Positions 1-64,000 of a stretch of 64,000 bases of DNA are shown in pieces. The position numbers were made by a program, and so were the translations under genes. This DNA is from Deltaproteobacteria bacterium. Lineage in GTDB: Bacteria > Myxococcota_A > Polyangia > Polyangiales > Houyiibacteriaceae. Every line of letters starts with the position of its first letter. Position 1 is the first letter of the stretch. The notes beneath the pieces were generated by a model. That model did not search any database. It was not told where the DNA came from and saw only the letters and a program-made list of their open reading frames with translations. The DNA lies in NCBI GenBank assembly GCA_034670305.1, contig JAXMNT010000008.1:128001-192000 (forward strand), read 5' to 3'.

Positions 1-2312
1 GTGCCGCGGGAGTCGAACTTGTTCACGTCGCGCGCCACGACTTGCACCTTGTGGCGGGCGGAGACGAAGCGCGGATCGCTGCGGACTGCTGCGAACGACG
101 GACACTGATCGAGCCAGACGAGATCGCCGAGCCCATCCGCGATCAGATCATCGAGAATCGCGAACGCCCGATCGTGTTCGTCTCGGAACAGATGCAGCTC
201 GACGAGGACCTGCAGCATCAACGACCGGAACCGCACGTTGTCGATCCCCGACACCATCGACTTGAAGATGCCGTCTGCAAGCTTCGCGTCCATGTCGCCG
301 AGCCCGTAGTGAATCGCACCGGCGACGAAGTTGGTCGCCGGACTGTCGTCCTGTCCGATCTCCGGACGCATGGATTCCAGAATCGCAGCGTCGCGCCCCC
401 ACAACCCCGAGCGCACTCGAAGCAGCTGGGCGGGTCGACCGTCACCGATCGGGAAAGACCGCAGCCGGTGGGCTTCGAACTCGTCGAAACGTCCGTCGAA
501 GTAGGCGATGCGGGCGAGCGCCATGCTGGTGCTCGTGATGAGCGACGGGTCGAGTTCCATCGCCAGCCGGAGTCGTCGCTCGGCTTCTTCGACCGGACCG
601 ACTTCGTTCTGGAGCGTCGCGAGGTAGCTCTGTGCGAGCGCGTGGGTGGGCGCGATGCGAAGCGCCCGCACGAACGAATGCGCCGCGGCGGCGAGCTGAT
701 GCGACTGGAGCGCGAGTATGCCACTCGCGAGGTGGGTGTCCGCCTCGTCCGGCGCGTGTTCGATCGCGCGTCGAATGCTCTCCTCCGCGCGCGTGCGCCG
801 GTCCTGTCCCGGCGATTCGATGACTCCGATGAACCACAGGCGGGTGCACGCGATCGCGTGGAGCGCGTACGCCGGCGTGAAGCCAGGGCTGAGGTGGATG
901 CACCCCTCCAGATCGGTGAGCACGTCGCCCGCCGAAGAGTAGCCCGAGGAGAGCAACGTGCGTCGGGCGCGCAGGTAGAGTTCAACCGCCTCGGGCGAGG
1001 CGTGGGTCTGCACGGCGTTGACGCTGATCTCGAGCCGCAGCTCTTCCGCGATGCGGCGAGCGAGCCGTTCCTGCAGTTCGAACACGTCCTCGACGTCGCC
1101 GCTGTAACGTTCGCTCCAAAGCTGGGCGCCGTCGCCCTCCACGAGCCGCGACGTGATTCGGACGGCACTGCCCTGGCGCTTCACGCTGCCGGCCACCACG
1201 TGTTGCACGCCGAGCGTCTGCGAGACCGCGCGCGGATCCGCATCGTGCCCGAGCGCCCGCGAGGCGCTGTAGGCCACCACGCGCATGCCTCGGATCCGGC
1301 CGAGCACATCGGTGAGTTCTTCCGCCAGCGCGTCGCCCAAGTAGTTCGAGTCGTCGGGACCGCGGTACGCGAAGGGCAGCACCGCAATGGACCCTTGGTC
1401 GAGCCGGGTCGGGACCACGCGTTCCAAGATCGATTCGCCGTTGAGCAGGCGCGCGACGGCCTCGGCGGACTCGGGACGCTCGTCCGGCTCGCGGGCCAGC
1501 AGCGCCATGATGAGGTCCGCGAGATCGTCGGGCAACGCGAGGACTTCGCGCGGGTCCCTCGGGGTGCCGTGAACCCGCGCGAGCGCGACCGCGACGGCCG
1601 TGTCCCCGTCGAACGGCCACGCGCCCGTCAGCATCTCGAACAGCATCACCCCGAGCGCATAGAGATCCGAACGGGCGTCGACCTCCGCGCCGGTGACTTG
1701 TTCGGGCGACATGTACAGGGGCGTGCCGATGAGTTGCTGCGCTTGGGTGAGCTTGGCTTCTTGGGCTGCGCGCGCGATGCCGAAGTCGGTGAGCAGCACC
1801 CGCCCGTCGTGGGCGATCATGATGTTGCCCGGCTTCAGGTCGCGGTGGATGACGCCCGCATCGTGTGCGGCGGCGAGCCCGCGACAGACGTCCCCGCCGA
1901 TGCGCCGCGTCTCGCTCTCGGACAGTCGGCCCTTCTCCTCGAGCACCTCTTCGAGCGCGCGCCCCTCGATGATCTCCATCGTGAGGAAGGGCACCCCCTC
2001 GTGCGTGCCGAGGTCGTAGGTGCGGCCGACGTTGCGGTGGGTCACGCGACGCGAGAGTTTGACCTCGCGCAGGAAGCGGTCGATGGAGCGCTGGGTCGCG
2101 CCGGTCAGGCGCTTGAGTGCGACTTCTTCGTCGAGGTGGGTGTCGAGCACCCGGTACACGTCGCCCATCGCGCCCGCCCCCAAGAAGGCACGGACTTCGT
2201 ATCGGTCCGCGAGCCGGATGCCGGGAACCAGGGCTTGGGCCACGCCTCCGTCGGTCGGCGACGTACCGACGTCGCTGGCGATGGTGTCGTGGAAGGACTC
2301 GTCTTCATCCAC
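1..2312 (-). CDS. Ser/Thr protein kinase with TolB-like domain and TPR-like C-terminus (3' end runs off the window)
   Basis: Not in the ORF track because it has no stop in the window. Manual translation from GTG 2312 gives LGAGAMGDVY, VALK, IHRDLKPGN, TDFGIA, GTPLYMSPE and DLYALG, then SIAVLPF...LAEELTDVL...GSVKR...LWSERY (TolB-like) and helical repeats. Confidence 0.9.
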   Translation of the reverse strand, partial: MDEDESFHDTIASDVGTSPTDGGVAQALVPGIRLADRYEVRAFLGAGAMGDVYRVLDTHLDEEVALKRLTGATQRSIDRFLREVKLSRRVTHRNVGRTYDLGTHEGVPFLTMEIIEGRALEEVLEEKGRLSESETRRIGGDVCRGLAAAHDAGVIHRDLKPGNIMIAHDGRVLLTDFGIARAAQEAKLTQAQQLIGTPLYMSPEQVTGAEVDARSDLYALGVMLFEMLTGAWPFDGDTAVAVALARVHGTPRDPREVLALPDDLADLIMALLAREPDERPESAEAVARLLNGESILERVVPTRLDQGSIAVLPFAYRGPDDSNYLGDALAEELTDVLGRIRGMRVVAYSASRALGHDADPRAVSQTLGVQHVVAGSVKRQGSAVRITSRLVEGDGAQLWSERYSGDVEDVFELQERLARRIAEELRLEISVNAVQTHASPEAVELYLRARRTLLSSGYSSAGDVLTDLEGCIHLSPGFTPAYALHAIACTRLWFIGVIESPGQDRRTRAEESIRRAIEHAPDEADTHLASGILALQSHQLAAAAHSFVRALRIAPTHALAQSYLATLQNEVGPVEEAERRLRLAMELDPSLITSTSMALARIAYFDGRFDEFEAHRLRSFPIGDGRPAQLLRVRSGLWGRDAAILESMRPEIGQDDSPATNFVAGAIHYGLGDMDAKLADGIFKSMVSGIDNVRFRSLMLQVLVELHLFRDEHDRAFAILDDLIADGLGDLVWLDQCPSFAAVRSDPRFVSARHKVQVVARDVNKFDSRG

Positions 2313-2363
2313 GCGCGAAGGATGTCATGGGACTGTCCGAGTTGCGACGCCCATCGAAGCCGA

Positions 2364-4385
2364 TCAGCGGGGCGATGCGGCGATGTTGCCGCCGTCCACC
2401 GTGACCACACATCCGGTGGTGCTGGGTGCAAGCGCCAGGTTCAACATCGCCTGGGCCACATGCTCGGCGCGCACCTCGCGGGAGAGCAGGTTGCTTCGGA
2501 AGTAAGCGTCCGGCTCGAGTCCTCGAGCTTTGGCGCGTGCTTCCACGAACTCGGGCGGGAACATGCCGGTGCGCACTCGGTCGGCGTTGATGGCGTTCGC
2601 ACGAATGCCGACGTGTCCGTTGTCGAGGGCGTACTGCTTCATCAACGCGACCACCGCCGCCTTGGGCACCGCGTAGGGACCGAAGCCCGCGCCTGGGTTG
2701 AACGCCGCCTTGCTCGCGTTGAAGAGGAGGAACCCGCCGGTGCCCTGCTTGTGCATGACCCGCGTCGCAGCGGCCGCCAGTGTGTGGTGGGAGAACAGGT
2801 TGATCTCGAAGCTCTTGCGGAGCACGTCGTCGTCGACCTCGTGCATGGCACCCTGGGCGGCCGCGCCAGCGTTGCTGATCACGCCATCGATGCCGCCGAA
2901 GCGGGTCACGCAGGCGTCCACGCTGTGGCGCACTGCGGCCGCATCGCACACGTCGACGACCTGCCACGCGGCACCGAGCCGCCCAGCCACGGACGCGAGG
3001 CGTTCTTCGTCGCGGTCGGTGAGAAAGAGCGGTGCGCCGGCCGCGGCGAAAAGCGTCGCGCACGCCTCGCCGATCCCGCTCGCGGCGCCGCTGATGTAGA
3101 CGACCTGGCCCTCGAGCGCTCCGGGCTTCTTCTTGCCGAGTTTGGCTTGCTCGAGCGACCAGTACTCCATGTCGAACACATCGCTCAACGGCAGGACTTC
3201 GTAGCGTCCCACCGCCTCCGCCGCTTCGATCACCGCGACGCAGTGTTCGTGGAGGTCCGCTGCGACCGAGGCCGCCTTGGGCGTGGCGCCCGCCGCGACG
3301 ATGCCGATGCCGGGAATGAGCACGACCCGTGGATCCGAGTCGAGCATCTGGACCGTCCGCCCCTTCGCGGCGGACTGCTCGGTCACGTACCGCTCGTAGT
3401 CCGCGCGGAACGTGGCCAGGCGCTCGTCGATGTGCGCGATCATGGCCGCGTCGCTCATCGACGCGTCGAGCTCGAGCAGAAGCGGCACCCGCTTGGTTCG
3501 AATCACGTGGTCCGGGGTGGGCACGCCTCGCTGAGACACGTCTGCGAGGTCGTCCCGCTGCAGGTAGCTGTCCACCGCTTCGCTGCGGCGATGGGTCAAC
3601 ACGTAGCGACGATCCCCACCGCCGAGTCGTCCTCTGAGCAGCGGCCCGACGCGGGTCCACGCGAGCGGTGCCGGCGCTTCGACGACCACCGTCTGCCGGT
3701 GCGACGAGATGAACGCCTCCGCCTTGCTGACCGCGTCGACGTGCCGCTCGTAGCTCTGACGCGCGGTCTCGCCCCACGTGAAGAGACCGTGCTTGAGCAG
3801 CAAGAGCCCCTCGGCATCGGGATGCGCGTCGCACACTTCCGCGGCGAGTTTCGCCAGATCGAACCCGGGCATCACGTACGGCACGATCGCCAATGTCTCG
3901 CCAAAGATCTCCTTGGCGATCCGTTCCGCTTCCGGCTGATCGACGAGCGCGAGAATCGCGTCGGCGTGCGAGTGGTCGATGAACTTTGCGGGAAGGAACG
4001 CGTGCAACAGCGTCTCGACGCTCGGGTTGGGACTCGAGGCATCCAGCAGGCGCGTCCGTTGCGCGTTGACCATGTCCTCGTCGCTGAGGGAGGGACGCGC
4101 GCGCAGCGCGGAGAGTGTGTCGAGCCGCACCGCTGGCAACCCCGGCGGCTCGATGTCCCCCAGGTCCCAGCCACTGCCTTTGACGCAGAGCACGTCGACC
4201 TCGCTGCCGGTGTCGTCGACCAGCCGGGTCTTGACCGAGGTGTTGCCCCCGCCATGGAGCACCAGGGTCGGCTCTCGACCGATCAACCTCGAGGTGTAGA
4301 CCCGCAGCGCGATGTCTTCGTTGTTGTCCGCCGCGTAGCGCTCGATGGCTGCCGCGGCGTCGTCGTCCGACCACTTGCTCTTCAT
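2364..4385 (-). CDS. Bifunctional class II aldolase / short-chain dehydrogenase (rhamnulose-1-phosphate aldolase-SDR fusion family)
   Basis: Starts MKSKWSDDDA. Aldolase motifs LVLHGGGNTSVK, KGSGWDL, PSVETLLH, HSHADA, TPDHVIRTK, FDMEYWSLEQAKL. SDR motifs SGAASGIG and YAVPK. Confidence 0.9.
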   Translation of the reverse strand: MKSKWSDDDAAAAIERYAADNNEDIALRVYTSRLIGREPTLVLHGGGNTSVKTRLVDDTGSEVDVLCVKGSGWDLGDIEPPGLPAVRLDTLSALRARPSLSDEDMVNAQRTRLLDASSPNPSVETLLHAFLPAKFIDHSHADAILALVDQPEAERIAKEIFGETLAIVPYVMPGFDLAKLAAEVCDAHPDAEGLLLLKHGLFTWGETARQSYERHVDAVSKAEAFISSHRQTVVVEAPAPLAWTRVGPLLRGRLGGGDRRYVLTHRRSEAVDSYLQRDDLADVSQRGVPTPDHVIRTKRVPLLLELDASMSDAAMIAHIDERLATFRADYERYVTEQSAAKGRTVQMLDSDPRVVLIPGIGIVAAGATPKAASVAADLHEHCVAVIEAAEAVGRYEVLPLSDVFDMEYWSLEQAKLGKKKPGALEGQVVYISGAASGIGEACATLFAAAGAPLFLTDRDEERLASVAGRLGAAWQVVDVCDAAAVRHSVDACVTRFGGIDGVISNAGAAAQGAMHEVDDDVLRKSFEINLFSHHTLAAAATRVMHKQGTGGFLLFNASKAAFNPGAGFGPYAVPKAAVVALMKQYALDNGHVGIRANAINADRVRTGMFPPEFVEARAKARGLEPDAYFRSNLLSREVRAEHVAQAMLNLALAPSTTGCVVTVDGGNIAASPR

Positions 4386-4432
4386 CGCGGCGGAGGATGC
4401 GTTGCGCAGCGGGCGGAGGCCAACCGAAGAGT

Positions 4433-5248
4433 TCAGCTGAGGTGCGGCCAGGACACGTCGGGGACCGGATGGCTGGGCCGCGCGAAGAGTTCGCCTTGGC
4501 CGTAGTCGCATCCCAGGTCGCGGGCGTGCAGGGCTTGTTCGCAGGTCTCGACGCCCTCGGCGATCACGATCGCGCCGTACGACTTCGCCATCTGCACGAT
4601 GGCCGCGACCGCCTCCCGCACCTTGCCGCGGCCTGCCGGCAGCTGGTGAATGGCACGCTGGTCGATCTTCAGCACGTCGGGCTCGAGGGACTGCAGCGCG
4701 AGGAGGTCGGTCGCTCCTGCGAGCACATCGTCGATCACGATTTTGACGCCGTTGGCGCGCAGGTCGCCCACCATGGCCTTCACGAGTGCCATGTCTTCGA
4801 AGACCACCCATTCGGGCAACTCCACGAACGCGTTGCCTTCGAACGTTCGAAGCGGGTCGTCCGGTCGCACGATCCATCGGCTCATGAGTTCGGTCGGGTG
4901 CACGTTGATGAACACCCGGCCTCCCGGTTGACGCCGGAACGCAAGCTGCCGAAGGGCTCGGCCGAGCCGTCCCATCGCCCCCTGCGAGACCGCGGCCGCC
5001 ACCAGATCCTCCGCCTTGGCAATGGCCCGAATGTGGCACCGCGCGAGCGCCTCGACCCCGAACACCTTGGGTTGGGTCAGGCTGACAATCGGCTGAAAGA
5101 GGACCTCGAGGTCTTTGGACTTGAGGGTCCGGACCGTTGGCGCGTTCTTGGGAGGGACCACTTCTCCGGTCGTCCAACGCAGTCGTTTCTGTGATCCCAC
5201 CGAGGCAGAGTGCCAAACGAAACGTCCGTTCGCACGCGAAACTTTCAA
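4433..5248 (-). CDS. Stand-alone EAL-domain protein (start uncertain, may be about 5160)
   Basis: FQPIV, GVEALAR, FINV, VELPE, IDD, LKID, IAEGVET, GQGELF. Confidence 0.85.
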   Translation of the reverse strand: MKVSRANGRFVWHSASVGSQKRLRWTTGEVVPPKNAPTVRTLKSKDLEVLFQPIVSLTQPKVFGVEALARCHIRAIAKAEDLVAAAVSQGAMGRLGRALRQLAFRRQPGGRVFINVHPTELMSRWIVRPDDPLRTFEGNAFVELPEWVVFEDMALVKAMVGDLRANGVKIVIDDVLAGATDLLALQSLEPDVLKIDQRAIHQLPAGRGKVREAVAAIVQMAKSYGAIVIAEGVETCEQALHARDLGCDYGQGELFARPSHPVPDVSWPHLS

Positions 5249-5393
5249 TCCGAGCGGACCGGGTGACTGGCTCCCTGCTTGACAGGACGCCCCACCGTTT
5301 CAAGGTGGACCTCCTTCCCCTGCGTGCCCGTCGCCGCGTTTCTCGCAGCCGCCGTCGCCGCTTTTCATCGCGCACAGCGCCCCGAGACCAACC

Positions 5394-7202
5394 ATGACTT
5401 CCGCGGACGGCTCCGCCGGCCCTACCTTCGACGACCTCGACCTGGATGCGCGATTGCGCGCCACCCTGACCGAACTGGCCTTCGACACCCCCACCCCCAT
5501 TCAAGCCGAAGCGATTCCGCCGATGCTCGCTGGCCGCGACGTGATCGGTCGGGCCCGCACCGGTTCGGGCAAGACCGCCGCGTTCGGCCTGCCGCTTCTC
5601 CAGCGACTGCTTCGCGAGGAACCCGGCAAAGGCCGGCCGGTGCGCGCCCTCGTGCTCGCGCCGACCCGAGAGCTCGCCTTGCAGGTGACCGGCGCGATCC
5701 GGTCCTTCGCCAAGGACACGCCCCTTCGCCTCGTCACCATCTACGGCGGCGCCAGCTACGGCCCGCAGCTTCGGGCCCTCGGCTCGGGCGTGCCCATCGT
5801 CGTGGGGACGCCGGGACGGGTCCTCGACCATCTCGAACGCGGCACGCTCGATCTCTCACAGCTCGAGATGCTGGTTCTGGACGAAGCGGACGAGATGCTT
5901 CGCATGGGCTTCGTCGAGGACGTCGAACGCGTGCTCGCCGCCTCCCCAGACAAGCGCCAGGTCGCCCTCTTCTCGGCGACCATGCCGCCCGCGATCCGCA
6001 AGATCGCGAACAAGCACCTCAACAACCCACTGGAAGTCCAGGTCGAATCCGAAGCGCTCTCCGCGAGCCACGTGCGCCAACGTTGGTTGCTCGTGCCGGA
6101 GAAGTTCAAGCGCAACGCGCTCCTTCGGGTGCTGGCCGCCGAACCCCAGCACGCCACGCTCGTGTTCGCGCGTACCCGCGCGAGCTGCGCCGAGGTGGCC
6201 GAAGGACTCGCCAAACGCGGCATCGCTGCGGACGCGCTGCATGGCGACCTCGCCCAGGGCGCCCGCGAACGGGTGCTGAACCGTCTGCGTTCCGGGCAGC
6301 TTCGCGTGGTCGTCGCCACCGATGTGGCCTCGCGCGGCATCGACGTCGAGAACCTCGATCACGTCGTGAACCTCGACCTGCCGATGGACACCGAGACCTA
6401 CGTGCACCGCATCGGCCGGACGGCACGCGCCGGCCGCGAAGGATGGGCGACCTCGTTCGTCACGCCGCGGGAGACCGGCAAGATCCGGCGCATGCAGCGC
6501 ACCCTCGGGGTCTCGATCGAGCCCTACACGGTCCCGTCGGACGCGGACATCATCGAGGCGAAAAAGCAGCGACTCGCGACCGCGGTCGTCGAAGCCCTGC
6601 AGCCGACCTCCGCGGGCGCGTTCGAGCTCGTCGACGCACTCAAGGAGCACGGCACCGAGCGCGAACTGCTCGCCGGCGCGCTTCGTCTCCTCTCGGATCA
6701 GTTCCGCCTCGACCTAGACGCCGAACCCGATCAGGAGCCGCCGGCTTGGTCGAAGGAGCGCGCACAGTCGCGCGACCGAGACCGAGGCCCGAAGCGCGAT
6801 CGGCCGGAACGTGGTGGGGACCGGCCGCGCGGACGCGACCGGATCGACACGGGAGAGTGGACCGACGTGTTCGTGCCGATCGGACGATCGCGCGGCGTGC
6901 GTCCAGGCGACCTCGTCGGCGCCATCACCGGAGACGCCGGTCTGCAGGGTTCGCAGATCGGTCGCGTCACCATTCACGATCACGTGAGCTTCGTGCAGGT
7001 CGATGCCGACGCCGCCGACGGTTTGCTCAGCCGAGGCCGCCGCATCGTGGTGCGGGGCAAGAAGGTCGAGATCTCGAAAGCCCGCCCCTCGGAGGACAGT
7101 CCGCACGGACCGCCCGGCGGCAAGGGCCCGAAGCGCAAGGGCAAAGGCAAGAGCGGCGGTCCAGGCGGACGCAAACCGCCCAAGCGCAAGCAGAGCCGCT
7201 GA
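5394..7202 (+). CDS. deaD: DEAD-box RNA helicase with DbpA-type C-terminal RNA-binding domain
   Basis: PTPIQ, ARTGSGKT, PTRELA, DEADEM, SAT, HRIGRTAR; C-terminal IGRSRGVRPGDLVGAI and a basic tail. Confidence 0.88.
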   Translation: MTSADGSAGPTFDDLDLDARLRATLTELAFDTPTPIQAEAIPPMLAGRDVIGRARTGSGKTAAFGLPLLQRLLREEPGKGRPVRALVLAPTRELALQVTGAIRSFAKDTPLRLVTIYGGASYGPQLRALGSGVPIVVGTPGRVLDHLERGTLDLSQLEMLVLDEADEMLRMGFVEDVERVLAASPDKRQVALFSATMPPAIRKIANKHLNNPLEVQVESEALSASHVRQRWLLVPEKFKRNALLRVLAAEPQHATLVFARTRASCAEVAEGLAKRGIAADALHGDLAQGARERVLNRLRSGQLRVVVATDVASRGIDVENLDHVVNLDLPMDTETYVHRIGRTARAGREGWATSFVTPRETGKIRRMQRTLGVSIEPYTVPSDADIIEAKKQRLATAVVEALQPTSAGAFELVDALKEHGTERELLAGALRLLSDQFRLDLDAEPDQEPPAWSKERAQSRDRDRGPKRDRPERGGDRPRGRDRIDTGEWTDVFVPIGRSRGVRPGDLVGAITGDAGLQGSQIGRVTIHDHVSFVQVDADAADGLLSRGRRIVVRGKKVEISKARPSEDSPHGPPGGKGPKRKGKGKSGGPGGRKPPKRKQSR

Positions 7203-7337
7203 CCCGCATCCAACGCCGAGTCCGACGCAGCGCGGGGGTTGTCCCCGCGTCTGCCGCGGCGTCTGAGTGCACCGCGGCGCCCGACTCTGCGGCTGGGTCG
7301 ACGGGCGCGGTCGCCCCCTTCGTGGTTTAACCTTCCC

Positions 7338-9053
7338 ATGCGCAGGACGGTTCTCATCACGGGTGCGACCGGCGGCATCGGCCGGGCGCTTGCCCAACGA
7401 CTCGCAGACGAAGGTCTTCGGGTGGTGGCGGCCGGACGAAATCCGGAAGCCCTCATCGCCCTTCACCGCGAGCTGGGCGTGGACGTGCTCGAGCTCGATG
7501 TGCTGGACGACGCCTCCATCGCCGACGCGGCCCAGGAGATCTTCGCGATCACGCAGGGCCGTGGCGTGGACGACATCGTGCACGCGGCCGGCATCGCCGA
7601 ACTCGGTCCCTTGATGTTGGTGACCGACAGTGCGCTGGAGCGGCACTTCGGCACCAACGTGTTCGGTCCGCTCCGGGTCACCCAAGCCTTGGTCGGCCCG
7701 ATGAAGGAGCGCGGGCGAGGGCGCATCGTGCACGTGGCCAGCGTCGTGGACCGGATGACGCTCGCCACCCACGGAGCGTATGGGGCGTCGATGCACGCGC
7801 TGCGTGGTCTCAACGACTCGCTGCGCCAAGAGCTCGCGCCGTTTGGGATCGATGTGACGTTGGTCGAACCCGGTTCGGTGAGGACCGGCTTCGTCAGCGG
7901 CGCGTTCAGCGGACTCGAATCCAAACGTTGGAGCGGCTCCCGCTGGAACCCGGTCATCGACCGACTGCAGACCCTGCAACGCACCGTCCAGGTCCTCGCG
8001 GTTCCACCCGAGCGCGCCGCCAAGACCATCGCCGCTGCCGTCACCCGGCCCCGCCCCCGGCACCGGGAGATCGTGCCCACCGCGGCCACCCTCGTGCAGC
8101 TGACCGCCGCCCGGATGCTCCCCACCCGCGCGTTCGACGGGGTGGTTCGGCAAGCACTGGGTCTCGCGTCCCGCCGCGCGAGCGGGTACGGAACCACCCC
8201 CCACCGCACCGCGCTGATCACCGGCGCGGCGGGCGGCATCGGCGCGGAGACGTCGATCGCGCTTGCGACCGCCGGGTTCCGGGTGTTCGCGACCGACATC
8301 GATCTGGACCGGCTGGCCCAGCTCGAATCCCGCGCGAGTGCACTCGGCTTGACGATCGAGACCATGCCCCTCGACATCACCGACGCGCGCAACCTCGCGC
8401 GCACGCGTCTCGAGATCCGCGAGCGGACCGAAGGAGGTGGGGTCGACCTCCTCGTGAACAACGCCGGGTTCGCGCAGCTGGGACCGTTGGAGTTTCTCGA
8501 GCGGCGGGATCTCGAACGTCAGTTCGACATCAACGTAACGGGACTGATGCGGGTGACGCGTGCGTTCGCGGCCGGCATGGCGGACCGCAAGCAAGGCAGA
8601 ATCATCAACCTCTCTTCGATCGCGGGCGTGTTCGCGTTCCCCCTCATGGGCGCCTACCACGCGAGCAAGTTCGCCGTCGAAGCACTCAGCGACGCGCTTC
8701 GACAGGAACTCGGCCCGTTCGGCATCGACGTCGCGGTCGTGCAGCCGAGCTTCATCGCGAGCGGCTTCGAGACGGTCGCGAAGGCGACGCTCGCCAGCGT
8801 CGACATCGGCCCGGAGTGGTCCTCGGTGATCGCCGACGTGGATCGCATGATCGCCGCGATGGCCAAAGTCGGCGGCACCCCGTCCGACGTCGCCAACGTC
8901 GTCCTCCGCGCCGCCACCGCCGCCCACCCCCGCCCCCGCTACGCCGCCCCACCCTTCGCTTCCGTCTTCGCCCGCACCCTCCCCCACATCCCCAGCCGCC
9001 TGAGCGACGGACTCCTCCGCCGCCTCACCCACCTGAACACGATCCGCACCTGA
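7338..9053 (+). CDS. Tandem (double) SDR oxidoreductase
   Basis: Two Rossmann starts ([18 protein letters not shown]). Second domain has NNAG and YHASK; first has HAAG and YGASM. Confidence 0.85.
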
Positions 9054-9063
9054 GGGGTCGGCC

Positions 9064-9221
9064 CGGCTTCGGGTTTCGGCCTCGGCCTCGGTTTCGGCGT
9101 CGGCTTCGGCGTCGGCTTCGGCTTCGGCTTCGGCTTCGGCTTCGGCTTCGGCGTCGGCTTCGCCTTCGGCGTCAGAATCGGCGTCGGAACCACCGGGCAC
9201 GGGCACGGGCACCGGGCACGG
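9064..9221 (+). repeat. Composite hexamer microsatellite: (TCGGCN)n followed by (GGGCAC)n
   Basis: Directly visible 6-bp periodic tract between convergent genes. Confidence 0.9.
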
Positions 9222-9222
9222 G

Positions 9223-9244
9223 AACTTCCGCCTTCGCGGAAGTT
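9223..9244. terminator. Candidate terminator hairpin just downstream of yajQ
   Basis: Perfect 9-bp stem AACTTCCGC-CTTC-GCGGAAGTT, 3 bp from the yajQ stop; no clear U-tract. Confidence 0.45.
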
Positions 9245-9247
9245 GGC

Positions 9248-9736
9248 TCAGTCGCGGAAGTTCGTGAAGGACAACGCGAGCTCGAAGTCCTTCTCTTTCA
9301 GCGCGGCGATCGCGTCCTGCAGGTCGTCGCGCTTCTTGCCCGTGACGCGCACGGTGTCGCCCTGGATCGAGCCCTGGACCTTCAGCTGTTTCATCTCTTT
9401 GAGGGTCTTCACGATGAGCTTCGCCTTCTCTTGCGAGATGCCCTCGACGAGCTTGATCAACTGGCGGTGCATCTTGCCGCCGGCGGGCTGCGCCTTCTGC
9501 ACATCCAGCGACTTCAGCGAGACCTTGCGCCGGACCATCTTCGTCTTGAGCACGTCGAGCGCGGCTTCGAGGCGTCCGTCGCTGTTGGCGCGAAGCACGA
9601 TGCCTTCGTCGTTCACTTCGAAGGTCGTTTCCGTTCCCTTGAAGTCGAACCGTTGGCCCACCTCGCGGCTGGCCTGATCCACCGCGTTGCGGACTTCTTG
9701 CATGTCGAGTTTGCAGACTACGTCGAACGAAGGCAT
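9248..9736 (-). CDS. yajQ: YajQ family nucleotide/c-di-GMP-binding protein
   Basis: MPSFDVV...QEVRNAVDQA...RFDFKG...KVQGSIQGDTVRVTGKKRDDLQ...FTNFRD. Confidence 0.96.
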   Translation of the reverse strand: MPSFDVVCKLDMQEVRNAVDQASREVGQRFDFKGTETTFEVNDEGIVLRANSDGRLEAALDVLKTKMVRRKVSLKSLDVQKAQPAGGKMHRQLIKLVEGISQEKAKLIVKTLKEMKQLKVQGSIQGDTVRVTGKKRDDLQDAIAALKEKDFELALSFTNFRD

Positions 9737-9774
9737 GGGCCGATTCTGATGGGCAGGCGGCCCGCGTCAAGCCG

Positions 9775-10434
9775 TCAAGAAGACGCATCCGCATCGCGCA
9801 CCGCCCGAACGAACGCCTGCAGCTTGGACTCGTCCAGCGCTCCACCCGTGCGCACGCCGGAACACACGTCCACCCCGTAGGGGCGAACGGTGGCGATCGC
9901 CGCGCCCACGTTGCGCGCCCGCAGACCGCCCGCGAGAAAGACCGGGCGTCCCGCGCGCCGCACGAACTCAGCGCTGATGGACCAGTCGTGGGTCCGGCCC
10001 GTACCACCGAACTCGTTGGTATTGGGCGACCCGCTGTCGAGCAAGAACGCATCCACATGCGGCGCGTAGGCGTCCAGGAGCCCGAGCGATGCCGCGTCTT
10101 CTACGTGGATGACCTGGACCCGTCGAACCCGTGGAGAGGCTTGCGCCAGCGCTCGGTGCTCGGTCGGATCAATGTGTTTCACGATCTGGATCACGTGGGT
10201 CCCGCACGCGTTGACATGCTCGGCGAGTTCACCGCCCGTGGTGCGGGCGCTCAACAGAAACGAGGCGACGGGCACCGCGAGTCGGGCCGCGATGTCGGCC
10301 GCGAGCGCGTCGCCGATCACCCCGGGGCCGCTCGGCATCTCACCCACCAGCCCGATGGCGTCGGCGCCGGCGCGAACGGCGATGGCGGCTTCGAGGTGAG
10401 ACTCGATGCAGCAGACTTTGATGCGGGTCCGCAC
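9775..10434 (-). CDS. trpF: Phosphoribosylanthranilate isomerase family
   Basis: GTG overlaps the upstream TAG; RIKVCCI, AGADAIGLV, FLLDSG, FGGTGRTHDW, FLAGGL, GVDVCSGV. Confidence 0.85.
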   Translation of the reverse strand: MRTRIKVCCIESHLEAAIAVRAGADAIGLVGEMPSGPGVIGDALAADIAARLAVPVASFLLSARTTGGELAEHVNACGTHVIQIVKHIDPTEHRALAQASPRVRRVQVIHVEDAASLGLLDAYAPHVDAFLLDSGSPNTNEFGGTGRTHDWSISAEFVRRAGRPVFLAGGLRARNVGAAIATVRPYGVDVCSGVRTGGALDESKLQAFVRAVRDADASS

Positions 10435-11315
10435 TACCGGCTCGGGTTGGGAAGCAGGTGCCGCGCGGGGTCGCGCAGCCAGCCGCGTTGACGCCATTCG
10501 AAGTGCAGATGGGGCGCGTAGGCGAACCCGGTCTCGCCCACCGTCGCGATGGTGGAAGCCCGGCGCACGTACTGCCCCGGTGAAACGAGCAGCGTGTGGC
10601 AGTGCGCGTAGAAGGTCGAGTAGCCCTCGCCGTGCAGCAACATGACGACGTTGCCGTACCCGGTGATCTCGTTGCCGGCGTACACCACGAGTCCATCGCG
10701 CGCGGCGACGATCGGAGAGCCCTCCGGCGCGCCGATGTCGATGCCGTTGTGACGGCGGTTGCGCAGCGAGCCGCGCCGGTTGCGGCCGAAGCCGCGGCCC
10801 ATGCGCCCCCCTGGAAGCGGGAACGTGAGGCGCCTCGAGTCGTCCAAATGCGCGACCGCTTCCATCCAGGGATCGAACGGACGTTTGTGCATCAACCACT
10901 TCGCCGTGTGTCGATGGCCGAGGCCGAGCTGCGCCGCGAAGGCCGCCACTTCGGGTGTGGGCGTGGGCCGTCTCAACGCGCCCGAGCAATGCTCGCGGTA
11001 ACCGCCCTGGGTGCGGCACTCGCGCGGCAGGCGGCGTCGTCTGCGGTCTGGGCGCAGGAGGTAGGCGTCGTGGTCGTTGCGGTTCCACTGGACCGGAACG
11101 GACGCCGCCAGATCGAGCCTCAACGCCCGCACCGCATCGGGTACGGGCAATGGCGCCTGGGCAGCGCTGGGTTCCCCGCGCTGGGTGTGGTGGGCGATCC
11201 GAGTGTCCCGAGCTGGGGAATGCCGTGGCTGCGCCACGACGTGTGCGGCCGTCCAGAGCGCCGCGAGACAGAGACAGCCATGGGCGAGCCGAGGTCGTCT
11301 AAGGGAACGGAACAC
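10434..11315 (-). CDS. Secreted M23 family metallopeptidase
   Basis: Signal peptide; HNGID, YGNVV, FYAHC, PHLHFE. Confidence 0.88.
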   Translation of the reverse strand: MFRSLRRPRLAHGCLCLAALWTAAHVVAQPRHSPARDTRIAHHTQRGEPSAAQAPLPVPDAVRALRLDLAASVPVQWNRNDHDAYLLRPDRRRRRLPRECRTQGGYREHCSGALRRPTPTPEVAAFAAQLGLGHRHTAKWLMHKRPFDPWMEAVAHLDDSRRLTFPLPGGRMGRGFGRNRRGSLRNRRHNGIDIGAPEGSPIVAARDGLVVYAGNEITGYGNVVMLLHGEGYSTFYAHCHTLLVSPGQYVRRASTIATVGETGFAYAPHLHFEWRQRGWLRDPARHLLPNPSR

Positions 11316-11371
11316 ACCGCGATCCTACCCGAGAAGTTGTGTCGAGCGGCGGAGAAGCACATCCTACCGCC

Positions 11372-11869
11372 GTGGATGAAGAGCAAGCATGGCGTCTGAT
11401 CGGAGAAGCCCGCGCGATCGATCAGAGCCCTGACGCGATGGCCCGCCATCTCGTGCATGTCCTGACCGATGCGGGAAACGCCCGACACATCCAGCGCTTC
11501 GACGAGATCTTCTCGCGTTGGATGCTGCGCGGCTACCGATGGGATCTGTGGGGTGTGTCCGGCCTCGTCTCTGGTGGCCACGGCGACCAAGAGAGCTTCA
11601 TGGCGTTCCGGAGCTGGCTGGTCTCACTCGGCCAAGAGGCGTTCGACAAGGCGCTGGAGGACCCCGACTCTCTCGCGCCGTTCTTGGTCTCGGCCCCGTC
11701 CGGTGAACCGCTCTGCTACGTCGCCCGAGACGCGTACGAAGCGGTCGAGGGGTCGGAGCTCCCCACACCCACACTCGACCTCTTCGCCGAGCCGCACGGG
11801 CAACCGATCCCGGCCAGTGATCTGACGACGCAGTTCCCGAAGATCGCCGCGGCGCTCGGGCTCTCCTGA
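11372..11869 (+). CDS. DUF4240 domain protein
   Basis: MDEEQAWRLI...YRWDLWG...SFMAFRSWLVSLGQEAFDKALEDPDSL...FPKI pattern. Confidence 0.75.
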   Translation: MDEEQAWRLIGEARAIDQSPDAMARHLVHVLTDAGNARHIQRFDEIFSRWMLRGYRWDLWGVSGLVSGGHGDQESFMAFRSWLVSLGQEAFDKALEDPDSLAPFLVSAPSGEPLCYVARDAYEAVEGSELPTPTLDLFAEPHGQPIPASDLTTQFPKIAAALGLS

Positions 11870-11883
11870 GTCTGCGCCTAGTC

Positions 11884-11926
11884 CGCGAACAGCTTCGGTT
11901 CGACTTCGGTCGAACTCAGGTTCGCG
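11884..11926. terminator. Hairpin between convergent genes (possible bidirectional terminator)
   Basis: GTTCGAC-TTCG-GTCGAAC (11898-11915, C(UUCG)G tetraloop) with outer GCGAAC/GTTCGC pairing. Confidence 0.45.
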
Positions 11927-12302
11927 CCAAAGTCGGTCGGACAAAAGGGCGGGGTTCGGTCCCTCCGAGATGCCGGCGCGTCTCCGGGTTGGCCCAACAG
12001 ACGTAGAGCGCGTACGCCGCGTAGAACGTGCCGATCGGGAACGTGAGGATGAGGCAGAGCGCCACGAGCGTCTGAAGGGACCGGCCGCGGCCACGGCCCA
12101 AGCGGAAAACGAGGATGAGGTGCGCGATGGCCAGCACCCCGGTCACGCCGCCGACGGTCGCTCCGGTGAACGCCGCGAGCTGACTGGTGCGCTCGGCGTC
12201 GAGGTACGGGTAGGTCCACGTCATGAGCGCCAAGACCGACACCGTTCCGGCGATCGCGCTGAGGACCAGGTTCATTCCGCGGAGGACGTTGAGGCTCGAC
12301 AT
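11916..12302 (-). CDS. Small integral membrane protein (about 3-4 TM)
   Basis: Hydrophobic segments; FPIGTFYAAYALYV. Confidence 0.7.
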   Translation of the reverse strand: MSSLNVLRGMNLVLSAIAGTVSVLALMTWTYPYLDAERTSQLAAFTGATVGGVTGVLAIAHLILVFRLGRGRGRSLQTLVALCLILTFPIGTFYAAYALYVCWANPETRRHLGGTEPRPFVRPTLART

Positions 12303-12457
12303 GACCCGCCCCTTCGCAAGGGTCGTGCCGTTGTGAACCGACTTGGAAGTCAGTGAAATCGATGGTGCGGGTTGAGGATGCGCACACGATCGCAACCGCT
12401 CACAGCGGGTGTGACGCGTGACGGTCGCCGGTGTGACGCGTCACATCGGTCGCCTGA

Positions 12458-13582
12458 TCAGCGGGGGTGAAAGTCGAATGGGTAGTCCAGCTCTGTCCGC
12501 CCCCCACGCCACCCGGGGAAACGCCAACGGCCGACCTCCGCGAGCAGACAACGATCGAGCCGGGGCGTCGGACGCGGGAAGCTGGATTCGAGGACGACCC
12601 GTGAGCCGACCGACCCAGACGGGAGGATCGTGAACCGAACCGTGACCAGCCCTTCGAACCCAGGATGCCGTCGCTCGGCCGCCCGTTGGCAGGCGCGCAC
12701 GTGCCGCATCCGGCGCTGGACCACCCGCGCGATCTCGGGACGGGCCGCGGGCCCCTCGGGGAGGATGTCGCGCCTCCGCCCACGCGCATCTGGCGTCGGC
12801 TCGGGGAGCAGCCAGTCCGGCACGTCCGAATTGAACCGAAGCCCCTGGGCGATTTGGGTGGGCGCACTGGACACCGGGAAACGCCACCCCGATGCCTGCC
12901 CCTCGAGACATCGAGCCAGCGCTTCGGGCAACTCGGTGGCGGCACTCGCGCTCACTGCACCAGCCGCAGACACGGTGAAGCTCAGCTGCCCGTCCCCCTC
13001 GAACGGAGCGCGGTGCCGAAGGTGAAACGCGTAGCACGCCCGCAGCTCCGCGAGCCGGGTCGAAAGCGTCCGACGAACGACGACGGAGGAGAGCGGCCCA
13101 CGAACCTCGAGCAGGCGCAGCAGAACCTGCGCTGCGGAGGCGGCCTGGTCGGCTCCTTGACTCGGCACGGATTGCGCCGGCAATCCGATCGGCGGAGCCT
13201 GGTCTCCGTGAATCCGGACGGTCACCACGCTCACCCCGTGGCGGGCGGGAAAGCTGGCCCGCCGAAGCACGGGTTCGATGCACGCGCGCACGGGTTCGGA
13301 AAGTGCCACGCCCGGATCGACCAGGCGCAGTCCCACCACACGTCCGTTCCGTCCGATGGTGATCTCGTAGACCACGCTGGGGTGGGTGGACTGCTCGAGG
13401 CAGGTTCGGATCGATGGCTGCTGCAAGTACAGCGCGGCGAACAGGGGGGCTCCAACGAGCGGCCCGGACACTTCGGCCACCAGCGAGAGCGGTTCGTCCG
13501 CTCGCGCGGCTTCCCCGCCGTCTTGCGCTTCTGCGTGCGACGCGAAGGCAACTGCAACCACCAGAGTGAGGAGGATCTTCAT
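12458..13582 (-). CDS. Secreted protein with three AgmX/PglI C-terminal (TonB-C-like) domains
   Basis: Signal MKILLTLVVAVAFASHAEA-Q; three units of R.C...F/ITI...G.V...C......FP. Confidence 0.8.
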   Translation of the reverse strand: MKILLTLVVAVAFASHAEAQDGGEAARADEPLSLVAEVSGPLVGAPLFAALYLQQPSIRTCLEQSTHPSVVYEITIGRNGRVVGLRLVDPGVALSEPVRACIEPVLRRASFPARHGVSVVTVRIHGDQAPPIGLPAQSVPSQGADQAASAAQVLLRLLEVRGPLSSVVVRRTLSTRLAELRACYAFHLRHRAPFEGDGQLSFTVSAAGAVSASAATELPEALARCLEGQASGWRFPVSSAPTQIAQGLRFNSDVPDWLLPEPTPDARGRRRDILPEGPAARPEIARVVQRRMRHVRACQRAAERRHPGFEGLVTVRFTILPSGSVGSRVVLESSFPRPTPRLDRCLLAEVGRWRFPGWRGGRTELDYPFDFHPR

Positions 13583-13584
13583 GA

Positions 13585-14832
13585 TCAATTGGGGGCGAAG
13601 ACGAACGGGTAGTTGATGTGGAGCAGTCCCGTCGATGCGGGGAACCTCCAGCGCCGGACCCGATCGAGCACACATGTGTAGAGCGCGGGGGTGGGCTGGG
13701 TGATCGTCGTACGGACGACGGATGCATCCGCGACTTGGCCGGTGGGCAAGATGGTGAACCCGACCGTCAGGGTGCCCGCCACGGTGCGGTCCGCGAGGTA
13801 CGCGGTCTGGTAGCAGGTGCGCAGCTCGTGGGTGTGGCGCCGCACCACCCGCACGATCTCCGGGTGCCGCGTCCCGCCCGGAGGGGTGGTCCCGCGGACC
13901 CGCACCATGGGGGTGGGACTGCGCTCGCGAACCTGCCCGAGGATCCCCGGACCCTGCGCCTGCATGGTGAACCGAAGTGTCTGCTGGATCTCGGTGGGCG
14001 AGGCCGCTTCGGCGAAGCGCCACGCCCGTACCCGCTGGTCGATGCACCGGGACAGCTGCGCGGGTGGCGTGGCGCCCTGTTCGCGGACAGCGGCGACGCT
14101 GCCGTCCGGAGACACCGTCAGCGTCAGTTCGGTGGTGCCCTGGAATGGCAACCCGCGCCCAACCTGTGCTTCGTAGCAACGCCGAAGCTCCGCGGTTCGG
14201 CGCCCGGCCGTCCTGCGGACCACCGCCGCCGAGAGTCCCCCACGCACCCGAACGGTGCGCAGCCGCACGCGCGCGTGGCTCCGCGCCGGCACCCTTCCCA
14301 ACACGTTCCCGCCCCCCGCAGTTCTGGCCACGACCCCGCCGTTGCCCCGCAGCGCCAGCACCCCGCCAGAGTCGCTCGAGCGCAGGGCGCCGAGCAGCAT
14401 GGCCTGCGCCTCGTCGCGTTGAATGCGGACGCTCGCCACGCTGGCGGCGCGCTGCGCCGGAAACCTCGCCTGCCGCAGCACCCGAACCAAGCACGCACGC
14501 ACGGCTTCGGGCTGAGCCTCCGCGGCATCGGTCGTGGAGACGAGCTGCAGATCGGACACGCGCCCATTGCGGCCGATCGTGATCTTGTACTCGGCGCTGC
14601 GATCGGTCGGCTCGACGCAGGACCGAACCGATGGCTGCAGTGAGTTCAGCGACGTCACCAACGCTTCGCCCGAGAGGGGGCCCGACTCTTCGGCGGTCAG
14701 ACGAAGCGGCGTGGTGGATCGCGTCCCGCTGGCGCGTCGAATGGGATCGGTCTGCGCGTGCGTGGCCGCTGGAAGCAGCGCGCAGAGCACGGCAGCGGCG
14801 GAGACCACCGACGGAAGCGCAGACCTCTTCAT
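13585..14832 (-). CDS. Secreted protein with three AgmX/PglI C-terminal domains (paralog of the preceding gene)
   Basis: Signal ...ATHA-Q; LRRCYE, LRTCYQ, FTILPTGQV, WRFP, YPFVF. Confidence 0.82.
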   Translation of the reverse strand: MKRSALPSVVSAAAVLCALLPAATHAQTDPIRRASGTRSTTPLRLTAEESGPLSGEALVTSLNSLQPSVRSCVEPTDRSAEYKITIGRNGRVSDLQLVSTTDAAEAQPEAVRACLVRVLRQARFPAQRAASVASVRIQRDEAQAMLLGALRSSDSGGVLALRGNGGVVARTAGGGNVLGRVPARSHARVRLRTVRVRGGLSAAVVRRTAGRRTAELRRCYEAQVGRGLPFQGTTELTLTVSPDGSVAAVREQGATPPAQLSRCIDQRVRAWRFAEAASPTEIQQTLRFTMQAQGPGILGQVRERSPTPMVRVRGTTPPGGTRHPEIVRVVRRHTHELRTCYQTAYLADRTVAGTLTVGFTILPTGQVADASVVRTTITQPTPALYTCVLDRVRRWRFPASTGLLHINYPFVFAPN

Positions 14833-14848
14833 GTGCACTCGTCTGCCT

Positions 14849-15709
14849 TCAGGTGCTGGGGCGGAAGATGAAGGGATACTCCACTGCGATGGAGCCGCCC
14901 TCGAAGGTCGGGAACCGGATGGCACGCGTCACGTTCAGAATGCACGCCTCGGTCTCGGGGTGCTCCAGGCTCGAGAAACGGATGTTCGCGCTCTGCACGC
15001 GGCCGTTGGCGCCGATTCGGAGGTGGACGTTCACGCGTCCCTCGAGGGCCGGTGCACGCTGAAGGGCGCGCTCGTAGCACGCACGGATGTCCTGCCGCTG
15101 CGCGGCCACGGTCGCGCGGATGGCTCGCTGCGAGAGCGTTCGCGCGGAGGGCGGACCAGCGACGTCTGCGGTGGCGGTGCCTGGTGGGGCGCCACTCGGC
15201 AGGTTGGCGCGTGGCTGCGCGGTCCCAGTCGGGTTCGCGGTCGGCGCTTGGGTGTTCGCGGTCGGAGCCGGAGCCGGAACCTGCGGTCGGAAGACCAAGG
15301 GATAGGACACGCGCACGAGACCGGGCGGTCGAGCGAAGACCATTCTCCCGGCCTCCTGAAGCACACACGTCTCGACCTCTGGACTGTCCAACGACGAATC
15401 CACGATCTCCGGCTCCCGAACCGTGCCGTCGACCTGAATGGTGAATCGAATGTTGAGACGACCCTCGAGCGTCGGCTGCGTCCGAAGCGCTGCCTCGTAG
15501 CAAGCCCGGAACGCGGGCGCATGGCCCCGGATCACATCCCGCACCGGTTGCATGGCCATCGACCCGCGCGTCGCGGGCTGGGCCTGGACTTGGCTGGCGC
15601 AGAGCACGCCGCAGAGTGCGCACAAGAAGCCAACGCCGCGATTCCTGGAGCCAGCACTGCTCCCGACACTGGGGAGACGTTGAAACGGAGTGGGTCGGGA
15701 AGTGAGCAT
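14849..15709 (-). CDS. Secreted protein with two AgmX/PglI C-terminal domains
   Basis: FRACYEAALRTQPTLEGRL...YPLVF and IRACYERALQRAPALEGRV...YPFIF; start estimated. Confidence 0.82.
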   Translation of the reverse strand: MLTSRPTPFQRLPSVGSSAGSRNRGVGFLCALCGVLCASQVQAQPATRGSMAMQPVRDVIRGHAPAFRACYEAALRTQPTLEGRLNIRFTIQVDGTVREPEIVDSSLDSPEVETCVLQEAGRMVFARPPGLVRVSYPLVFRPQVPAPAPTANTQAPTANPTGTAQPRANLPSGAPPGTATADVAGPPSARTLSQRAIRATVAAQRQDIRACYERALQRAPALEGRVNVHLRIGANGRVQSANIRFSSLEHPETEACILNVTRAIRFPTFEGGSIAVEYPFIFRPST

Positions 15710-15899
15710 GGGCAACTGGGACCAGGGGACTGAGCAGAATATTCGACGCGGCGAAGCCGAGCGAAGCGAGCAAGCCGTGTCACGCGAAAGCAACCAACCC
15801 ATGTCACCCGGACACGACTCGATGTCGTGGCCGCGCCTGCCACTGTACCCCATCCACAGACCGCATCTTCCCTGGCACGGCGCCTGCAGTCGCCCGCGC

Positions 15900-16964
15900 A
15901 TGACCTCCCCCTGGCGCACCCTGACACTGCTCCTCGCCCTTTGCTCCTTCGGCTGCTTTCGGAACCATGGCATCGACGACGTCGACTCGGGACCTGCGGC
16001 CGACGCCGGACGCGACGCGGCGTTCCCGGACGCGCCGGGTTGCTACTTCGGCGACATCGCGTTCGCGAACGAACTGACGTGTCCGGAGGAAGCGTTCGTC
16101 GGCGACACGGTGGAAGTTCGATTCGAACACTCCTCTGGAGGCTGTTGCTCGACCGGGAGCGCCACCGTGCGCGCCGTCGCCGACGGACCCAACCGCACTC
16201 GGCTCGAAGGCGACTGGGTCACCTGTGACTGCTGCGAGTTGTGCGACTGCATCGGACCGTTTCAAACCGATGCGCTCGCCATCGGCCCGCTCGCCGCGGG
16301 CACCCACACCGTCGTGGTCGCGGGCACGAGTTGCACCATCGAGGTCCGAAACGAAACGCGCACCTGCACCCCGATGGCGCCCGACACCGTGCGCGCGCCG
16401 CGCGTGCTCTTCGAAGGTCAGCCGATGGCGTTTTCTCTCGTGCAGACGGACGCGTTCGGGTGCGACTGCGATCCGACCCTGCGCCGGGTTCCGGAAGACG
16501 CGTTCACGGCGGAGCTCTGCGATTGTTGCGAGCTCTGCATGTGCGTCGACCCCGGCTACGAAGTCGCCTACCTCGGACCGCGCATCGAGACGCCACCGAC
16601 CGTCATCGACGACACCACCCTGCCCACGGAGTACCGAGACCTCGCCTCCTGCCGGCCGGTGAGTCCGACGGGGCTGCGCGTCGAGCCGCCGCACGAACGG
16701 GTCCTGCGCGACGGTCCCGCCATCTGGTGGGCCGTCGTCTCCGGCGTCGACACGGTCTGCTGCACCGAACCCTACGGCGGGGTGCGGGAGGCGTTGGTCG
16801 GCGAGGTCGGACAGCGGCTCGAACTCTACTCGTGCCATCAGGAAGACTGCGACTGCGTCGGCTCTCCGAGACCCTTCGAAGCCTGGTACCCCCTCGGCGA
16901 ACTCGCCCCAGGCGGCTACCTCTTCCACGCCGGCGAACACGAACTCAGCTTCATGGTCCCGTAG
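15900..16964 (+). CDS. Cys-rich lipoprotein with three internal repeats
   Basis: Lipobox SFG-C; CDCCELCDC, CDCCELCMC, CHQEDCDC units. Confidence 0.75.
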   Translation: MTSPWRTLTLLLALCSFGCFRNHGIDDVDSGPAADAGRDAAFPDAPGCYFGDIAFANELTCPEEAFVGDTVEVRFEHSSGGCCSTGSATVRAVADGPNRTRLEGDWVTCDCCELCDCIGPFQTDALAIGPLAAGTHTVVVAGTSCTIEVRNETRTCTPMAPDTVRAPRVLFEGQPMAFSLVQTDAFGCDCDPTLRRVPEDAFTAELCDCCELCMCVDPGYEVAYLGPRIETPPTVIDDTTLPTEYRDLASCRPVSPTGLRVEPPHERVLRDGPAIWWAVVSGVDTVCCTEPYGGVREALVGEVGQRLELYSCHQEDCDCVGSPRPFEAWYPLGELAPGGYLFHAGEHELSFMVP

Positions 16965-16967
16965 CCG

Positions 16968-18464
16968 CTACTTCCCGCGCTTCTTCTTCTTGTCGTCGTC
17001 GCCGCTCACGAGGGGCGAGAAGAAGTTGTCCTTCTTCAAGTGTTCGTCCACACGGAACGCGAACTTGTAGCTCGGCTGGCTCCGCATGTTGCAGTCGGTG
17101 CGTTCACAGAACCGGCAGGTCGTGCCCACCGGCACCGCCATCTTCTGCGGGTCGACGAAGGGCACGTCGTCCGCGTACGCGAGGTGCTTGGCGTCCTTCG
17201 CGTGGCAACCGAGACCAATGCTGTAAACGGTGCCGCGCGCGAGCGACCCGCCCCTCGGTTCGCTGACGACCTTCGCGAAACAGAAGTACGTCGAGCCGTC
17301 CGGGAAGGTCGAGTACTGCTTCGCGATCACGTTGGGGGTGAGGTACGCGAGATGAACCGCCATCTTCGGGCAGCTTCCGTCGTGGTGCGGAAACCGGATC
17401 CCGTCGCCGCTGTAGCGTTTGCTGATGTTGCCCGCGACATCGACCCGCAGGAAGTGCATTGGGACACCGCGTCGTCTCGGGTCGCCCAGGTTGCAGATCC
17501 GGTGCGCGACCGTCTCGTACGAACTCGAGAAGATCTGGGCGAGCAGCTCGACGTCGTAGCGTGTGCGGGCGACCTCTTCGTGAAACGACTCGTAGGGCAA
17601 AAGCAGTGCGCCTGCGAAGTAGTTGGCCAGATGGATCTTCACGAGCTTCGGGGTCTGCGCGTACTGCGCCGCGTACCCGCTCACGATCGGCTCGTGCAAC
17701 TTCTCCTGCTCGAAGAGCCGCAGCGCGATGGTGTGCGCGAGTTGGAACTTGAGCCGCTGATCGAACACGCCGTGTGAGAACGTCAGGGTGCGGGTCTCTT
17801 CGTCCCAGCGTCGGATGACCGAACCGGCCGCCGGCGGAGCCCACACGACTCGTACGTCCAGCGCGGCTTCTAGGGCTGCGACCAAGTCGCGTGCGGTGAC
17901 CCGATCGCCGAGGCCGTTCTGCTCTCGGAACGCGTCCGCGCGTTCCTCGAGGTCGCCGAAGTAGTTGTCGTTCTTCTCGAGGAAGTCCGTGACCTCGTCG
18001 AAGGGGTGGTAATCGAAACGAAGGCCGTCCGATCCATCCCCCTCTTTCTGCCGCTCCTCCTCGATCGACTGCAGGACGTTCTCGAGCTGCTGTCGCGCGC
18101 TTTTGTAGAGGTTGAAGAGCGCCGTGATGGTCGTGACGATCTTTGGTTCCGCGCTCAGCCCCTGCAGGTCGTCCTCGCTCAGGTTGAGCGAGCGTAAGAG
18201 TGGCTCGTCCAGGAGCTGCGCCAGGTTGTCGTCCACCCGGCCGCGGCCGAGCGACGCCATGAACGTCTCCATGGTCACGCCGTAGAGTTCGAGGGCTTTG
18301 AAGAGGATTGGCAGCTGAACCGCCCGTTTGCCCTTCTCGATCAGGGACAGGTACGCGGGGGAGATCTCGAGCTGTCGCGCGACGTCGCCTTGGGCGAGGT
18401 TGCGCTGCAGGCGGAGTTCCCGGAGTCGCTGCCCCATCGCCGCGTTGTTGGATCGTGAGGTCAC
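16968..18464 (-). CDS. ScfR/RamB/PrpR-family XRE transcriptional regulator of short-chain acyl-CoA metabolism
   Basis: N-terminal XRE HTH (LEISPAYLSLIEKGKR); ANYFAGALLLPY, ETVAHR, RVDVAGNISKR, IGLGC and C-terminal CRFCERTDCNMR. Confidence 0.92.
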   Translation of the reverse strand: MTSRSNNAAMGQRLRELRLQRNLAQGDVARQLEISPAYLSLIEKGKRAVQLPILFKALELYGVTMETFMASLGRGRVDDNLAQLLDEPLLRSLNLSEDDLQGLSAEPKIVTTITALFNLYKSARQQLENVLQSIEEERQKEGDGSDGLRFDYHPFDEVTDFLEKNDNYFGDLEERADAFREQNGLGDRVTARDLVAALEAALDVRVVWAPPAAGSVIRRWDEETRTLTFSHGVFDQRLKFQLAHTIALRLFEQEKLHEPIVSGYAAQYAQTPKLVKIHLANYFAGALLLPYESFHEEVARTRYDVELLAQIFSSSYETVAHRICNLGDPRRRGVPMHFLRVDVAGNISKRYSGDGIRFPHHDGSCPKMAVHLAYLTPNVIAKQYSTFPDGSTYFCFAKVVSEPRGGSLARGTVYSIGLGCHAKDAKHLAYADDVPFVDPQKMAVPVGTTCRFCERTDCNMRSQPSYKFAFRVDEHLKKDNFFSPLVSGDDDKKKKRGK

Positions 18465-18514
18465 GACCGGATCCTGTTGCAGTGCGCCATCTCGGTTCCC
18501 GTTTAGTGGACCAC

Positions 18515-18556
18515 TTTACAGCTGTCGAGCGGATCTGTTAACAGCTTGTCAAGCGG
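18515..18556. promoter_or_regulatory. Candidate operator (imperfect direct repeat) in the divergent regulator/ecm promoter
   Basis: TTTACAGCTGTCGAGCGG and GTTAACAGCTTGTCAAGCGG about 22 bp apart. Confidence 0.4.
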
Positions 18557-18697
18557 CGCCACCTCGGAACCGGCCACGTTTCGACGGCTTGACCGTGCTT
18601 CGCGGCGTGTTACGCATTGCGTCATGCGCCCTTGGGGGAGTGTGCTGTAAAAAGCTTCTTCCTCACCCCGCCCCCGACCGCACGGAGACCGACCGAC

Positions 18698-20680
18698 ATG
18701 GCCGAACGAGACCGCCCGTGGATCATGCGTACCTACGCGGGGCACAGCACGGCCGCTGCCAGCAACGCCCTGTACCGAACGAACCTGTCGCGTGGACAGA
18801 CCGGGTTGAGCGTGGCGTTCGACCTGCCCACCCAGACCGGGTTCGACCCCGACCACCCGCTCGCGCGCGGTGAGGTCGGCAAGGTGGGGGTGCCGATCGC
18901 GCATCTCGGCGACATGCGGGCGCTCTTCGATGGGTTGCCGCTCGATCGCATGAACACGTCGATGACGATCAACGCGACCGCGCCCTGGTTGCTCGCGCTG
19001 TACATCGCGCTCGCCGAAGAGCGGGGCACACCGCTCGAGGCGCTGCGCGGCACGACCCAGAACGACGTCGTCAAAGAGTACCTCTCCCGCGGGACCTACG
19101 TGTTCCCGCCCGCACCCTCGCTCCGGATGACGACCGACGTCGTCGCGTTCACGGTCGAGCGGGTCCCGAAGTGGAACCCGATCAACATCTGCAGCTACCA
19201 CCTGCAGGAAGCCGGCGCGACGCCGGTGCAGGAACTCGCCTACGCGCTGTGCACCGCCATCGCCGTGCTCGACGCCGCCTGCGCGCGGGTCCCCGCGGAT
19301 CGTTTTCCAGAGGTCGTCGGTCGCATCTCGTTCTTCGTGAACGCGGGGATCCGGTTCGTCGAAGAGATGTGCAAGCTGCGCGCGTTCACCGAGCTCTGGG
19401 ACCGGGTCTGCAAAGAACGCTACGGGGTGACGGATCCGAAGATGCGCCGCTTCCGCTACGGGGTGCAGGTGAACTCGCTCGGACTCACCGAACAGCAGCC
19501 GGAGAACAACATCCTGCGCATCGTGCTGGAGATGCTCTCGGTGACGCTCAGCAAAGACGCGCGGGCCCGCGCGGTGCAGTTGCCGGCCTGGAACGAAGCG
19601 CTCGGATTGCCTCGGCCGTGGGACCAGCAGTGGTCGCTGCGCGCACAACAGATCCTCGCGCTCGAGACCGACCTCCTCGAGAACCCCGACCTCTTCGAAG
19701 GCAGTGTGGTGGTCGAGCGCAAGACCCAGGCGCTCATCGACGCCGCGTGGGCGGAGGTCCAACTGGTGCTCGAACGCGGGGGCGCCATCGCAGCGGTCGA
19801 GACCGGCTACGTGAAGCAGAAGCTCGTGGAGTCGAACGCGGCGCGCCTGCGGCGCATCGAGTCGGGGGAACAGATCGTGGTCGGGGTGAACGCCTACACG
19901 GAGTCGGCGCCCTCCCCGCTCACCCAGGATCTCGACGAAGCCATCCTGACCGTGGATCCGGCGGTCGAAGCCGCGCAGATCGAGAGCCTGAAGAAATGGC
20001 GCGGCGCGCGCGACTCGGACGCCGCCAAGCGCGCGCTCGACGCCCTGCGCGAAGCCGCCACCGCAGGACGCGAGATCATGGAACCTTCCATCGCCGCCGC
20101 GCGCGCCGGCGTGACGACCGGCGAATGGGCAGACGCGCTTCGCGACGTCTACGGCGAGTACCGGGCGCCCACCGGCGTGCAGGGCGCGGCGACCTCCACC
20201 GGGGCGCACAGTGATCGGGTGGCGGAACTCCGCGTCGAGCTGCAAGCGCTGACCGAGACACTCGGCCGCCGTCCCAAGCTCTTGGTTGGCAAACCCGGGC
20301 TCGACGGGCACAGCAACGGCGCGGAGCAGATCGCGATCAAGGCGCGCGACGTGGGGTTCGACGTCGTCTACGAAGGCATCCGCGTCACGCCGGACGACAT
20401 CGCGCGTTCGGCGCTCGAAGAAGGCGTGCACCTCGTGGGGCTGAGCATCCTGAGCGGGTCGCACCTGGCGCTCGTGCCAGACGTGCTGGAGCGGCTGCGC
20501 GCGGCGAACGTGGACGTGCCGGTGGTCGTCGGCGGCATCGTGCCCAGTGCCGACGCGGAGACTCTGCGCGCCGCGGGCGTGGCGCGGGTCTACACCCCGA
20601 AAGACTTCGCGCTCGACGCCATCATGCAGGACCTGGTCGCGCTGGTCCGCGAACGCTACGCGGGACCGGTCGATGGCTGA
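18698..20680 (+). CDS. ecm: Ethylmalonyl-CoA mutase (MeaA/Ecm), B12-dependent
   Basis: PWIMRTYAGHS, SVAFDLPTQTG, YHLQEAGA, FRYGVQVNSLGLTEQQPENN, GLDGHSNGAEQI; clustered with ccr. Confidence 0.93.
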   Translation: MAERDRPWIMRTYAGHSTAAASNALYRTNLSRGQTGLSVAFDLPTQTGFDPDHPLARGEVGKVGVPIAHLGDMRALFDGLPLDRMNTSMTINATAPWLLALYIALAEERGTPLEALRGTTQNDVVKEYLSRGTYVFPPAPSLRMTTDVVAFTVERVPKWNPINICSYHLQEAGATPVQELAYALCTAIAVLDAACARVPADRFPEVVGRISFFVNAGIRFVEEMCKLRAFTELWDRVCKERYGVTDPKMRRFRYGVQVNSLGLTEQQPENNILRIVLEMLSVTLSKDARARAVQLPAWNEALGLPRPWDQQWSLRAQQILALETDLLENPDLFEGSVVVERKTQALIDAAWAEVQLVLERGGAIAAVETGYVKQKLVESNAARLRRIESGEQIVVGVNAYTESAPSPLTQDLDEAILTVDPAVEAAQIESLKKWRGARDSDAAKRALDALREAATAGREIMEPSIAAARAGVTTGEWADALRDVYGEYRAPTGVQGAATSTGAHSDRVAELRVELQALTETLGRRPKLLVGKPGLDGHSNGAEQIAIKARDVGFDVVYEGIRVTPDDIARSALEEGVHLVGLSILSGSHLALVPDVLERLRAANVDVPVVVGGIVPSADAETLRAAGVARVYTPKDFALDAIMQDLVALVRERYAGPVDG

Positions 20681-21659
20681 TGCCGTGGCCGAGGCCACCC
20701 GGGCGGCGTCTGGCATCCGAGCAGGCGATCGAAGTGCGATCGCCTCCGCCCTCAACCTCTGCGAAGACCGCCGCCTCGCATCGCGCGATCGAATCGGCGC
20801 GTTGCTCGACGCGCTCCGCCTCGGGGTGCAACGGCTCGGACACCGCATCGGGCTCACCGGCCCGCCCGGCGTCGGCAAGAGCACGTTGGCCGGTGCGGTC
20901 GCGCGTGAACTCCGGCGACGCGGACGGACGGTGGGCGTGGTCGCGGTCGACCCGTCGTCGATCCGGAGCGGAGGCGCGCTGCTCGGGGATCGCGCACGCA
21001 TGGCGTTCGACCCAGAGGACGGCGGCTTGTTCGTCCGCAGCCTGGCGACCGAAGGCCGCGCCGGTGGTTTGAGCTGGGCCGCCCCCGCCGCCGCCGCCGT
21101 GCTCGGCGCCGCGTTCGAAGTGGTCCTGGTGGAGACCACCGGGGTGGGCCAGACGGAGACGGATGTGCGACACCTCGCAGACACCGTCGCGCTCGTCATT
21201 CAACCCGGCAGCGGAGACGCGCTGCAGTTCCTCAAAGCCGGCATCATGGAGATCCCCGACGTGCTCGTCGTGAACAAGAGCGACCAACCCCAAGCGCAGC
21301 GCGCGGTGTCCGATCTGCGATCGGCGCTGGCCACCTCGGCGTCGGTCGGAATCCAGGACGCGGACACCACCCTCGTCGCGACGAGCGCGGAAAGCGGCGA
21401 CGGGGTCGGCGCGTTCGTGGACGCCTTGGACGCACACCGCGCGTCGATCGCACCGAGCCTTGAATCCCGGCGGCACGCAGGCGAAGTCGAGTGGACCGTG
21501 CAGCTCTTCGAACGGCTGCATGGATCGCACGGCGTGGCTGCGTTGGGTGGACGCGCCGCCCTGCAAACCTCCGCCTCGACGGCCCTCGCCCACGCCGCGC
21601 CGCCTCGGGTATGCACCGACCTGAGCGACCACTTCCTCGGAACCCTCTCCCGCCCCTGA
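20673..21659 (+). CDS. meaB: MeaB/ArgK GTPase metallochaperone
   Basis: GLTGPPGVGKST, AVDPSS..SGGALLGDRARM, ETTGVGQTE, LQFLKAGIMEIPD, VNKSD. Confidence 0.93.
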   Translation: MADAVAEATRAASGIRAGDRSAIASALNLCEDRRLASRDRIGALLDALRLGVQRLGHRIGLTGPPGVGKSTLAGAVARELRRRGRTVGVVAVDPSSIRSGGALLGDRARMAFDPEDGGLFVRSLATEGRAGGLSWAAPAAAAVLGAAFEVVLVETTGVGQTETDVRHLADTVALVIQPGSGDALQFLKAGIMEIPDVLVVNKSDQPQAQRAVSDLRSALATSASVGIQDADTTLVATSAESGDGVGAFVDALDAHRASIAPSLESRRHAGEVEWTVQLFERLHGSHGVAALGGRAALQTSASTALAHAAPPRVCTDLSDHFLGTLSRP

Positions 21660-21700
21660 CGTCTCGCTTCACTCGAAACATCTGCAAGAACCGACGAACC

Positions 21701-22966
21701 ATGACCTCCCAAGCCAGCCTCAGCCGCCCCCCGAGCGACACCTCCATCGAAGGCGCCGTGCCCGTCGGCAAGATCCCGCCTCTCGGCGTGGTGCCAAGCC
21801 ACATGCACGCGTACGTGATTCGACCGGAACGGTTCGGGGAGCCGACCAAGTCGTTCCAGCAAGAAGTGATTCCGGTGTGGGACATCGGTCCCGACGAAGT
21901 GCTCATCCAAGTGATGGCCGCCGGGGTGAACTACAACGGGATCTGGGCCGGGCTCGGCCAGCCGGTGAACATCCTCAAATCGCATGGACTCGACCACCAC
22001 GTGGCGGGGAGCGACGCGTCCGGGGTGGTGTGGAAGGTTGGTTCGAACGTGAAGCGGTGGAACGTGGGCGACGAGATCGTCGTGCACTGCAACCACCTGG
22101 TGGAACCGGGCGTGTCGGATCTGCAAACCATCTGGGGCTACGAGACACCGGACGGGTCGTTCGCGCAGATGAGCCGCGTGCAGGCGCAGCAGCTCTTGCC
22201 CAAACCCAAACACCTGACCTGGGAAGAAGCGGCCAGCTACGGCCTGACCTACTTCACCGCGCACCGGATGTTGATGGACCGGGCGGACATCGAACCAGGC
22301 GAGGACGTGCTCGTCTGGGGCGCGGGCGGCGGCCTCGGGGTCTTCGCCGTGCAGCTGTGCAAGGCGGCCGGCGCACGCGCCATCGCGGTCGTGTCGAGCC
22401 CGGAGAAAGCGGAGCTCGCGATGAAGCTCGGCGCGCACGGCGTCATCGACCGCAAGGAGTTCCCCGACCTTCAGTACTGCCCGGGCCCGAACGGCGAGAC
22501 CGAAGAAGAGAAGAAGGCCCGCTTCGTCGCGATGAAGGCGTTCGGCAAACGCATCTGGGAGATCCTGGGTGAACGCAAGAGCGTCGAGGTCGTCTTCGAG
22601 CACGTCGGCAAACGGACTTTCCCGGCCAGCGTCTGGTTGGCGGCCAAACACGGACGGATCGTCATCTGCGGCGCGACCACCGGGTACGACCTGACCTTCG
22701 ACGTACGCCATCTGTGGATGCAGCAGAAGCGCATCATCGGCAGTCACTTCGCGGACGCCGACTCGGCCCGGCGCGCCAACCGCCTCGTGGAACGTGGCGC
22801 GGTGCAGCCGGTGATGACGGCACACTTCTCGTGGGCCGAGATTCCCCACGCGCACCAGCAGATGTTCGAGAACAAACTCTTCGGTACGGTGAGTTGCCTC
22901 GTGGGCGCGCCGCGCCCAGGCCTCAAGAACCTGGAAGAAACCCGCGCCGCCATCGCAGGCGCGTAG
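21701..22966 (+). CDS. ccr: Crotonyl-CoA carboxylase/reductase
   Basis: PPLGVVP..MHAYVIR, MAAGVNYNGIWA, HVAGSDASG, IWGYETPDGSFAQ, LWMQQKRIIGSHF. Confidence 0.92.
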   Translation: MTSQASLSRPPSDTSIEGAVPVGKIPPLGVVPSHMHAYVIRPERFGEPTKSFQQEVIPVWDIGPDEVLIQVMAAGVNYNGIWAGLGQPVNILKSHGLDHHVAGSDASGVVWKVGSNVKRWNVGDEIVVHCNHLVEPGVSDLQTIWGYETPDGSFAQMSRVQAQQLLPKPKHLTWEEAASYGLTYFTAHRMLMDRADIEPGEDVLVWGAGGGLGVFAVQLCKAAGARAIAVVSSPEKAELAMKLGAHGVIDRKEFPDLQYCPGPNGETEEEKKARFVAMKAFGKRIWEILGERKSVEVVFEHVGKRTFPASVWLAAKHGRIVICGATTGYDLTFDVRHLWMQQKRIIGSHFADADSARRANRLVERGAVQPVMTAHFSWAEIPHAHQQMFENKLFGTVSCLVGAPRPGLKNLEETRAAIAGA

Positions 22967-23058
22967 CCGCCTGTTACTGTCCTCCCCGTTCCGATCCGAA
23001 GTCCGGCTCCGTGGACCCCCGAAACCGCGCTGAGCCCGCACCCGAGAGAAACAAGTCC

Positions 23059-24789
23059 ATGCTGTTCGTCGTCGAAGCCATCGAAGGTCTGTATTCCCGC
23101 GCCCTGCGCGCCATGAAGGACCGGTTCGTGGTCGATGGAAAGGTGGTGGGCCGCCGGCTCAACGAAGAGCAGCTGCGGGCCCACGGCCTCGCGTACCTGG
23201 CGACCGAAGCGACCGCCTGCCGCCAGCTCTTCCTCTGGGCCCAGAAGAGCGCCGGCAGCATGGACATGACGACGCCCGATCCGGACGCCAGGCAGCCCAA
23301 ACAGACGGTGGCCCTCGACGCGCGAGTCATCGCAGCCGCTTCGGCTCCCCAGGCGTCCAGCGGAGAGTTCGAACGTCGCATCGCCGCCGCGTACCTCGGC
23401 GAAGTCGCGCGAGGCCTCCGGGGCGGGATCGATCTCGGCCCGTGCGAGACGGTCTCCCTGCACGAGCTCGGCCTCACCGACCAAGACCTCCAAGAGACCA
23501 TCCTGCAGCCCGAAGTCATCGGGTTCAGCAACGAGCTGGCCTCGGCCGAGGCGTACGTGGGCATCGCCATGGCGGCGCGTCCCCGCTCTGGCCCGGAGCG
23601 GTTCGGCAACCGCGGCTTCGACGACGACATGCTCGAGAGCGTGCGGGCCCAGTTCGCCAAGTTCGCCGACGCGGATGTGATTCCGCGGGCTCAGCAGATC
23701 CATCAGGACGACGTCCTCATCCCGATGGATCTCGTCGACAAGATGAGCGAGCTCGGCGTGTTCGGCCTCACGATCCCGGAGGAATACGACGGCCTTGGCC
23801 TCGGCAAGGTCGCCATGTGCGTCGTCACCGAAGAACTCAGCCGCGGCTACATCGGGGTGGGATCGCTGGGCACGCGGGCCGAGATCGCGGCCGAGCTGAT
23901 CCTCGGCGGCGGCACCGACGCCCAGAAGAAACACTGGTTGCCCAAGATCGCGGCTGGCGAAGTGCTTCCCACCGCGGTGTTCACCGAACCGAACACGGGC
24001 AGCGATCTGGCCCACCTCGGAACCCGTGCGGAGCGACAGGCCGACGGGAGCTACGTGCTGGTCGGTCAGAAGACGTGGATCACCCACGCGGTGCGCGCGG
24101 ATCTGATGACGGTGCTCGCGCGAACCGACGCCGACGAGGCCGGATACAGCGGGCTGAGCATGTTCTTGGCCCCGAAGACCCGGCTCGATCCGGCGCCTGG
24201 CGAACCCGAGTTCGTCGACGCGGGACTCGAAGGCACCGAGATCCAGGTGCTCGGGTACCGCGGCATGAAAGAGTACGAGCTCAGCTTCGACCAGTTCCCG
24301 GTGCCAGCCGACGCGCTGCTCGGCGCAGAGGAAGGACAGGGCTTCAAGCAGCTCATGCGCACCTTCGAGAGCGCCCGCATCCAGACCGCCGCCCGCGGCG
24401 TCGGCGTCGCCCAGGCCGCGCTGGAGGACGCGCTTCAGTACGCAGAAGATCGCGTCCAGTTCGGCCGACCGATCATCGAGTTCCCCCGAGTGGCGCGAAA
24501 GATCGGGCGGATGATCGCCCGGGTGCAGGCCGCGCGTCAGCTCACCTTCTACGCCGCGCGGCAGAAGGACCAAGACCGCCGCTGCGACCTCGAGGCGGGC
24601 ATGGCGAAGCTCCTCGCGACCCGCGCCGCCTGGGAATCCGCGGACGCAAACGTCCAGATTCATGGAGGAAACGGCTACGCGGTGGAGTACCTCGCGTCCC
24701 GGCTCCTGGTTGACGCGCGGGTGCTTTCGATCTTCGAAGGCGCCAACGAGATTCAGGCGCATGTGGTCGCGCGGCGTCTCCTCGAGTGA
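23059..24789 (+). CDS. mcd: Acyl-CoA dehydrogenase, probably methylsuccinyl-CoA dehydrogenase
   Basis: N-terminal extension HGLAYLAT; EELSRGYIGVGSLGTRAEI, FTEPNTGSDL, VLGYRGMKEY, FESARIQTAAR; gene context. Confidence 0.85.
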   Translation: MLFVVEAIEGLYSRALRAMKDRFVVDGKVVGRRLNEEQLRAHGLAYLATEATACRQLFLWAQKSAGSMDMTTPDPDARQPKQTVALDARVIAAASAPQASSGEFERRIAAAYLGEVARGLRGGIDLGPCETVSLHELGLTDQDLQETILQPEVIGFSNELASAEAYVGIAMAARPRSGPERFGNRGFDDDMLESVRAQFAKFADADVIPRAQQIHQDDVLIPMDLVDKMSELGVFGLTIPEEYDGLGLGKVAMCVVTEELSRGYIGVGSLGTRAEIAAELILGGGTDAQKKHWLPKIAAGEVLPTAVFTEPNTGSDLAHLGTRAERQADGSYVLVGQKTWITHAVRADLMTVLARTDADEAGYSGLSMFLAPKTRLDPAPGEPEFVDAGLEGTEIQVLGYRGMKEYELSFDQFPVPADALLGAEEGQGFKQLMRTFESARIQTAARGVGVAQAALEDALQYAEDRVQFGRPIIEFPRVARKIGRMIARVQAARQLTFYAARQKDQDRRCDLEAGMAKLLATRAAWESADANVQIHGGNGYAVEYLASRLLVDARVLSIFEGANEIQAHVVARRLLE

Positions 24790-24921
24790 GAATTCGGGCG
24801 GCTACGCGCTGTCCGCCCAGTCCTTCCCTGCTCTTTTTCGGCCTGTGCTCCATGTCACATCCCGAACCTCTGTGGTTCAAAATGTTTTCCATTCGCTGGC
24901 AGACCGTGTTAGCAAGCCGCC

Positions 24922-25299
24922 ATGCCGGGAAAACTAAAAATCCTTCTGGGAATGTTCGGGATCAATGCGGTCCTCGGTCTGGTCATGATGATCATGTACG
25001 AGGGTGGCATCATGGGCATCATCATGCCCTTGATCTGGATTGCGCTCTGCATGTTCGTCAAGAACAACGTGGTTCGCATCGTACTCCTCGTCCTGTCCGT
25101 GCTTGGCCTCGTCTTCGGGGTCCTCGGAGCTCTCGGCTTGGCGGCCGTGCTCGCGCTCGGATTTGGCGGTGGGGCAATCGTCCTCCTACTCACTGTGGTG
25201 TGGGGACTGATCAACAACGTCTACGCGGTCTACGCGCTCACGCGCCCCGAAGTGAAAGCTCACTTCGGCGCCGCTCCCGCAGCTCCGCCAGCAGGCTGA
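24922..25299 (+). CDS. Small membrane protein (about 4 TM)
   Basis: Almost entirely hydrophobic, ends L.RPEVKAHF. Confidence 0.7.
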   Translation: MPGKLKILLGMFGINAVLGLVMMIMYEGGIMGIIMPLIWIALCMFVKNNVVRIVLLVLSVLGLVFGVLGALGLAAVLALGFGGGAIVLLLTVVWGLINNVYAVYALTRPEVKAHFGAAPAAPPAG

Positions 25300-25491
25300 G
25301 CCCGCGGGCGCACACGGGTTCCTCGTGGACCTGGGTGTGACCGCACGCGAGTTCGCTCGCTGGGGGAGAGTTGGGAAAAACAGGGCAGGCCTCATCGAGG
25401 TTTGCCCTTTTCTCCGTCCGTCGCCCGGGTTCGGTTCGGTTCGGTCGGAACCCGCTGGCCCATGCCACAGCCCTGCGATATGGCGTGCGCC

Positions 25492-26577
25492 ATGGGCAAG
25501 AAGACGAACCCGGGTCATTTCTTCGAAGACTTCGAGCTGGGCATGGAGCTGGTGCACGCAGTGCCGCGCACCATCACCGCCGCGGACCAGTCGCTGTACA
25601 TCGCGCTCACGGGTGATCGCTCCGTGCTCCACTCAGGCGCGTCCATCGCGCGTGCGGTCGGCCTGCCTCGGGAGCCGCTGCACGAGCTGCTCGTGTTCCA
25701 CATGGTGTTCGGCAAGACGGTCAACGACATCTCGCTGAACGCGGTCGCCAACCTGGGCTACGCGGACGTGCGGTTTCTGGCGCCGGTGTACGCGGGCGAC
25801 ACCCTGCGGGCGACCTCGACCGTCATCGGGGTCAAAGAGAACTCGAGTGGCAAGACGGGCGTCGTCTGGGTGCGGACCGTCGGAAGCCGGATGGCGCTCA
25901 ACGCGAGCCCGACCGGGGACGTCCCGGTGCTCGAGTACACGCGCTGGGTGATGGTGCACAAGCGCGACCAGACCGCGCCCACCGGTCGCAAGGACGTGCC
26001 GGACCTTCCCCCGGTGGTGGCACCGGGCCGGCTCTCTGTGCCGACCCAGCTCGACTTCGGACGCTTTCCCGGATGGGCGAGTGGGGGCGCCCGCTTCGGG
26101 GACTACGAGGTCGGCGAACGCATCGATCACATCGACGGAATGACCATCGAAGAGAGCGAACACGCGCTCGCGACCCGGCTGTATCAGAACACCGCCAAGG
26201 TGCATTTCGACGCCCACGCCATGAAGGACAGCCGGTTCGGAAAACGTCTGATGTACGGCGGACACGTCATCAGCGTCTGTCGGGCGCTGAGCTTCAACGG
26301 CCTGGAGAATGCGGTCCTGACCTTGGCGTTCAACGGCGGAACGCACGCCAACCCCACCTTCGCTGGCGACACGCTCTACGCGTTCTCGGAAGTGCTCGAC
26401 GCCCAGCCCCTCCCGAACCGAGACGACTGCGGTGCCTTGCGGCTGAGACTGGTCGGCGTGAAGAACCAGAACCCCGCGCACGAGCCGCTCGAGACCATGG
26501 TGGAGAAGGACGGCAAACGCCGCCACCACCCGAACGTCGTCCTCGACCTCGACCAATGGGTCCTCGTCCCCCGCTGA
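25492..26577 (+). CDS. mch: Double hot-dog MaoC hydratase, probably mesaconyl-CoA hydratase
   Basis: KTNPGHFFEDF, HAVPRT, FGKTVNDISLNAVANLGY, YQNTAKVHF, YGGHVIS, LRLRLV. Confidence 0.87.
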   Translation: MGKKTNPGHFFEDFELGMELVHAVPRTITAADQSLYIALTGDRSVLHSGASIARAVGLPREPLHELLVFHMVFGKTVNDISLNAVANLGYADVRFLAPVYAGDTLRATSTVIGVKENSSGKTGVVWVRTVGSRMALNASPTGDVPVLEYTRWVMVHKRDQTAPTGRKDVPDLPPVVAPGRLSVPTQLDFGRFPGWASGGARFGDYEVGERIDHIDGMTIEESEHALATRLYQNTAKVHFDAHAMKDSRFGKRLMYGGHVISVCRALSFNGLENAVLTLAFNGGTHANPTFAGDTLYAFSEVLDAQPLPNRDDCGALRLRLVGVKNQNPAHEPLETMVEKDGKRRHHPNVVLDLDQWVLVPR

Positions 26578-26696
26578 TTTCTTGGCGGTACGGGCGCTAC
26601 GGCTACCGCTACGCGGCTTCGGGAGTGGCCATCGGGTGCGTGGGTCGGCGTCGACGTTGCGTGCGGAGCGGCCGCGACGGACCGCCCGGCATCGCG

Positions 26697-27008
26697 CTAC
26701 CCGCGGCTGAGCTTGTAGAGCATTGCGCAGAGGTGGTCCGCGAGGTCGTACACGTCCTCGCTCGCCTCGACGTACCCCATGACCGCCGCCACCTGAAGAG
26801 CGGCCTTGACCTCTCGCGCTTCCCCAAGCGCGCGAGAGAACCCATCCGGGTTCCTCGCCCCGCGCGCGCTCCGGGATTCCGCGATCAACAGCGGAACTGC
26901 CTGCGCCGCGCGCCGCAGCTGCGACTTCAACGAGGCCTCTCGAATGCGAGGCAAGACCTCACGGACGAGAAGCGAGAGAAGAAGAAGCGACTTGTCGAAT
27001 ACCAGCAT
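26697..27008 (-). CDS. Four-helix-bundle protein (23S rRNA IVP / bAvd-like fold family)
   Basis: LKSQLRRAAQAVPLLIAE...FSRALGEAREV..ALQVA..MGY...AMLYKL. Confidence 0.8.
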   Translation of the reverse strand: MLVFDKSLLLLSLLVREVLPRIREASLKSQLRRAAQAVPLLIAESRSARGARNPDGFSRALGEAREVKAALQVAAVMGYVEASEDVYDLADHLCAMLYKLSRG

Positions 27009-27030
27009 CAAGAACCTGCCTTGTGTACGC

Positions 27031-27178
27031 CGAGCGTGAACTCGCCCGAGGGCGCGCAGCGCCCCCAGCTGTCGGTGGGGCGGCGGGTCAAGGACGAGCA
27101 AGCGCGTAGCGCGCCAGCGAAGCGGCGGGCTTCCCGCCGGGCCGAAGGCCTCCTTGAGGCGCTGCCCCGCCGACCGCT
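27031..27178 (+). other. Structured palindromic element with several C-GNA-G triloop hairpins
   Basis: Outer stem 27067-27094 pairs with 27151-27178. Hairpins GGGCGC-GCA-GCGCCC, GCGC-GTA-GCGC, GC-GAA-GC, GGCGGG-CTT-CCCGCC, GGCC-GAA-GGCC. Confidence 0.7.
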
Positions 27179-27245
27179 ACGCTGGACCATCCATCGGGCC
27201 AGCCACCCTCTACAAGAAGGGGAGCAGCAGTTGCGTTGACTGCCA

Positions 27246-27357
27246 CGGCCTCGGCATCGGCATCGGCTTCGGCTTCGGCATCGGGCTCGGCTTCGGGCTC
27301 GGCATCGGCCTCGGCTTCTGGCTCGGCATCGGGATCGGCATCGGGATCGGCTTCGGG
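27246..27357 (+). repeat. (TCGGCN/TCGGGN)n hexamer microsatellite
   Basis: Visible 6-bp periodicity. Confidence 0.88.
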
Positions 27358-27412
27358 GCGGAAGTCACCCCCCGCAAGCCACCGGGCGTTCTGCGATACA
27401 CTCACCCCCGCC

Positions 27413-29566
27413 ATGCCGCCGCCTCCTCCGCTCCTCGCCTCCGTCGTCGACTCCGTCACCGTCTTCCGCAAAGGCGCACTCGTCCGCCGGGTCGCTGATC
27501 TGAGCGGCCTCGACGCCGCTGTCCGCCGCGTCCGCTTCGGTCCGCTGCCGATTGGCGCGGACGACGACTCGGTCCGCGTCAGCGCCGCGTGCACCCCCAC
27601 CGAGATGCGGGTCGTGCTGGCGACCATGGCGCCGCAGGAGCATCTCGCGCCGCCGGAAGACGCGGAGTTGCTGGTCGCGCGCGCGGAGGAGCTGCGGATC
27701 GAAGCGAACATCGAGGCGCACCGGCAGTCGATCGCAGCGCTGCAATCGATCGCCATCGCCCCACGGCGCCATGCACCCGAGAGCGCCCCCAACGGGATCC
27801 CCCACGAAGCCCGCATGGCACTCATCGAGCTGCGGCGGACGAAGAGCGAATTGCTGCACGCGAAGATCGCCGAGCTGAGCGAGACGCTGCGGACGGCGCG
27901 GCTCACTCGCCAAGCACTCGAACAACGACTGCACCTCGCGTCGACCGCACGCCAGACCCGTGCCCACGAGCTGCGCAAAGCCGTCGACGTGTCTTTCGAC
28001 ACCAGCCCCACAGGCACGCTCGCGGTGGAGTACCTGGTTGGCGGCGCGTGCTGGTGTCCAACCTACGCGCTGCGCCTCGACGAGGAGCTCGCGTCGGGTT
28101 CGCTCGAGATGCGCGGCCTGGTGGCGCAGCGTTCGGGCGAAGACTGGACCGGCGCACAGCTCGTCCTCTCCACCGCACGCCCCCACACCTTCGTGGATCT
28201 TCCGGAGGCGACCTCCATTCGGATCGGACGACAGCAACCTCCGCCGAGCAAGACGGGCTGGCGTTCCCCACCGGCCGGCGCCGACGCACTCTTCGCCGAC
28301 GCAGACCGCGCCTACAGCCGTCCGCCGGCGCCGGCCAGGACGCCTCCGCCACGTGTCGAACCCGCTCCGCGCCCACCGGCGGAGGTGGCTGCCGCCGCGG
28401 CGCTCTTCGCGGTGACCGACGGCGCGAACATGCCGGTCGGCGGTGCCGCACCGATGCCACCACCGCAGATGGGGGCGCCTCCGATGCCGCCACCGCCGCC
28501 GCCGCCAGGAGGGATGCGCGCCCCGGCCCCGATGCCTTCGCGTCGAGGTGGACGCGCAGAAGCCAAGAAGAAAGCAAAGGGTGCGCCGCCATCCTTCGGC
28601 GGCGCCGCGCCACCGATGCTCGACGACGACATCACGGCGAGCCACTCGTTCGACGAAGGTGGCGGTGGTGCTGGTGCGGCGGGTGAGGTCGACGCCGCAG
28701 CGGCGATGTTGGCGTACGGCTCCCTGCGCATGGCCGCGCTGGACGAGCCAGGCCGAGGCACCCTGCACATCTCCGCGCGGGCCGAGCTCTACATGGAACT
28801 GCTCGTGGCGGAGGGTCGGGTCGTCGAGTTCGACATTCACGCGCTGGTGCAGACCGCAATGACCCAATCGAGCCGAATCGATCCACCCCCGGCGGGCACG
28901 CAGTTCCCTTCGTCGGTGGATGGCTTCGATCACTCTTTCGAAGTCGCCGACCGCGTCGACGTGCTCTCCGATGGCGCCTTCCACGGCCTGCCGGTCTGGA
29001 GTGAGACGGCCGCCCCACGGCCCTTCTTCGTCACTGTGCCGCGAGAGGCGGACGACGTGTTTCGGTTCGTCGAGATGAACAACCCCATCGACGGACCGAT
29101 CCTCCCGGGACCGCTCGACGTCTACGTCGGAGGCAAGTACCTGCTCGGACGCGATCTGAGCGTGACCCCGCGCGGCGCCAAGCTCGAGCTCGGACTGGGC
29201 GTCGAGCAAGGCATCAAGGTGGCGCGCAACACGCGGTTCGAAGAGCAATCCGCCGGACTGATGGGACGCGCACTCGAACTCGAACACACCCTCGAGATCG
29301 ACCTCGAGAACCACACCTCCCGCGAAGTCCGGGTGGAAGTCCGGGAACGCATCCCGGTTGCGCGCGACGGGGACGACGACGTCGAGGTCAAGGTCGAGTC
29401 GGTGGAGCCTGCGTGGGAGCCGTGGGAACCAACCGGGCAATCGCTTGAAGGCGGCCACCGCTGGATCGTGTCCCTCGCCCCCTCCGCCAAACGCTCTCTC
29501 CGCGCGACCTACGTCGTTCGGATCAGCGCCAAGCACGAACTCGTCGGAGGCAACCGCCGTGACTGA
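27413..29566 (+). CDS. DUF4139/DUF4140 (MuiA-like) protein with Pro-rich insert
   Basis: VDSVTVFRKGALVRR, WCPTY.LRL, VAQRSGEDW, LSTARP, ILPGPLDVY, LGLGVE, VRERIPV. Confidence 0.85.
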   Translation: MPPPPPLLASVVDSVTVFRKGALVRRVADLSGLDAAVRRVRFGPLPIGADDDSVRVSAACTPTEMRVVLATMAPQEHLAPPEDAELLVARAEELRIEANIEAHRQSIAALQSIAIAPRRHAPESAPNGIPHEARMALIELRRTKSELLHAKIAELSETLRTARLTRQALEQRLHLASTARQTRAHELRKAVDVSFDTSPTGTLAVEYLVGGACWCPTYALRLDEELASGSLEMRGLVAQRSGEDWTGAQLVLSTARPHTFVDLPEATSIRIGRQQPPPSKTGWRSPPAGADALFADADRAYSRPPAPARTPPPRVEPAPRPPAEVAAAAALFAVTDGANMPVGGAAPMPPPQMGAPPMPPPPPPPGGMRAPAPMPSRRGGRAEAKKKAKGAPPSFGGAAPPMLDDDITASHSFDEGGGGAGAAGEVDAAAAMLAYGSLRMAALDEPGRGTLHISARAELYMELLVAEGRVVEFDIHALVQTAMTQSSRIDPPPAGTQFPSSVDGFDHSFEVADRVDVLSDGAFHGLPVWSETAAPRPFFVTVPREADDVFRFVEMNNPIDGPILPGPLDVYVGGKYLLGRDLSVTPRGAKLELGLGVEQGIKVARNTRFEEQSAGLMGRALELEHTLEIDLENHTSREVRVEVRERIPVARDGDDDVEVKVESVEPAWEPWEPTGQSLEGGHRWIVSLAPSAKRSLRATYVVRISAKHELVGGNRRD

Positions 29567-31118
29567 TGCCAACTCGGATCGAATCTCACTCGACGCGCCC
29601 GTGCGCGAGGTGACGTTGCTCGAAGACCGCGCGGTCGTGACACGGGTCGGCCGCGTGTCCGTGCCAGCCGGCCTCTCCCGGTTGCGGGTGGCCGCCGTCG
29701 CACCGGTCCTCGCGGACAAGACGCTCGAAGCCAGAGTCGAGGGTGCCCGGCTCATCGACGCGCGGTGCGGGCGCAAGCTCCTGACCCATGTGGAGTCCTC
29801 CTCCAGCGAACACGCCGCCGTCGTGAAGCTTCAGCGCGAGAACGATCACGCCGCCGCCAAGCTGCGCACCTCCCTTCAAGAACGGTCGCGGGAGCTCCAG
29901 GACCGAACGCTCGCAAGAGAACACTGGGCCAAGGAGGTCGGCGACGACGTCGCGTGGGGCCAGAAGGATCCGGCCCGCTGGGCCGAGTCGCTGGATGCGG
30001 CGCTCGCGGCGGAGATCGTGCTGCGGGAATCGTTGGCTTTGGACCACGCGCGCGTCGCCGAACTCGACCGGCTCGCCCAGGATCTGGCGGTTCGCGCGGC
30101 TGCAACGAAGGACCCTTCGTCCCAGCGGCTTGCGTGGATCGATATCGACATCCAGGCGGACGCTTCTGGCACGGCAGAGATCCGGCTCACGTACGTCGTC
30201 CCCGCGGCCATGTGGAGGCCACAACACCGCGCGCTCCTCGAGCGCGACGGCGACGGCTTCTCGGTGCGTTGGCAGATCGACGCATGCGTCTGGCAGCGAA
30301 CCGGCGAAGCCTGGGAGGACGCGGCGCTGACCTTCTCGACCGAACGTCCGTCGCTCGGGGTGCAGCCGCCGGACCTCGGCTCGGATATTCTGCGGGTGCG
30401 GAAGAAGCAGGAGCAGCTTCAAGTCGAAGCGCGTGAACAGACCGTGGCGACCACTGGCCTCGGGAGCGACAAGAACGTGCTCGATCAGTTGCCTGGCGTC
30501 GCCGACGGCGGCTCGACGGTGCGACTGAAGTCGCACGCCGCCGCCACCGTGCCGAGCGACGGCCGGCCGCACCGCATCCGCATCGCGGAGATCTCGATGC
30601 CGGCGTCGCGCCGGACCGTCCTGCTCGCCGAGCTCTCACCGATGGCGATCCTGGAGACCACGCAGGCCTGGGCCGCGGAATCGCCTCTGCTCGCCGGGCC
30701 GGTGGACTTGGTCCGTGAAGGCGTGATCGCGGGCCGGACCAAGGTGATGTTCGCAGCACCGGGAGAGAAGTTTGCGCTCGGCTGGGGACCGGAGACGTCG
30801 ATCCGAGTGCAGCGTGAGGTCACGCGGCTGGACGGGAAGACGCGCATGCTCTCGAGCTGGATCAAGGTGCCGCATCAGGTGCGGCTCAAGCTCAGCAACC
30901 TCGGCGCGGAGCCGGTGACGCTCGAAGTGACCGAACGGTTGCCGGTGTCCGAGCTGCGCGAAGTCGAGATCGAAGTGGATCGTGGAGCGACGACAGGCGG
31001 CGCGTCTCCCGACGACGACGGCTTCGTCCGCTGGACGGTGACGGTGCCCCCCCACGGGCGCGACGTGATCGCCCTCGACTGGACCCTCGCGAAGAAGGAC
31101 GACGTGAAGGGGATCTAG
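29559..31118 (+). CDS. DUF4139/DUF4140 (MuiA-like) protein
   Basis: VREVTLLEDRAVVTR, WQRTGEAW, FSTERP, LLAGPVDL, VTERLPVS; overlaps the upstream stop. Confidence 0.85.
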   Translation: MTDANSDRISLDAPVREVTLLEDRAVVTRVGRVSVPAGLSRLRVAAVAPVLADKTLEARVEGARLIDARCGRKLLTHVESSSSEHAAVVKLQRENDHAAAKLRTSLQERSRELQDRTLAREHWAKEVGDDVAWGQKDPARWAESLDAALAAEIVLRESLALDHARVAELDRLAQDLAVRAAATKDPSSQRLAWIDIDIQADASGTAEIRLTYVVPAAMWRPQHRALLERDGDGFSVRWQIDACVWQRTGEAWEDAALTFSTERPSLGVQPPDLGSDILRVRKKQEQLQVEAREQTVATTGLGSDKNVLDQLPGVADGGSTVRLKSHAAATVPSDGRPHRIRIAEISMPASRRTVLLAELSPMAILETTQAWAAESPLLAGPVDLVREGVIAGRTKVMFAAPGEKFALGWGPETSIRVQREVTRLDGKTRMLSSWIKVPHQVRLKLSNLGAEPVTLEVTERLPVSELREVEIEVDRGATTGGASPDDDGFVRWTVTVPPHGRDVIALDWTLAKKDDVKGI

Positions 31119-31894
31119 AGGCCGCTGCTTTTGAGGCTTTGGTTCTGTTCTTGGGTCAGCGGAAGGTGCAGGCCGCACTCGCGCTTCTTGCCCAGGATTC
31201 TTCCGTCGCGCGGATCCATGTCGTCGGTGGTCGGGAGCGTGCTGTGCACGTCGCCGATAGAGCGGTACCCCTCCGCGTAGAGCGGGTGGTAGGGGAGCTC
31301 GTGTTCGTCGATGTAGGCTTCGGCGCGCTCGAGGGTCCAATCGAGGATGGGGTGGATCTTCACCCGGCCGTCCTGGGTGCCGACGCGGCTGAGCCCGGCG
31401 CGGTGTTCCGTCTGTCGGGATCGCAGCCCGGCCATCCACGCGGTGGCGCCGAGTTCATTCAGCGCGCGCTGCATGGGTTCGACCTTGTTGCGTTGCAGGT
31501 ACGCCTGCACGCCCTCGTCGCCTTGCTCCCAGAGTCGACCGTAGAGTGCTTCCTCCCGCGCCGCGGTCATGCGCGGACCGTATACCTGCAGGTTCAGACC
31601 GAACCGTCGCTGCAACTCGTCCGCGAAGCGGTAGGTCTCCGGGAAGAGGTGACCGGTGTCGAGGAAGATGACGGGGGTGCGCGGTGCGACGCGGTGCACG
31701 AGGTGCAGCATCACCGCCGAGTGCGCGCCGAAGCTCGACGACATCACGAGGCCATCGCCGAACCGCTCGGCCGCCCACGCGATCACGTCCTCGGCCGAAC
31801 CACCCTCCAAGCCCGCATTCGCCGAGGCCAAACCCGCGTCGTCGAGGACTGGGATCGGCACCTCGGGGGCAGCCAGTGGCGGGGGCGCGTTCAT
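31115..31894 (-). CDS. cysH: Phosphoadenylyl-sulfate (PAPS/APS) reductase
   Basis: SSSFG, FLDTGHLFPETY, NKVEP, GLRSRQ, GYRSIGD, KRECGLH. Confidence 0.93.
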   Translation of the reverse strand: MNAPPPLAAPEVPIPVLDDAGLASANAGLEGGSAEDVIAWAAERFGDGLVMSSSFGAHSAVMLHLVHRVAPRTPVIFLDTGHLFPETYRFADELQRRFGLNLQVYGPRMTAAREEALYGRLWEQGDEGVQAYLQRNKVEPMQRALNELGATAWMAGLRSRQTEHRAGLSRVGTQDGRVKIHPILDWTLERAEAYIDEHELPYHPLYAEGYRSIGDVHSTLPTTDDMDPRDGRILGKKRECGLHLPLTQEQNQSLKSSGL

Positions 31895-32000
31895 GGCGTG
31901 AGCTAACTTGACGTTCTAGGTGAAGATTCGCAACGCAAAACTTGAACCCACTGCGTCGTTTTGCTCAGTACCATGATTTCACCGAATAAAACGGACACAT

Positions 32001-32024
32001 ATAGACGACCATATTGGTCAACAT
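32001..32024. promoter_or_regulatory. Possible Rrf2-family (IscR/CymR-like) operator upstream of cysH
   Basis: ATAGACGACCATATTGGTCAACAT with a GACCA-N3-TGGTC dyad in an AT-rich divergent promoter. Confidence 0.35.
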
Positions 32025-32071
32025 CAACTCCCGCAGCGATTAGATCGTGATCTCTCCAACCAAGCGATCTA

Positions 32072-32087
32072 CTGTACAGCGGTTCAG
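32072..32087. promoter_or_regulatory. Candidate LexA (SOS) box upstream of imuA
   Basis: CTGTAC-AGCG-GTTCAG resembles the Myxococcus-type LexA site (CTRHAM...GTTCAG); lies 9 bp before the imuA GTG. Confidence 0.7.
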
Positions 32088-32096
32088 TAGATCGCC

Positions 32097-32840
32097 GTGC
32101 TCCGCCCTCCCCTCTCGCTCGTCGTTTCCGACCCTCTGGCCCCAGTTCCGGGCGACGCGGAGATCCGATCCGAGCCGCAGCTCGAACCCGGCGGATCCCT
32201 CGAGGTCATCGCGCCTCCTGGTACCGGAGGCCTGACCTTCGCGTCTCGGTGGGTGCGGCGCATCGCATCCCAAGGCGAGACCTGCCTCGTCGTCGACGCC
32301 CGCGCCGGCACGTTTCCCCACGCCTGGGTGCCGCCCGCACTCGAGCGCGCGTCGGGTTCGATTTGGATCGTCGTCCCCACCGATCCCTCCGCGGCATGGA
32401 TCGCGATCGACATCGCGGTCCGTGCCGCTGCGTTCGCGCTCGTCGTGGCCATCGATCCGCCGGTCGCCGACCGAGGCCGGGTCGCGCCGCGTCTCCGCCG
32501 TCTGCTCGAGCGCACCGAAGGACGCCTCCTCGTCGTGACTGCGCAGCACGTGCTGCGCGCGCGTCGGTCGCTGGTGTTGCCGCCCACCTCCATCCGCTGG
32601 CTCGAGTCTCCGCTCGGCCCCGCTCCGCTCCTTCCCTCCCCGATTCCCGCGCCGCTCCTTCCCGAGCGGCAAGGACCTCCCGATGACGACGCCCACGACC
32701 TCGCCTCCGCCACCGATCGCCTGCGTGTTCGCCCCCGCGCTCCCGATCGTCGCTCATCACGGCACGCGCCTCGCCACCACGAGGCCCCTCGCGGTGCACC
32801 GCGGCCGGGGGACCGCCGCCCGGATCGTGTGGTGCAATGA
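32097..32840 (+). CDS. imuA: ImuA-like RecA-derived mutagenesis accessory protein
   Basis: Degenerate P-loop region ([12 protein letters not shown]), [19 protein letters not shown]; position before imuB. Confidence 0.72.
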
Positions 32841-34191
32841 GATCGCGTCGCGACAGGGCGTGCACTCGGGACAAACACTGGCGGCGGCACGGGCGCACGT
32901 CTCCTCGCTGCGCAGCCACGACCTCGATCCCGGTCGGCTCGCTCGGACACGGCGCGCCGTCGTCGCGACATTGCTGCGGCTGACCCCGCGCATCCGAGGC
33001 GACGGGGCTGGTCGCTTCTGGGCGGAGCCGGTGCGGCTCGCGGGCGAGACCGGGACCGCACCACTCGAACGCTGGGCCCACGACGCCCAAGCGCTGCTGC
33101 GGCCTCTGGAGCCGGTGGCGATCGGCGTGGGTCCCACCGCGACGGTCGCCTACGCCGCGGCCTGTCTCGGCGGCGTGCACTGCGCGCTCGGCGCCGACGC
33201 GGACACCGTGCTGCATGCCGCCCCGGTGGAGGTGCTCGAGATCGATGGCGAGACCGTGTCGATCCTCGCGTCGCTCGGCATTCGAACCGTCAAGCAGCTC
33301 CTCCAGCACGACCCGGTGTCGCTCGGCATGCGCTTCGGGCCGGGTCTCGCCGAAGCCCATCGACGCGCGCGCGGCATCGATCCCCGCGGGCCGAGCACCC
33401 CCAAGACAGAGCCCTCCGCTCAGGTGCGGCTCGAGTTCGACGATCCGCTCTCGTCGCTCGACGCGATCGTGTTCCTGCTCGGTCCTGCCTGCGAGCGGCT
33501 GCTGGACGAACTTCGGAGTCGGGAGCGGGCCGTCGCGGTCGCCCACCTGTTCCTCGAGGAAGAACGCACCGACGCGCGGGCGTCGATCGAAGTGCGTGCC
33601 GGCGCGCCGATCGACGACGCCCGCAGCCTGCTGGAACTGTTTCGAACGAAGCTCGAACGCACCACGCTCCGCGCGCCGGTGGTGGCGCTCGAACTTCGAG
33701 CGACCGAACAGGTGCCCCACGCGCGCCGCACCCTGCCGATGCCGCACGGTCCGCCGGAGAGCCGCGACGGCGCCCGCGAAGTCGCACTCGAACGGCTGCG
33801 TGCTCGGCTCGGACCGGAAGCGGTTCGGCAAGCGAGCCGGGTCGAGCGCGGCCACCTCGGGGAACGCGCGCAGTGGTTGGTACGACTCGACTCCCCCAGC
33901 ATCACCACCGAGCCCGCGCCTGGCGAAGCGCTCCCGTGGCGGCGCGTGGATCCGCCGGCGCAGGTGGTCCGCGGCGCAGCCACGGTGGCGGGACAGCGGC
34001 GCCGCATCCTCCGGCTCAGCCGGGTGGAACGCGCCCAGCGCGCGTGGTGGGGCGACACGCCGCGTGCGGGCGGGGAAGCGGACGTGGAGCTGCTCGCCTG
34101 GGCCGAACTCGAAGGGCCCCTGCTCGCGCTCGTACGCGCGCGCTTCGGCGCGGACCGCGACCAATGGGAGGTGATCGCGTGGCTCGATTGA
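32683..34191 (+). CDS. imuB: ImuB, catalytically inactive Y-family polymerase
   Basis: [47 protein letters not shown]...W..WLD; lacks catalytic Asp. Confidence 0.87.
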
Positions 34192-34464
34192 AGGCGAAGC
34201 GCGGCGCTGGGCCGAAGCGCAGTCCCGAACGAGCAGCCGTAGCGAGCAGCGTCGAAGCTGGCGGAGCTGGCGCCGAAGCCAGCGCGCCGTGCTCGGCGAA
34301 GCGGCTGGAACCGACGGTGTACGTCTCGCTCTGGGAACGCGGCTTCGCCCGCGAACTCGGCCGACTCCGCGGCGGGGACGACCGCGATCCAGATGCTTCT
34401 TGAAGTGGACGTACCAGTGACGGACGCAGCATGCCCTGCGCTCGCGCTGCCTTCTCCCCGACGT

Positions 34465-34677
34465 GCCCGCGGTGCAGTCACCGGCCGCGGGTTCGCGCGG
34501 CTCCCTTCTCGCCGCCGACTCACTCCTGACCACGGTGCAGTCACCGGCCGCGGGTTCGCGCGGCGCCCTTCTCGCCAACGACTCACTCCTGCCGGTGCAA
34601 TCAGCGGCCGCGGGTTCGCGCGGCTCCCTTCTCGCCAACGACTCACTCCTGCCCGCGGTGCAGTCAGCGGCCGCGGG
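34465..34677 (+). repeat. Tandem repeat of 60-63 bp, about 3.4 copies
   Basis: GGTGCA(G/A)TCA.CGGCCGCGGGTTCGCGCGGC.CCCTTCTCGCC..CGACTCACTCCTG begins at 34471, 34534, 34594 and 34657. Confidence 0.9.
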
Positions 34678-34688
34678 GCGGTCGGTTC

Positions 34689-34724
34689 GGGGAGAGTGGG
34701 GGGGAGTTGGGGGGAGTGGGGGGG
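34689..34724 (+). other. Putative G-quadruplex motif
   Basis: G4-AGAGT-G7-AGTT-G6-AGT-G7. Confidence 0.6.
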
Positions 34725-34738
34725 AGTTCACACAGGGA

Positions 34739-35088
<350 letters not shown>

Positions 35089-35108
35089 TCGGTTCGGCCT
35101 GGCTCGCC

Positions 35109-38100
35109 GTGACGTCTTCCATCGACACGTCCTACGTCGAGCTCCACGCGCGCAGCGCGTTCTCCTTCCTCGACGGAGCCTCGACGCCCGAACAACTCGC
35201 CGCGCGCGCCTCGGAAGTCGGGTTGCACGCGCTCGCGCTCACCGACCTCGACGACCTGGGCGGCGCGGTCCGGTTCGCGGAGGCATGCGCAGCGAACGGG
35301 GTGCGACCCATCTTCGGGGCAGAGCTCACCGTGCGACCGGGCGACGCCTCAGACGCGGCGTTTGGAACACGTCGCGCCAGAAAACGAAGCGCCCTGAAGC
35401 CGCCCGCACACGACGGAGACGCGCCCGTCGTGCTGCTGTGTGAAGACGCGCGCGGCTGGGCCAACCTCGCGCAGCTGATCTCCGACGCGCGCTGCGCACC
35501 GCGCGGGCTGCCCTTCGTCGATCTCGACCGGCTCGCGGCTGCCTCCAAAGGGTTGGTCTGCCTCACCGGTGGGCGGGGCGGATGCGTCGCCCGTTCCCCG
35601 CACCCGGCGCGGCTCGCTGGGCAGCTGGCGGACATCTTCGAGGACCGGTTCTACGTGGAGGTCAGCGACCACCAGCTCTTCGACGACGTCGCGTTCGTCC
35701 GCGACACGATCGACATCGCACGCACGCTCGGTGCGCCGTGGGTGGTCACCGGCGATGTGCGCCACGCGGCCCCGCACGACCGCGCGCTGCACGACGCGCT
35801 GGTCTGTCTCAAACACCGCACCACGCTCGAAGAAGCCGGCGACCTGCTCTTCCCGAACGATGCGCGGCATCTGCGCGGTCCAAGCGCGGTTGCGCACGCG
35901 TGGCGAAGCACTCCCGCGGGGGTGCTCCGAACGCTCGAGGTCGCCGAACGGTGCAAGTTCTCGCTGCTCCACGACCTCCGCCCCCAGCTCCCTACCTTTC
36001 CGCTGCCCGACGGAGTCGACGACGCGGACGCGCTGCTCGAACATCACGCGCGCGAAGGCTTCGCCCGGCGCTACACCCATCCCACCGACCGCCACCACGC
36101 GCAGCTTCGAACCGAGCTCGACCTGATCCGCACACTGGGACTCGCGGGCTACTTTCTCATCGTGCACGACATCGTGCGGTTCGCGCGGCACCGCGACATC
36201 CTCGTGCAAGGGCGAGGCAGCGCCGCCAACAGCGTGGTCTGTTACTGCCTCGGCATCACCTCGGTCGATCCGATCGGACTCGAGCTGCTCTTCGAGCGGT
36301 TCCTCTCCGAAGGCCGGGGCGAACCACCGGACATCGACCTCGACATCGCGCACCGCGACCGCGAAGAGGTGCTTCAGTACGTCTACGAACGCTACGGCCG
36401 AGAGCACGCCGCGATGGTCTGCAACACCATCACCTGGCGCGGCAAGAGCACCGTGCGCGACGCCGCGCGGGTGCTCGGGTTTCCGCCCGCGATCGGAGAC
36501 GCCCTCAGCGCCGAGGTCGGGCACGCGGTCGCCTCGGACGCCAGCACCGACACCGCGTTCTCCGAACACGCGGGCGCCGCCGACGCGCTTCTGAACGGAG
36601 GCCTCGAACGCGCCGGACTCGACCCCCGGGACTCGAGGGTGCGCGCGCTCTTGCGCATCGTGCGCGGACTCGAAGGACTGCCGCGCCACCGCGGCATCCA
36701 CGTCGGCGGGTTCGTGCTCACGGGCGGCAAACTCTCCGAGGTGGTCCCGATCGAACCGGCCGCCATGGAGGGCAGAACCGTCATCCAGTGGGACAAAGAC
36801 GACCTGCCGCCGCTCGGCCTGGTGAAGATCGATCTGCTCGGGCTCGGCATGCTCACGCTGCTCTCCGACGCACTCCGGTTCATGCACACCGGCCGCGGCG
36901 CCTCGTTCGAACTGCACACCCTGCCGCCGGACGACGAAGCGACCTACGCGATGATCCGCGCCGCCGACACGGTGGGCGTCTTCCAGATCGAATCACGCGC
37001 CCAGATGAACGTGCTGCCGCGCACCCGCCCGGAGCGGTTCTACGACTTGGTCGTGCAGGTCGCGCTGGTTCGGCCGGGCCCGATCCAGGGCGAGATGGTG
37101 CACCCCTACCTGCGGCGGCGCCGCGGCGAAGAACCCATCGAGTACCTGCACCCGATGCTCGAACCGGTGCTGCGCCGCACCCTCGGCGTGCCGCTCTTCC
37201 AAGAGCAGGGCATGAAACTCGCCATCGTCGCGGCGGGGTTCACGCCCGCGCAGGCGGATGCGTTGCGGCGCGCGATGGGACGCAAACGAAGCCGCAGTCA
37301 GATGGCGCGGCTCGCGCTCGAACTCATGCAAGGCATGGAGACGCGGGGCATCCCGGCCGACATCGCCGAACGCATCGTCAAACAGCTCGCCGCGTTCGCG
37401 AGCTACGGGTTCCCCGAGAGCCACGCGGCGAGCTTCGCGCTCCTCGTCTACGCGTCCGCGTACCTCAAGCGGCACTTCGCGCCGGAATTCTTCGCCGCGA
37501 TCCTCGATGCGCAACCGATGGGTTTCTACAACGTCGGCACCCTGATCGCGGACGCACGCCGGCACGGCGTCGAGGTGCTGCGCCCCGACGTGAACGCGTC
37601 GGGCTGGGGGAGCGTGCTCGAACCACGCGCAGCGCCGCGCGACGACCTCGGGGCAGGACCGCCGGCATTGCGTCTCGGGCTTCGGCTCGTGCGCGGTCTC
37701 GGAAAGAACGCGCAGGAGAAGTTCGAAGCGGCGTGCGCGCATCGTCCGTTCGAGTCGGTGCAACAGTTCGCGGAAGCCACCGGGTTCGACAAACGAACGC
37801 TCACGCACCTCGCGCGGGCGGGTGCGCTGGACGCGCTGGCAGACCACCGGCGACATGCGGTATGGGAAGTGCTCCGAGTCGGCCGCCGGCGCGCCGGCCC
37901 ACTCGACGCCACTCCGCTCGACCCCCGCACCCCACCGCTCGATCCACCCGCACGATCGGCGCGGGTGCGGGACGACTACGCCGCGTTCGGTGGCTCCACC
38001 GAAGCGCATCCGATCTCGTTCCTCGCCGACCGCCGCACCCGCGCTGGCATGCCCACGTTGGCCGCGCTCCGCACCCACCCAACCGGCCCGGTGCGCATCG

Positions 38101-38327
38101 TCGGCCTCGTCATCTCGCGGCAGCGCCCGATGACCGCAAAGGGGTTCGTCTTCCTGGCGCTCGAAGACGAGACCGGCATGGCCAACGTCGTCATTCGCCC
38201 CGACCTCTTCGAACGCCAGCGCCGCGTCATCACCAGCGCCGTCACCCTCGTCATCGAAGGCCAACTCGAACGCCAACACGACGTCGTCAACGTCATCGCC
38301 CAGAAGTTCCGCCGCATCGGCGGATGA
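35109..38327 (+). CDS. dnaE2: Error-prone DNA polymerase III alpha subunit DnaE2 (ImuC)
   Basis: [75 protein letters not shown]. Confidence 0.95.
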
Positions 38328-38392
38328 AACCACCACCTCCGGCATTCGGCGTCGGCGCCGGCCCCGGCTTCGCTTTCGGAGTCGGCCTCCGC

Positions 38393-38869
38393 TCAGCCCT
38401 CGGGCACGTCCCAGACGAACCGCAGCGCCCCGCTCTCTGCGTCGAACGCCACCGCGAGGGTCTGAAAGCCAAGGGAGATCCAGACGGTCCAACAATCGCC
38501 GGCAGCCAACGCGTCGAGGTCGCCGAAGAGCACCGCCTCAGCGTGTGCGCCGGGACCCATCGTGTCGGTGAACCGCGCGCCGAGTTCCGAACAACGGCCA
38601 CGCGACGCCGCCCGCGACGCGTCCGGCAACGCCTCCAACCACCGCACGGCGACGGCGTGACGGGAGTCGCCCTCGAGACCGTTGACCACCCCGGGGAACA
38701 CTTCGTCCACCCGCGCGATCGCCTCGGCATCGCTGGCGATGGGTCTCGGGTCGGCCGTGGCCGGAGTCGCTGCTGGGGCTGGGGCCGAGGACTGAACCGG
38801 CGCGGGCACCACGGGGGCGGGATCGGACGCGCCGCAGGCCAATGCCAAGACCAGAAGACACCACTTCAT
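38393..38869 (-). CDS. Hypothetical lipoprotein
   Basis: [12 protein letters not shown] lipobox, Pro/Ala linker. Confidence 0.65.
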
Positions 38870-38880
38870 CGCCGACCGTG

Positions 38881-39280
38881 ATGCTGATGCTGTGGCTGGT
38901 GCTGATGCTGGCCTGGTGCTGTTGCTGGTGCTGTTGCTGTTGCTGGTGCTGTTGCTGGTGCTGTTGCTGCTGCTGTTGCTGTTGCTGGTGCTGACTCTGA
39001 GACCGACTCCGACTCCGACGGCGAAGCCGAAGCCGAAGCCGAAGCCGATCCCGACGCCGACTCCGATTCCGAATCCGACGCCGACGCCGAAGCCGACACC
39101 GAAGCCGACACCGACCCCGACGCCGAAGCCGATTCCGATCCCGACGCCGACTCCGACTCCGATTCCGAATCCGACGCCGACGCCGAAGCCGACACCGAAG
39201 CCGACGCCGATCCCGAAGCCGAAACCGAAGCCGAAACCGAAGCCGAATCCGACGCCGACGCCGAAGCCGACCTCCGAAGC
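38881..39280 (-). repeat. Composite microsatellite: on the minus strand (TCGGNN)n then (CAGCAA/CAGCAC)n
   Basis: Plus strand reads GCTGTT/GCTGGT units, then GCCGAA/CCGACN units. Confidence 0.92.
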
Positions 39281-39302
39281 CGCGGCCGCTTTCCTCCGTC
39301 CC

Positions 39303-40409
39303 TCACTCCCGGCCTCCCGCCCACCAGCGGGCGAGCGCGGGGGTCTGGGGCGGCGGGGCGGGTGGGAGGGGGGCGGTGGACTTGGTGCTCCAGAAGAGCC
39401 GCGGGCCCCGTTCGCCTTGCCGCATCGCGCGCAGCAAGGACGCCGCCGCTTTGCCGCTGTAGCTCGTGTCGAGCTTCAGGCCGGGCACCCGCGCGAACAA
39501 GTCGATCGCTTCTTCGCCCGCGCGCGTGGGTTTGCCGTAGCCGAAGCCGAGTTCGCGTCCATCGACTTGCAGTCCCTGCCGCAGCTCTGTCCGGGTCAGA
39601 AGCGCGCGTGGGTCACCGCTGCGTTCGGCCAAGAGCGCGCTCGTTCGCTCCGCGAGCGACACGATGCGGTACACGCTCGTCACCGGCCACGGTGTCACGC
39701 GCACCGACACCACCTTCGGCACCGACCGCAGCCCGAGCCCGAGCCGCTGCGCGATCGCGAGCCCCACGAGCAAGCCCGCGCTCGTGCAGGTGCTGCCGAC
39801 GGCGAGGTGGATCGCGGCGGGTTCCGGCAGCAGCCCCGCCTTCACCTGCGCGGCGAGTTCGAACGCGGCGGAGACATACGCGAGTGCACCACGCGGCGTC
39901 GCGCCGCCCGGGACCATGACGAAGGGCCGTTCCGTCTGGCCGACCAGCGAACGCACGCGGTGCCGCACATGCGTCGCCGCCATGCCGAGCGGAAGCTGCG
40001 ACCAGTGCAAGAGCAAGCGCCGTTCGGCAGGCACCTGCATGAGGACTTCGAAGTTCGTGATGGCCGCTTCGGAACGCGGCTGCGGGAAGAGCACGAGCCC
40101 TGGCACAAGCCCCACCCGGGGCGCGTGCAGCACGGCAGCGGCGCCGTGGTTGGTTCCGAACGCGCCGGTCGAATAGATGTGGGTCGCGCCTTCTTCGAGC
40201 GCTTCTGCGAACAGCACCTCGAGGGTCCGCACCTTGTTGCCGCCGTACACCGGCGAGCTGAGATCGTCTCGTTTCACCCACGCTTCGCCTGGCAGCGCGC
40301 AGGCATCGAGCACCGGCTGGAGCGACTGCACCGGCGTCGGCCAATCGCCGAGTTCGCAGAATGGCAGACGCAGCCGGGGAAACACCTCGAGCAGTGGCCG
40401 CGTGGTCAC
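39303..40409 (-). CDS. PLP-dependent D-cysteine desulfhydrase / cysteate sulfo-lyase family enzyme
   Basis: [41 protein letters not shown]. Confidence 0.82.
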
Positions 40410-41350
40410 GCCGGATCCTCCAGGGCCTCCGGCACCGGGGGCGGTTCCGCCGCGAGCGACGGTCCTCGCCCAAGAGCGGGGCTCTTGCCGAGTCGGTGGC
40501 GAAAGAGCATCGGCAAACACAGCGGCGTCGCGCAGCCGCTGTAGAAGAGGCACGCGAAGAGCACGTGCCCCTGTTCGTCGGTGCCCGGGAAGAAGAACTG
40601 CACCAGCAAGAGCGCGATGCCGACGTTGCGGAGCGTGACTTCGACCCCCAGCGCGAGCGCGTCGGCGTCTGAGAACCCAAACGCCCGAACCACATGCGGA
40701 CTGACGATGGCCAGGTAGAGCGCGAACCCGAACACGAGCGCCGGCGGTTTCCAGCCGTACTCGGTCAACTCGATGCGGCCACTTCCGAGCGCGGCGAGCA
40801 CGATGACGATGATCGTCGCCAGGCTCAGACGAATCGCGATCTTGCTGATGCGTTCGGCGTACTTCGGCACCCGGCGGTACACCACCATGCCGACCGCGAG
40901 CGGCACCAGCAGATAGAAGGTGATGTCGCGGAGAATGCGCGCGGTCGGAAAGACGAAGTCGTCGGGCAGGTAGCTGCTGGCGGCCAGATGCAGGAGGATC
41001 GGGACGCTCGCCATGCAGCCGAGCGTGGAGGTCGTGGTGACCGCGATCGAGAGCGGGACCGAACCTTTGCCGAGGTAGGTCAGGAGGTTCGAGATCGTGC
41101 CGCCAGGACACGCGGCGATCAGGATGAACCCCACTGCCCAGCCAGGCCCGAGTTCGAACACCTCGATGAGCGCGATGGCCGAGAGCGGGACGAACACCAG
41201 CTGAAGAAAGAGCCCGAGCGCGAGGCCCTTCGGCCGCCGGAAGATCAGCGCGAAGTCGCCCAGCGCCAGCGTCGCCCCCATGCCGAACATGGCGAGCAGC
41301 AGCTGGAGCGGAATGAGCACCGTCTCCGCGAACGATTGCAGCGCTTGCAT
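40406..41350 (-). CDS. Bile acid:sodium symporter (BASS) family transporter
   Basis: [28 protein letters not shown]...LSI. Confidence 0.9.
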
Positions 41351-41420
41351 CGAGCGGAGAGTGACATCGACCCGCGCGAAAAGGCCAAACTCTTCGTGGC
41401 GGATCGACTCGAGAAGCGCG

Positions 41421-41999
41421 CTACTCGTCGTCGCTGCGACGGTGGTGGTGGCTGTCGCACCCCCACGGGCTGCGCTCGCCCTGGACGTTGAGCGACCAGC
41501 CGGCCGAGAAGACGATGCCGAACTCGACGCCGCGGCTCTGCATCGCGGGACCCTGCGAGGGCTGGTAGGTGCGGACCGGAATGCCGAGCCGCGCTGCGAT
41601 GCCGACCGGGCCCCAGGTGAAGGTCTTCGCGATGTGAATCATCGTGGCCGCGGCGTAATCGCCTTCGGTTCGGTGCGCGAGTCCGAGCTGCACGCCAAAA
41701 CCTCCGTAGCCCGCGCTCACGCCAGCGGCGCTCCGCCACGAACCGCCGAGCTCGGCTTGGGTCTCCCCAAAGAGTCCCCAGCGCAGCGGCGAGCTGCCCG
41801 GGTACCGAAGCAGCTCGAGCCCGAGGCCGAATCCGTGCGCGCGGTCGCCCTTGGTGAACGCGTACGATGCGGTTGGCCGAAGTTGAAGCGCCGGCCCCTG
41901 CTCGGCGGCCTCCACGGCTTCGCCCGACGTCTGGGCGCTCGCCTGGGTGGTGAACAAGAGGGCTGCGGTGCAACCGAGGATTGTCAGGGCTCGCGTCAT
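41421..41999 (-). CDS. Secreted protein, possible small outer-membrane beta-barrel
   Basis: Signal peptide ASA-Q; alternating beta-strand pattern. Confidence 0.6.
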   Translation of the reverse strand: MTRALTILGCTAALLFTTQASAQTSGEAVEAAEQGPALQLRPTASYAFTKGDRAHGFGLGLELLRYPGSSPLRWGLFGETQAELGGSWRSAAGVSAGYGGFGVQLGLAHRTEGDYAAATMIHIAKTFTWGPVGIAARLGIPVRTYQPSQGPAMQSRGVEFGIVFSAGWSLNVQGERSPWGCDSHHHRRSDDE

Positions 42000-42170
42000 C
42001 GTGGGTCTCCGGTGGCCAAGTCTGCCACGCCCGAGAGAACGGTGCGAAGCGTGCGGCTGGGTATGGGTACGAGAGCCGCCAGGGAACGGATCGTTACAGG
42101 AGCGTCTGGGATTCGGCTCCGAGCGCGGACCACGAGCAGACTGCGCTGTCCGACCTGGAGTACCCCGGAG

Positions 42171-45100
42171 TCATCCGCGGATCGGCCAGTCCAGCGACTG
42201 CAAGGTTGGACGCAGCCGTTGCAGCGCGCCCTGCAGTTCGCCCATGGCCACGCGCTGCTGCGGGTTTCTCCGGATCGAGCGGCGCACGAGCTCCGCCACC
42301 CCGGCGGTGCGGGGATCCATGGTCAGCCGACCGATGGCTTCGGGCAGGCCGTCGTGCTGCAGGTGCGCGGTGATGGTCGCGATGTCGTTCTGCCCTTCGC
42401 TGAAGAGCGTGTTCCCGGTCAGCAGCTCGTATGCGAGACAGCCGAACGCGTACACGTCCGCGCTCGTGGCTTTGCCGCGACCGCTCTCGTCGTGGCCCCA
42501 GACTTCGGGCGCGCCGTAGCTTGCGGTGCCACAGCCCGGACGCAGGTGGCGGCCGGCGAGCCCGAAGTCCACGAGTACGGGCGCGTCGACGTGTTTGTAG
42601 TTCGGGTCGGTGGGCTCGCGCAGGATGATGTTGCTCGGTTTCAGATCCAGGTGCGCGATCCCGAGCTTGTGCATCGCACCGAGCCCCGCAGCGATGCCTT
42701 CGAGCAGGTCGAGCGCGCGCACCATGTCGACGGTGCCGAGTTCGAGCACCCGCTCCAGGCTCGGCCCCTCGACGAGCTCCATCACCAGGATGGGCTTGGG
42801 CCGCGCGCCCGCGTCGAACGTCACGAACCGAGCGATGTTCTCGTGCTGGGGCAGCGCGAGGAGCGCGCCTGCTTCGGATCGAAAGAGCTGAAAGAACTCT
42901 TCTTCGCTCAGGGTCCGAGCCGCACCGCCCGAGTACTCCGGGACCTTCAACGCAAAGAGTTCCGCGCGCGGATCGTGGCGGGCTTCCGCGCGCCGCGCGA
43001 CGAAGACGGAACCGACGGCGCCGGTGCCGATGCTCTTCGTGATGTAGAACCCGCCCAGCACTCGGCTCGGCGGCATCCAGGCGGGGAGCGGCGCTTCCTT
43101 CGGTGCGGTGGGCAAGAAGCTCGGGCGGCTCATGCGCGGCCCTTCGACCGGCAGCGCGCTCAGCCGGCGCAGCGCCAGCACCGCGACCTCTGCGACGGCG
43201 CGGGGCAGTTCGTCGCGCAAGGTCTCCGCCACCGACTCGAGCGGATCGAGCAGGTCGGGCGTCTGGCCGCGGTACGCCCGGTCGAGGTGGATGTCGAGGT
43301 AGCGCATCGCCGCGCCGGACGAGGGCCGCTCCACGTTGGAGCGCTGTCCGAGACGGCGGCGGGTGCCGAGCCCGAGTTTGGCGAGCGTCTGCACGGCGAC
43401 TTCCAACGACGCCAAGGGCGAGTCTCCATCCGACAGCTCCGAGAGTTCCGCGAGCGAACCCGCGAGCCCGATCGGTTCGAGCGCGCGGGCCAGATCGAGC
43501 AACCCACGGCGCAACGCTTCGACCCGCGGGCTGGACGCAACCGGCAGGTCGTTGGCCAACTGCAACAGCCCGTCGAACGCCACCCGAACCCCGCGCCCAC
43601 CCTTCGGCCGGTCGGCCACGATGCGGTAGAGGTTCGCGAACGCGCGCATCGCGACTTCGAGATCCGGAACCATCGCGGCTTCCGCCATGGTCACGAGGTC
43701 CTCGTGGTTCTGCACCGCGCGCCCCGCCGCCAGGACGACGTCGGAGACTTCGCACACCTCTTCGCGCACGAGCGCATCGCACGCACGGGCCGCCGCCGCA
43801 CACAAGGCGCGGCGGAGGGGCGTGGCGGAGTCTTTCTCGACCCGCTCGAGCAAGACCTGCGCGGCCAGCTGTCGGCGTTGCCGCAGAAGGTCCGGTCGGT
43901 CGTCGACCCGCCGCCCGTCCGCATCAACCAAGTGGAGCATGGTGCGGAGCCGGCGCATGCGGCGGGTGAAGTGCGGGACGGCACCCGCCTTCTGCACCGG
44001 TTCGCCCTCGTGAATGACCAACCAGTTGGAGACGCGCTGAAACAGGTCGCCGAGCGGCCGGATGTCTTCGCCGGGATCGTCGCCCCGCGCGCCGAGCGCC
44101 AGCAGGTTCGCGACCGCGTCGGACTCGAAGAGCGCCAGGTCGATCTCGCGCAGCGCGCGGAACGCGGAGTCTTCCTGCGCGTCGTCGGCACCCGGCATGC
44201 ACTCCTCGAGCGAGGCCACACACTTCTCTGCCGCTTCGAGGACCGAATGCGCGTCGAGGGACGCTTCCCGAGCGCCGTGCGTCACGAAGGACTGCAGTGC
44301 GCCGGCGGCCTTGTCGCGCACCGTCGGTGCCCGATCCGGATCGAGGTCGGCGAGGATGCACTCCGCGAGCGCGGTCTGTCCGGCGTCCTTGCTCTTCATC
44401 TTCGTGAGCGCTTCGCGAAGCTGCGCGCTCGCCCGTCCGGCAGCCCAGTCGCCGAAGCCATCCGCGATGCGCTCGCGGCGCAGGTCCACCAGCGCTTCGG
44501 CGACGTCGAGGCCGCCGAGTCGAACGAGTTGTTCGAGGAGCTCTTCCACCGCCTCGGGTTCGCGTTCGCCCGCGCGCGGCAGACCGAGGACCAGCGCGGT
44601 GGGGATGCCCCGGTCGGCTTCGTGGATTTCGGAACCGAGCAACTCTCGGCAGCGCTTGAGGTTGCGCTTCGGGTCCAGGGCGATGCTGGCCGCCAGCGAA
44701 GCCGCCGCGCGCCGCCACTCGGTGACGCCGAGCGCCGGGTCGAGGTGCCGCTCGATCTCTTCCTCGAACAGAGGACGCGCTTGAGAGAGCAACCCGCGGG
44801 CGGTCGCGACGTGTCGCCAGACGAGCGATTCGCGGTCCGCGAGCAACCGCTGGAACGCGGTTCGGACCGCTTGCGTCTCGAACACCCGCACGCCGCTGTC
44901 GTCGCCCTCCGCCCACCGCTGCGCGGCCTCCCGCGACGCGCGTTCGAGCAGCCGCGCGGCCAGGCGGCGCGACGGCAACGATCCGGTGGAAGGCAGCGTG
45001 AGCCATTCCCGCGACACGTCTCTTCGGGAGATGAGCGCGAGCGCGAGGCCGTCCGCGCGGGCACCCGTGCCGATGGGCAAGTCGAGACTGAGCGCCACCC

Positions 45101-45512
45101 GCGCACGAATGGAAGCGCCGCTCAACGCGCGTCGTGATCCAAGGGCGAGCTGCGTCGCGAGCGCGACGAACGTCGCCGCATCTCCCCGGCGCAGCCGCTC
45201 GAGCACCCGCCGCCCGAGCTCGCGTTTGGGTTCTCCGGCCGGGAGCGCCGACGCGAGTTCGAAGATCGCGGCTGCGGCTGCCGGTGGCGAGAGCCACTCG
45301 ATGTCGTCGATCAAACGCGTGGTGATCGCGGTCTGCAGGCTCGTCGACAAGAGCTCCGGATCGAGCCCCTCGAGCGGCACGCTCCGGCGGTGGTCGGCGA
45401 CCGCCGCAGCGAGTGTCGCCATGCTCTGGCGCCAAGCGCTGCGGCGCTCTTCTTCATCGAGCCGATGAAGCTGGAGCAACCCGTCGAGGTAGTCCCGCTG
45501 CCTCACCGACAT
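42171..45512 (-). CDS. Large cytoplasmic protein with a C-terminal Ser/Thr kinase domain
   Basis: About 820-aa helical N-terminus, then IGTGAVGSV, ALK, HLDLKPSN, VDFGLA, YGAPE, DVYAFG. Confidence 0.88.
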   Translation of the reverse strand: MSVRQRDYLDGLLQLHRLDEEERRSAWRQSMATLAAAVADHRRSVPLEGLDPELLSTSLQTAITTRLIDDIEWLSPPAAAAAIFELASALPAGEPKRELGRRVLERLRRGDAATFVALATQLALGSRRALSGASIRARVALSLDLPIGTGARADGLALALISRRDVSREWLTLPSTGSLPSRRLAARLLERASREAAQRWAEGDDSGVRVFETQAVRTAFQRLLADRESLVWRHVATARGLLSQARPLFEEEIERHLDPALGVTEWRRAAASLAASIALDPKRNLKRCRELLGSEIHEADRGIPTALVLGLPRAGEREPEAVEELLEQLVRLGGLDVAEALVDLRRERIADGFGDWAAGRASAQLREALTKMKSKDAGQTALAECILADLDPDRAPTVRDKAAGALQSFVTHGAREASLDAHSVLEAAEKCVASLEECMPGADDAQEDSAFRALREIDLALFESDAVANLLALGARGDDPGEDIRPLGDLFQRVSNWLVIHEGEPVQKAGAVPHFTRRMRRLRTMLHLVDADGRRVDDRPDLLRQRRQLAAQVLLERVEKDSATPLRRALCAAAARACDALVREEVCEVSDVVLAAGRAVQNHEDLVTMAEAAMVPDLEVAMRAFANLYRIVADRPKGGRGVRVAFDGLLQLANDLPVASSPRVEALRRGLLDLARALEPIGLAGSLAELSELSDGDSPLASLEVAVQTLAKLGLGTRRRLGQRSNVERPSSGAAMRYLDIHLDRAYRGQTPDLLDPLESVAETLRDELPRAVAEVAVLALRRLSALPVEGPRMSRPSFLPTAPKEAPLPAWMPPSRVLGGFYITKSIGTGAVGSVFVARRAEARHDPRAELFALKVPEYSGGAARTLSEEEFFQLFRSEAGALLALPQHENIARFVTFDAGARPKPILVMELVEGPSLERVLELGTVDMVRALDLLEGIAAGLGAMHKLGIAHLDLKPSNIILREPTDPNYKHVDAPVLVDFGLAGRHLRPGCGTASYGAPEVWGHDESGRGKATSADVYAFGCLAYELLTGNTLFSEGQNDIATITAHLQHDGLPEAIGRLTMDPRTAGVAELVRRSIRRNPQQRVAMGELQGALQRLRPTLQSLDWPIRG

Positions 45513-45730
45513 GAGGGCTGCTTCCTACGGACGGGGGGCGCGGGAACGCAGAGCAGCGCTCTGCGCACGGTGTGAAGCAGGTGTCCCAAGCAGTGTCGAG
45601 GATATCACCCGACACCCGGAGGGGGATGCCAATCGCGTGAACCCATGGGGTTTCAGGACTCCACGAGCGCCGATCCGCAAGCGCGATCCCGCAAGTAGAC
45701 CAAGCCCGGCGTTCCATGGGGCTCCGGGCT

Positions 45731-47716
45731 CTAACGCACGAGCCGGGCGGTGCGAAGCTCCCCGTTGCGCAACCACGCCAGGGTTCCGTCGTTGGACAGG
45801 CTCGGGGACGCATGCACCGCCTCGTCGAGGCCGCCAATGGGCGCCCGATTCCGCGTCGAGAGATCCACGAGCCACAGACGGCTCGCGACCACGACGTGCC
45901 CGTCGTCTTCGGGGACCGCGTACACGAGGTGGGTCGAGTCCGCGGAGAACCGAGCGTGCGTGCCCATGCCGAGCGAGACCACCGCCGCCGAGTCGCGTTC
46001 GTAGACGTACAGCCCGGTCGAGACCCCCTGGAACACGACGAAACGCCCGTCGGGCGAGACCCTCGGCGCGAAGTACCGGTCGCCGGCCGGACCGAGGTGG
46101 GTGCCATCGGCGAGCACGATGGTCCCGTCTTGGGTGACGCGCGCTTGTCCCCCGACCGACACCGGCGCCACTTCACGGCCATCCATGGTCAAGGCGAGCA
46201 TCGGCACCGCGGTCTCGGTCTGGCCAGGCACCCGCACGCCGAGCACATCGCCGGTCGAGTTCCACACCGGCGCGAAGCCGCGTCGCTCCCCGCGCGTCAG
46301 CTCGAGGATGGTCTCTTGGTCTGCGTCCCAGACATCGACGCCCGCGTAGCCAGGCAACGAGAGCGCCACGCGCGCGCCCGTCGGTGCCATCTCAGCGGCC
46401 GCGTACGTGCCGGACACGGGTGCCTGGATGTGCTCGAGGGTCGCGAGCACCTCGGCGTCGTGCACGAGCTGCACCTCTTCGGTCGACTCGAGCGACGCTT
46501 GCTGCTGTGCCGGCGCCGCCGAGCCGCATCCTTGAAGGCAGAGGAGGACCGCGATCGGTGCGATCACGTACGAGATGCGGCGGCGACGGCCGAGCGCGAG
46601 CAAGCCGAGCGCGAGCAGCGCCCATCCCGCCGACCCGGTCCCGCGTTGCCACGGCGCGGCGGCACACCCCACTTCGAGATCGCCGCCTGTCGTTCCCATG
46701 CCTGCATCGGCGCCGGTGGCTGCGTCTGCCGCGACCCCCGAGTCGGTGGCCGGCGTGCCGGCATCGACCGCTGGTCCCGCGTCGATCATCGGCGGCCCGG
46801 CATCGGAGGCGGCGGTGCTGCGGGTCAGCCCGATGCTGCACCAGGTCTCCGCGCCGGAGGTCACGTCGCAGGTTCGGCTGGCCTCTTCGAACCCGGCCAA
46901 CGTCGCTCGTACCGTGGCGCTGCCAGCCGCTACCGAGAACGACCAGTTGCCGGTGTCGGCTTCGCTCGTCGCGGAAGCGTCTCCCACCGTCACCGTGGCG
47001 CCGGCCAACCGGCGCGAGGTGTCTTCGAGCCCGGCCCCGACGTCTTCGAACACGACGCCGCGAAGCGTGCCCATGCCGGTCGGCGGCATGCCAGGGTCTC
47101 GGCCGTAGTGGCGCATGATCGCGTTGAAGTGGGCCTGCGCCATCTCCTGCCGGCGCTCCGGGCTGCCGAGGAGCGGGCTGTCGATCTCGCAGTGGTTGAT
47201 GAAACCCATCTCGGAGAGCGTCGCCGGCATGGTGGTGTTGGTGAGGACCGAGAAGTTCGCGCGTTTGCTCCCGCGGTCGCGCAGTCCCCAGGCCGCGATC
47301 ATCTCTTCCTGGATGAGCCCCTGCAGGGCCACCGAGTTCGCCGACGGACTCTCCGACACGAAGGTCTCGGTGCCCGTGGCCGGCGTGCCCGCGTTGGCGT
47401 TCGAGTGAATGGAGACGAAGCGGTCGGCGCCGCGCGAGTTCGCGAGGCTGGATCGGGCGGACAGCGCGACGGCGCGATCATCGGTCCGGGTCATCAGCAC
47501 CTCGAAGCCGGCACCCAGCAGCAGCGCCTGCAGTCGGATGGCCGTGTCGAGCACGATGTCCTCTTCTTCCCGTCCACACCCGACCCCGCCCGGGTCGGCG
47601 CCCCCATGGCCAGGATCCACTGCGATCAGCTGAGCCGACGCCTGGCCAGCGGGCATGGCGAGCGGCGTGGCGAGCGCGGTGGCGAGAAGCAAGAGCAGGA
47701 CGGAGCGCGGGTTCAT
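45731..47716 (-). CDS. N-acetylmuramoyl-L-alanine amidase + carboxypeptidase-regulatory-like domain + internal MYXO-CTERM + lipoprotein TolB-like beta-propeller
   Basis: VDPGHGGADPG, SIHSN, LSEMGF; GTLRGVV...ATVTV; GCAAAP...WALLALGLLALGRRRR; LLCLQGC; APVW, PRVSPDG, ARFSADS, PSLSNDG. Confidence 0.85.
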   Translation of the reverse strand: MNPRSVLLLLLATALATPLAMPAGQASAQLIAVDPGHGGADPGGVGCGREEEDIVLDTAIRLQALLLGAGFEVLMTRTDDRAVALSARSSLANSRGADRFVSIHSNANAGTPATGTETFVSESPSANSVALQGLIQEEMIAAWGLRDRGSKRANFSVLTNTTMPATLSEMGFINHCEIDSPLLGSPERRQEMAQAHFNAIMRHYGRDPGMPPTGMGTLRGVVFEDVGAGLEDTSRRLAGATVTVGDASATSEADTGNWSFSVAAGSATVRATLAGFEEASRTCDVTSGAETWCSIGLTRSTAASDAGPPMIDAGPAVDAGTPATDSGVAADAATGADAGMGTTGGDLEVGCAAAPWQRGTGSAGWALLALGLLALGRRRRISYVIAPIAVLLCLQGCGSAAPAQQQASLESTEEVQLVHDAEVLATLEHIQAPVSGTYAAAEMAPTGARVALSLPGYAGVDVWDADQETILELTRGERRGFAPVWNSTGDVLGVRVPGQTETAVPMLALTMDGREVAPVSVGGQARVTQDGTIVLADGTHLGPAGDRYFAPRVSPDGRFVVFQGVSTGLYVYERDSAAVVSLGMGTHARFSADSTHLVYAVPEDDGHVVVASRLWLVDLSTRNRAPIGGLDEAVHASPSLSNDGTLAWLRNGELRTARLVR

Positions 47717-47948
47717 GCCATGGGTTTAGCAAACACCGTGCGCGCACCGAAGCGTGGCGCGCCGGAGCGAGTCGTGCGGCCCGGTGCTCGAAAGGTCGTC
47801 TTCCCCCGACAAATGCAGTGCTTGGCTGCTCGACGCACCAATCGGCACCCAGCCGCCCGGTCTCGAGGTCGTGCCAATCGGCCCCACCCAGCGTTCAGAC
47901 TCTGGTCACTTGCGCCCTGGACCGAACCCCAGCGACCCTCTCCGCGTG

Positions 47949-48839
47949 ATGCCACGAACCCTGGTGCTGGCGGTTTGCGTGCTCGGTTGCTCGAACCCGT
48001 TGCCGGGCCGCAACGACACCGGTGGATTCGACGCGGGCAACCGAGACGCCAGCGCCGACGCCAGACCGGACTCGGATCCCATGGACGTCGGCCCCATCGA
48101 CTCGGCGAGCGACGCTCCAGACGCGCCCATCGACTGCGACACCGCGTTCCGGTTCGACCCGGCCGCCTCTGGCACCGGCGAAGTGAACCAGGTCTCCTAC
48201 CGCCACATCGAAGGGCTCACGCACATCGGCCTCACGGTGAGCGCACCGAGCGAAGTCGGCCGCGTGGCGATCAGCGGCGAAGGCGGACTCAACATCTGGA
48301 CCTTCCCCGTCGCGTTCCACGAAGCGGGGATCTACGACGTCGCGTTCACCGCGGAGATGGGCGGCCGCGTGCTCGGCACCTGCCGGGTGTCGGTCGCCGA
48401 CACCGGGCCCCCGCCCGACCTCGAGGATCCGCCCGACTGCACCGGCCGCGTCTGCGGGGAGTCGGACGGCGCCGGCGGAACTTGCAGTCGCTGTCCGATG
48501 GTCGAGAGCGAAGGTGGGGCGTGCATGGACCCGCCTTCCCCGATCGGACCCGGCGGACCCGGCCCGTGGTCGTGTTTGGACAGCGCTGGATGCACCGGCG
48601 GCGGCTGCGTGATCTGGTGCCCAGGCGAACCGTGCGACACCGAGCGGCATCCGGACGGCTGTCCACAAGGCGTCGAGTCGTGTTTCGTCGAACCGGGCAT
48701 CACCGACTACGAAGAAGCCTGCCGCACCTGTTGCCGCGCCCGCCACCACGCGCCGACTGGCGAGTTCGCCTGCTGGGATGACGCGATCAACGTCTGCCGC
48801 TACCCCGGCGACTGCGGCATGCCCTTCCCGCTTCCCTGA
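47949..48839 (+). CDS. Cys-rich lipoprotein
   Basis: VLG-C lipobox, DAG linker, beta-sandwich-like segment, C-terminal Cys-rich region ([11 protein letters not shown]). Confidence 0.72.
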
Positions 48840-48850
48840 GTTCTTCGGAA

Positions 48851-49090
48851 TCGGCGTCGGCTCACGAATCGGCGCCGACATCGGCTTCGGCGTCGGCATC
48901 GGCATCGGCTTCGGCGTCGGCTTCGGCATCGGCGTCGGCTTCGGCGTCGGCGTCGGCTTCGGCTTCGGCGTCGGAGTCGGCTTCGGCTTCGGCGTCGGCG
49001 TCGGGGTCGGAGTCGGCTTCGGCATCGGCTTCGGCTTCGGCATCGGCATCGGCATCGGCTTCGGCTTCGGCATCGGCTTCGGCGTCCGCA
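48851..49090 (+). repeat. (TCGGCN)n hexamer microsatellite
   Basis: Visible 6-bp periodicity between convergent genes. Confidence 0.93.
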
Positions 49091-49125
49091 TCGGGTGCGC
49101 CCAGCCAGCAGCATGAGCGGAATCC

Positions 49126-49221
49126 GCGGCAGAATCAGCGGCAGAATCAGCGGCAGTATCAGCGGCAGAATCAGCGGCAGTATCAGCGGCAGAATCAGCG
49201 GCAGTATCAGCGGCAGAATCA
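49126..49221 (+). repeat. 12-bp tandem repeat GCGGCAG(A/T)ATCA, 8 copies
   Basis: Counted directly; A/T alternates from unit 2 onward. Confidence 0.93.
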
Positions 49222-49294
49222 CCGGCGGAATCGGCTTCGGCGCAGCGTCGACATCGGCTTCGGCGTCGGCTGCAGCGTACGTCGGCTTCCCGCC

Positions 49295-50239
49295 TCAGTC
49301 GTCCATCGCCCCAGCCATCACCCACCCGCGGACCGCCTCGAGCGCCTCCGCCGAGATCGGGTCGCCGCCAGCCGGCATCCGTTCACCGCAACTCGGCGTC
49401 TCGTTGCTCAACTTGTCCACCAGCAGCGACGCGCCGAGATCGCCGGCCACCACGCGGGTGCCCATCGCATCGCACCCCGTGCCCATCGCTGCGGTCCCCA
49501 CGAGGTTCGCGTAGGCCAACTCCCGCGTGCTCAGGTCGAGCCGGTTGAACTCGATCTCTTCCGCCGCTGGGTTGTGACAGCTGCGTCCGCACTGGGGCAG
49601 CAGCACCCGCTCGAAGATGCTCGTGAAGGTCGGTTCGATGGGTCCCAGCGCTTGCGCTTCCACGACGGCGCCGATGGGCGTCGCACCGGCGGGATGCGGC
49701 GTGGTGCGTTCCACCACGGGCGCACCGCACGAGAGCCAGTTGCGGAACACCTCGATGCCTTCGATCGAATCCGCGAAGAGCGGCACGCGGTTGCCGTCGG
49801 CGTCGAACCAACGTTTGGCGCCGATGAGCGCTTCGGTCGCGGCTGCGCCCCCAGGCGGCATCGTGCCGTTCTCGACCGCCGTCAGCATGTCCTGACGGAA
49901 GTCGCGCACGTTGGCGTGCGAAGCCGCCAGTCGATCAGCGGTGCCGAGCGTCGCGTCGGTGCTGGCGAGCTGCACGTCGAAGTCGAGCCCACCCGGTGCG
50001 CCGAAGCGTTCCGCGCCGGTCACGTCGCTCCGGTGGCAGTACCCCGTGTTCGCGCAGTTGGTCGCAAGCATCGCCTGGCCCTCGAACGCGGGCAGTCCTG
50101 CTTCATCGAAGACCACCCGTTCCGCCGCAGCGGTGTCGCAGCCGCCGAGGTCTGCTTTGCACCCCATCGAGGCGAACACGGCGGTTCCCAGCAGAAGCCC
50201 GCCAACCCTTGCAACCCATCCCACGCGGCAAGCATACAT
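49295..50239 (-). CDS. Lipoprotein with two atypical c-type heme motifs
   Basis: SMG-C lipobox; CANTGYCH...MPP and CGRSCH...RMP...WVMAGA. Confidence 0.7.
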
Positions 50240-50277
50240 CCGTGCGGAGCTGCGCGCGCCCTCGATCCATCGGGGCG

Positions 50278-50736
50278 CTACGGGAGCTGAAACGTGCGCA
50301 CGAAGTCGTCACCGACCGCGTGGCAGCCGGTGCAGATCTCGGGCTGTCCGCTGAAGAGGGTGTCGCCGCCACCGTCGTACTCGACGTAGAACCACTGGTC
50401 GGGCGTGACCTTCTCCATGCCGGCGATGAAGCAGAGTTCCCCGCCTTCGTAGCCGTCCTTCACAATCACCGAACCCACCGGCCAGGTCTCGGTCGTCGGG
50501 TCCGCGAGCGCCGCTTCGACCACGTCGTTGACCCACACTTCGACTTCGTCTCCATGCGCAGCCCGACTCGGTTCGAGCCCGGGGTAGCCAGGCGCCCGGG
50601 CCCAACTGCGGTAGTCCTCGGCCTGGATGGTCTCCCAGAAGCGGGCCGCGCCCTCGGGATCCTGGTCGTCGCCGCACCCGGCCACGAACACCGAGGCGAG
50701 AACTGCAGAACAAAGTGCGGCGCACGAGCGGCTCAT
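50278..50736 (-). CDS. Cytochrome P460-family lipoprotein
   Basis: VAG-C lipobox; YRSW, HG..V.VWVN, WPVGSVIVKD, MEK, WFY, CTGCH near the C-terminus. Confidence 0.75.
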   Translation of the reverse strand: MSRSCAALCSAVLASVFVAGCGDDQDPEGAARFWETIQAEDYRSWARAPGYPGLEPSRAAHGDEVEVWVNDVVEAALADPTTETWPVGSVIVKDGYEGGELCFIAGMEKVTPDQWFYVEYDGGGDTLFSGQPEICTGCHAVGDDFVRTFQLP

Positions 50737-51950
50737 GGGATCGCGAGGGGTGGAACCGCGGGCGGGATGCTCGGCTTGCGCTTCGGGAGGAACGCGAGCG
50801 GTTCGAAGAGCATCAGCGCCTCTTCGGGCAAGCCCTCCACCATCTGCACCAGCTCCGCCTTCTTCAGGTAGATCTCTTCGCGTCGACCGTCGTCGTGTTC
50901 GAACTTGAGCGAGAGTTCGCTGTCGTTCGGGGAGTGCGCGTTGACCGCGGCTGCGATCGGCGCGAGCCGCGCGGCGATGCGCTCGAGCAACGTTCGCGTC
51001 AAACCGCGTTCGAACACGTCGTGTTCGTCGAGCTGCGCGTAGACGAGCCGCTTCTTGCGCTGAAGCAGCGGCGCGCACTCGGCGCGCAGCACCGCGGCCA
51101 GCTCTTCGATGCGCTGGAGGTCCTCGCCCGACGAGGAGAACGGATCGCCTTCACGCCGAGAGACCCGCGCCACCGAGGCACCGGTGTCGTCCACGTCCAG
51201 ATCGACGATGTAGCTGTCGCGGGGCGCATCCATCTTCTTGCGGAGGTGGACCTCCATCGAGTCCGGGCCGAGCTCGACCTCGGTCACGTAGAACTCGTCG
51301 AGTGAGTGCACGTCCGGGTTGAGCGAGCTGCGCAGAAACGCCTTCTTGAAACCCACCTGGATCGTCATGCCGGGGGAGAGTTCCCCAAGCTTGCGCGGCT
51401 GGCTCCATCCGCTGTTGCCCACTTCGAGCGCGAAACAGGTCGTGAGCTCGCCCGGGTGCACGAGCACGGCTTGGCCCTGCGGTGCGGTGCCGCCTAGGTT
51501 GAGCGAGAGCGCCCACGACAGGGTCGGCAGCGGATCTGCGAGGAGAAACGACTGAAGCACCTGTCGCAGCTGGTTGCGCTTGGCGCCGATCTCTTGCGTG
51601 ACGTTCATCGACTCCTGGTCGAGGTTGGCATTGCGCGACTGACGTGCATGGGTGCCGATCGTCTCCACCTGCTCCAGGATCTGCCGCGCGTAAGGCCCGA
51701 TGAGCTGCGGCGCCCCCGACCGGGCCGCGCTGTGCGCAATGGTCGTCGTCAGGTTCTCGAAGAAGTTCTGGATCGCTTCGACCGCGTGCAGATGCTCCTG
51801 CGCACGCTCACCGAGGTTCTGTTCGAGTTGGTCGGCTTCGTACGAGAGCAGGAGCGCTTGGCTGGCGGCCTCCACGAAACTGCGCAGCTCGCGCAAGAAG
51901 TCGTAGCCATCGGCGAAGGGCGACGAATCGCCATAGAGATAGTTCGGCAC
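50733..51950 (-). CDS. Conserved-looking hypothetical cytoplasmic protein
   Basis: Coding-like ORF starting VPNYLYGDSSPF; ATGA overlap with the downstream gene. Confidence 0.75.
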   Translation of the reverse strand: MPNYLYGDSSPFADGYDFLRELRSFVEAASQALLLSYEADQLEQNLGERAQEHLHAVEAIQNFFENLTTTIAHSAARSGAPQLIGPYARQILEQVETIGTHARQSRNANLDQESMNVTQEIGAKRNQLRQVLQSFLLADPLPTLSWALSLNLGGTAPQGQAVLVHPGELTTCFALEVGNSGWSQPRKLGELSPGMTIQVGFKKAFLRSSLNPDVHSLDEFYVTEVELGPDSMEVHLRKKMDAPRDSYIVDLDVDDTGASVARVSRREGDPFSSSGEDLQRIEELAAVLRAECAPLLQRKKRLVYAQLDEHDVFERGLTRTLLERIAARLAPIAAAVNAHSPNDSELSLKFEHDDGRREEIYLKKAELVQMVEGLPEEALMLFEPLAFLPKRKPSIPPAVPPLAIP

Positions 51951-52066
51951 GGCAGAACAGCCTATCTCTTCGCCAGAGCCGCTGTACAGACCCAGTGGCA
52001 CAACGCGGCCGTTCCAAGATACACTGCGGGCCAGTGGCAGTGGAGCAGGCCGGGGGGGGCGACGAA

Positions 52067-53590
52067 GTGTCGGGTGACGTGGAAGAGTCCGCGGTCGGAG
52101 CCCGCACGCAGGCACCCCCACATGGTGAACCCACCATCGGCGTGTCCGGCATCGCCCGGACAAGTACGCCCCCGCCGCTGGTCGAGTTCGGCCGGTACCG
52201 CGTCCTCGGGCGGCTGGCCGTGGGCGGCATGGCGGAGATCTTCCTGGCCGAAGAAGCGGCCGGCGATGGGGCCCGGTCGGTCGTGATCAAGGTGTTGCGG
52301 CATCAACTCCGCGACGACCCGGCATTCGACGCGCTCTTCCGACAGGAAGGGTCCATGACGATGCAGCTCGCCCACCCCAACATCTGCACCGTCTACGATT
52401 TCGGGAAGCAGAACGATCTGTTCTTCATCGCGATGGAACACGTCGACGGGGTCACCCTCTGGGAGATCCTTGGCCGCTTGAGCCGACAGAAGAAGCGGAT
52501 CCAGCCGGCGCTCGCGGTCGCGATTCTTTCGCGCGTCGCCGCCGCCCTCGACTACGCCCACCACGCCCGCGATTCGAAACGCAAGGTGCTCGGGGTGGTT
52601 CATCGGGACGTCTCGCCGCACAACGTGATGGTCCGCTTCGACGGGGTCGTGAAGCTGCTCGACTTCGGCGTCGCCAAAGTCCAGTCGCTGGAAGAGACCG
52701 AAGAGAAGTCGATGGTCAAGGGCAAGTCGGCGTACTTGGCGCCGGAGCAATGCCAGTCCAAACCCCTCGATGGACGCTGCGATGTGTTCGCGCTCGGCAT
52801 CTGCCTGTTCGAAGCGCTCACAGGCCGTCGACTCTACCGGCGCGAAGGGGCGTTCGAGACCTTCAAGGCGATCGTGCAAGAGCCGCCCCCCGACCTCTCG
52901 AAACACTTCGACCCGGGCCTCGCCAAAATCGTCAAGACCGCGCTGGGCAAGGCGCCGGAAGACCGGTATCCGACCGCGGGCAAGATGCACCTCGAGATGG
53001 AACGGTGGCTCTCCGAGCAGCGAGAGGTGATCACCGCCGCACGCCTCGAAGACTTCTTGCACGAACTGTTCGGTGAAGACGCGGACCGGGCACCGACGCT
53101 GGAGCGCGGTCCGGAAGCGATCGCCCGACTGAAAGCCAACGCGCCGGTTTCCGCTCCGGTCCCCGAGACGACGAGCCGTCCCAAGTGGATGTGGATGGCA
53201 GCAGCCGCCGCGGTGATCGGCATCGCCGGCGGCGCCTACGCCGCACTGAGCGGCCCTGCACCCGACGAACACTCCGACGAGCGGGCGGAACAGCAGGCCG
53301 CGCTCACAGCGCAAGCGCGTGACCTCGAAGCCCAGTCGCGTGCGCTCGAGGAACGAAGCGCCGCTCACGAAGCCAACCAAGCGGAGGCTATCGAGAGGGC
53401 GGAAGCAGCCCGGCGCGAGGCGGAAGCCGCGGCTTTGGAAGCAGCCGCGGCGGCCGCAGCCGCGCAGGCAGAAGCAGAAGCAGCAGCGGCGGAAGCCGCC
53501 GCCCAGGCAGAAGCAGAAGCCGCCTCCATGACCGCGTCGATGAGACGCACCACCATGCGACGACGTTTCGTTCGGGAGCCGGACTTTTGA
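52067..53590 (+). CDS. Membrane Ser/Thr kinase with Ala/Glu-rich coiled-coil C-terminus (start approximate)
   Basis: LAVGGMAEIF, VIK, HRDVSPHN, DFGVAK, KGKSAYLAPE; TM segment; EAAAA repeats. Confidence 0.9.
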   Translation: MSGDVEESAVGARTQAPPHGEPTIGVSGIARTSTPPPLVEFGRYRVLGRLAVGGMAEIFLAEEAAGDGARSVVIKVLRHQLRDDPAFDALFRQEGSMTMQLAHPNICTVYDFGKQNDLFFIAMEHVDGVTLWEILGRLSRQKKRIQPALAVAILSRVAAALDYAHHARDSKRKVLGVVHRDVSPHNVMVRFDGVVKLLDFGVAKVQSLEETEEKSMVKGKSAYLAPEQCQSKPLDGRCDVFALGICLFEALTGRRLYRREGAFETFKAIVQEPPPDLSKHFDPGLAKIVKTALGKAPEDRYPTAGKMHLEMERWLSEQREVITAARLEDFLHELFGEDADRAPTLERGPEAIARLKANAPVSAPVPETTSRPKWMWMAAAAAVIGIAGGAYAALSGPAPDEHSDERAEQQAALTAQARDLEAQSRALEERSAAHEANQAEAIERAEAARREAEAAALEAAAAAAAAQAEAEAAAAEAAAQAEAEAASMTASMRRTTMRRRFVREPDF

Positions 53591-54357
53591 TACGCACCAT
53601 CGGGCGCCCCGCGCTCGCCCTCTTTCTTCTCTTCGCACTCGGCTCGGAGCTGCACGCCCAGGCGCCGGCCGAGGACGGTTCGACCAACGGTTCGACCGAC
53701 GAAGACACGAACCGGGAACGGGCCCGGGCCCTCTTCCGGGAAGGGGTCGATCACGTCGAAGCGAGGGACTTGGAGGCGGCCGCGACGGCGTTCGAAGCCG
53801 CGCTCGGTTTCCACGACGCGTCGTCGATCCGGTTCAACCTCGCCTCCGCGCTGTTCGAGCTCGATCGGTTCACCGCCGCGTACCCGCACCTCGTGCAGCT
53901 CCAGGAGACATCGGAACTCGAGGCCGTCATGGCCCGCAGTGTGCGCCGCATGCTCGACCGGTCGACCGCGCGCATCGGGCGTCTGACCATCCGAGCGAGC
54001 GGCTCGATCGAGGAGGTCGCGCTCGACGGGGAGGTGCTGCCCGCCGGTCAAGAAGTCACCCCCGTCGAGCCGGGATCCCACGTGGTGGAAGGCCGCGTGG
54101 CCCAAGAGGTCGCGGTGCGACGGGAGGTCGCGGTCGCCGCCGGCGAACGCGCCATCGTGGATCTCACACTCGTCCGTATCGAAGACGAACAAGACCCCCT
54201 GCCCATCGTCGAGACGCCGAGCCGGGTGGGTCGCCGCGTCGGCATCATCGCCGCCGTGGTGGCGGTGGTTGCCGTGGGCGTGGTCCTCGGCGTCGTGCTC
54301 TCGGGCGGTGAGGACGAAGTCCAAGGGGACCTGAACCCCGGAGTCCTCCGATGGTGA
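53587..54357 (+). CDS. TPR + PEGA-like protein with C-terminal TM segment
   Basis: ARALFREG...FEAA...FNLA; V.LDG...VEPGSH; hydrophobic tail. Confidence 0.75.
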   Translation: MIRTIGRPALALFLLFALGSELHAQAPAEDGSTNGSTDEDTNRERARALFREGVDHVEARDLEAAATAFEAALGFHDASSIRFNLASALFELDRFTAAYPHLVQLQETSELEAVMARSVRRMLDRSTARIGRLTIRASGSIEEVALDGEVLPAGQEVTPVEPGSHVVEGRVAQEVAVRREVAVAAGERAIVDLTLVRIEDEQDPLPIVETPSRVGRRVGIIAAVVAVVAVGVVLGVVLSGGEDEVQGDLNPGVLRW

Positions 54358-55478
54358 ACACTCGGTGCTTCTGCGCTGCCCTCCTTCTCTTGGCCCTCGC
54401 GTGCTCGAGCGACCCGACCCAGGTGATCGTCGTCGTCGACAGTGACCTGACGGTCCCGTCCGAACTCGACGGGTTGGTCATCGAAGTCACCGGCCCAGAC
54501 GGTGAAGTGCAGAGCGCGAGCGGCGGACTCGGCCCGATGGAGTTGCCGCTCCCCCGCACGCTCGCCCTCAGTCACACCTCGGGTGCCCTCGGCCCGTTTG
54601 ACGTCGTCGCGCGCGGACAGCGCAGTGGTGCGACCGTCATCGAGCGGCGCGCCCAGTTCGAGTTCCAGCAAGGGCGGGTGCTCGTCCTTGAGATGCATCT
54701 CGTCCGGAGCTGCCTCGGCGTCGCGTGCGTCTCCGGAGAGACCTGTTCGGAGCGGGGCTGTGTCTCGACCCTGGTGCCGCCGAGCGCGCTGCCCGAATGG
54801 ACCGGACTGCCCCCCATGCTGGGGGATGCCGGGCCAACGGACGGTGGTGTCGACGCGGGCATCGACGCACCGCCCGACACCTCGTTCGATGCGTGTGTCC
54901 CGATGGGCAGCGAACTCTGCGACGGACTCGACCAAGACTGCGACGGGCGCATCGACGAGGGCTTCGCCGAGATCGCCGATGTCTGCGCCGACGGCCTCGA
55001 CCAAGACTGCGATGGGCGCACCGACGAAGGCTCGGATGAGCTGTGCAACGGGGCCGACGACGACTGCGACGACGCCGTGGACGAAGGCCTCGAGGGCGTC
55101 GAGGAACTCTGCGACGGTCTCGATCAGGACTGCGACACGCTCGTCGACGAAGGGCTGGCCGGCACGCCCGAGGTCTGCGACGGCTTGGACCAGGACTGCG
55201 ACGCGATGGTCGACGAAGGCTTCGACACCCTGACCGACGTCGACCATTGCGGCGGGTGCGGAATGGTGTGCCGCGTGATGAATGGAACCCCGAGCTGCGC
55301 GGCGGGCACGTGCGTGGTCGAGAGCTGCAACGGGACCTTCGCCAACTGCGACGGCCGGGTCGACAACGGCTGCGAAGTCGACACCAATGTGAGCACCATG
55401 CACTGCGGCACCTGCACGAACGAGTGCAGTCCACCGCTCCGCATGTGCTGCGCCGGCACCTGCGCCCGCGACTGCTGA
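54351..55478 (+). CDS. Lipoprotein with five CDGLDQDCDG..DEG repeats and a C-terminal Cys-rich domain
   Basis: ALA-C lipobox; TQVIVVVDSDL; five repeats; HCGGCG and HCGTC. Confidence 0.82.
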   Translation: MVNTRCFCAALLLLALACSSDPTQVIVVVDSDLTVPSELDGLVIEVTGPDGEVQSASGGLGPMELPLPRTLALSHTSGALGPFDVVARGQRSGATVIERRAQFEFQQGRVLVLEMHLVRSCLGVACVSGETCSERGCVSTLVPPSALPEWTGLPPMLGDAGPTDGGVDAGIDAPPDTSFDACVPMGSELCDGLDQDCDGRIDEGFAEIADVCADGLDQDCDGRTDEGSDELCNGADDDCDDAVDEGLEGVEELCDGLDQDCDTLVDEGLAGTPEVCDGLDQDCDAMVDEGFDTLTDVDHCGGCGMVCRVMNGTPSCAAGTCVVESCNGTFANCDGRVDNGCEVDTNVSTMHCGTCTNECSPPLRMCCAGTCARDC

Positions 55479-55493
55479 GCGGCTAGACCCTGA

Positions 55494-56684
55494 TCAGCGT
55501 GTGCGCATGCGCTCGAGGCGCTCCGTCAGTTGCGCCTCGGTGTCGATGCTCGTCGCACGTCCGTGTCCGAGCGCCTTGAAGACCGACTGAACTTCGGCGA
55601 GTCCGCGCGCCGCCGCTTGCGCGGCCGCTTTCGGGCTGCCCTTGAACGGGTGGGCCTCACACGTGCCAGTCGCCGGATCGTAGCCCCAGGTCCCGAACAC
55701 CCGGCCGCCCAGTTGCAGGGTGCGGTCGAGCGGCTGACCGCTTTCTCCAATCGGCGTCTGCTTGCCTCGTCCGAACGTCGCGATCGGGAACCCCCGGTGC
55801 GCCGGTTCCAAGAGCGGCGCCGCGGAGAGTCGCATCGCGAAGAGGTTGTCGAGCGCGGGGATCAGCGCGACCGCGGGTTTGCCGATCGCGGGCGGCTTCG
55901 AACCCGCGACCACGAACGCTTCGCCGAGTTCCTCGACCTCGACGCAGTCGAAGGCGCCGCGTTCGATCGCGGCTTTGGCTTCGGTCTGGTTCAGCCCCGT
56001 CCACGACGCGAACTCCTTGCGGGTCGCCGGCCCTGCCCATTGGAAGAACCGTTTCGCCAGCGCGTCGTGCGCCGCCTCGGGTTGCATGGACTTCGCGACT
56101 TTGCCGGTGGCCGTCCACGCGTAGCGTTCGTGGTCGAGCCGATCGTCCACCGGCACCCGCGCGATGCGTCCGGCGAACTCCAAGCGGCGGAGCGCCGAAG
56201 GAAGCGTGGTGGTGAGCCCAACCTTCTTGCCCGCTGGCCCCAGCGACCGCACCAGACCCTCGGGAAGCGCCGCCGAGAGCGCGCGGGTTTCGGTCGGCGT
56301 CTTCAGCCGCTTCAGGATGTCCTTCGCGAGGCCGTCGACCTCGTCGAGCGAGCTGCCCGCCTTCTCGAGATCGCGCGCCATGCGTTTGTCGCTCTGAGCC
56401 GCAGCGACCGCGAGCGAGAGCGGCACGTCCGCTTTGGGCACCAAGTACATGCAGCCCCGCACCGAGGGCACCACACAGAGCGCACCCTTCTTCACCGCCG
56501 CATGCACGGACTTGACCGTGGCTTTGGAAGTCCGGGCCGCGAGCGCGAGGTACGCCTCCGCCCCGCCGATCGTCCGGAGCCACCCGGTCGACGCCGCCGC
56601 CTTCGCGAGCGAAAGATCCCCCCGCGCGTGCAGCCCCTGTCCATGCGCCCATGCCGAGCGCGCCTGAGTGAGTGTCCATGCCAT
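55494..56684 (-). CDS. AlkZ/YcaQ-like (HTH_42) crosslink-repair glycosylase family protein
   Basis: YLALAAR, VRGCMYLV, RFFQWAGPAT..EFASWTGL, LIPALD, GRVFGTW. Confidence 0.75.
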   Translation of the reverse strand: MAWTLTQARSAWAHGQGLHARGDLSLAKAAASTGWLRTIGGAEAYLALAARTSKATVKSVHAAVKKGALCVVPSVRGCMYLVPKADVPLSLAVAAAQSDKRMARDLEKAGSSLDEVDGLAKDILKRLKTPTETRALSAALPEGLVRSLGPAGKKVGLTTTLPSALRRLEFAGRIARVPVDDRLDHERYAWTATGKVAKSMQPEAAHDALAKRFFQWAGPATRKEFASWTGLNQTEAKAAIERGAFDCVEVEELGEAFVVAGSKPPAIGKPAVALIPALDNLFAMRLSAAPLLEPAHRGFPIATFGRGKQTPIGESGQPLDRTLQLGGRVFGTWGYDPATGTCEAHPFKGSPKAAAQAAARGLAEVQSVFKALGHGRATSIDTEAQLTERLERMRTR

Positions 56685-56741
56685 CGGGGCCGATGACAGC
56701 ATGAGAGTGGCCGTTGGTGATAGAGGGGGCGGGGGCGGTCG

Positions 56742-56915
56742 CGGGAGCGGAAGCGGAAGCGGAAGCGGTCGGAAGCGGAAACGGAAGCGGTCGCGGTCGC
56801 GGAAGCGGAAGCCGAAGCCGAAGCCGAAGCCGAGGCCGAGGCCGAGGCCGAAGCCGAAGCCGAAGCCGAGGCCGAAGCCGAAGCCGAGGCCGAAGCCGAA
56901 GCCGAAGCCGAAGCC
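56742..56915 (-). repeat. Composite microsatellite: on the minus strand (TCGGCT/C)n then (TCCGCT)n
   Basis: Plus strand (GCGGAA)n then (GCCGAA/GCCGAG)n. Confidence 0.92.
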
Positions 56916-56969
56916 GCTGTCTCTGCCCGTCCGCTCGAATCGCTGGCGGTTTCAGATAGGCTCGGCGGC

Positions 56970-58184
56970 GTGACCCACTACGCCTTCGTCCTGCAGGTGC
57001 TGATCGGCGGCGCGCTGGTGGTGGGGGCGGCCGCGGTGATGCGGAACCGGTTCTTCGCGACGTTCACGACGGTGCTGCTCACGGTGCAGGGCATCACCGC
57101 GGTGGCGCTGTGGCCGCGCTATGCGTGGGCGGCGCCGGCCTTCATCTACTTGCAGGCGTGCGTGCATCTGCACTTCTTGAGTCTGTCGCGTGCGCGGATG
57201 CGGCCGCTCGCCTGGCGGCTCCTGATCAGCATCCCCGGACTCTTCTTCGGGGCCATCATGCTCTTCGGGTTGCCGTGGGGCATCGTCGCGCTCTTCGGCC
57301 GCACCCCCTACGGCGTGGAGTTCGTCTTCGTCGCCGCGGCGGTTGGCGTGGTGCAGTCGCTCTACACGCGGGAGCGGACGGTCGACGTCGTGCTCGATGG
57401 CGAAGACGTCGGTGCGCAGCGCCGACTCGCGCTTCCCAAGGCCGCACCCACCGAACACGAGCCACTCCGCATCGTACAGATCACCGACCCGCACCTCGGG
57501 CCGCTGATGAGCGTGCGTCGGCTGCGCCGCATCTGCGAGCGGGCGGTCGCGCGGGACCCACACCTCGTGCTGCTCACCGGCGATTTTCTCACGATGGAGT
57601 CCCACGCGGATCCGATGGTCCTCGAAGACTCGCTCCGGCCGCTCGCCGCGATCAGCGACCGCGTCTTCGCGTGTTTCGGCAACCACGACCACGAAGCACC
57701 GGAGCTCGTGCGCCACGTATGCCGCACCTTGGGAATCACCCTGCTGGTCGACCAGGAGACCAGGGTAGACACACCGGCCGGTCCAGTGCAGCTCGTCGGG
57801 GCCGACTACGCATTCCGCAAACGGCGCGAACACTTGGCGGCTCTGGCGCAGAAGTTCCCCCGCCGCGAGGACCACCTGCGGGTGTGGCTCCTCCACGACC
57901 CAGGCGCGTTCCGCCACATCCCCGAAGGCGAAGCGGATCTCGTCTTCAGCGGTCACACCCACGGCGGACAGGTCGGGCTCGTCTCCCTCGGCATCCCGTG
58001 GACGTTCGTGAGCGCGTTCACGCCAATCCCCGACTTCGGCTTCTGGGGACGCGGCCCCGACCGGCTCTACGTGCACCGCGGCACCGGCGTCTACGGGTTC
58101 CCGCTGCGCGTCGGCGTGCCCGGCGAGCAGTCCCTCGTGCGCGTGTTCGACCAGCGCGCGCCCCTCCGGCCCGAGACCGCATGA
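56970..58184 (+). CDS. Membrane-anchored metallophosphoesterase (YkuE/YaeI-like)
   Basis: N-terminal TMs; TDPH, TGDF, GNHD, LHDP, SGHTHGGQ. Confidence 0.9.
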   Translation: MTHYAFVLQVLIGGALVVGAAAVMRNRFFATFTTVLLTVQGITAVALWPRYAWAAPAFIYLQACVHLHFLSLSRARMRPLAWRLLISIPGLFFGAIMLFGLPWGIVALFGRTPYGVEFVFVAAAVGVVQSLYTRERTVDVVLDGEDVGAQRRLALPKAAPTEHEPLRIVQITDPHLGPLMSVRRLRRICERAVARDPHLVLLTGDFLTMESHADPMVLEDSLRPLAAISDRVFACFGNHDHEAPELVRHVCRTLGITLLVDQETRVDTPAGPVQLVGADYAFRKRREHLAALAQKFPRREDHLRVWLLHDPGAFRHIPEGEADLVFSGHTHGGQVGLVSLGIPWTFVSAFTPIPDFGFWGRGPDRLYVHRGTGVYGFPLRVGVPGEQSLVRVFDQRAPLRPETA

Positions 58185-59743
58185 AGACCTCCCGCAGCAA
58201 GTGGCTCTACGATGGTCTCGCGGCGTTCAGCGTCGCGCTCGTACTCCTACCGCAGTCGCTTGCGTACGCCGAACTCGCCGGCATGCCCGCGTACCACGGC
58301 TTCTACGCCGCCGCGCTGCCTCCGCTCTTCGCCGCGTTCTTCGCGTCCTCGCCGTACCTGCAGACCGGCCCGACCGCGCTCACGAGCCTCCTCGCGTTCG
58401 CTGCCCTCGCCAACCTCGCCACGCCGGGCTCCACCGAATTCGTCGCGCTCGCCGCGCTCTTGGCGATCATCGTCGGCGCGATCCGGATCATCGTCGGCCT
58501 CATGGGCGCCGGTTCCATCAGCTACATGATGAGCCAACCCGTCGTCCGCGGGTTCACCGGTGGCGCGGCGGTCCTGATCCTCTTCTCGCAGTTGCCGAAG
58601 GTGTTCGGCGTACAAACCGATGGCTCGACGCTCGGGGCCGGCTTCGCCGCAGTACAGGACCCCGCGACGTGGAACCTCGAAGCCGTGGCACTGGCGGCCG
58701 CGACCGTCTTCGTGATGCTCGCCGGCAAGCACCTCTCCAAGTTCTTTCCCGGCGTGCTCGTCGCGGTGGTCGGCGGCACTCTGTTCGCGACGTGGTCGGG
58801 CTACGAAGGCGCGATGGTGGGCGAAGTGCCCGCCGTCGTCCTGCCGCCCTTCTCGCTCGACCTGCCGTGGTCGCGCGTGCCGCAGCTGCTCGTGAGCGGC
58901 CTCGTGCTCGCGGTGGTCGGATTCGCCGAAGTCGCATCCGTCTCGCAGACCTACGCCGAGCGCACCCGCACCCCCTGGGATCCGAACCGCGAGTTCATCA
59001 GCCAAGGCGTCGCGAACCTGACCGCCGGCGTCGCAGGCGGCTTCCCGGTGGGCGGCTCGTTCTCGCGCTCGGCGCTCGCCTACGAAGCCGGCGCCAAGAG
59101 CCGCCGGGCCGGAGCCCTGACCGGCGCGGTGGTCTTTCTCTGCGTGCCGTTCGCGGGCTTGCTCTCCCACCTGCCGATGGCCGTGCTCGGCGGCATCGTG
59201 CTCGGCGCGGTGGTGAAGCTGCTCGACCCCCGACCCTTGCTCGCGCTGTTCTCGCAGTCCCGGCTGCAGGCCACCGTCGCCTACGTGACCTTCGGCGCCA
59301 CGCTGGTCCTCGCGCCCCACGTCGAGTGGGCGGTGCTGCTCGGAGTGGGGGTCGCGCTCTTCGTGCACATCTGGCGGGAGCAGTGGTTCGAGGTCGACGT
59401 GCGTCAGGTGCCCGGCGCGCTCGTGCTCACCCCCGAGGGCGTGCTTTGGTTCGGCACCGCACCGCTCGTCGGCCGCGCCCTCGCCAAAGCCCTGGCCTCC
59501 GCCGACCCCAAGACCACCACCGTGATCATCGATCTCTCCCACCTCGGCCGCATCGATCTCAGCGGCGCGCTCGCCCTGGCCGAGATCGTCACCCGCGGCC
59601 GCGAAGCAAAGCTCGAAGTGCGGTTCGCGGATGTGCCCGAGCACTCCGGGCGCATCCTGCGCCGCGTCTGCCAAGACGTGCCCTGGGACCCCGACCCACC
59701 GGACCTCTCCGGCGTCGCGGAGGAGTCCGCAGAATCGGAGTAG
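58181..59743 (+). CDS. SulP family anion transporter with STAS domain
   Basis: LPQSLAYAELAG, TGPTA, NREFISQG.AN, GGSFSRSA, LWFG...IDLSG. Confidence 0.92.
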   Translation: MKTSRSKWLYDGLAAFSVALVLLPQSLAYAELAGMPAYHGFYAAALPPLFAAFFASSPYLQTGPTALTSLLAFAALANLATPGSTEFVALAALLAIIVGAIRIIVGLMGAGSISYMMSQPVVRGFTGGAAVLILFSQLPKVFGVQTDGSTLGAGFAAVQDPATWNLEAVALAAATVFVMLAGKHLSKFFPGVLVAVVGGTLFATWSGYEGAMVGEVPAVVLPPFSLDLPWSRVPQLLVSGLVLAVVGFAEVASVSQTYAERTRTPWDPNREFISQGVANLTAGVAGGFPVGGSFSRSALAYEAGAKSRRAGALTGAVVFLCVPFAGLLSHLPMAVLGGIVLGAVVKLLDPRPLLALFSQSRLQATVAYVTFGATLVLAPHVEWAVLLGVGVALFVHIWREQWFEVDVRQVPGALVLTPEGVLWFGTAPLVGRALAKALASADPKTTTVIIDLSHLGRIDLSGALALAEIVTRGREAKLEVRFADVPEHSGRILRRVCQDVPWDPDPPDLSGVAEESAESE

Positions 59744-59770
59744 CGCATCCCGCAGACGTGCTCGGAAGCC

Positions 59771-59914
59771 GCCGCTTCCGCTTCCGCTTCCGCTTCCGCC
59801 ACCGCTTCCGGTTCTGCATCCGCTTCCGCTTCCGCTTCCGCTTCCGCTTCCGCTTCCGCGTGCGCTTCCGCAACCGCATCCGCATCCGGTTCCGCTTCCG
59901 CGTGCGCGCTTCCG
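59771..59914 (+). repeat. (TCCGCT)n hexamer microsatellite
   Basis: Visible 6-bp periodicity downstream of sulP. Confidence 0.92.
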
Positions 59915-60018
59915 TGTACATCGGCGGCTCACGCACCCCGGTGCTGCGGCGCCGAGTGACGCCCGATGCCGAATCTGGGTTGAGCCGCCGCGCGGCCGGT
60001 ATTACGTTCGGACTTCTT

Positions 60019-60095
60019 CGGGGTGTCGCACAGCCTGGTAGTGCACGAGCTTTGGGTGTTCGTTGTCGTCGGTTCGAATCCGGCCACCCCGACCA
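60019..60095 (+). tRNA. tRNA-Pro(TGG)
   Basis: CGGGGTG/CACCCCG acceptor stem, D arm GCAC/GTGC, anticodon loop TTTGGGT, TTCGAAT T-loop, CCA end. Confidence 0.93.
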
Positions 60096-60156
60096 GGCAA
60101 CCGAGCGGCGGACTGCAACTCGGTCCGCCGCACCGGTTTCTGCCCGTTCGAGCGCT

Positions 60157-60768
60157 CTACATCGGGCCGATCGCCGACATCGGCGCCGCGCCGTAACAAC
60201 AGAACGCCACCGCGCCGAGCACGGGCCGCGCGTCGTAGAGCGCCTGGTGCCGGGCCGTCTCCGCCGCGTCGAACGCCGCGATGTGATCGAAGTAGTCGTC
60301 CGGAAAACGCACCGCGGGCGCACACCCGGGCTCGGACGCATCGGGACCGGGCGCAAGCACGCACTGGGTCTGGCGGTACTCGTGGGTGCTCACCGCCTGT
60401 CCATGGGTCTCGAGCGGAACACACGCGCTGTAGCAACACCCATGGGCGAGGTTCGCCGCGTACACCCCCGAGAGCGGCGCGTCGTAGACCAGCCGCGCCC
60501 GCGGATCGCGATGGCGCGCAGACGCCACCTCGTCCCGATCCTCCAGCCCCGACGGATCCTCCGGACACGCCGTGCGCGCCTCGAGCATCTGTCCACACGC
60601 GAACTGCCGGGTCTGGTTGGGAGGACACCCGAGGATCCCCACCGCGGCCGGCTCGGCCGATGGTGCGACCGCCGCTGGCGCCGAAGCCACAGCCACCGCT
60701 TCGGCCGGCGCCTGCGTGGAAGGCGCGCCACATGCGCCGCACAACATCGAAACCACCCGCCAATCCAT
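60157..60768 (-). CDS. Hypothetical Cys-rich (lipo)protein
   Basis: CGAC near the N-terminus, Ala/Pro linker, two CCY motifs; start uncertain. Confidence 0.55.
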   Translation of the reverse strand: MDWRVVSMLCGACGAPSTQAPAEAVAVASAPAAVAPSAEPAAVGILGCPPNQTRQFACGQMLEARTACPEDPSGLEDRDEVASARHRDPRARLVYDAPLSGVYAANLAHGCCYSACVPLETHGQAVSTHEYRQTQCVLAPGPDASEPGCAPAVRFPDDYFDHIAAFDAAETARHQALYDARPVLGAVAFCCYGAAPMSAIGPM

Positions 60769-60851
60769 AGGCGGAGCATACCAACCCGTCCGATTCGAGC
60801 CGATTCGACCCCTTGCGAGACCTCCGAACCGGCGCTACCCGTGGACTTCCT

Positions 60852-60925
60852 GCCCCCTTAGCTCAGATGGATAGAGCAGTGGCCTTCTAAGCCGACGGTC
60901 TCAGGTTCGAATCCTGAAGGGGGCG
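60852..60925 (+). tRNA. tRNA-Arg(TCT), CCA not encoded
   Basis: GCCCCCT/AGGGGGC acceptor stem, GCTC/GAGC D arm, loop CTTCTAA, GGTTCGAATCC. Confidence 0.93.
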
Positions 60926-61045
60926 CCCCTATTTTTTGCGGGAGATCCGCTCAGCAGCACCAAACGACCTGGGGCCGGCTTGGGGCCAGCCGTCGACGCT
61001 GCCGTCCGGTCCAGAGCCTCCGGCGCGAGGTGCGGTGGAGGAGAG

Positions 61046-61510
61046 ATGGCGTATATTGAACTTCCAGACGGGGCAACGCTCGAAGGTGGCGGTGCGGAAG
61101 TGACGGCCGTGCCGGTTGAGCAATGGAACGAGGTGAGTGGCAACGGAGAGGTTGCTGTTTATGCCGACGCCGCGGACCGAAACGGAATCCTCACTCTGCA
61201 GCGTCACGCGACAGCAGGTTGGCTAATCTCTTGCAACATCAAACCGCTTCGAGGAGTGGGGTCCCCGTGTTTCGCTGTCCACTCACCCCTGGTCGCGCCG
61301 CCAGTTGGAATACTCGACTTCGGCAGCGGTGAGACGTTGCTGTATCCAGCTGGCTTCCTCTTTCCGAGAGAAGAAACCGCACGGGTTGTGGATGAGTTCA
61401 TGGATTTGGTGGACTACCCGCCGTCGGCCGTGTGGGAGTCGGGGCTGAACTGGGATGTCTACACCGGAGAGATTGACGAGCAGGAGATTCGAGCGTTGTT
61501 TGAGAAGTAG
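61046..61510 (+). CDS. Putative Imm1-like immunity protein
   Basis: GGAGG RBS; C-terminal YPAGFLFPREETARVVDEFM...P..V.WE pattern recalls Imm1. Confidence 0.55.
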   Translation: MAYIELPDGATLEGGGAEVTAVPVEQWNEVSGNGEVAVYADAADRNGILTLQRHATAGWLISCNIKPLRGVGSPCFAVHSPLVAPPVGILDFGSGETLLYPAGFLFPREETARVVDEFMDLVDYPPSAVWESGLNWDVYTGEIDEQEIRALFEK

Positions 61511-61811
61511 TACGACTGGTTCGTCGAAGATCTAACGAGGACCATGATGCGCGGCTTCAACACCTCATCCTTCGGAGCCGCCACTGGGTTGCTCGATGTG
61601 GCGAACCTGCGTGAGAGCTGGTTCTCACCATCCTCTGGACCACAGTGCAATCCCTGTGGTCGGGACGGTTCACGGGTCCGCATAGGCGCGCCCGTCGCGA
61701 CGGATACGGGCGTCACCTACCTCTTCTCGGCGTGGTACAGCCCCGAAGATCCCGAAGCTCCCGAAGTCTATTGTGTAAGCTAGTGCAGCTTGCCCCGACC
61801 TGGCGACAGTT

Positions 61812-62411
61812 GTGGCCCCGGACACGTGGGTCATGTGTAGACCGGCGGTCGGCTCGACTGCCGGAGTCACCGCCGTCCACGCGATTGGTCTCTCGTGCTT
61901 ACTCATCGCGGGTTGTTTCCGAACCCATGGTCTCGGTGACGGTGGACTAGGACCGGACGCGGGTGGAGTCGACGCAGACTGCGATGCGGGCGATGCCCGG
62001 CGTCCGCCGCCCAGTGACCCGTTCTGCTCAGCGAGCGCAGGCAGGACGGTCTTGTGCTTTCCGGAACGGGTCTCGGTCGACGAACCACTGCCGGACCTCG
62101 GATTGCAGTTCCGCGGCACATGCGTGCAAGACGTGTCGAGCATCGCCAGCGGGACGTCGGACGGGATCGAGTTCTCCGTGGAGGTCTTTGTCGTCGATTG
62201 CACAGAGCGCCTCGCGGACCTCTGCGCCTGCGAGGCGTTTGAGCATCCTCCGTTCTCGACCCCACTCGCCACGCTCGGGCCTCTCACCGTCGGCGAACAC
62301 ACCATCGTGTCCACCTTCGGACCGGGAACATCGCCAGCTCGAGTCGAACAGACGTTTCAGGTGGGGGACTGGCCAACCAGCGAACCCATCTGCGTCGAGC
62401 TGGTCCCATAG
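61812..62411 (+). CDS. Cys-containing lipoprotein, likely single-domain relative of 15900-16964 (start uncertain)
   Basis: IAG-CFRTHG; DAG linker; CAC...LGPLTVGEHT. Confidence 0.65.
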   Translation: MAPDTWVMCRPAVGSTAGVTAVHAIGLSCLLIAGCFRTHGLGDGGLGPDAGGVDADCDAGDARRPPPSDPFCSASAGRTVLCFPERVSVDEPLPDLGLQFRGTCVQDVSSIASGTSDGIEFSVEVFVVDCTERLADLCACEAFEHPPFSTPLATLGPLTVGEHTIVSTFGPGTSPARVEQTFQVGDWPTSEPICVELVP

Positions 62412-62496
62412 CTGGCATCGTTGCCGCTGGCGTCTGCCCGAGGCGAGCTGCACCTTGGGATCCGTAGATCGATCGCGCACGCGGATTGGAGGTGGA

Positions 62497-63095
62497 TTGG
62501 ACTCGGTACGTACAGCGCTGCTCCTGGGACTCACGGTGGGGTGCTTCGGACCTTCCCCACCCCGTGCGTGAGCGGCGTGGAGTTGGGGGAGCGCGTCCTC
62601 TTTCAAGTCGTGGAGCCATTTGATGAAACGTCGCGGTACCTGTTTCTAGAAGGCGACAGGACGCCAGCTCCCCCTTGCGGTCTGCCTGAAGCCGGGATGG
62701 CTGACGTTGAACTCGGCCAGCTGTTCGAGTTCCGGGTAGATGAGATCTACGGCGACAACCTCTGTGTCGTGTACCGCTGCCCCGATGATCTGCCCACGGA
62801 CAGCATCGAACCGCTGAATGGGGGACGGGCGCCTATCGGAACTGGCGGGGCCACGTTGTGCCTCAACGCCGAGCGAGACATCGACCTGGGTGACGGGTGC
62901 ATCGCCCGGAGGGGCACAGAGCTCAAGGCATTCGCCGCCATCGGCACGCCGCGCGTGGAAGGCGCAAGGCCGCCGACCGTCTTCATGCGCGTTCTCCGCC
63001 GTGAGGCAGGCGATTGTGCGCACATTCCCGGACTTCGAGACGCTCCCGTCTGTCTGGACAAGTGGGTCGTGGATACCGTCGCGCCCGTGGACTGA
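62497..63095 (+). pseudogene. Frameshifted lipoprotein gene
   Basis: GGAGGT then TTG 62497 encodes LDSVRTALLLGLTVG-CFGPSP; the body continues in another frame after a C-run near 62560. Confidence 0.6.
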
Positions 63096-63140
63096 CGGGC
63101 AGTGGCTGGCGCGTCCGCACCTCCCTAAAGTGGCCGTCGA

Positions 63141-63458
63141 ATGAGACCGGAACACGCCCGAATCGTTGAGAACCAGTTCCTCTTGAAGCTGCGCATCGAG
63201 CTTTGCTTCGACGAAGCGTCGTACGAGGGCCTGGTCTCCGCGTTGCGGGTGGCGGGGGCCGAGCCGAAGTCGTGGGATGTGCCGCGTCCACTCGTGGAAC
63301 AGCTCTTCCTCATCGTGACCGTGGTTCGCGACACGCTGGCTGGATTCCATCAGAACAACGTTCCGACGACTCCATTCATCGAACGTCTGGAAGAAGCCAA
63401 CGTCGAACTGGACCATCTGGTAAGGGAATACGTGAGCGAACTGCCACCCTCGGACTGA
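63141..63458 (+). CDS. Small helical hypothetical protein, possibly immunity-like
   Basis: FLLKLRIELCFDEASYEGLVSAL...VPRPLV; 105 aa. Confidence 0.55.
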   Translation: MRPEHARIVENQFLLKLRIELCFDEASYEGLVSALRVAGAEPKSWDVPRPLVEQLFLIVTVVRDTLAGFHQNNVPTTPFIERLEEANVELDHLVREYVSELPPSD

Positions 63459-63582
63459 CGGATCAGCCGCACTCGGCGGGCGGGTCCGACAGACGTCTGC
63501 TCGTCCGGCGGATTCTCGACCTTGGGTTGCTGGCAGACCAAGCCCTCTTGCAGACCCACCATTCTTTGTAGACCTTGATGGC

Positions 63583-64000
63583 GTGACGCACGAGCAACTG
63601 CGGGCGGGTACGATTCTGCTCTCTCTGGTGGTGGGTTGTTCGGTGGACCGCACCATCACTTGCGTTGCAGAGGATCCTTGGCCGATCGACTCGCCCGTCT
63701 TTGACATCGCCGCTCAGGGGGACTCTGCACTGGTCTCAATCGCTGAGACCGTCCTGGGGGACGATGGACTGCCCCGCTACGCGTTCACCATGTGCGGAGA
63801 GTTCGCGCCGGCGAAACGGAATCGGAGTTCACGATCGGCTCCACGGTCGTCGCGATTGCGGCTGTGTGGTCGCGTTCTGAAGATGGCGCGGTCCATGCGC
63901 AGTTCCTGGGGCGGCCAGACGGGGGAGACCCTACGTTCGTTCGAGTTTCGGGCAGGGTCTACCAGATGACCATTGCCCCGGACGATCGGGTGCTGGCGGT
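63583..64000 (+). pseudogene. Frameshifted lipoprotein gene, runs off the window
   Basis: VVG-C lipobox; plausible protein continues in another frame from about 63786 (HHVRRVRAGETESEFTIG...) to the window end. Confidence 0.5.

Follow-up and report, generated by a model that had tools for sequence, protein, structure and literature searches.

One gene in the 64,000-nt window (the whole stretch of DNA analysed here) carries the signals of two envelope proteins in a single chain. Its open reading frame (45731..47716, minus strand) encodes 661 amino acids plus a stop, is free of internal stops, and opens at an ATG only 3 codons past the upstream stop. The modules follow one another in the order Sec signal peptide, Amidase_3 domain, beta-sandwich, disordered linker, MYXO-CTERM-type tag, lipoprotein signal peptide and TolB-like propeller. 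On balance we take the gene to be a real, conserved precursor of two lipid-anchored envelope proteins, for which we infer two cuts and two lipidations. These proteins are publicly named only 'N-acetylmuramoyl-L-alanine amidase'; annotation as an amidase alone would conceal a second product.

The first-pass annotation had described all of these modules in one uninterrupted frame, and had named a read-level error, or a stop after the RRRR cluster in orthologues, among the things that could undo its two-product reading. Neither was found. The sequence is as first read, with 0 differences over 45600–47900 in Logan contigs from 4 of 4 runs (all four from a single study, and possibly the origin of this DNA). 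All 10 readable homologous frames, from eight genomes, are fused, and none has lost either cysteine or either hydrophobic segment. These frames are 35–63% identical, with a loop of 0 to ~55 residues that is always in frame. One homologue, P0180, belongs to Sandaracinus amylolyticus. A copy in G023, lying on two contig ends (L006 and L020), has an unreadable junction and stands outside this count; in G255 (L033) there is a frameshift between the sandwich region and the tag. With fused homologues keeping it and the reads in agreement, the junction is more than chance.

The N-terminal half begins with a Sec signal peptide (residues 1–28, 47633..47716, minus strand), recognised from its sequence, with a presumed cut site after …GQASA and before QL and a helix at residues 3–20 in the full-length model. 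The amidase is an Amidase_3 (N-acetylmuramoyl-L-alanine amidase) domain, as first proposed (residues 31–201, 47114..47626, minus strand; PF01520, E 8.2e-45, 153.4 bits against a gathering score of 27). Residues H37, E51, H104 and E169 are invariant across 54 sequences, and by analogy we take them to be the zinc and catalytic residues. The small amidases CwlV (1jwq) and 5emi aligned with the domain over its whole length, and PDB 7tj4 was also among its matches. Alignments with E. coli AmiA (8c2o) and AmiC (4bin) stop at query residue ~111, and the regulatory-helix insertion of AmiA/AmiC is absent from the query. Scores for the AmiA, AmiB and AmiC equivalogs were 66–77 bits, against cut-offs of 400–700. 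Judged from these alignments, the amidase looks unregulated on its own, lacking the AmiA/AmiC inhibitory helix.

The amidase is followed by a beta-sandwich of CarboxypepD_reg/PEGA-like type (residues ~215–300, 46817..47074, minus strand), with strands at 215–299 modelled at high pLDDT and a CarboxypepD_reg-like match at residues 233–293 that, at 29.4 bits, lies below the cut-off of 32.3. Its C283 and C293 are invariant, and homologues carry one to four sandwich copies. A linker rich in Asp, Ala, Gly and Pro (residues 301–343, 46688..46816, minus strand) is disordered by model confidence; pLDDT stays under 50 over residues 312–364 of the full-length model, whose pTM is 0.78 despite the disordered linker.

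The MYXO-CTERM-type tag occupies residues 344–380 (46577..46687, minus strand). It has the tripartite build: GGDLEVG ending at Cys351 (codon 46664–46666, as first placed), a spacer, a hydrophobic helix at ~361–376 (predicted at 363–377 in the full-length model) contained in GWALLALGLLALG, and the RRRR cluster at 377–380. It had been called a complete MYXO-CTERM-like signal; the tripartite build bears this out, but the profile score does not, the TIGR03901 match (residues 350–380) reaching 14.9 bits (14.6 in the six-frame search) against a curated cut-off of 20. For comparison, the internal tags of L013 and L002 score 20.4 and 17.6, and a truly terminal tag, on the split amidase of L031, scores 14.7. 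The tag is not at the extreme C-terminus, as 281 codons follow the TIGR03901 match. The usual company of MYXO-CTERM proteins, an N-terminal signal peptide, a myxosortase and a type II secretion system, is present.

Internal tags recur in the source genome. Its six-frame translation holds at least 60 TIGR03901 matches at 20 bits or more; among those 60, a stop follows within 6 codons in 46 and within 7–20 codons in 10, and four run on. All four of these internal matches precede a hydrophobic segment and a lipobox cysteine, as does the weaker match of the gene itself. They make four more such junctions, one in a paralogue and the other three in an unrelated MopE-repeat/FGE-sulfatase family.

The second signal, an internal lipoprotein signal peptide (residues 377–397, 46526..46588, minus strand), overlaps the end of the tag. 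Signal peptides were judged by reading the sequence, and this one has the type II build: the RRRR cluster as basic n-region, ISYVIAPIAVLLC as h-region, and a lipobox, L-Q-G, ending in Cys397. The stretch behind RRRR, ISYVIAPIAVLLCLQG-C, was read correctly at first, with Cys397 at codon 46526–46528. A helix is predicted at 382–396 in the full-length model. The signal starts at residue 377 of 661, and not at an N-terminus; stand-alone homologues do have a lipoprotein signal at the N-terminus (P0013, P0014, P0017, L030, L032 and L034). Gln at position -2 of a lipobox is unusual. All 10 close homologues have Gly or Ala at -1 of the lipobox cysteine, and the pattern in the nine others is [LVTM][ATVL][GA]C. 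That the RRRR cluster serves both the tag and the n-region of the second signal had also been proposed, and such double use is usual in this family: a median of 5 residues separates one hydrophobic segment from the other, and at most 10 do so in 83 of 111 hairpin forms.

Beyond Cys397 lie 264 residues, where a TolB-like propeller of about 260 had been expected, and profile and model agree that they form a TolB/PD40-like beta-propeller (residues 398–661, with the fold starting at ~412; 45734..46525, minus strand). The AF2 model has a pLDDT of 94.2 and a pTM of 0.88, and PD40 matches at 22.4 bits over a cut-off of 20.9. By profile, the nearest solved structures are those of TolB (E 2e-18), and VIA aligned 212 residues with TolB 7mx5 at Z 15.5 and rmsd 3.7. 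The TolB N-terminal domain is absent, and the TIGR02800 score for TolB membership was 17–21 bits (21.2), against a cut-off of 343. A wide VIA search brought out no specific propeller family, with RbBP5 on top at Z 17.1 and TolB at 15.5; many unrelated propellers match in fold as well as TolB does. Nor did structural matching suggest a function: Foldseek against PDB returned only generic WD40/G-beta propellers (TMq ~0.5), and the ESM Atlas only generic TolB/PD40/DPPIV-N clusters (0.90–0.92).

The two modules are predicted to bind each other. In the complex model of amidase module and propeller, ipSAE was 0.93 in 3 of 3 runs, and the best of three controls reached 0.00. There were 135–142 contacts, with at least 97% contact agreement between runs and partner pLDDT of at least 89. 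Among solved complexes 116 of 157 attain the ipSAE mark, as do 2 of 215 mismatched pairs; these counts are only a rough guide here because our own alignment was used. Since the rows of that alignment are single polypeptides, the model speaks for packing of the domains against each other, but not for their being separate chains. The predicted interface includes the invariant or near-invariant residues H37, D41, N93, F155, M163, D604 and G606, and thus the putative zinc ligand His37; R95 and H607 are interface residues as well. The model thereby lends support to the suggestion, made in the first-pass annotation, that the propeller may be a partner or inhibitor of the amidase.

The two modules also meet in other gene arrangements. 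In four genomes of other Myxococcota lineages (L030, L031, L032 and L034) they are encoded by adjacent genes, a split pair in which the propeller gene lies directly upstream of the amidase gene and has its own signal peptide, with a lipobox in three of the four. The ends of two of the four split amidases were visible, and both carry a MYXO-CTERM at the very C-terminus. In L032, the stop of one gene overlaps the next start by 1 nt. The modules are the same as in the fused gene, with the terminal tag on the amidase and the signal peptide on the propeller, but there are two genes and the order is propeller, then amidase. The split amidase moreover belongs to another subfamily, one that has an extra Asp/Thr/Gly-rich insertion and Cys-rich DxDxDG-like repeats and lacks the WCS-type sandwich. 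By their sequences, the split-form proteins are the kind of products that cutting would yield from the fused precursor. Two further proteins, P0025 and P0119, are direct amidase-propeller fusions with no hairpin. The partnership is thus backed, as judged from gene architecture, by three independent arrangements: adjacent genes, direct fusion and hairpin fusion.

A FastTree of the propeller core was midpoint-rooted and held 176 rows, after 35 of 211 HMM matches covering less than 75% of the model had been dropped. The tree largely sets stand-alone propellers, those of the split pairs included, on the opposite side from hairpin forms, with ~15 changes implied per label; many of the 'alone' rows within the hairpin group are fragments.

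Somewhat unlikely, in our judgement, is the alternative that the chain stays uncut, as an inner-membrane protein anchored by a two-helix hairpin, with both domains in the periplasm acting on the cell's own wall and the cysteine and lipobox being remnants or having another role. The amidase motif is present in 121 of the 224 proteins gathered and the hairpin in 111 of those 121, as called by a classifier built from a hydropathy window and regular expressions, which missed the hairpin of P0192. By this heuristic 38 of the 111 hairpin forms have no lipobox, as would suit an uncut protein, and the TIGR03901 score below cut-off points the same way. So do the tight packing of the domains in the models and the direct fusions, whose existence means that cutting is not required for the partnership and that a covalent link is tolerated. 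Against this, the tag cysteine is kept: 110 of the 111 hairpin forms have a Cys within the 30 residues before helix 1, mostly 5–14 before it, against an overall Cys frequency of 1.4%. A lipobox closes helix 2 in the other 73 forms and in every one of the 10 close homologues, while adjoining residues vary freely. Several of the forms lacking a lipobox still end helix 2 like a type I signal peptide cleavage site (AQA, AHA, ASA), although 'AxA-like' endings often arise by chance and are no evidence by themselves. The split relatives, finally, make exactly two separately signalled proteins. One form, P0053, has helix 1 and runs on to the propeller with no further hydrophobic segment in between; it agrees with neither a cut nor an uncut chain.

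Cutting at only one of the two sites is a less likely alternative still. LspA would then free the propeller and leave the amidase anchored by the hairpin, or the myxosortase would free the amidase and leave the propeller on helix 2. The atypical lipobox of this copy, with its Gln at -2, speaks for this alternative, and action of LspA on an internal signal peptide was not found in the open-access literature. Both motifs are nevertheless conserved to a similar degree, and the genome has genes for both processing systems: the myxosortase MrtC (NF040594) at 253 bits against a cut-off of 195, and LspA together with Lgt. GspD is present as well, at 499 bits against 351. Finally, an artefact of the frame or a recent accident, through a lost or misread stop after RRRR or a second gene with an internal start, could draw on a GTG (Val383) 14 codons before Cys397 and on the high G+C, which gives long open frames by chance, but is highly improbable given the fused frames in eight genomes, more than 100 database representatives, the unchanged reads, the lack of a conserved start codon before helix 2 in homologues, and the fact that a ribosome on the upstream part cannot stop at the junction anyway.

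The reading of one chain cut into two products is supported, as every computable prediction it makes held; the cleavage, the lipidation of either product, where the two end up and any inhibition are our inference. The N-terminal signal peptide would send the amidase and sandwich across the inner membrane. The MYXO-CTERM helix would then stop transfer, with RRRR remaining cytoplasmic, and the next hydrophobic segment would act as an internal signal peptide that re-starts export, so that the propeller reaches the periplasm too. Lgt and LspA would act at Cys397 to give a lipoprotein propeller, and an acyltransferase and MrtC at Cys351 to give an amidase lipid-anchored at its C-terminus, leaving over a hairpin peptide of ~45 residues. 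Both products may remain a 1:1 complex, with the propeller seated by its top face on the amidase's catalytic face, and the propeller may hold or steer the amidase, perhaps until type II secretion brings the latter to the cell surface. A lasting complex between an amidase at the surface and a propeller on the periplasmic face of a membrane would be hard to keep.

The neighbourhood contributed no conserved operon partner among 95 flanking open frames at 10 loci searched against Pfam. The flanking Pfam matches were all unrelated (DnaJ, Sir2, YhbY, response regulators, Coq4, MMPL and GHL10). Within the window, a Ser/Thr kinase gene lies downstream, and Pfam matched none of the other neighbours.

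A more speculative extension, which we consider unlikely, is that a sorting tag and a signal peptide together form a reusable joint, by which Myxococcota obtain an enzyme together with its keeper at exactly 1:1 from a single chain. The propeller lipoprotein would cap the catalytic face of the otherwise unregulated amidase during its passage through the cell's own periplasm, and would release it only once type II secretion had brought the lipid-anchored amidase to the surface for use against prey or neighbours, as a weapon with a safety catch, with LspA acting on an internal signal peptide.

If the two-product interpretation is true, this gene is a natural example of two different lipid-anchoring pathways dividing one bacterial polypeptide into a pair of envelope proteins, and it widens the known substrate range of LspA and of myxosortase. 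It also proposes a new kind of Amidase_3 partner, a TolB-like propeller, for an enzyme without an inhibitory helix. Literature searches, with subscription journals outside their coverage, found no bacterial polyprotein with an internal lipoprotein signal peptide and, judging by title and abstract among the matches listed, nothing relevant on an amidase with a beta-propeller lipoprotein inhibitor. The words internal, lipobox, fusion and polyprotein do not appear in the Haft preprint.

Several known systems resemble parts of this one. The Amidase_3 enzymes AmiA/B/C of E. coli are controlled by EnvC or NlpD, and LytH of S. aureus by ActH (PDB 7tj4). As in those systems, the activity of an Amidase_3 catalytic domain would here depend on a second envelope protein; unlike EnvC, NlpD and ActH, however, the predicted partner is a TolB-like propeller and not a LytM or TPR protein, it is encoded in the amidase's own chain, and the amidase has no AmiA/AmiC insertion. 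TolB of the Tol-Pal system is kin to the propeller by profile, but its two-domain build is absent here.

Membrane hairpins in polyproteins are familiar from the glycoprotein precursors of flaviviruses and bunyaviruses and from the Bradyrhizobium FbcH cytochrome b-c1 precursor, where a stop-transfer helix is followed by an internal signal peptide. There, too, one chain makes a hairpin and is cut beyond the membrane into two products (a cut we presume here), but the cutting is by type I signal peptidase and there are no lipid anchors. To our knowledge, none of these polyproteins joins a C-terminal tag of the sortase type to a lipoprotein signal.

In Haloferax volcanii, a Tat substrate whose PGF-CTERM lies at its centre was reportedly studied by Abdul Halim et al. 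in 2017. According to a review, its tripartite structure is processed by the archaeosortase ArtA, and cleavage was shown by experiment thanks to the large downstream fragment (PMC6098224). It shares with the present gene a C-terminal-type sorting tag placed mid-protein after a gene fusion. As described there, it differs in being archaeal and strain-specific, with a NifU-domain downstream that has no second signal peptide, and in having no pair of exported partners. Here, too, a large fragment follows the tag, so the family should offer an easy read-out of myxosortase cleavage, as the archaeal fusion did for ArtA.

The closest published case is MXAN_5598 of Myxococcus xanthus, which has an internal MYXO-CTERM, was read as a fusion of two genes and was called rare (PMC11980579, mBio 2025). 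Its N-terminal part was proposed to be processed and anchored, and sorting tags are held there to function in mid-protein position (PMC11980579). Both proteins have the tag mid-protein in a fusion of two parts, but the modules of MXAN_5598 are an adhesin and an outer-membrane beta-barrel/OmpA, where ours are an amidase and a propeller, and the portion of that account available makes no mention of a signal peptide or lipobox after the tag (PMC11980579). MXAN_5598 is, as presented there, a single case; the present family counts more than 100, its tag is directly followed by a lipoprotein or type I signal, and its two halves are predicted to form a complex.

The amidase-propeller gene occupies 45731-47716 on the reverse strand, a stop-free frame of 661 codons whose ATG lies only three codons past the upstream stop. 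Its product begins with a signal peptide (residues 1-28, last residues ASA) and an Amidase_3 domain (residues 31-201, E 8.2e-45), followed by a beta-sandwich of the CarboxypepD_reg/PEGA kind (residues ~215-300; 29.4 bits, below the Pfam cut-off, with strands of high pLDDT) and a disordered linker rich in Asp, Ala and Gly. Next comes a MYXO-CTERM-type tag, running from GGDLEVG-Cys351 through a hydrophobic helix (helix 1) to RRRR (377-380); the MYXO-CTERM HMM TIGR03901 gives it 14.9 bits, below the cut-off of 20. After RRRR stands an internal lipoprotein signal segment (helix 2), ISYVIAPIAVLLC-LQG-Cys397, and the 264 residues beyond Cys397 form a beta-propeller (structure model pLDDT 94.2, pTM 0.88). 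Both cysteine codons lie exactly where the first-pass annotation had placed them. The full-length model reached pTM 0.78 even with the disordered linker, and its junction segments are helices, 363-377 and 382-396. Divergently upstream, at 47754-49325, a 361-codon forward frame has a lipoprotein-like start (…AVCVLGC-S) and is cysteine-rich without a Pfam match; a long low-complexity reverse frame rich in Pro, Lys, Thr and Met (47895-49325) overlaps it, and either strand may be the coding one.

Processing and secretion components are encoded in the genome: a myxosortase of MrtC type (253 bits, cut-off 195), one LspA, Lgt at three loci, and a GspD secretin above cut-off. We lean, at a little better than even odds, towards a double cut of the precursor, the essence of the first-pass claim. 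Sec would carry the amidase module out; the tag helix would act as a stop-transfer segment, leaving the Arg cluster inside the cell, and helix 2 would re-start export. Lgt and LspA acting at Cys397 would free the propeller as a lipoprotein, and lipidation at Cys351 with MrtC cleavage would free the amidase. A hairpin of ~45 residues would be left over, and the two products would remain paired.

We searched the source genome for similar junctions. TIGR03901 had 89 matches at E <= 1, of which 60 scored at least 20 bits; among these 60 a stop followed within 6 codons in 46 and within 7-20 codons in 10, while in four the frame stayed open for hundreds of codons. Each of these four leads into a hydrophobic segment with a lipobox-like cysteine at its end, as does the gene's own match. 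Five lower-scoring run-on matches were without the cysteine and were read as chance hits on a helix with Arg. Of the four at 20 bits or more, one is the gene's paralogue on contig 33 (13846-16284, forward; L018:1005-3512), of 836 aa with three sandwich repeats and a propeller; its hairpin reads …TVGC…RRR…VLGC, and its internal tag scored 20.7 bits when all six frames were searched. The remaining three are large proteins of an unrelated family, in which MopE-type Cys-rich repeats are combined with an FGE-sulfatase-like domain at the C-terminus: L040 (contig 20, 98043-103172, forward), L041 (contig 29, 40894-46296, forward) and L042 (contig 3, ~49578-58505, reverse). These mutual paralogues, all outside the window, have 1710, 1801 and at least 2976 codons, and share the order MopE-type repeats, internal MYXO-CTERM (21-27 bits), lipobox segment (…STGC/SSGC/TTGC-D-[VL]-x-P-[FY]-C), more repeats and FGE-sulfatase-like end. 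Judged by sequence, this genome has the junction in two unrelated families, of which theirs is the second.

The amidase and propeller also occur in other gene arrangements. A propeller match at E <= 1e-10 was present in 31 of 401 sampled genomes of the phylum. Four of them (G267, G243, G410 and G292) encode the propeller on its own, in a gene of 275-311 codons that supplies a signal peptide (with a lipobox in three cases) and immediately precedes an amidase gene; at locus L032 the stop of the first gene overlaps the next ATG by 1 base. At the two loci where the amidase end fell inside the fetched stretch, L031 and L032, the amidase carries a truly terminal Cys-helix-Arg tag. As predicted from their signals, these split forms would yield exactly the two products expected from cutting the fused precursor. 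In two database proteins, P0025 and P0119, the amidase is fused straight to the propeller and the hairpin is absent. P0025 (881 aa) has four N-terminal repeats of ~95 residues each; P0119 (448 aa) has a short linker and looks low-G+C in origin. Because separate-gene and direct-fusion forms both exist, the amidase and propeller are a conserved pair. P0053 (735 aa) combines an amidase and a sandwich with a MYXO-CTERM-like helix 1 but lacks the second hydrophobic segment ahead of its propeller, which as written would stay cytoplasmic; this is a damaged copy or else an architecture that we cannot explain.

A complex model was built from a 54-row alignment of full-length homologues cut to residues 28-305 and 400-661. 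It scored 0.93 in all three runs (best of three controls, 0.00), with 135-142 confident contacts, run-to-run contact agreement of at least 97% and partner pLDDT of at least 89. Of solved complexes, 116 of 157 reach the tool's mark, as do 2 of 215 mismatched pairs; with our own alignment as input, these rates are only a rough guide. Binding between the amidase module and the propeller is supported by the model. Neither a sequence search with the amidase nor a propeller-profile search found an amidase-propeller complex among solved structures; the former matched amidases only, the latter only TolB and other propellers. The model is therefore unlikely to have scored well by reproducing a known structure. 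The predicted interface uses one propeller face, including the nearly invariant D604 and G606, and on the amidase side H37, D41, N93-G96, loops 121-125 and 154-163, and part of the sandwich. H37, E51, H104 and E169 are invariant in the amidase, and solved Amidase_3 enzymes suggest by analogy that they are the metal and catalytic residues. Alignment of the catalytic domain with CwlV (1jwq) and 5emi, both small amidases, runs from end to end; alignment with E. coli AmiA and AmiC stops at query residue ~111, presumably just before the insertion site of their inhibitory helix. The propeller probably sits on or beside the catalytic face, and may take the role of that helix. As the alignment rows are single chains, the model bears on how the modules pack together and not on whether they are separate chains. 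That the hairpin protein is left uncut, with both modules on one chain, we rate as possible, at perhaps one chance in a few.

To gauge family breadth, we compared the C-terminal 279 residues with 1.84 billion representative proteins, obtaining 1177 matches at E <= 1e-3. Among the best 150 of these, 61 have an amidase motif, and 58 of the 61 the hairpin. Pooling C-terminal-query proteins with 90 matches of a word-indexed whole-protein search gave 224 proteins, 121 with the amidase motif and 111 with the hairpin, as called by an imperfect heuristic of hydropathy and regular expressions (the P0192 hairpin was missed). A cysteine lies within 30 residues before helix 1 in 110 of the 111 hairpin forms, against a 1.4% cysteine background, and helix 2 ends in a lipobox in 73. 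In several lipobox-less forms it ends in small-residue patterns resembling type I signal peptides (AQA, AHA, ASA), which carry little weight because such patterns are common by chance. Many family members, among them P0019, P0021, P0027, P0039 and P0058, have a helix 2 without cysteine and with type I signal peptidase-like ends (ASAGA|QQ, AFSAVA|E, SAQA|H). The signal that follows the tag seems to switch type often in evolution. A single cut only, at one site or the other, appears to us rather unlikely, and less likely than the uncut protein. The gap between helices has a median of 5 residues, so shared use of the Arg cluster is the rule in the family. Named sources include Sandaracinus amylolyticus and Sandaracinaceae, and source annotation of members is amidase only, apart from one JGI record of a MYXO-CTERM domain protein.

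The fused frame itself is no error, and comparative evidence for this outweighs that from reads. Positions 45600-47900 are unbroken with 0 differences in Logan contigs from 4 runs, all of one study that is possibly the DNA's source and so not independent. In 41 related genomes we looked for the gene and recovered long uninterrupted frames spanning both halves. Ten were read from eight genomes (two each in G000, the source, and G014; one each in G017, G037, G013, G012, G004 and G006), and all ten are fused with no stop between the halves, in agreement with a single translation product. Each shows, in order, a G-C motif, a hydrophobic run of ~20 residues, an Arg cluster, 0 to ~55 loop residues, another hydrophobic stretch and a cysteine preceded by Gly or Ala; both junction cysteines are constant while flanking residues vary freely. 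An artefact or internal start is accordingly very improbable. An eleventh copy, in G023, was unreadable, being split over two contig ends. At L033 (G255:C210:1500-7000) amidase and sandwich are in one frame and tag, hairpin and propeller in another, overlapping one, a frameshift in the G255 assembly that is either an error or a pseudogene. The L004 (G037)/P0201 copy, from another family of the same order, ends early, only 232 residues past the lipobox (…FDRTRG stop), and lacks the last propeller blades. L013 (G013), P0007 and P0154 (~1060 aa) have an additional ~250-residue module between sandwiches that weakly resembles RlpA (TIGR00413, 17.8 bits) and includes a Cys-rich segment, which suggests a second wall-binding or lytic domain.

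New here are the family of amidase-propeller proteins, the three ways in which its genes are arranged and the predicted complex, and also that helix 2 apparently keeps its signal-peptide look, of either type, family-wide. In MYXO-CTERM proteins, as described in PMC11980579, the tag helix provides the anchor, the cysteine receives a lipid, myxosortase cuts, and type II secretion brings the protein to the surface; mid-protein tags are described there as functional. The Table S1 legend there lists an amidase domain among those of M. xanthus MYXO-CTERM proteins. The closest printed case is MXAN_5598, with a rare internal MYXO-CTERM probably acquired via gene fusion; the passages on it mention no following signal peptide, which the amidase-propeller gene has (PMC11980579). 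A review reports that ArtA has been shown to cut an archaeal fusion protein whose PGF-CTERM tag is central (PMC6098224). The hairpin follows the same logic as viral glycoprotein precursors, a stop-transfer helix and then an internal signal peptide. The Bradyrhizobium FbcH precursor is likewise built, with a stop-transfer helix ahead of an internal signal peptide.
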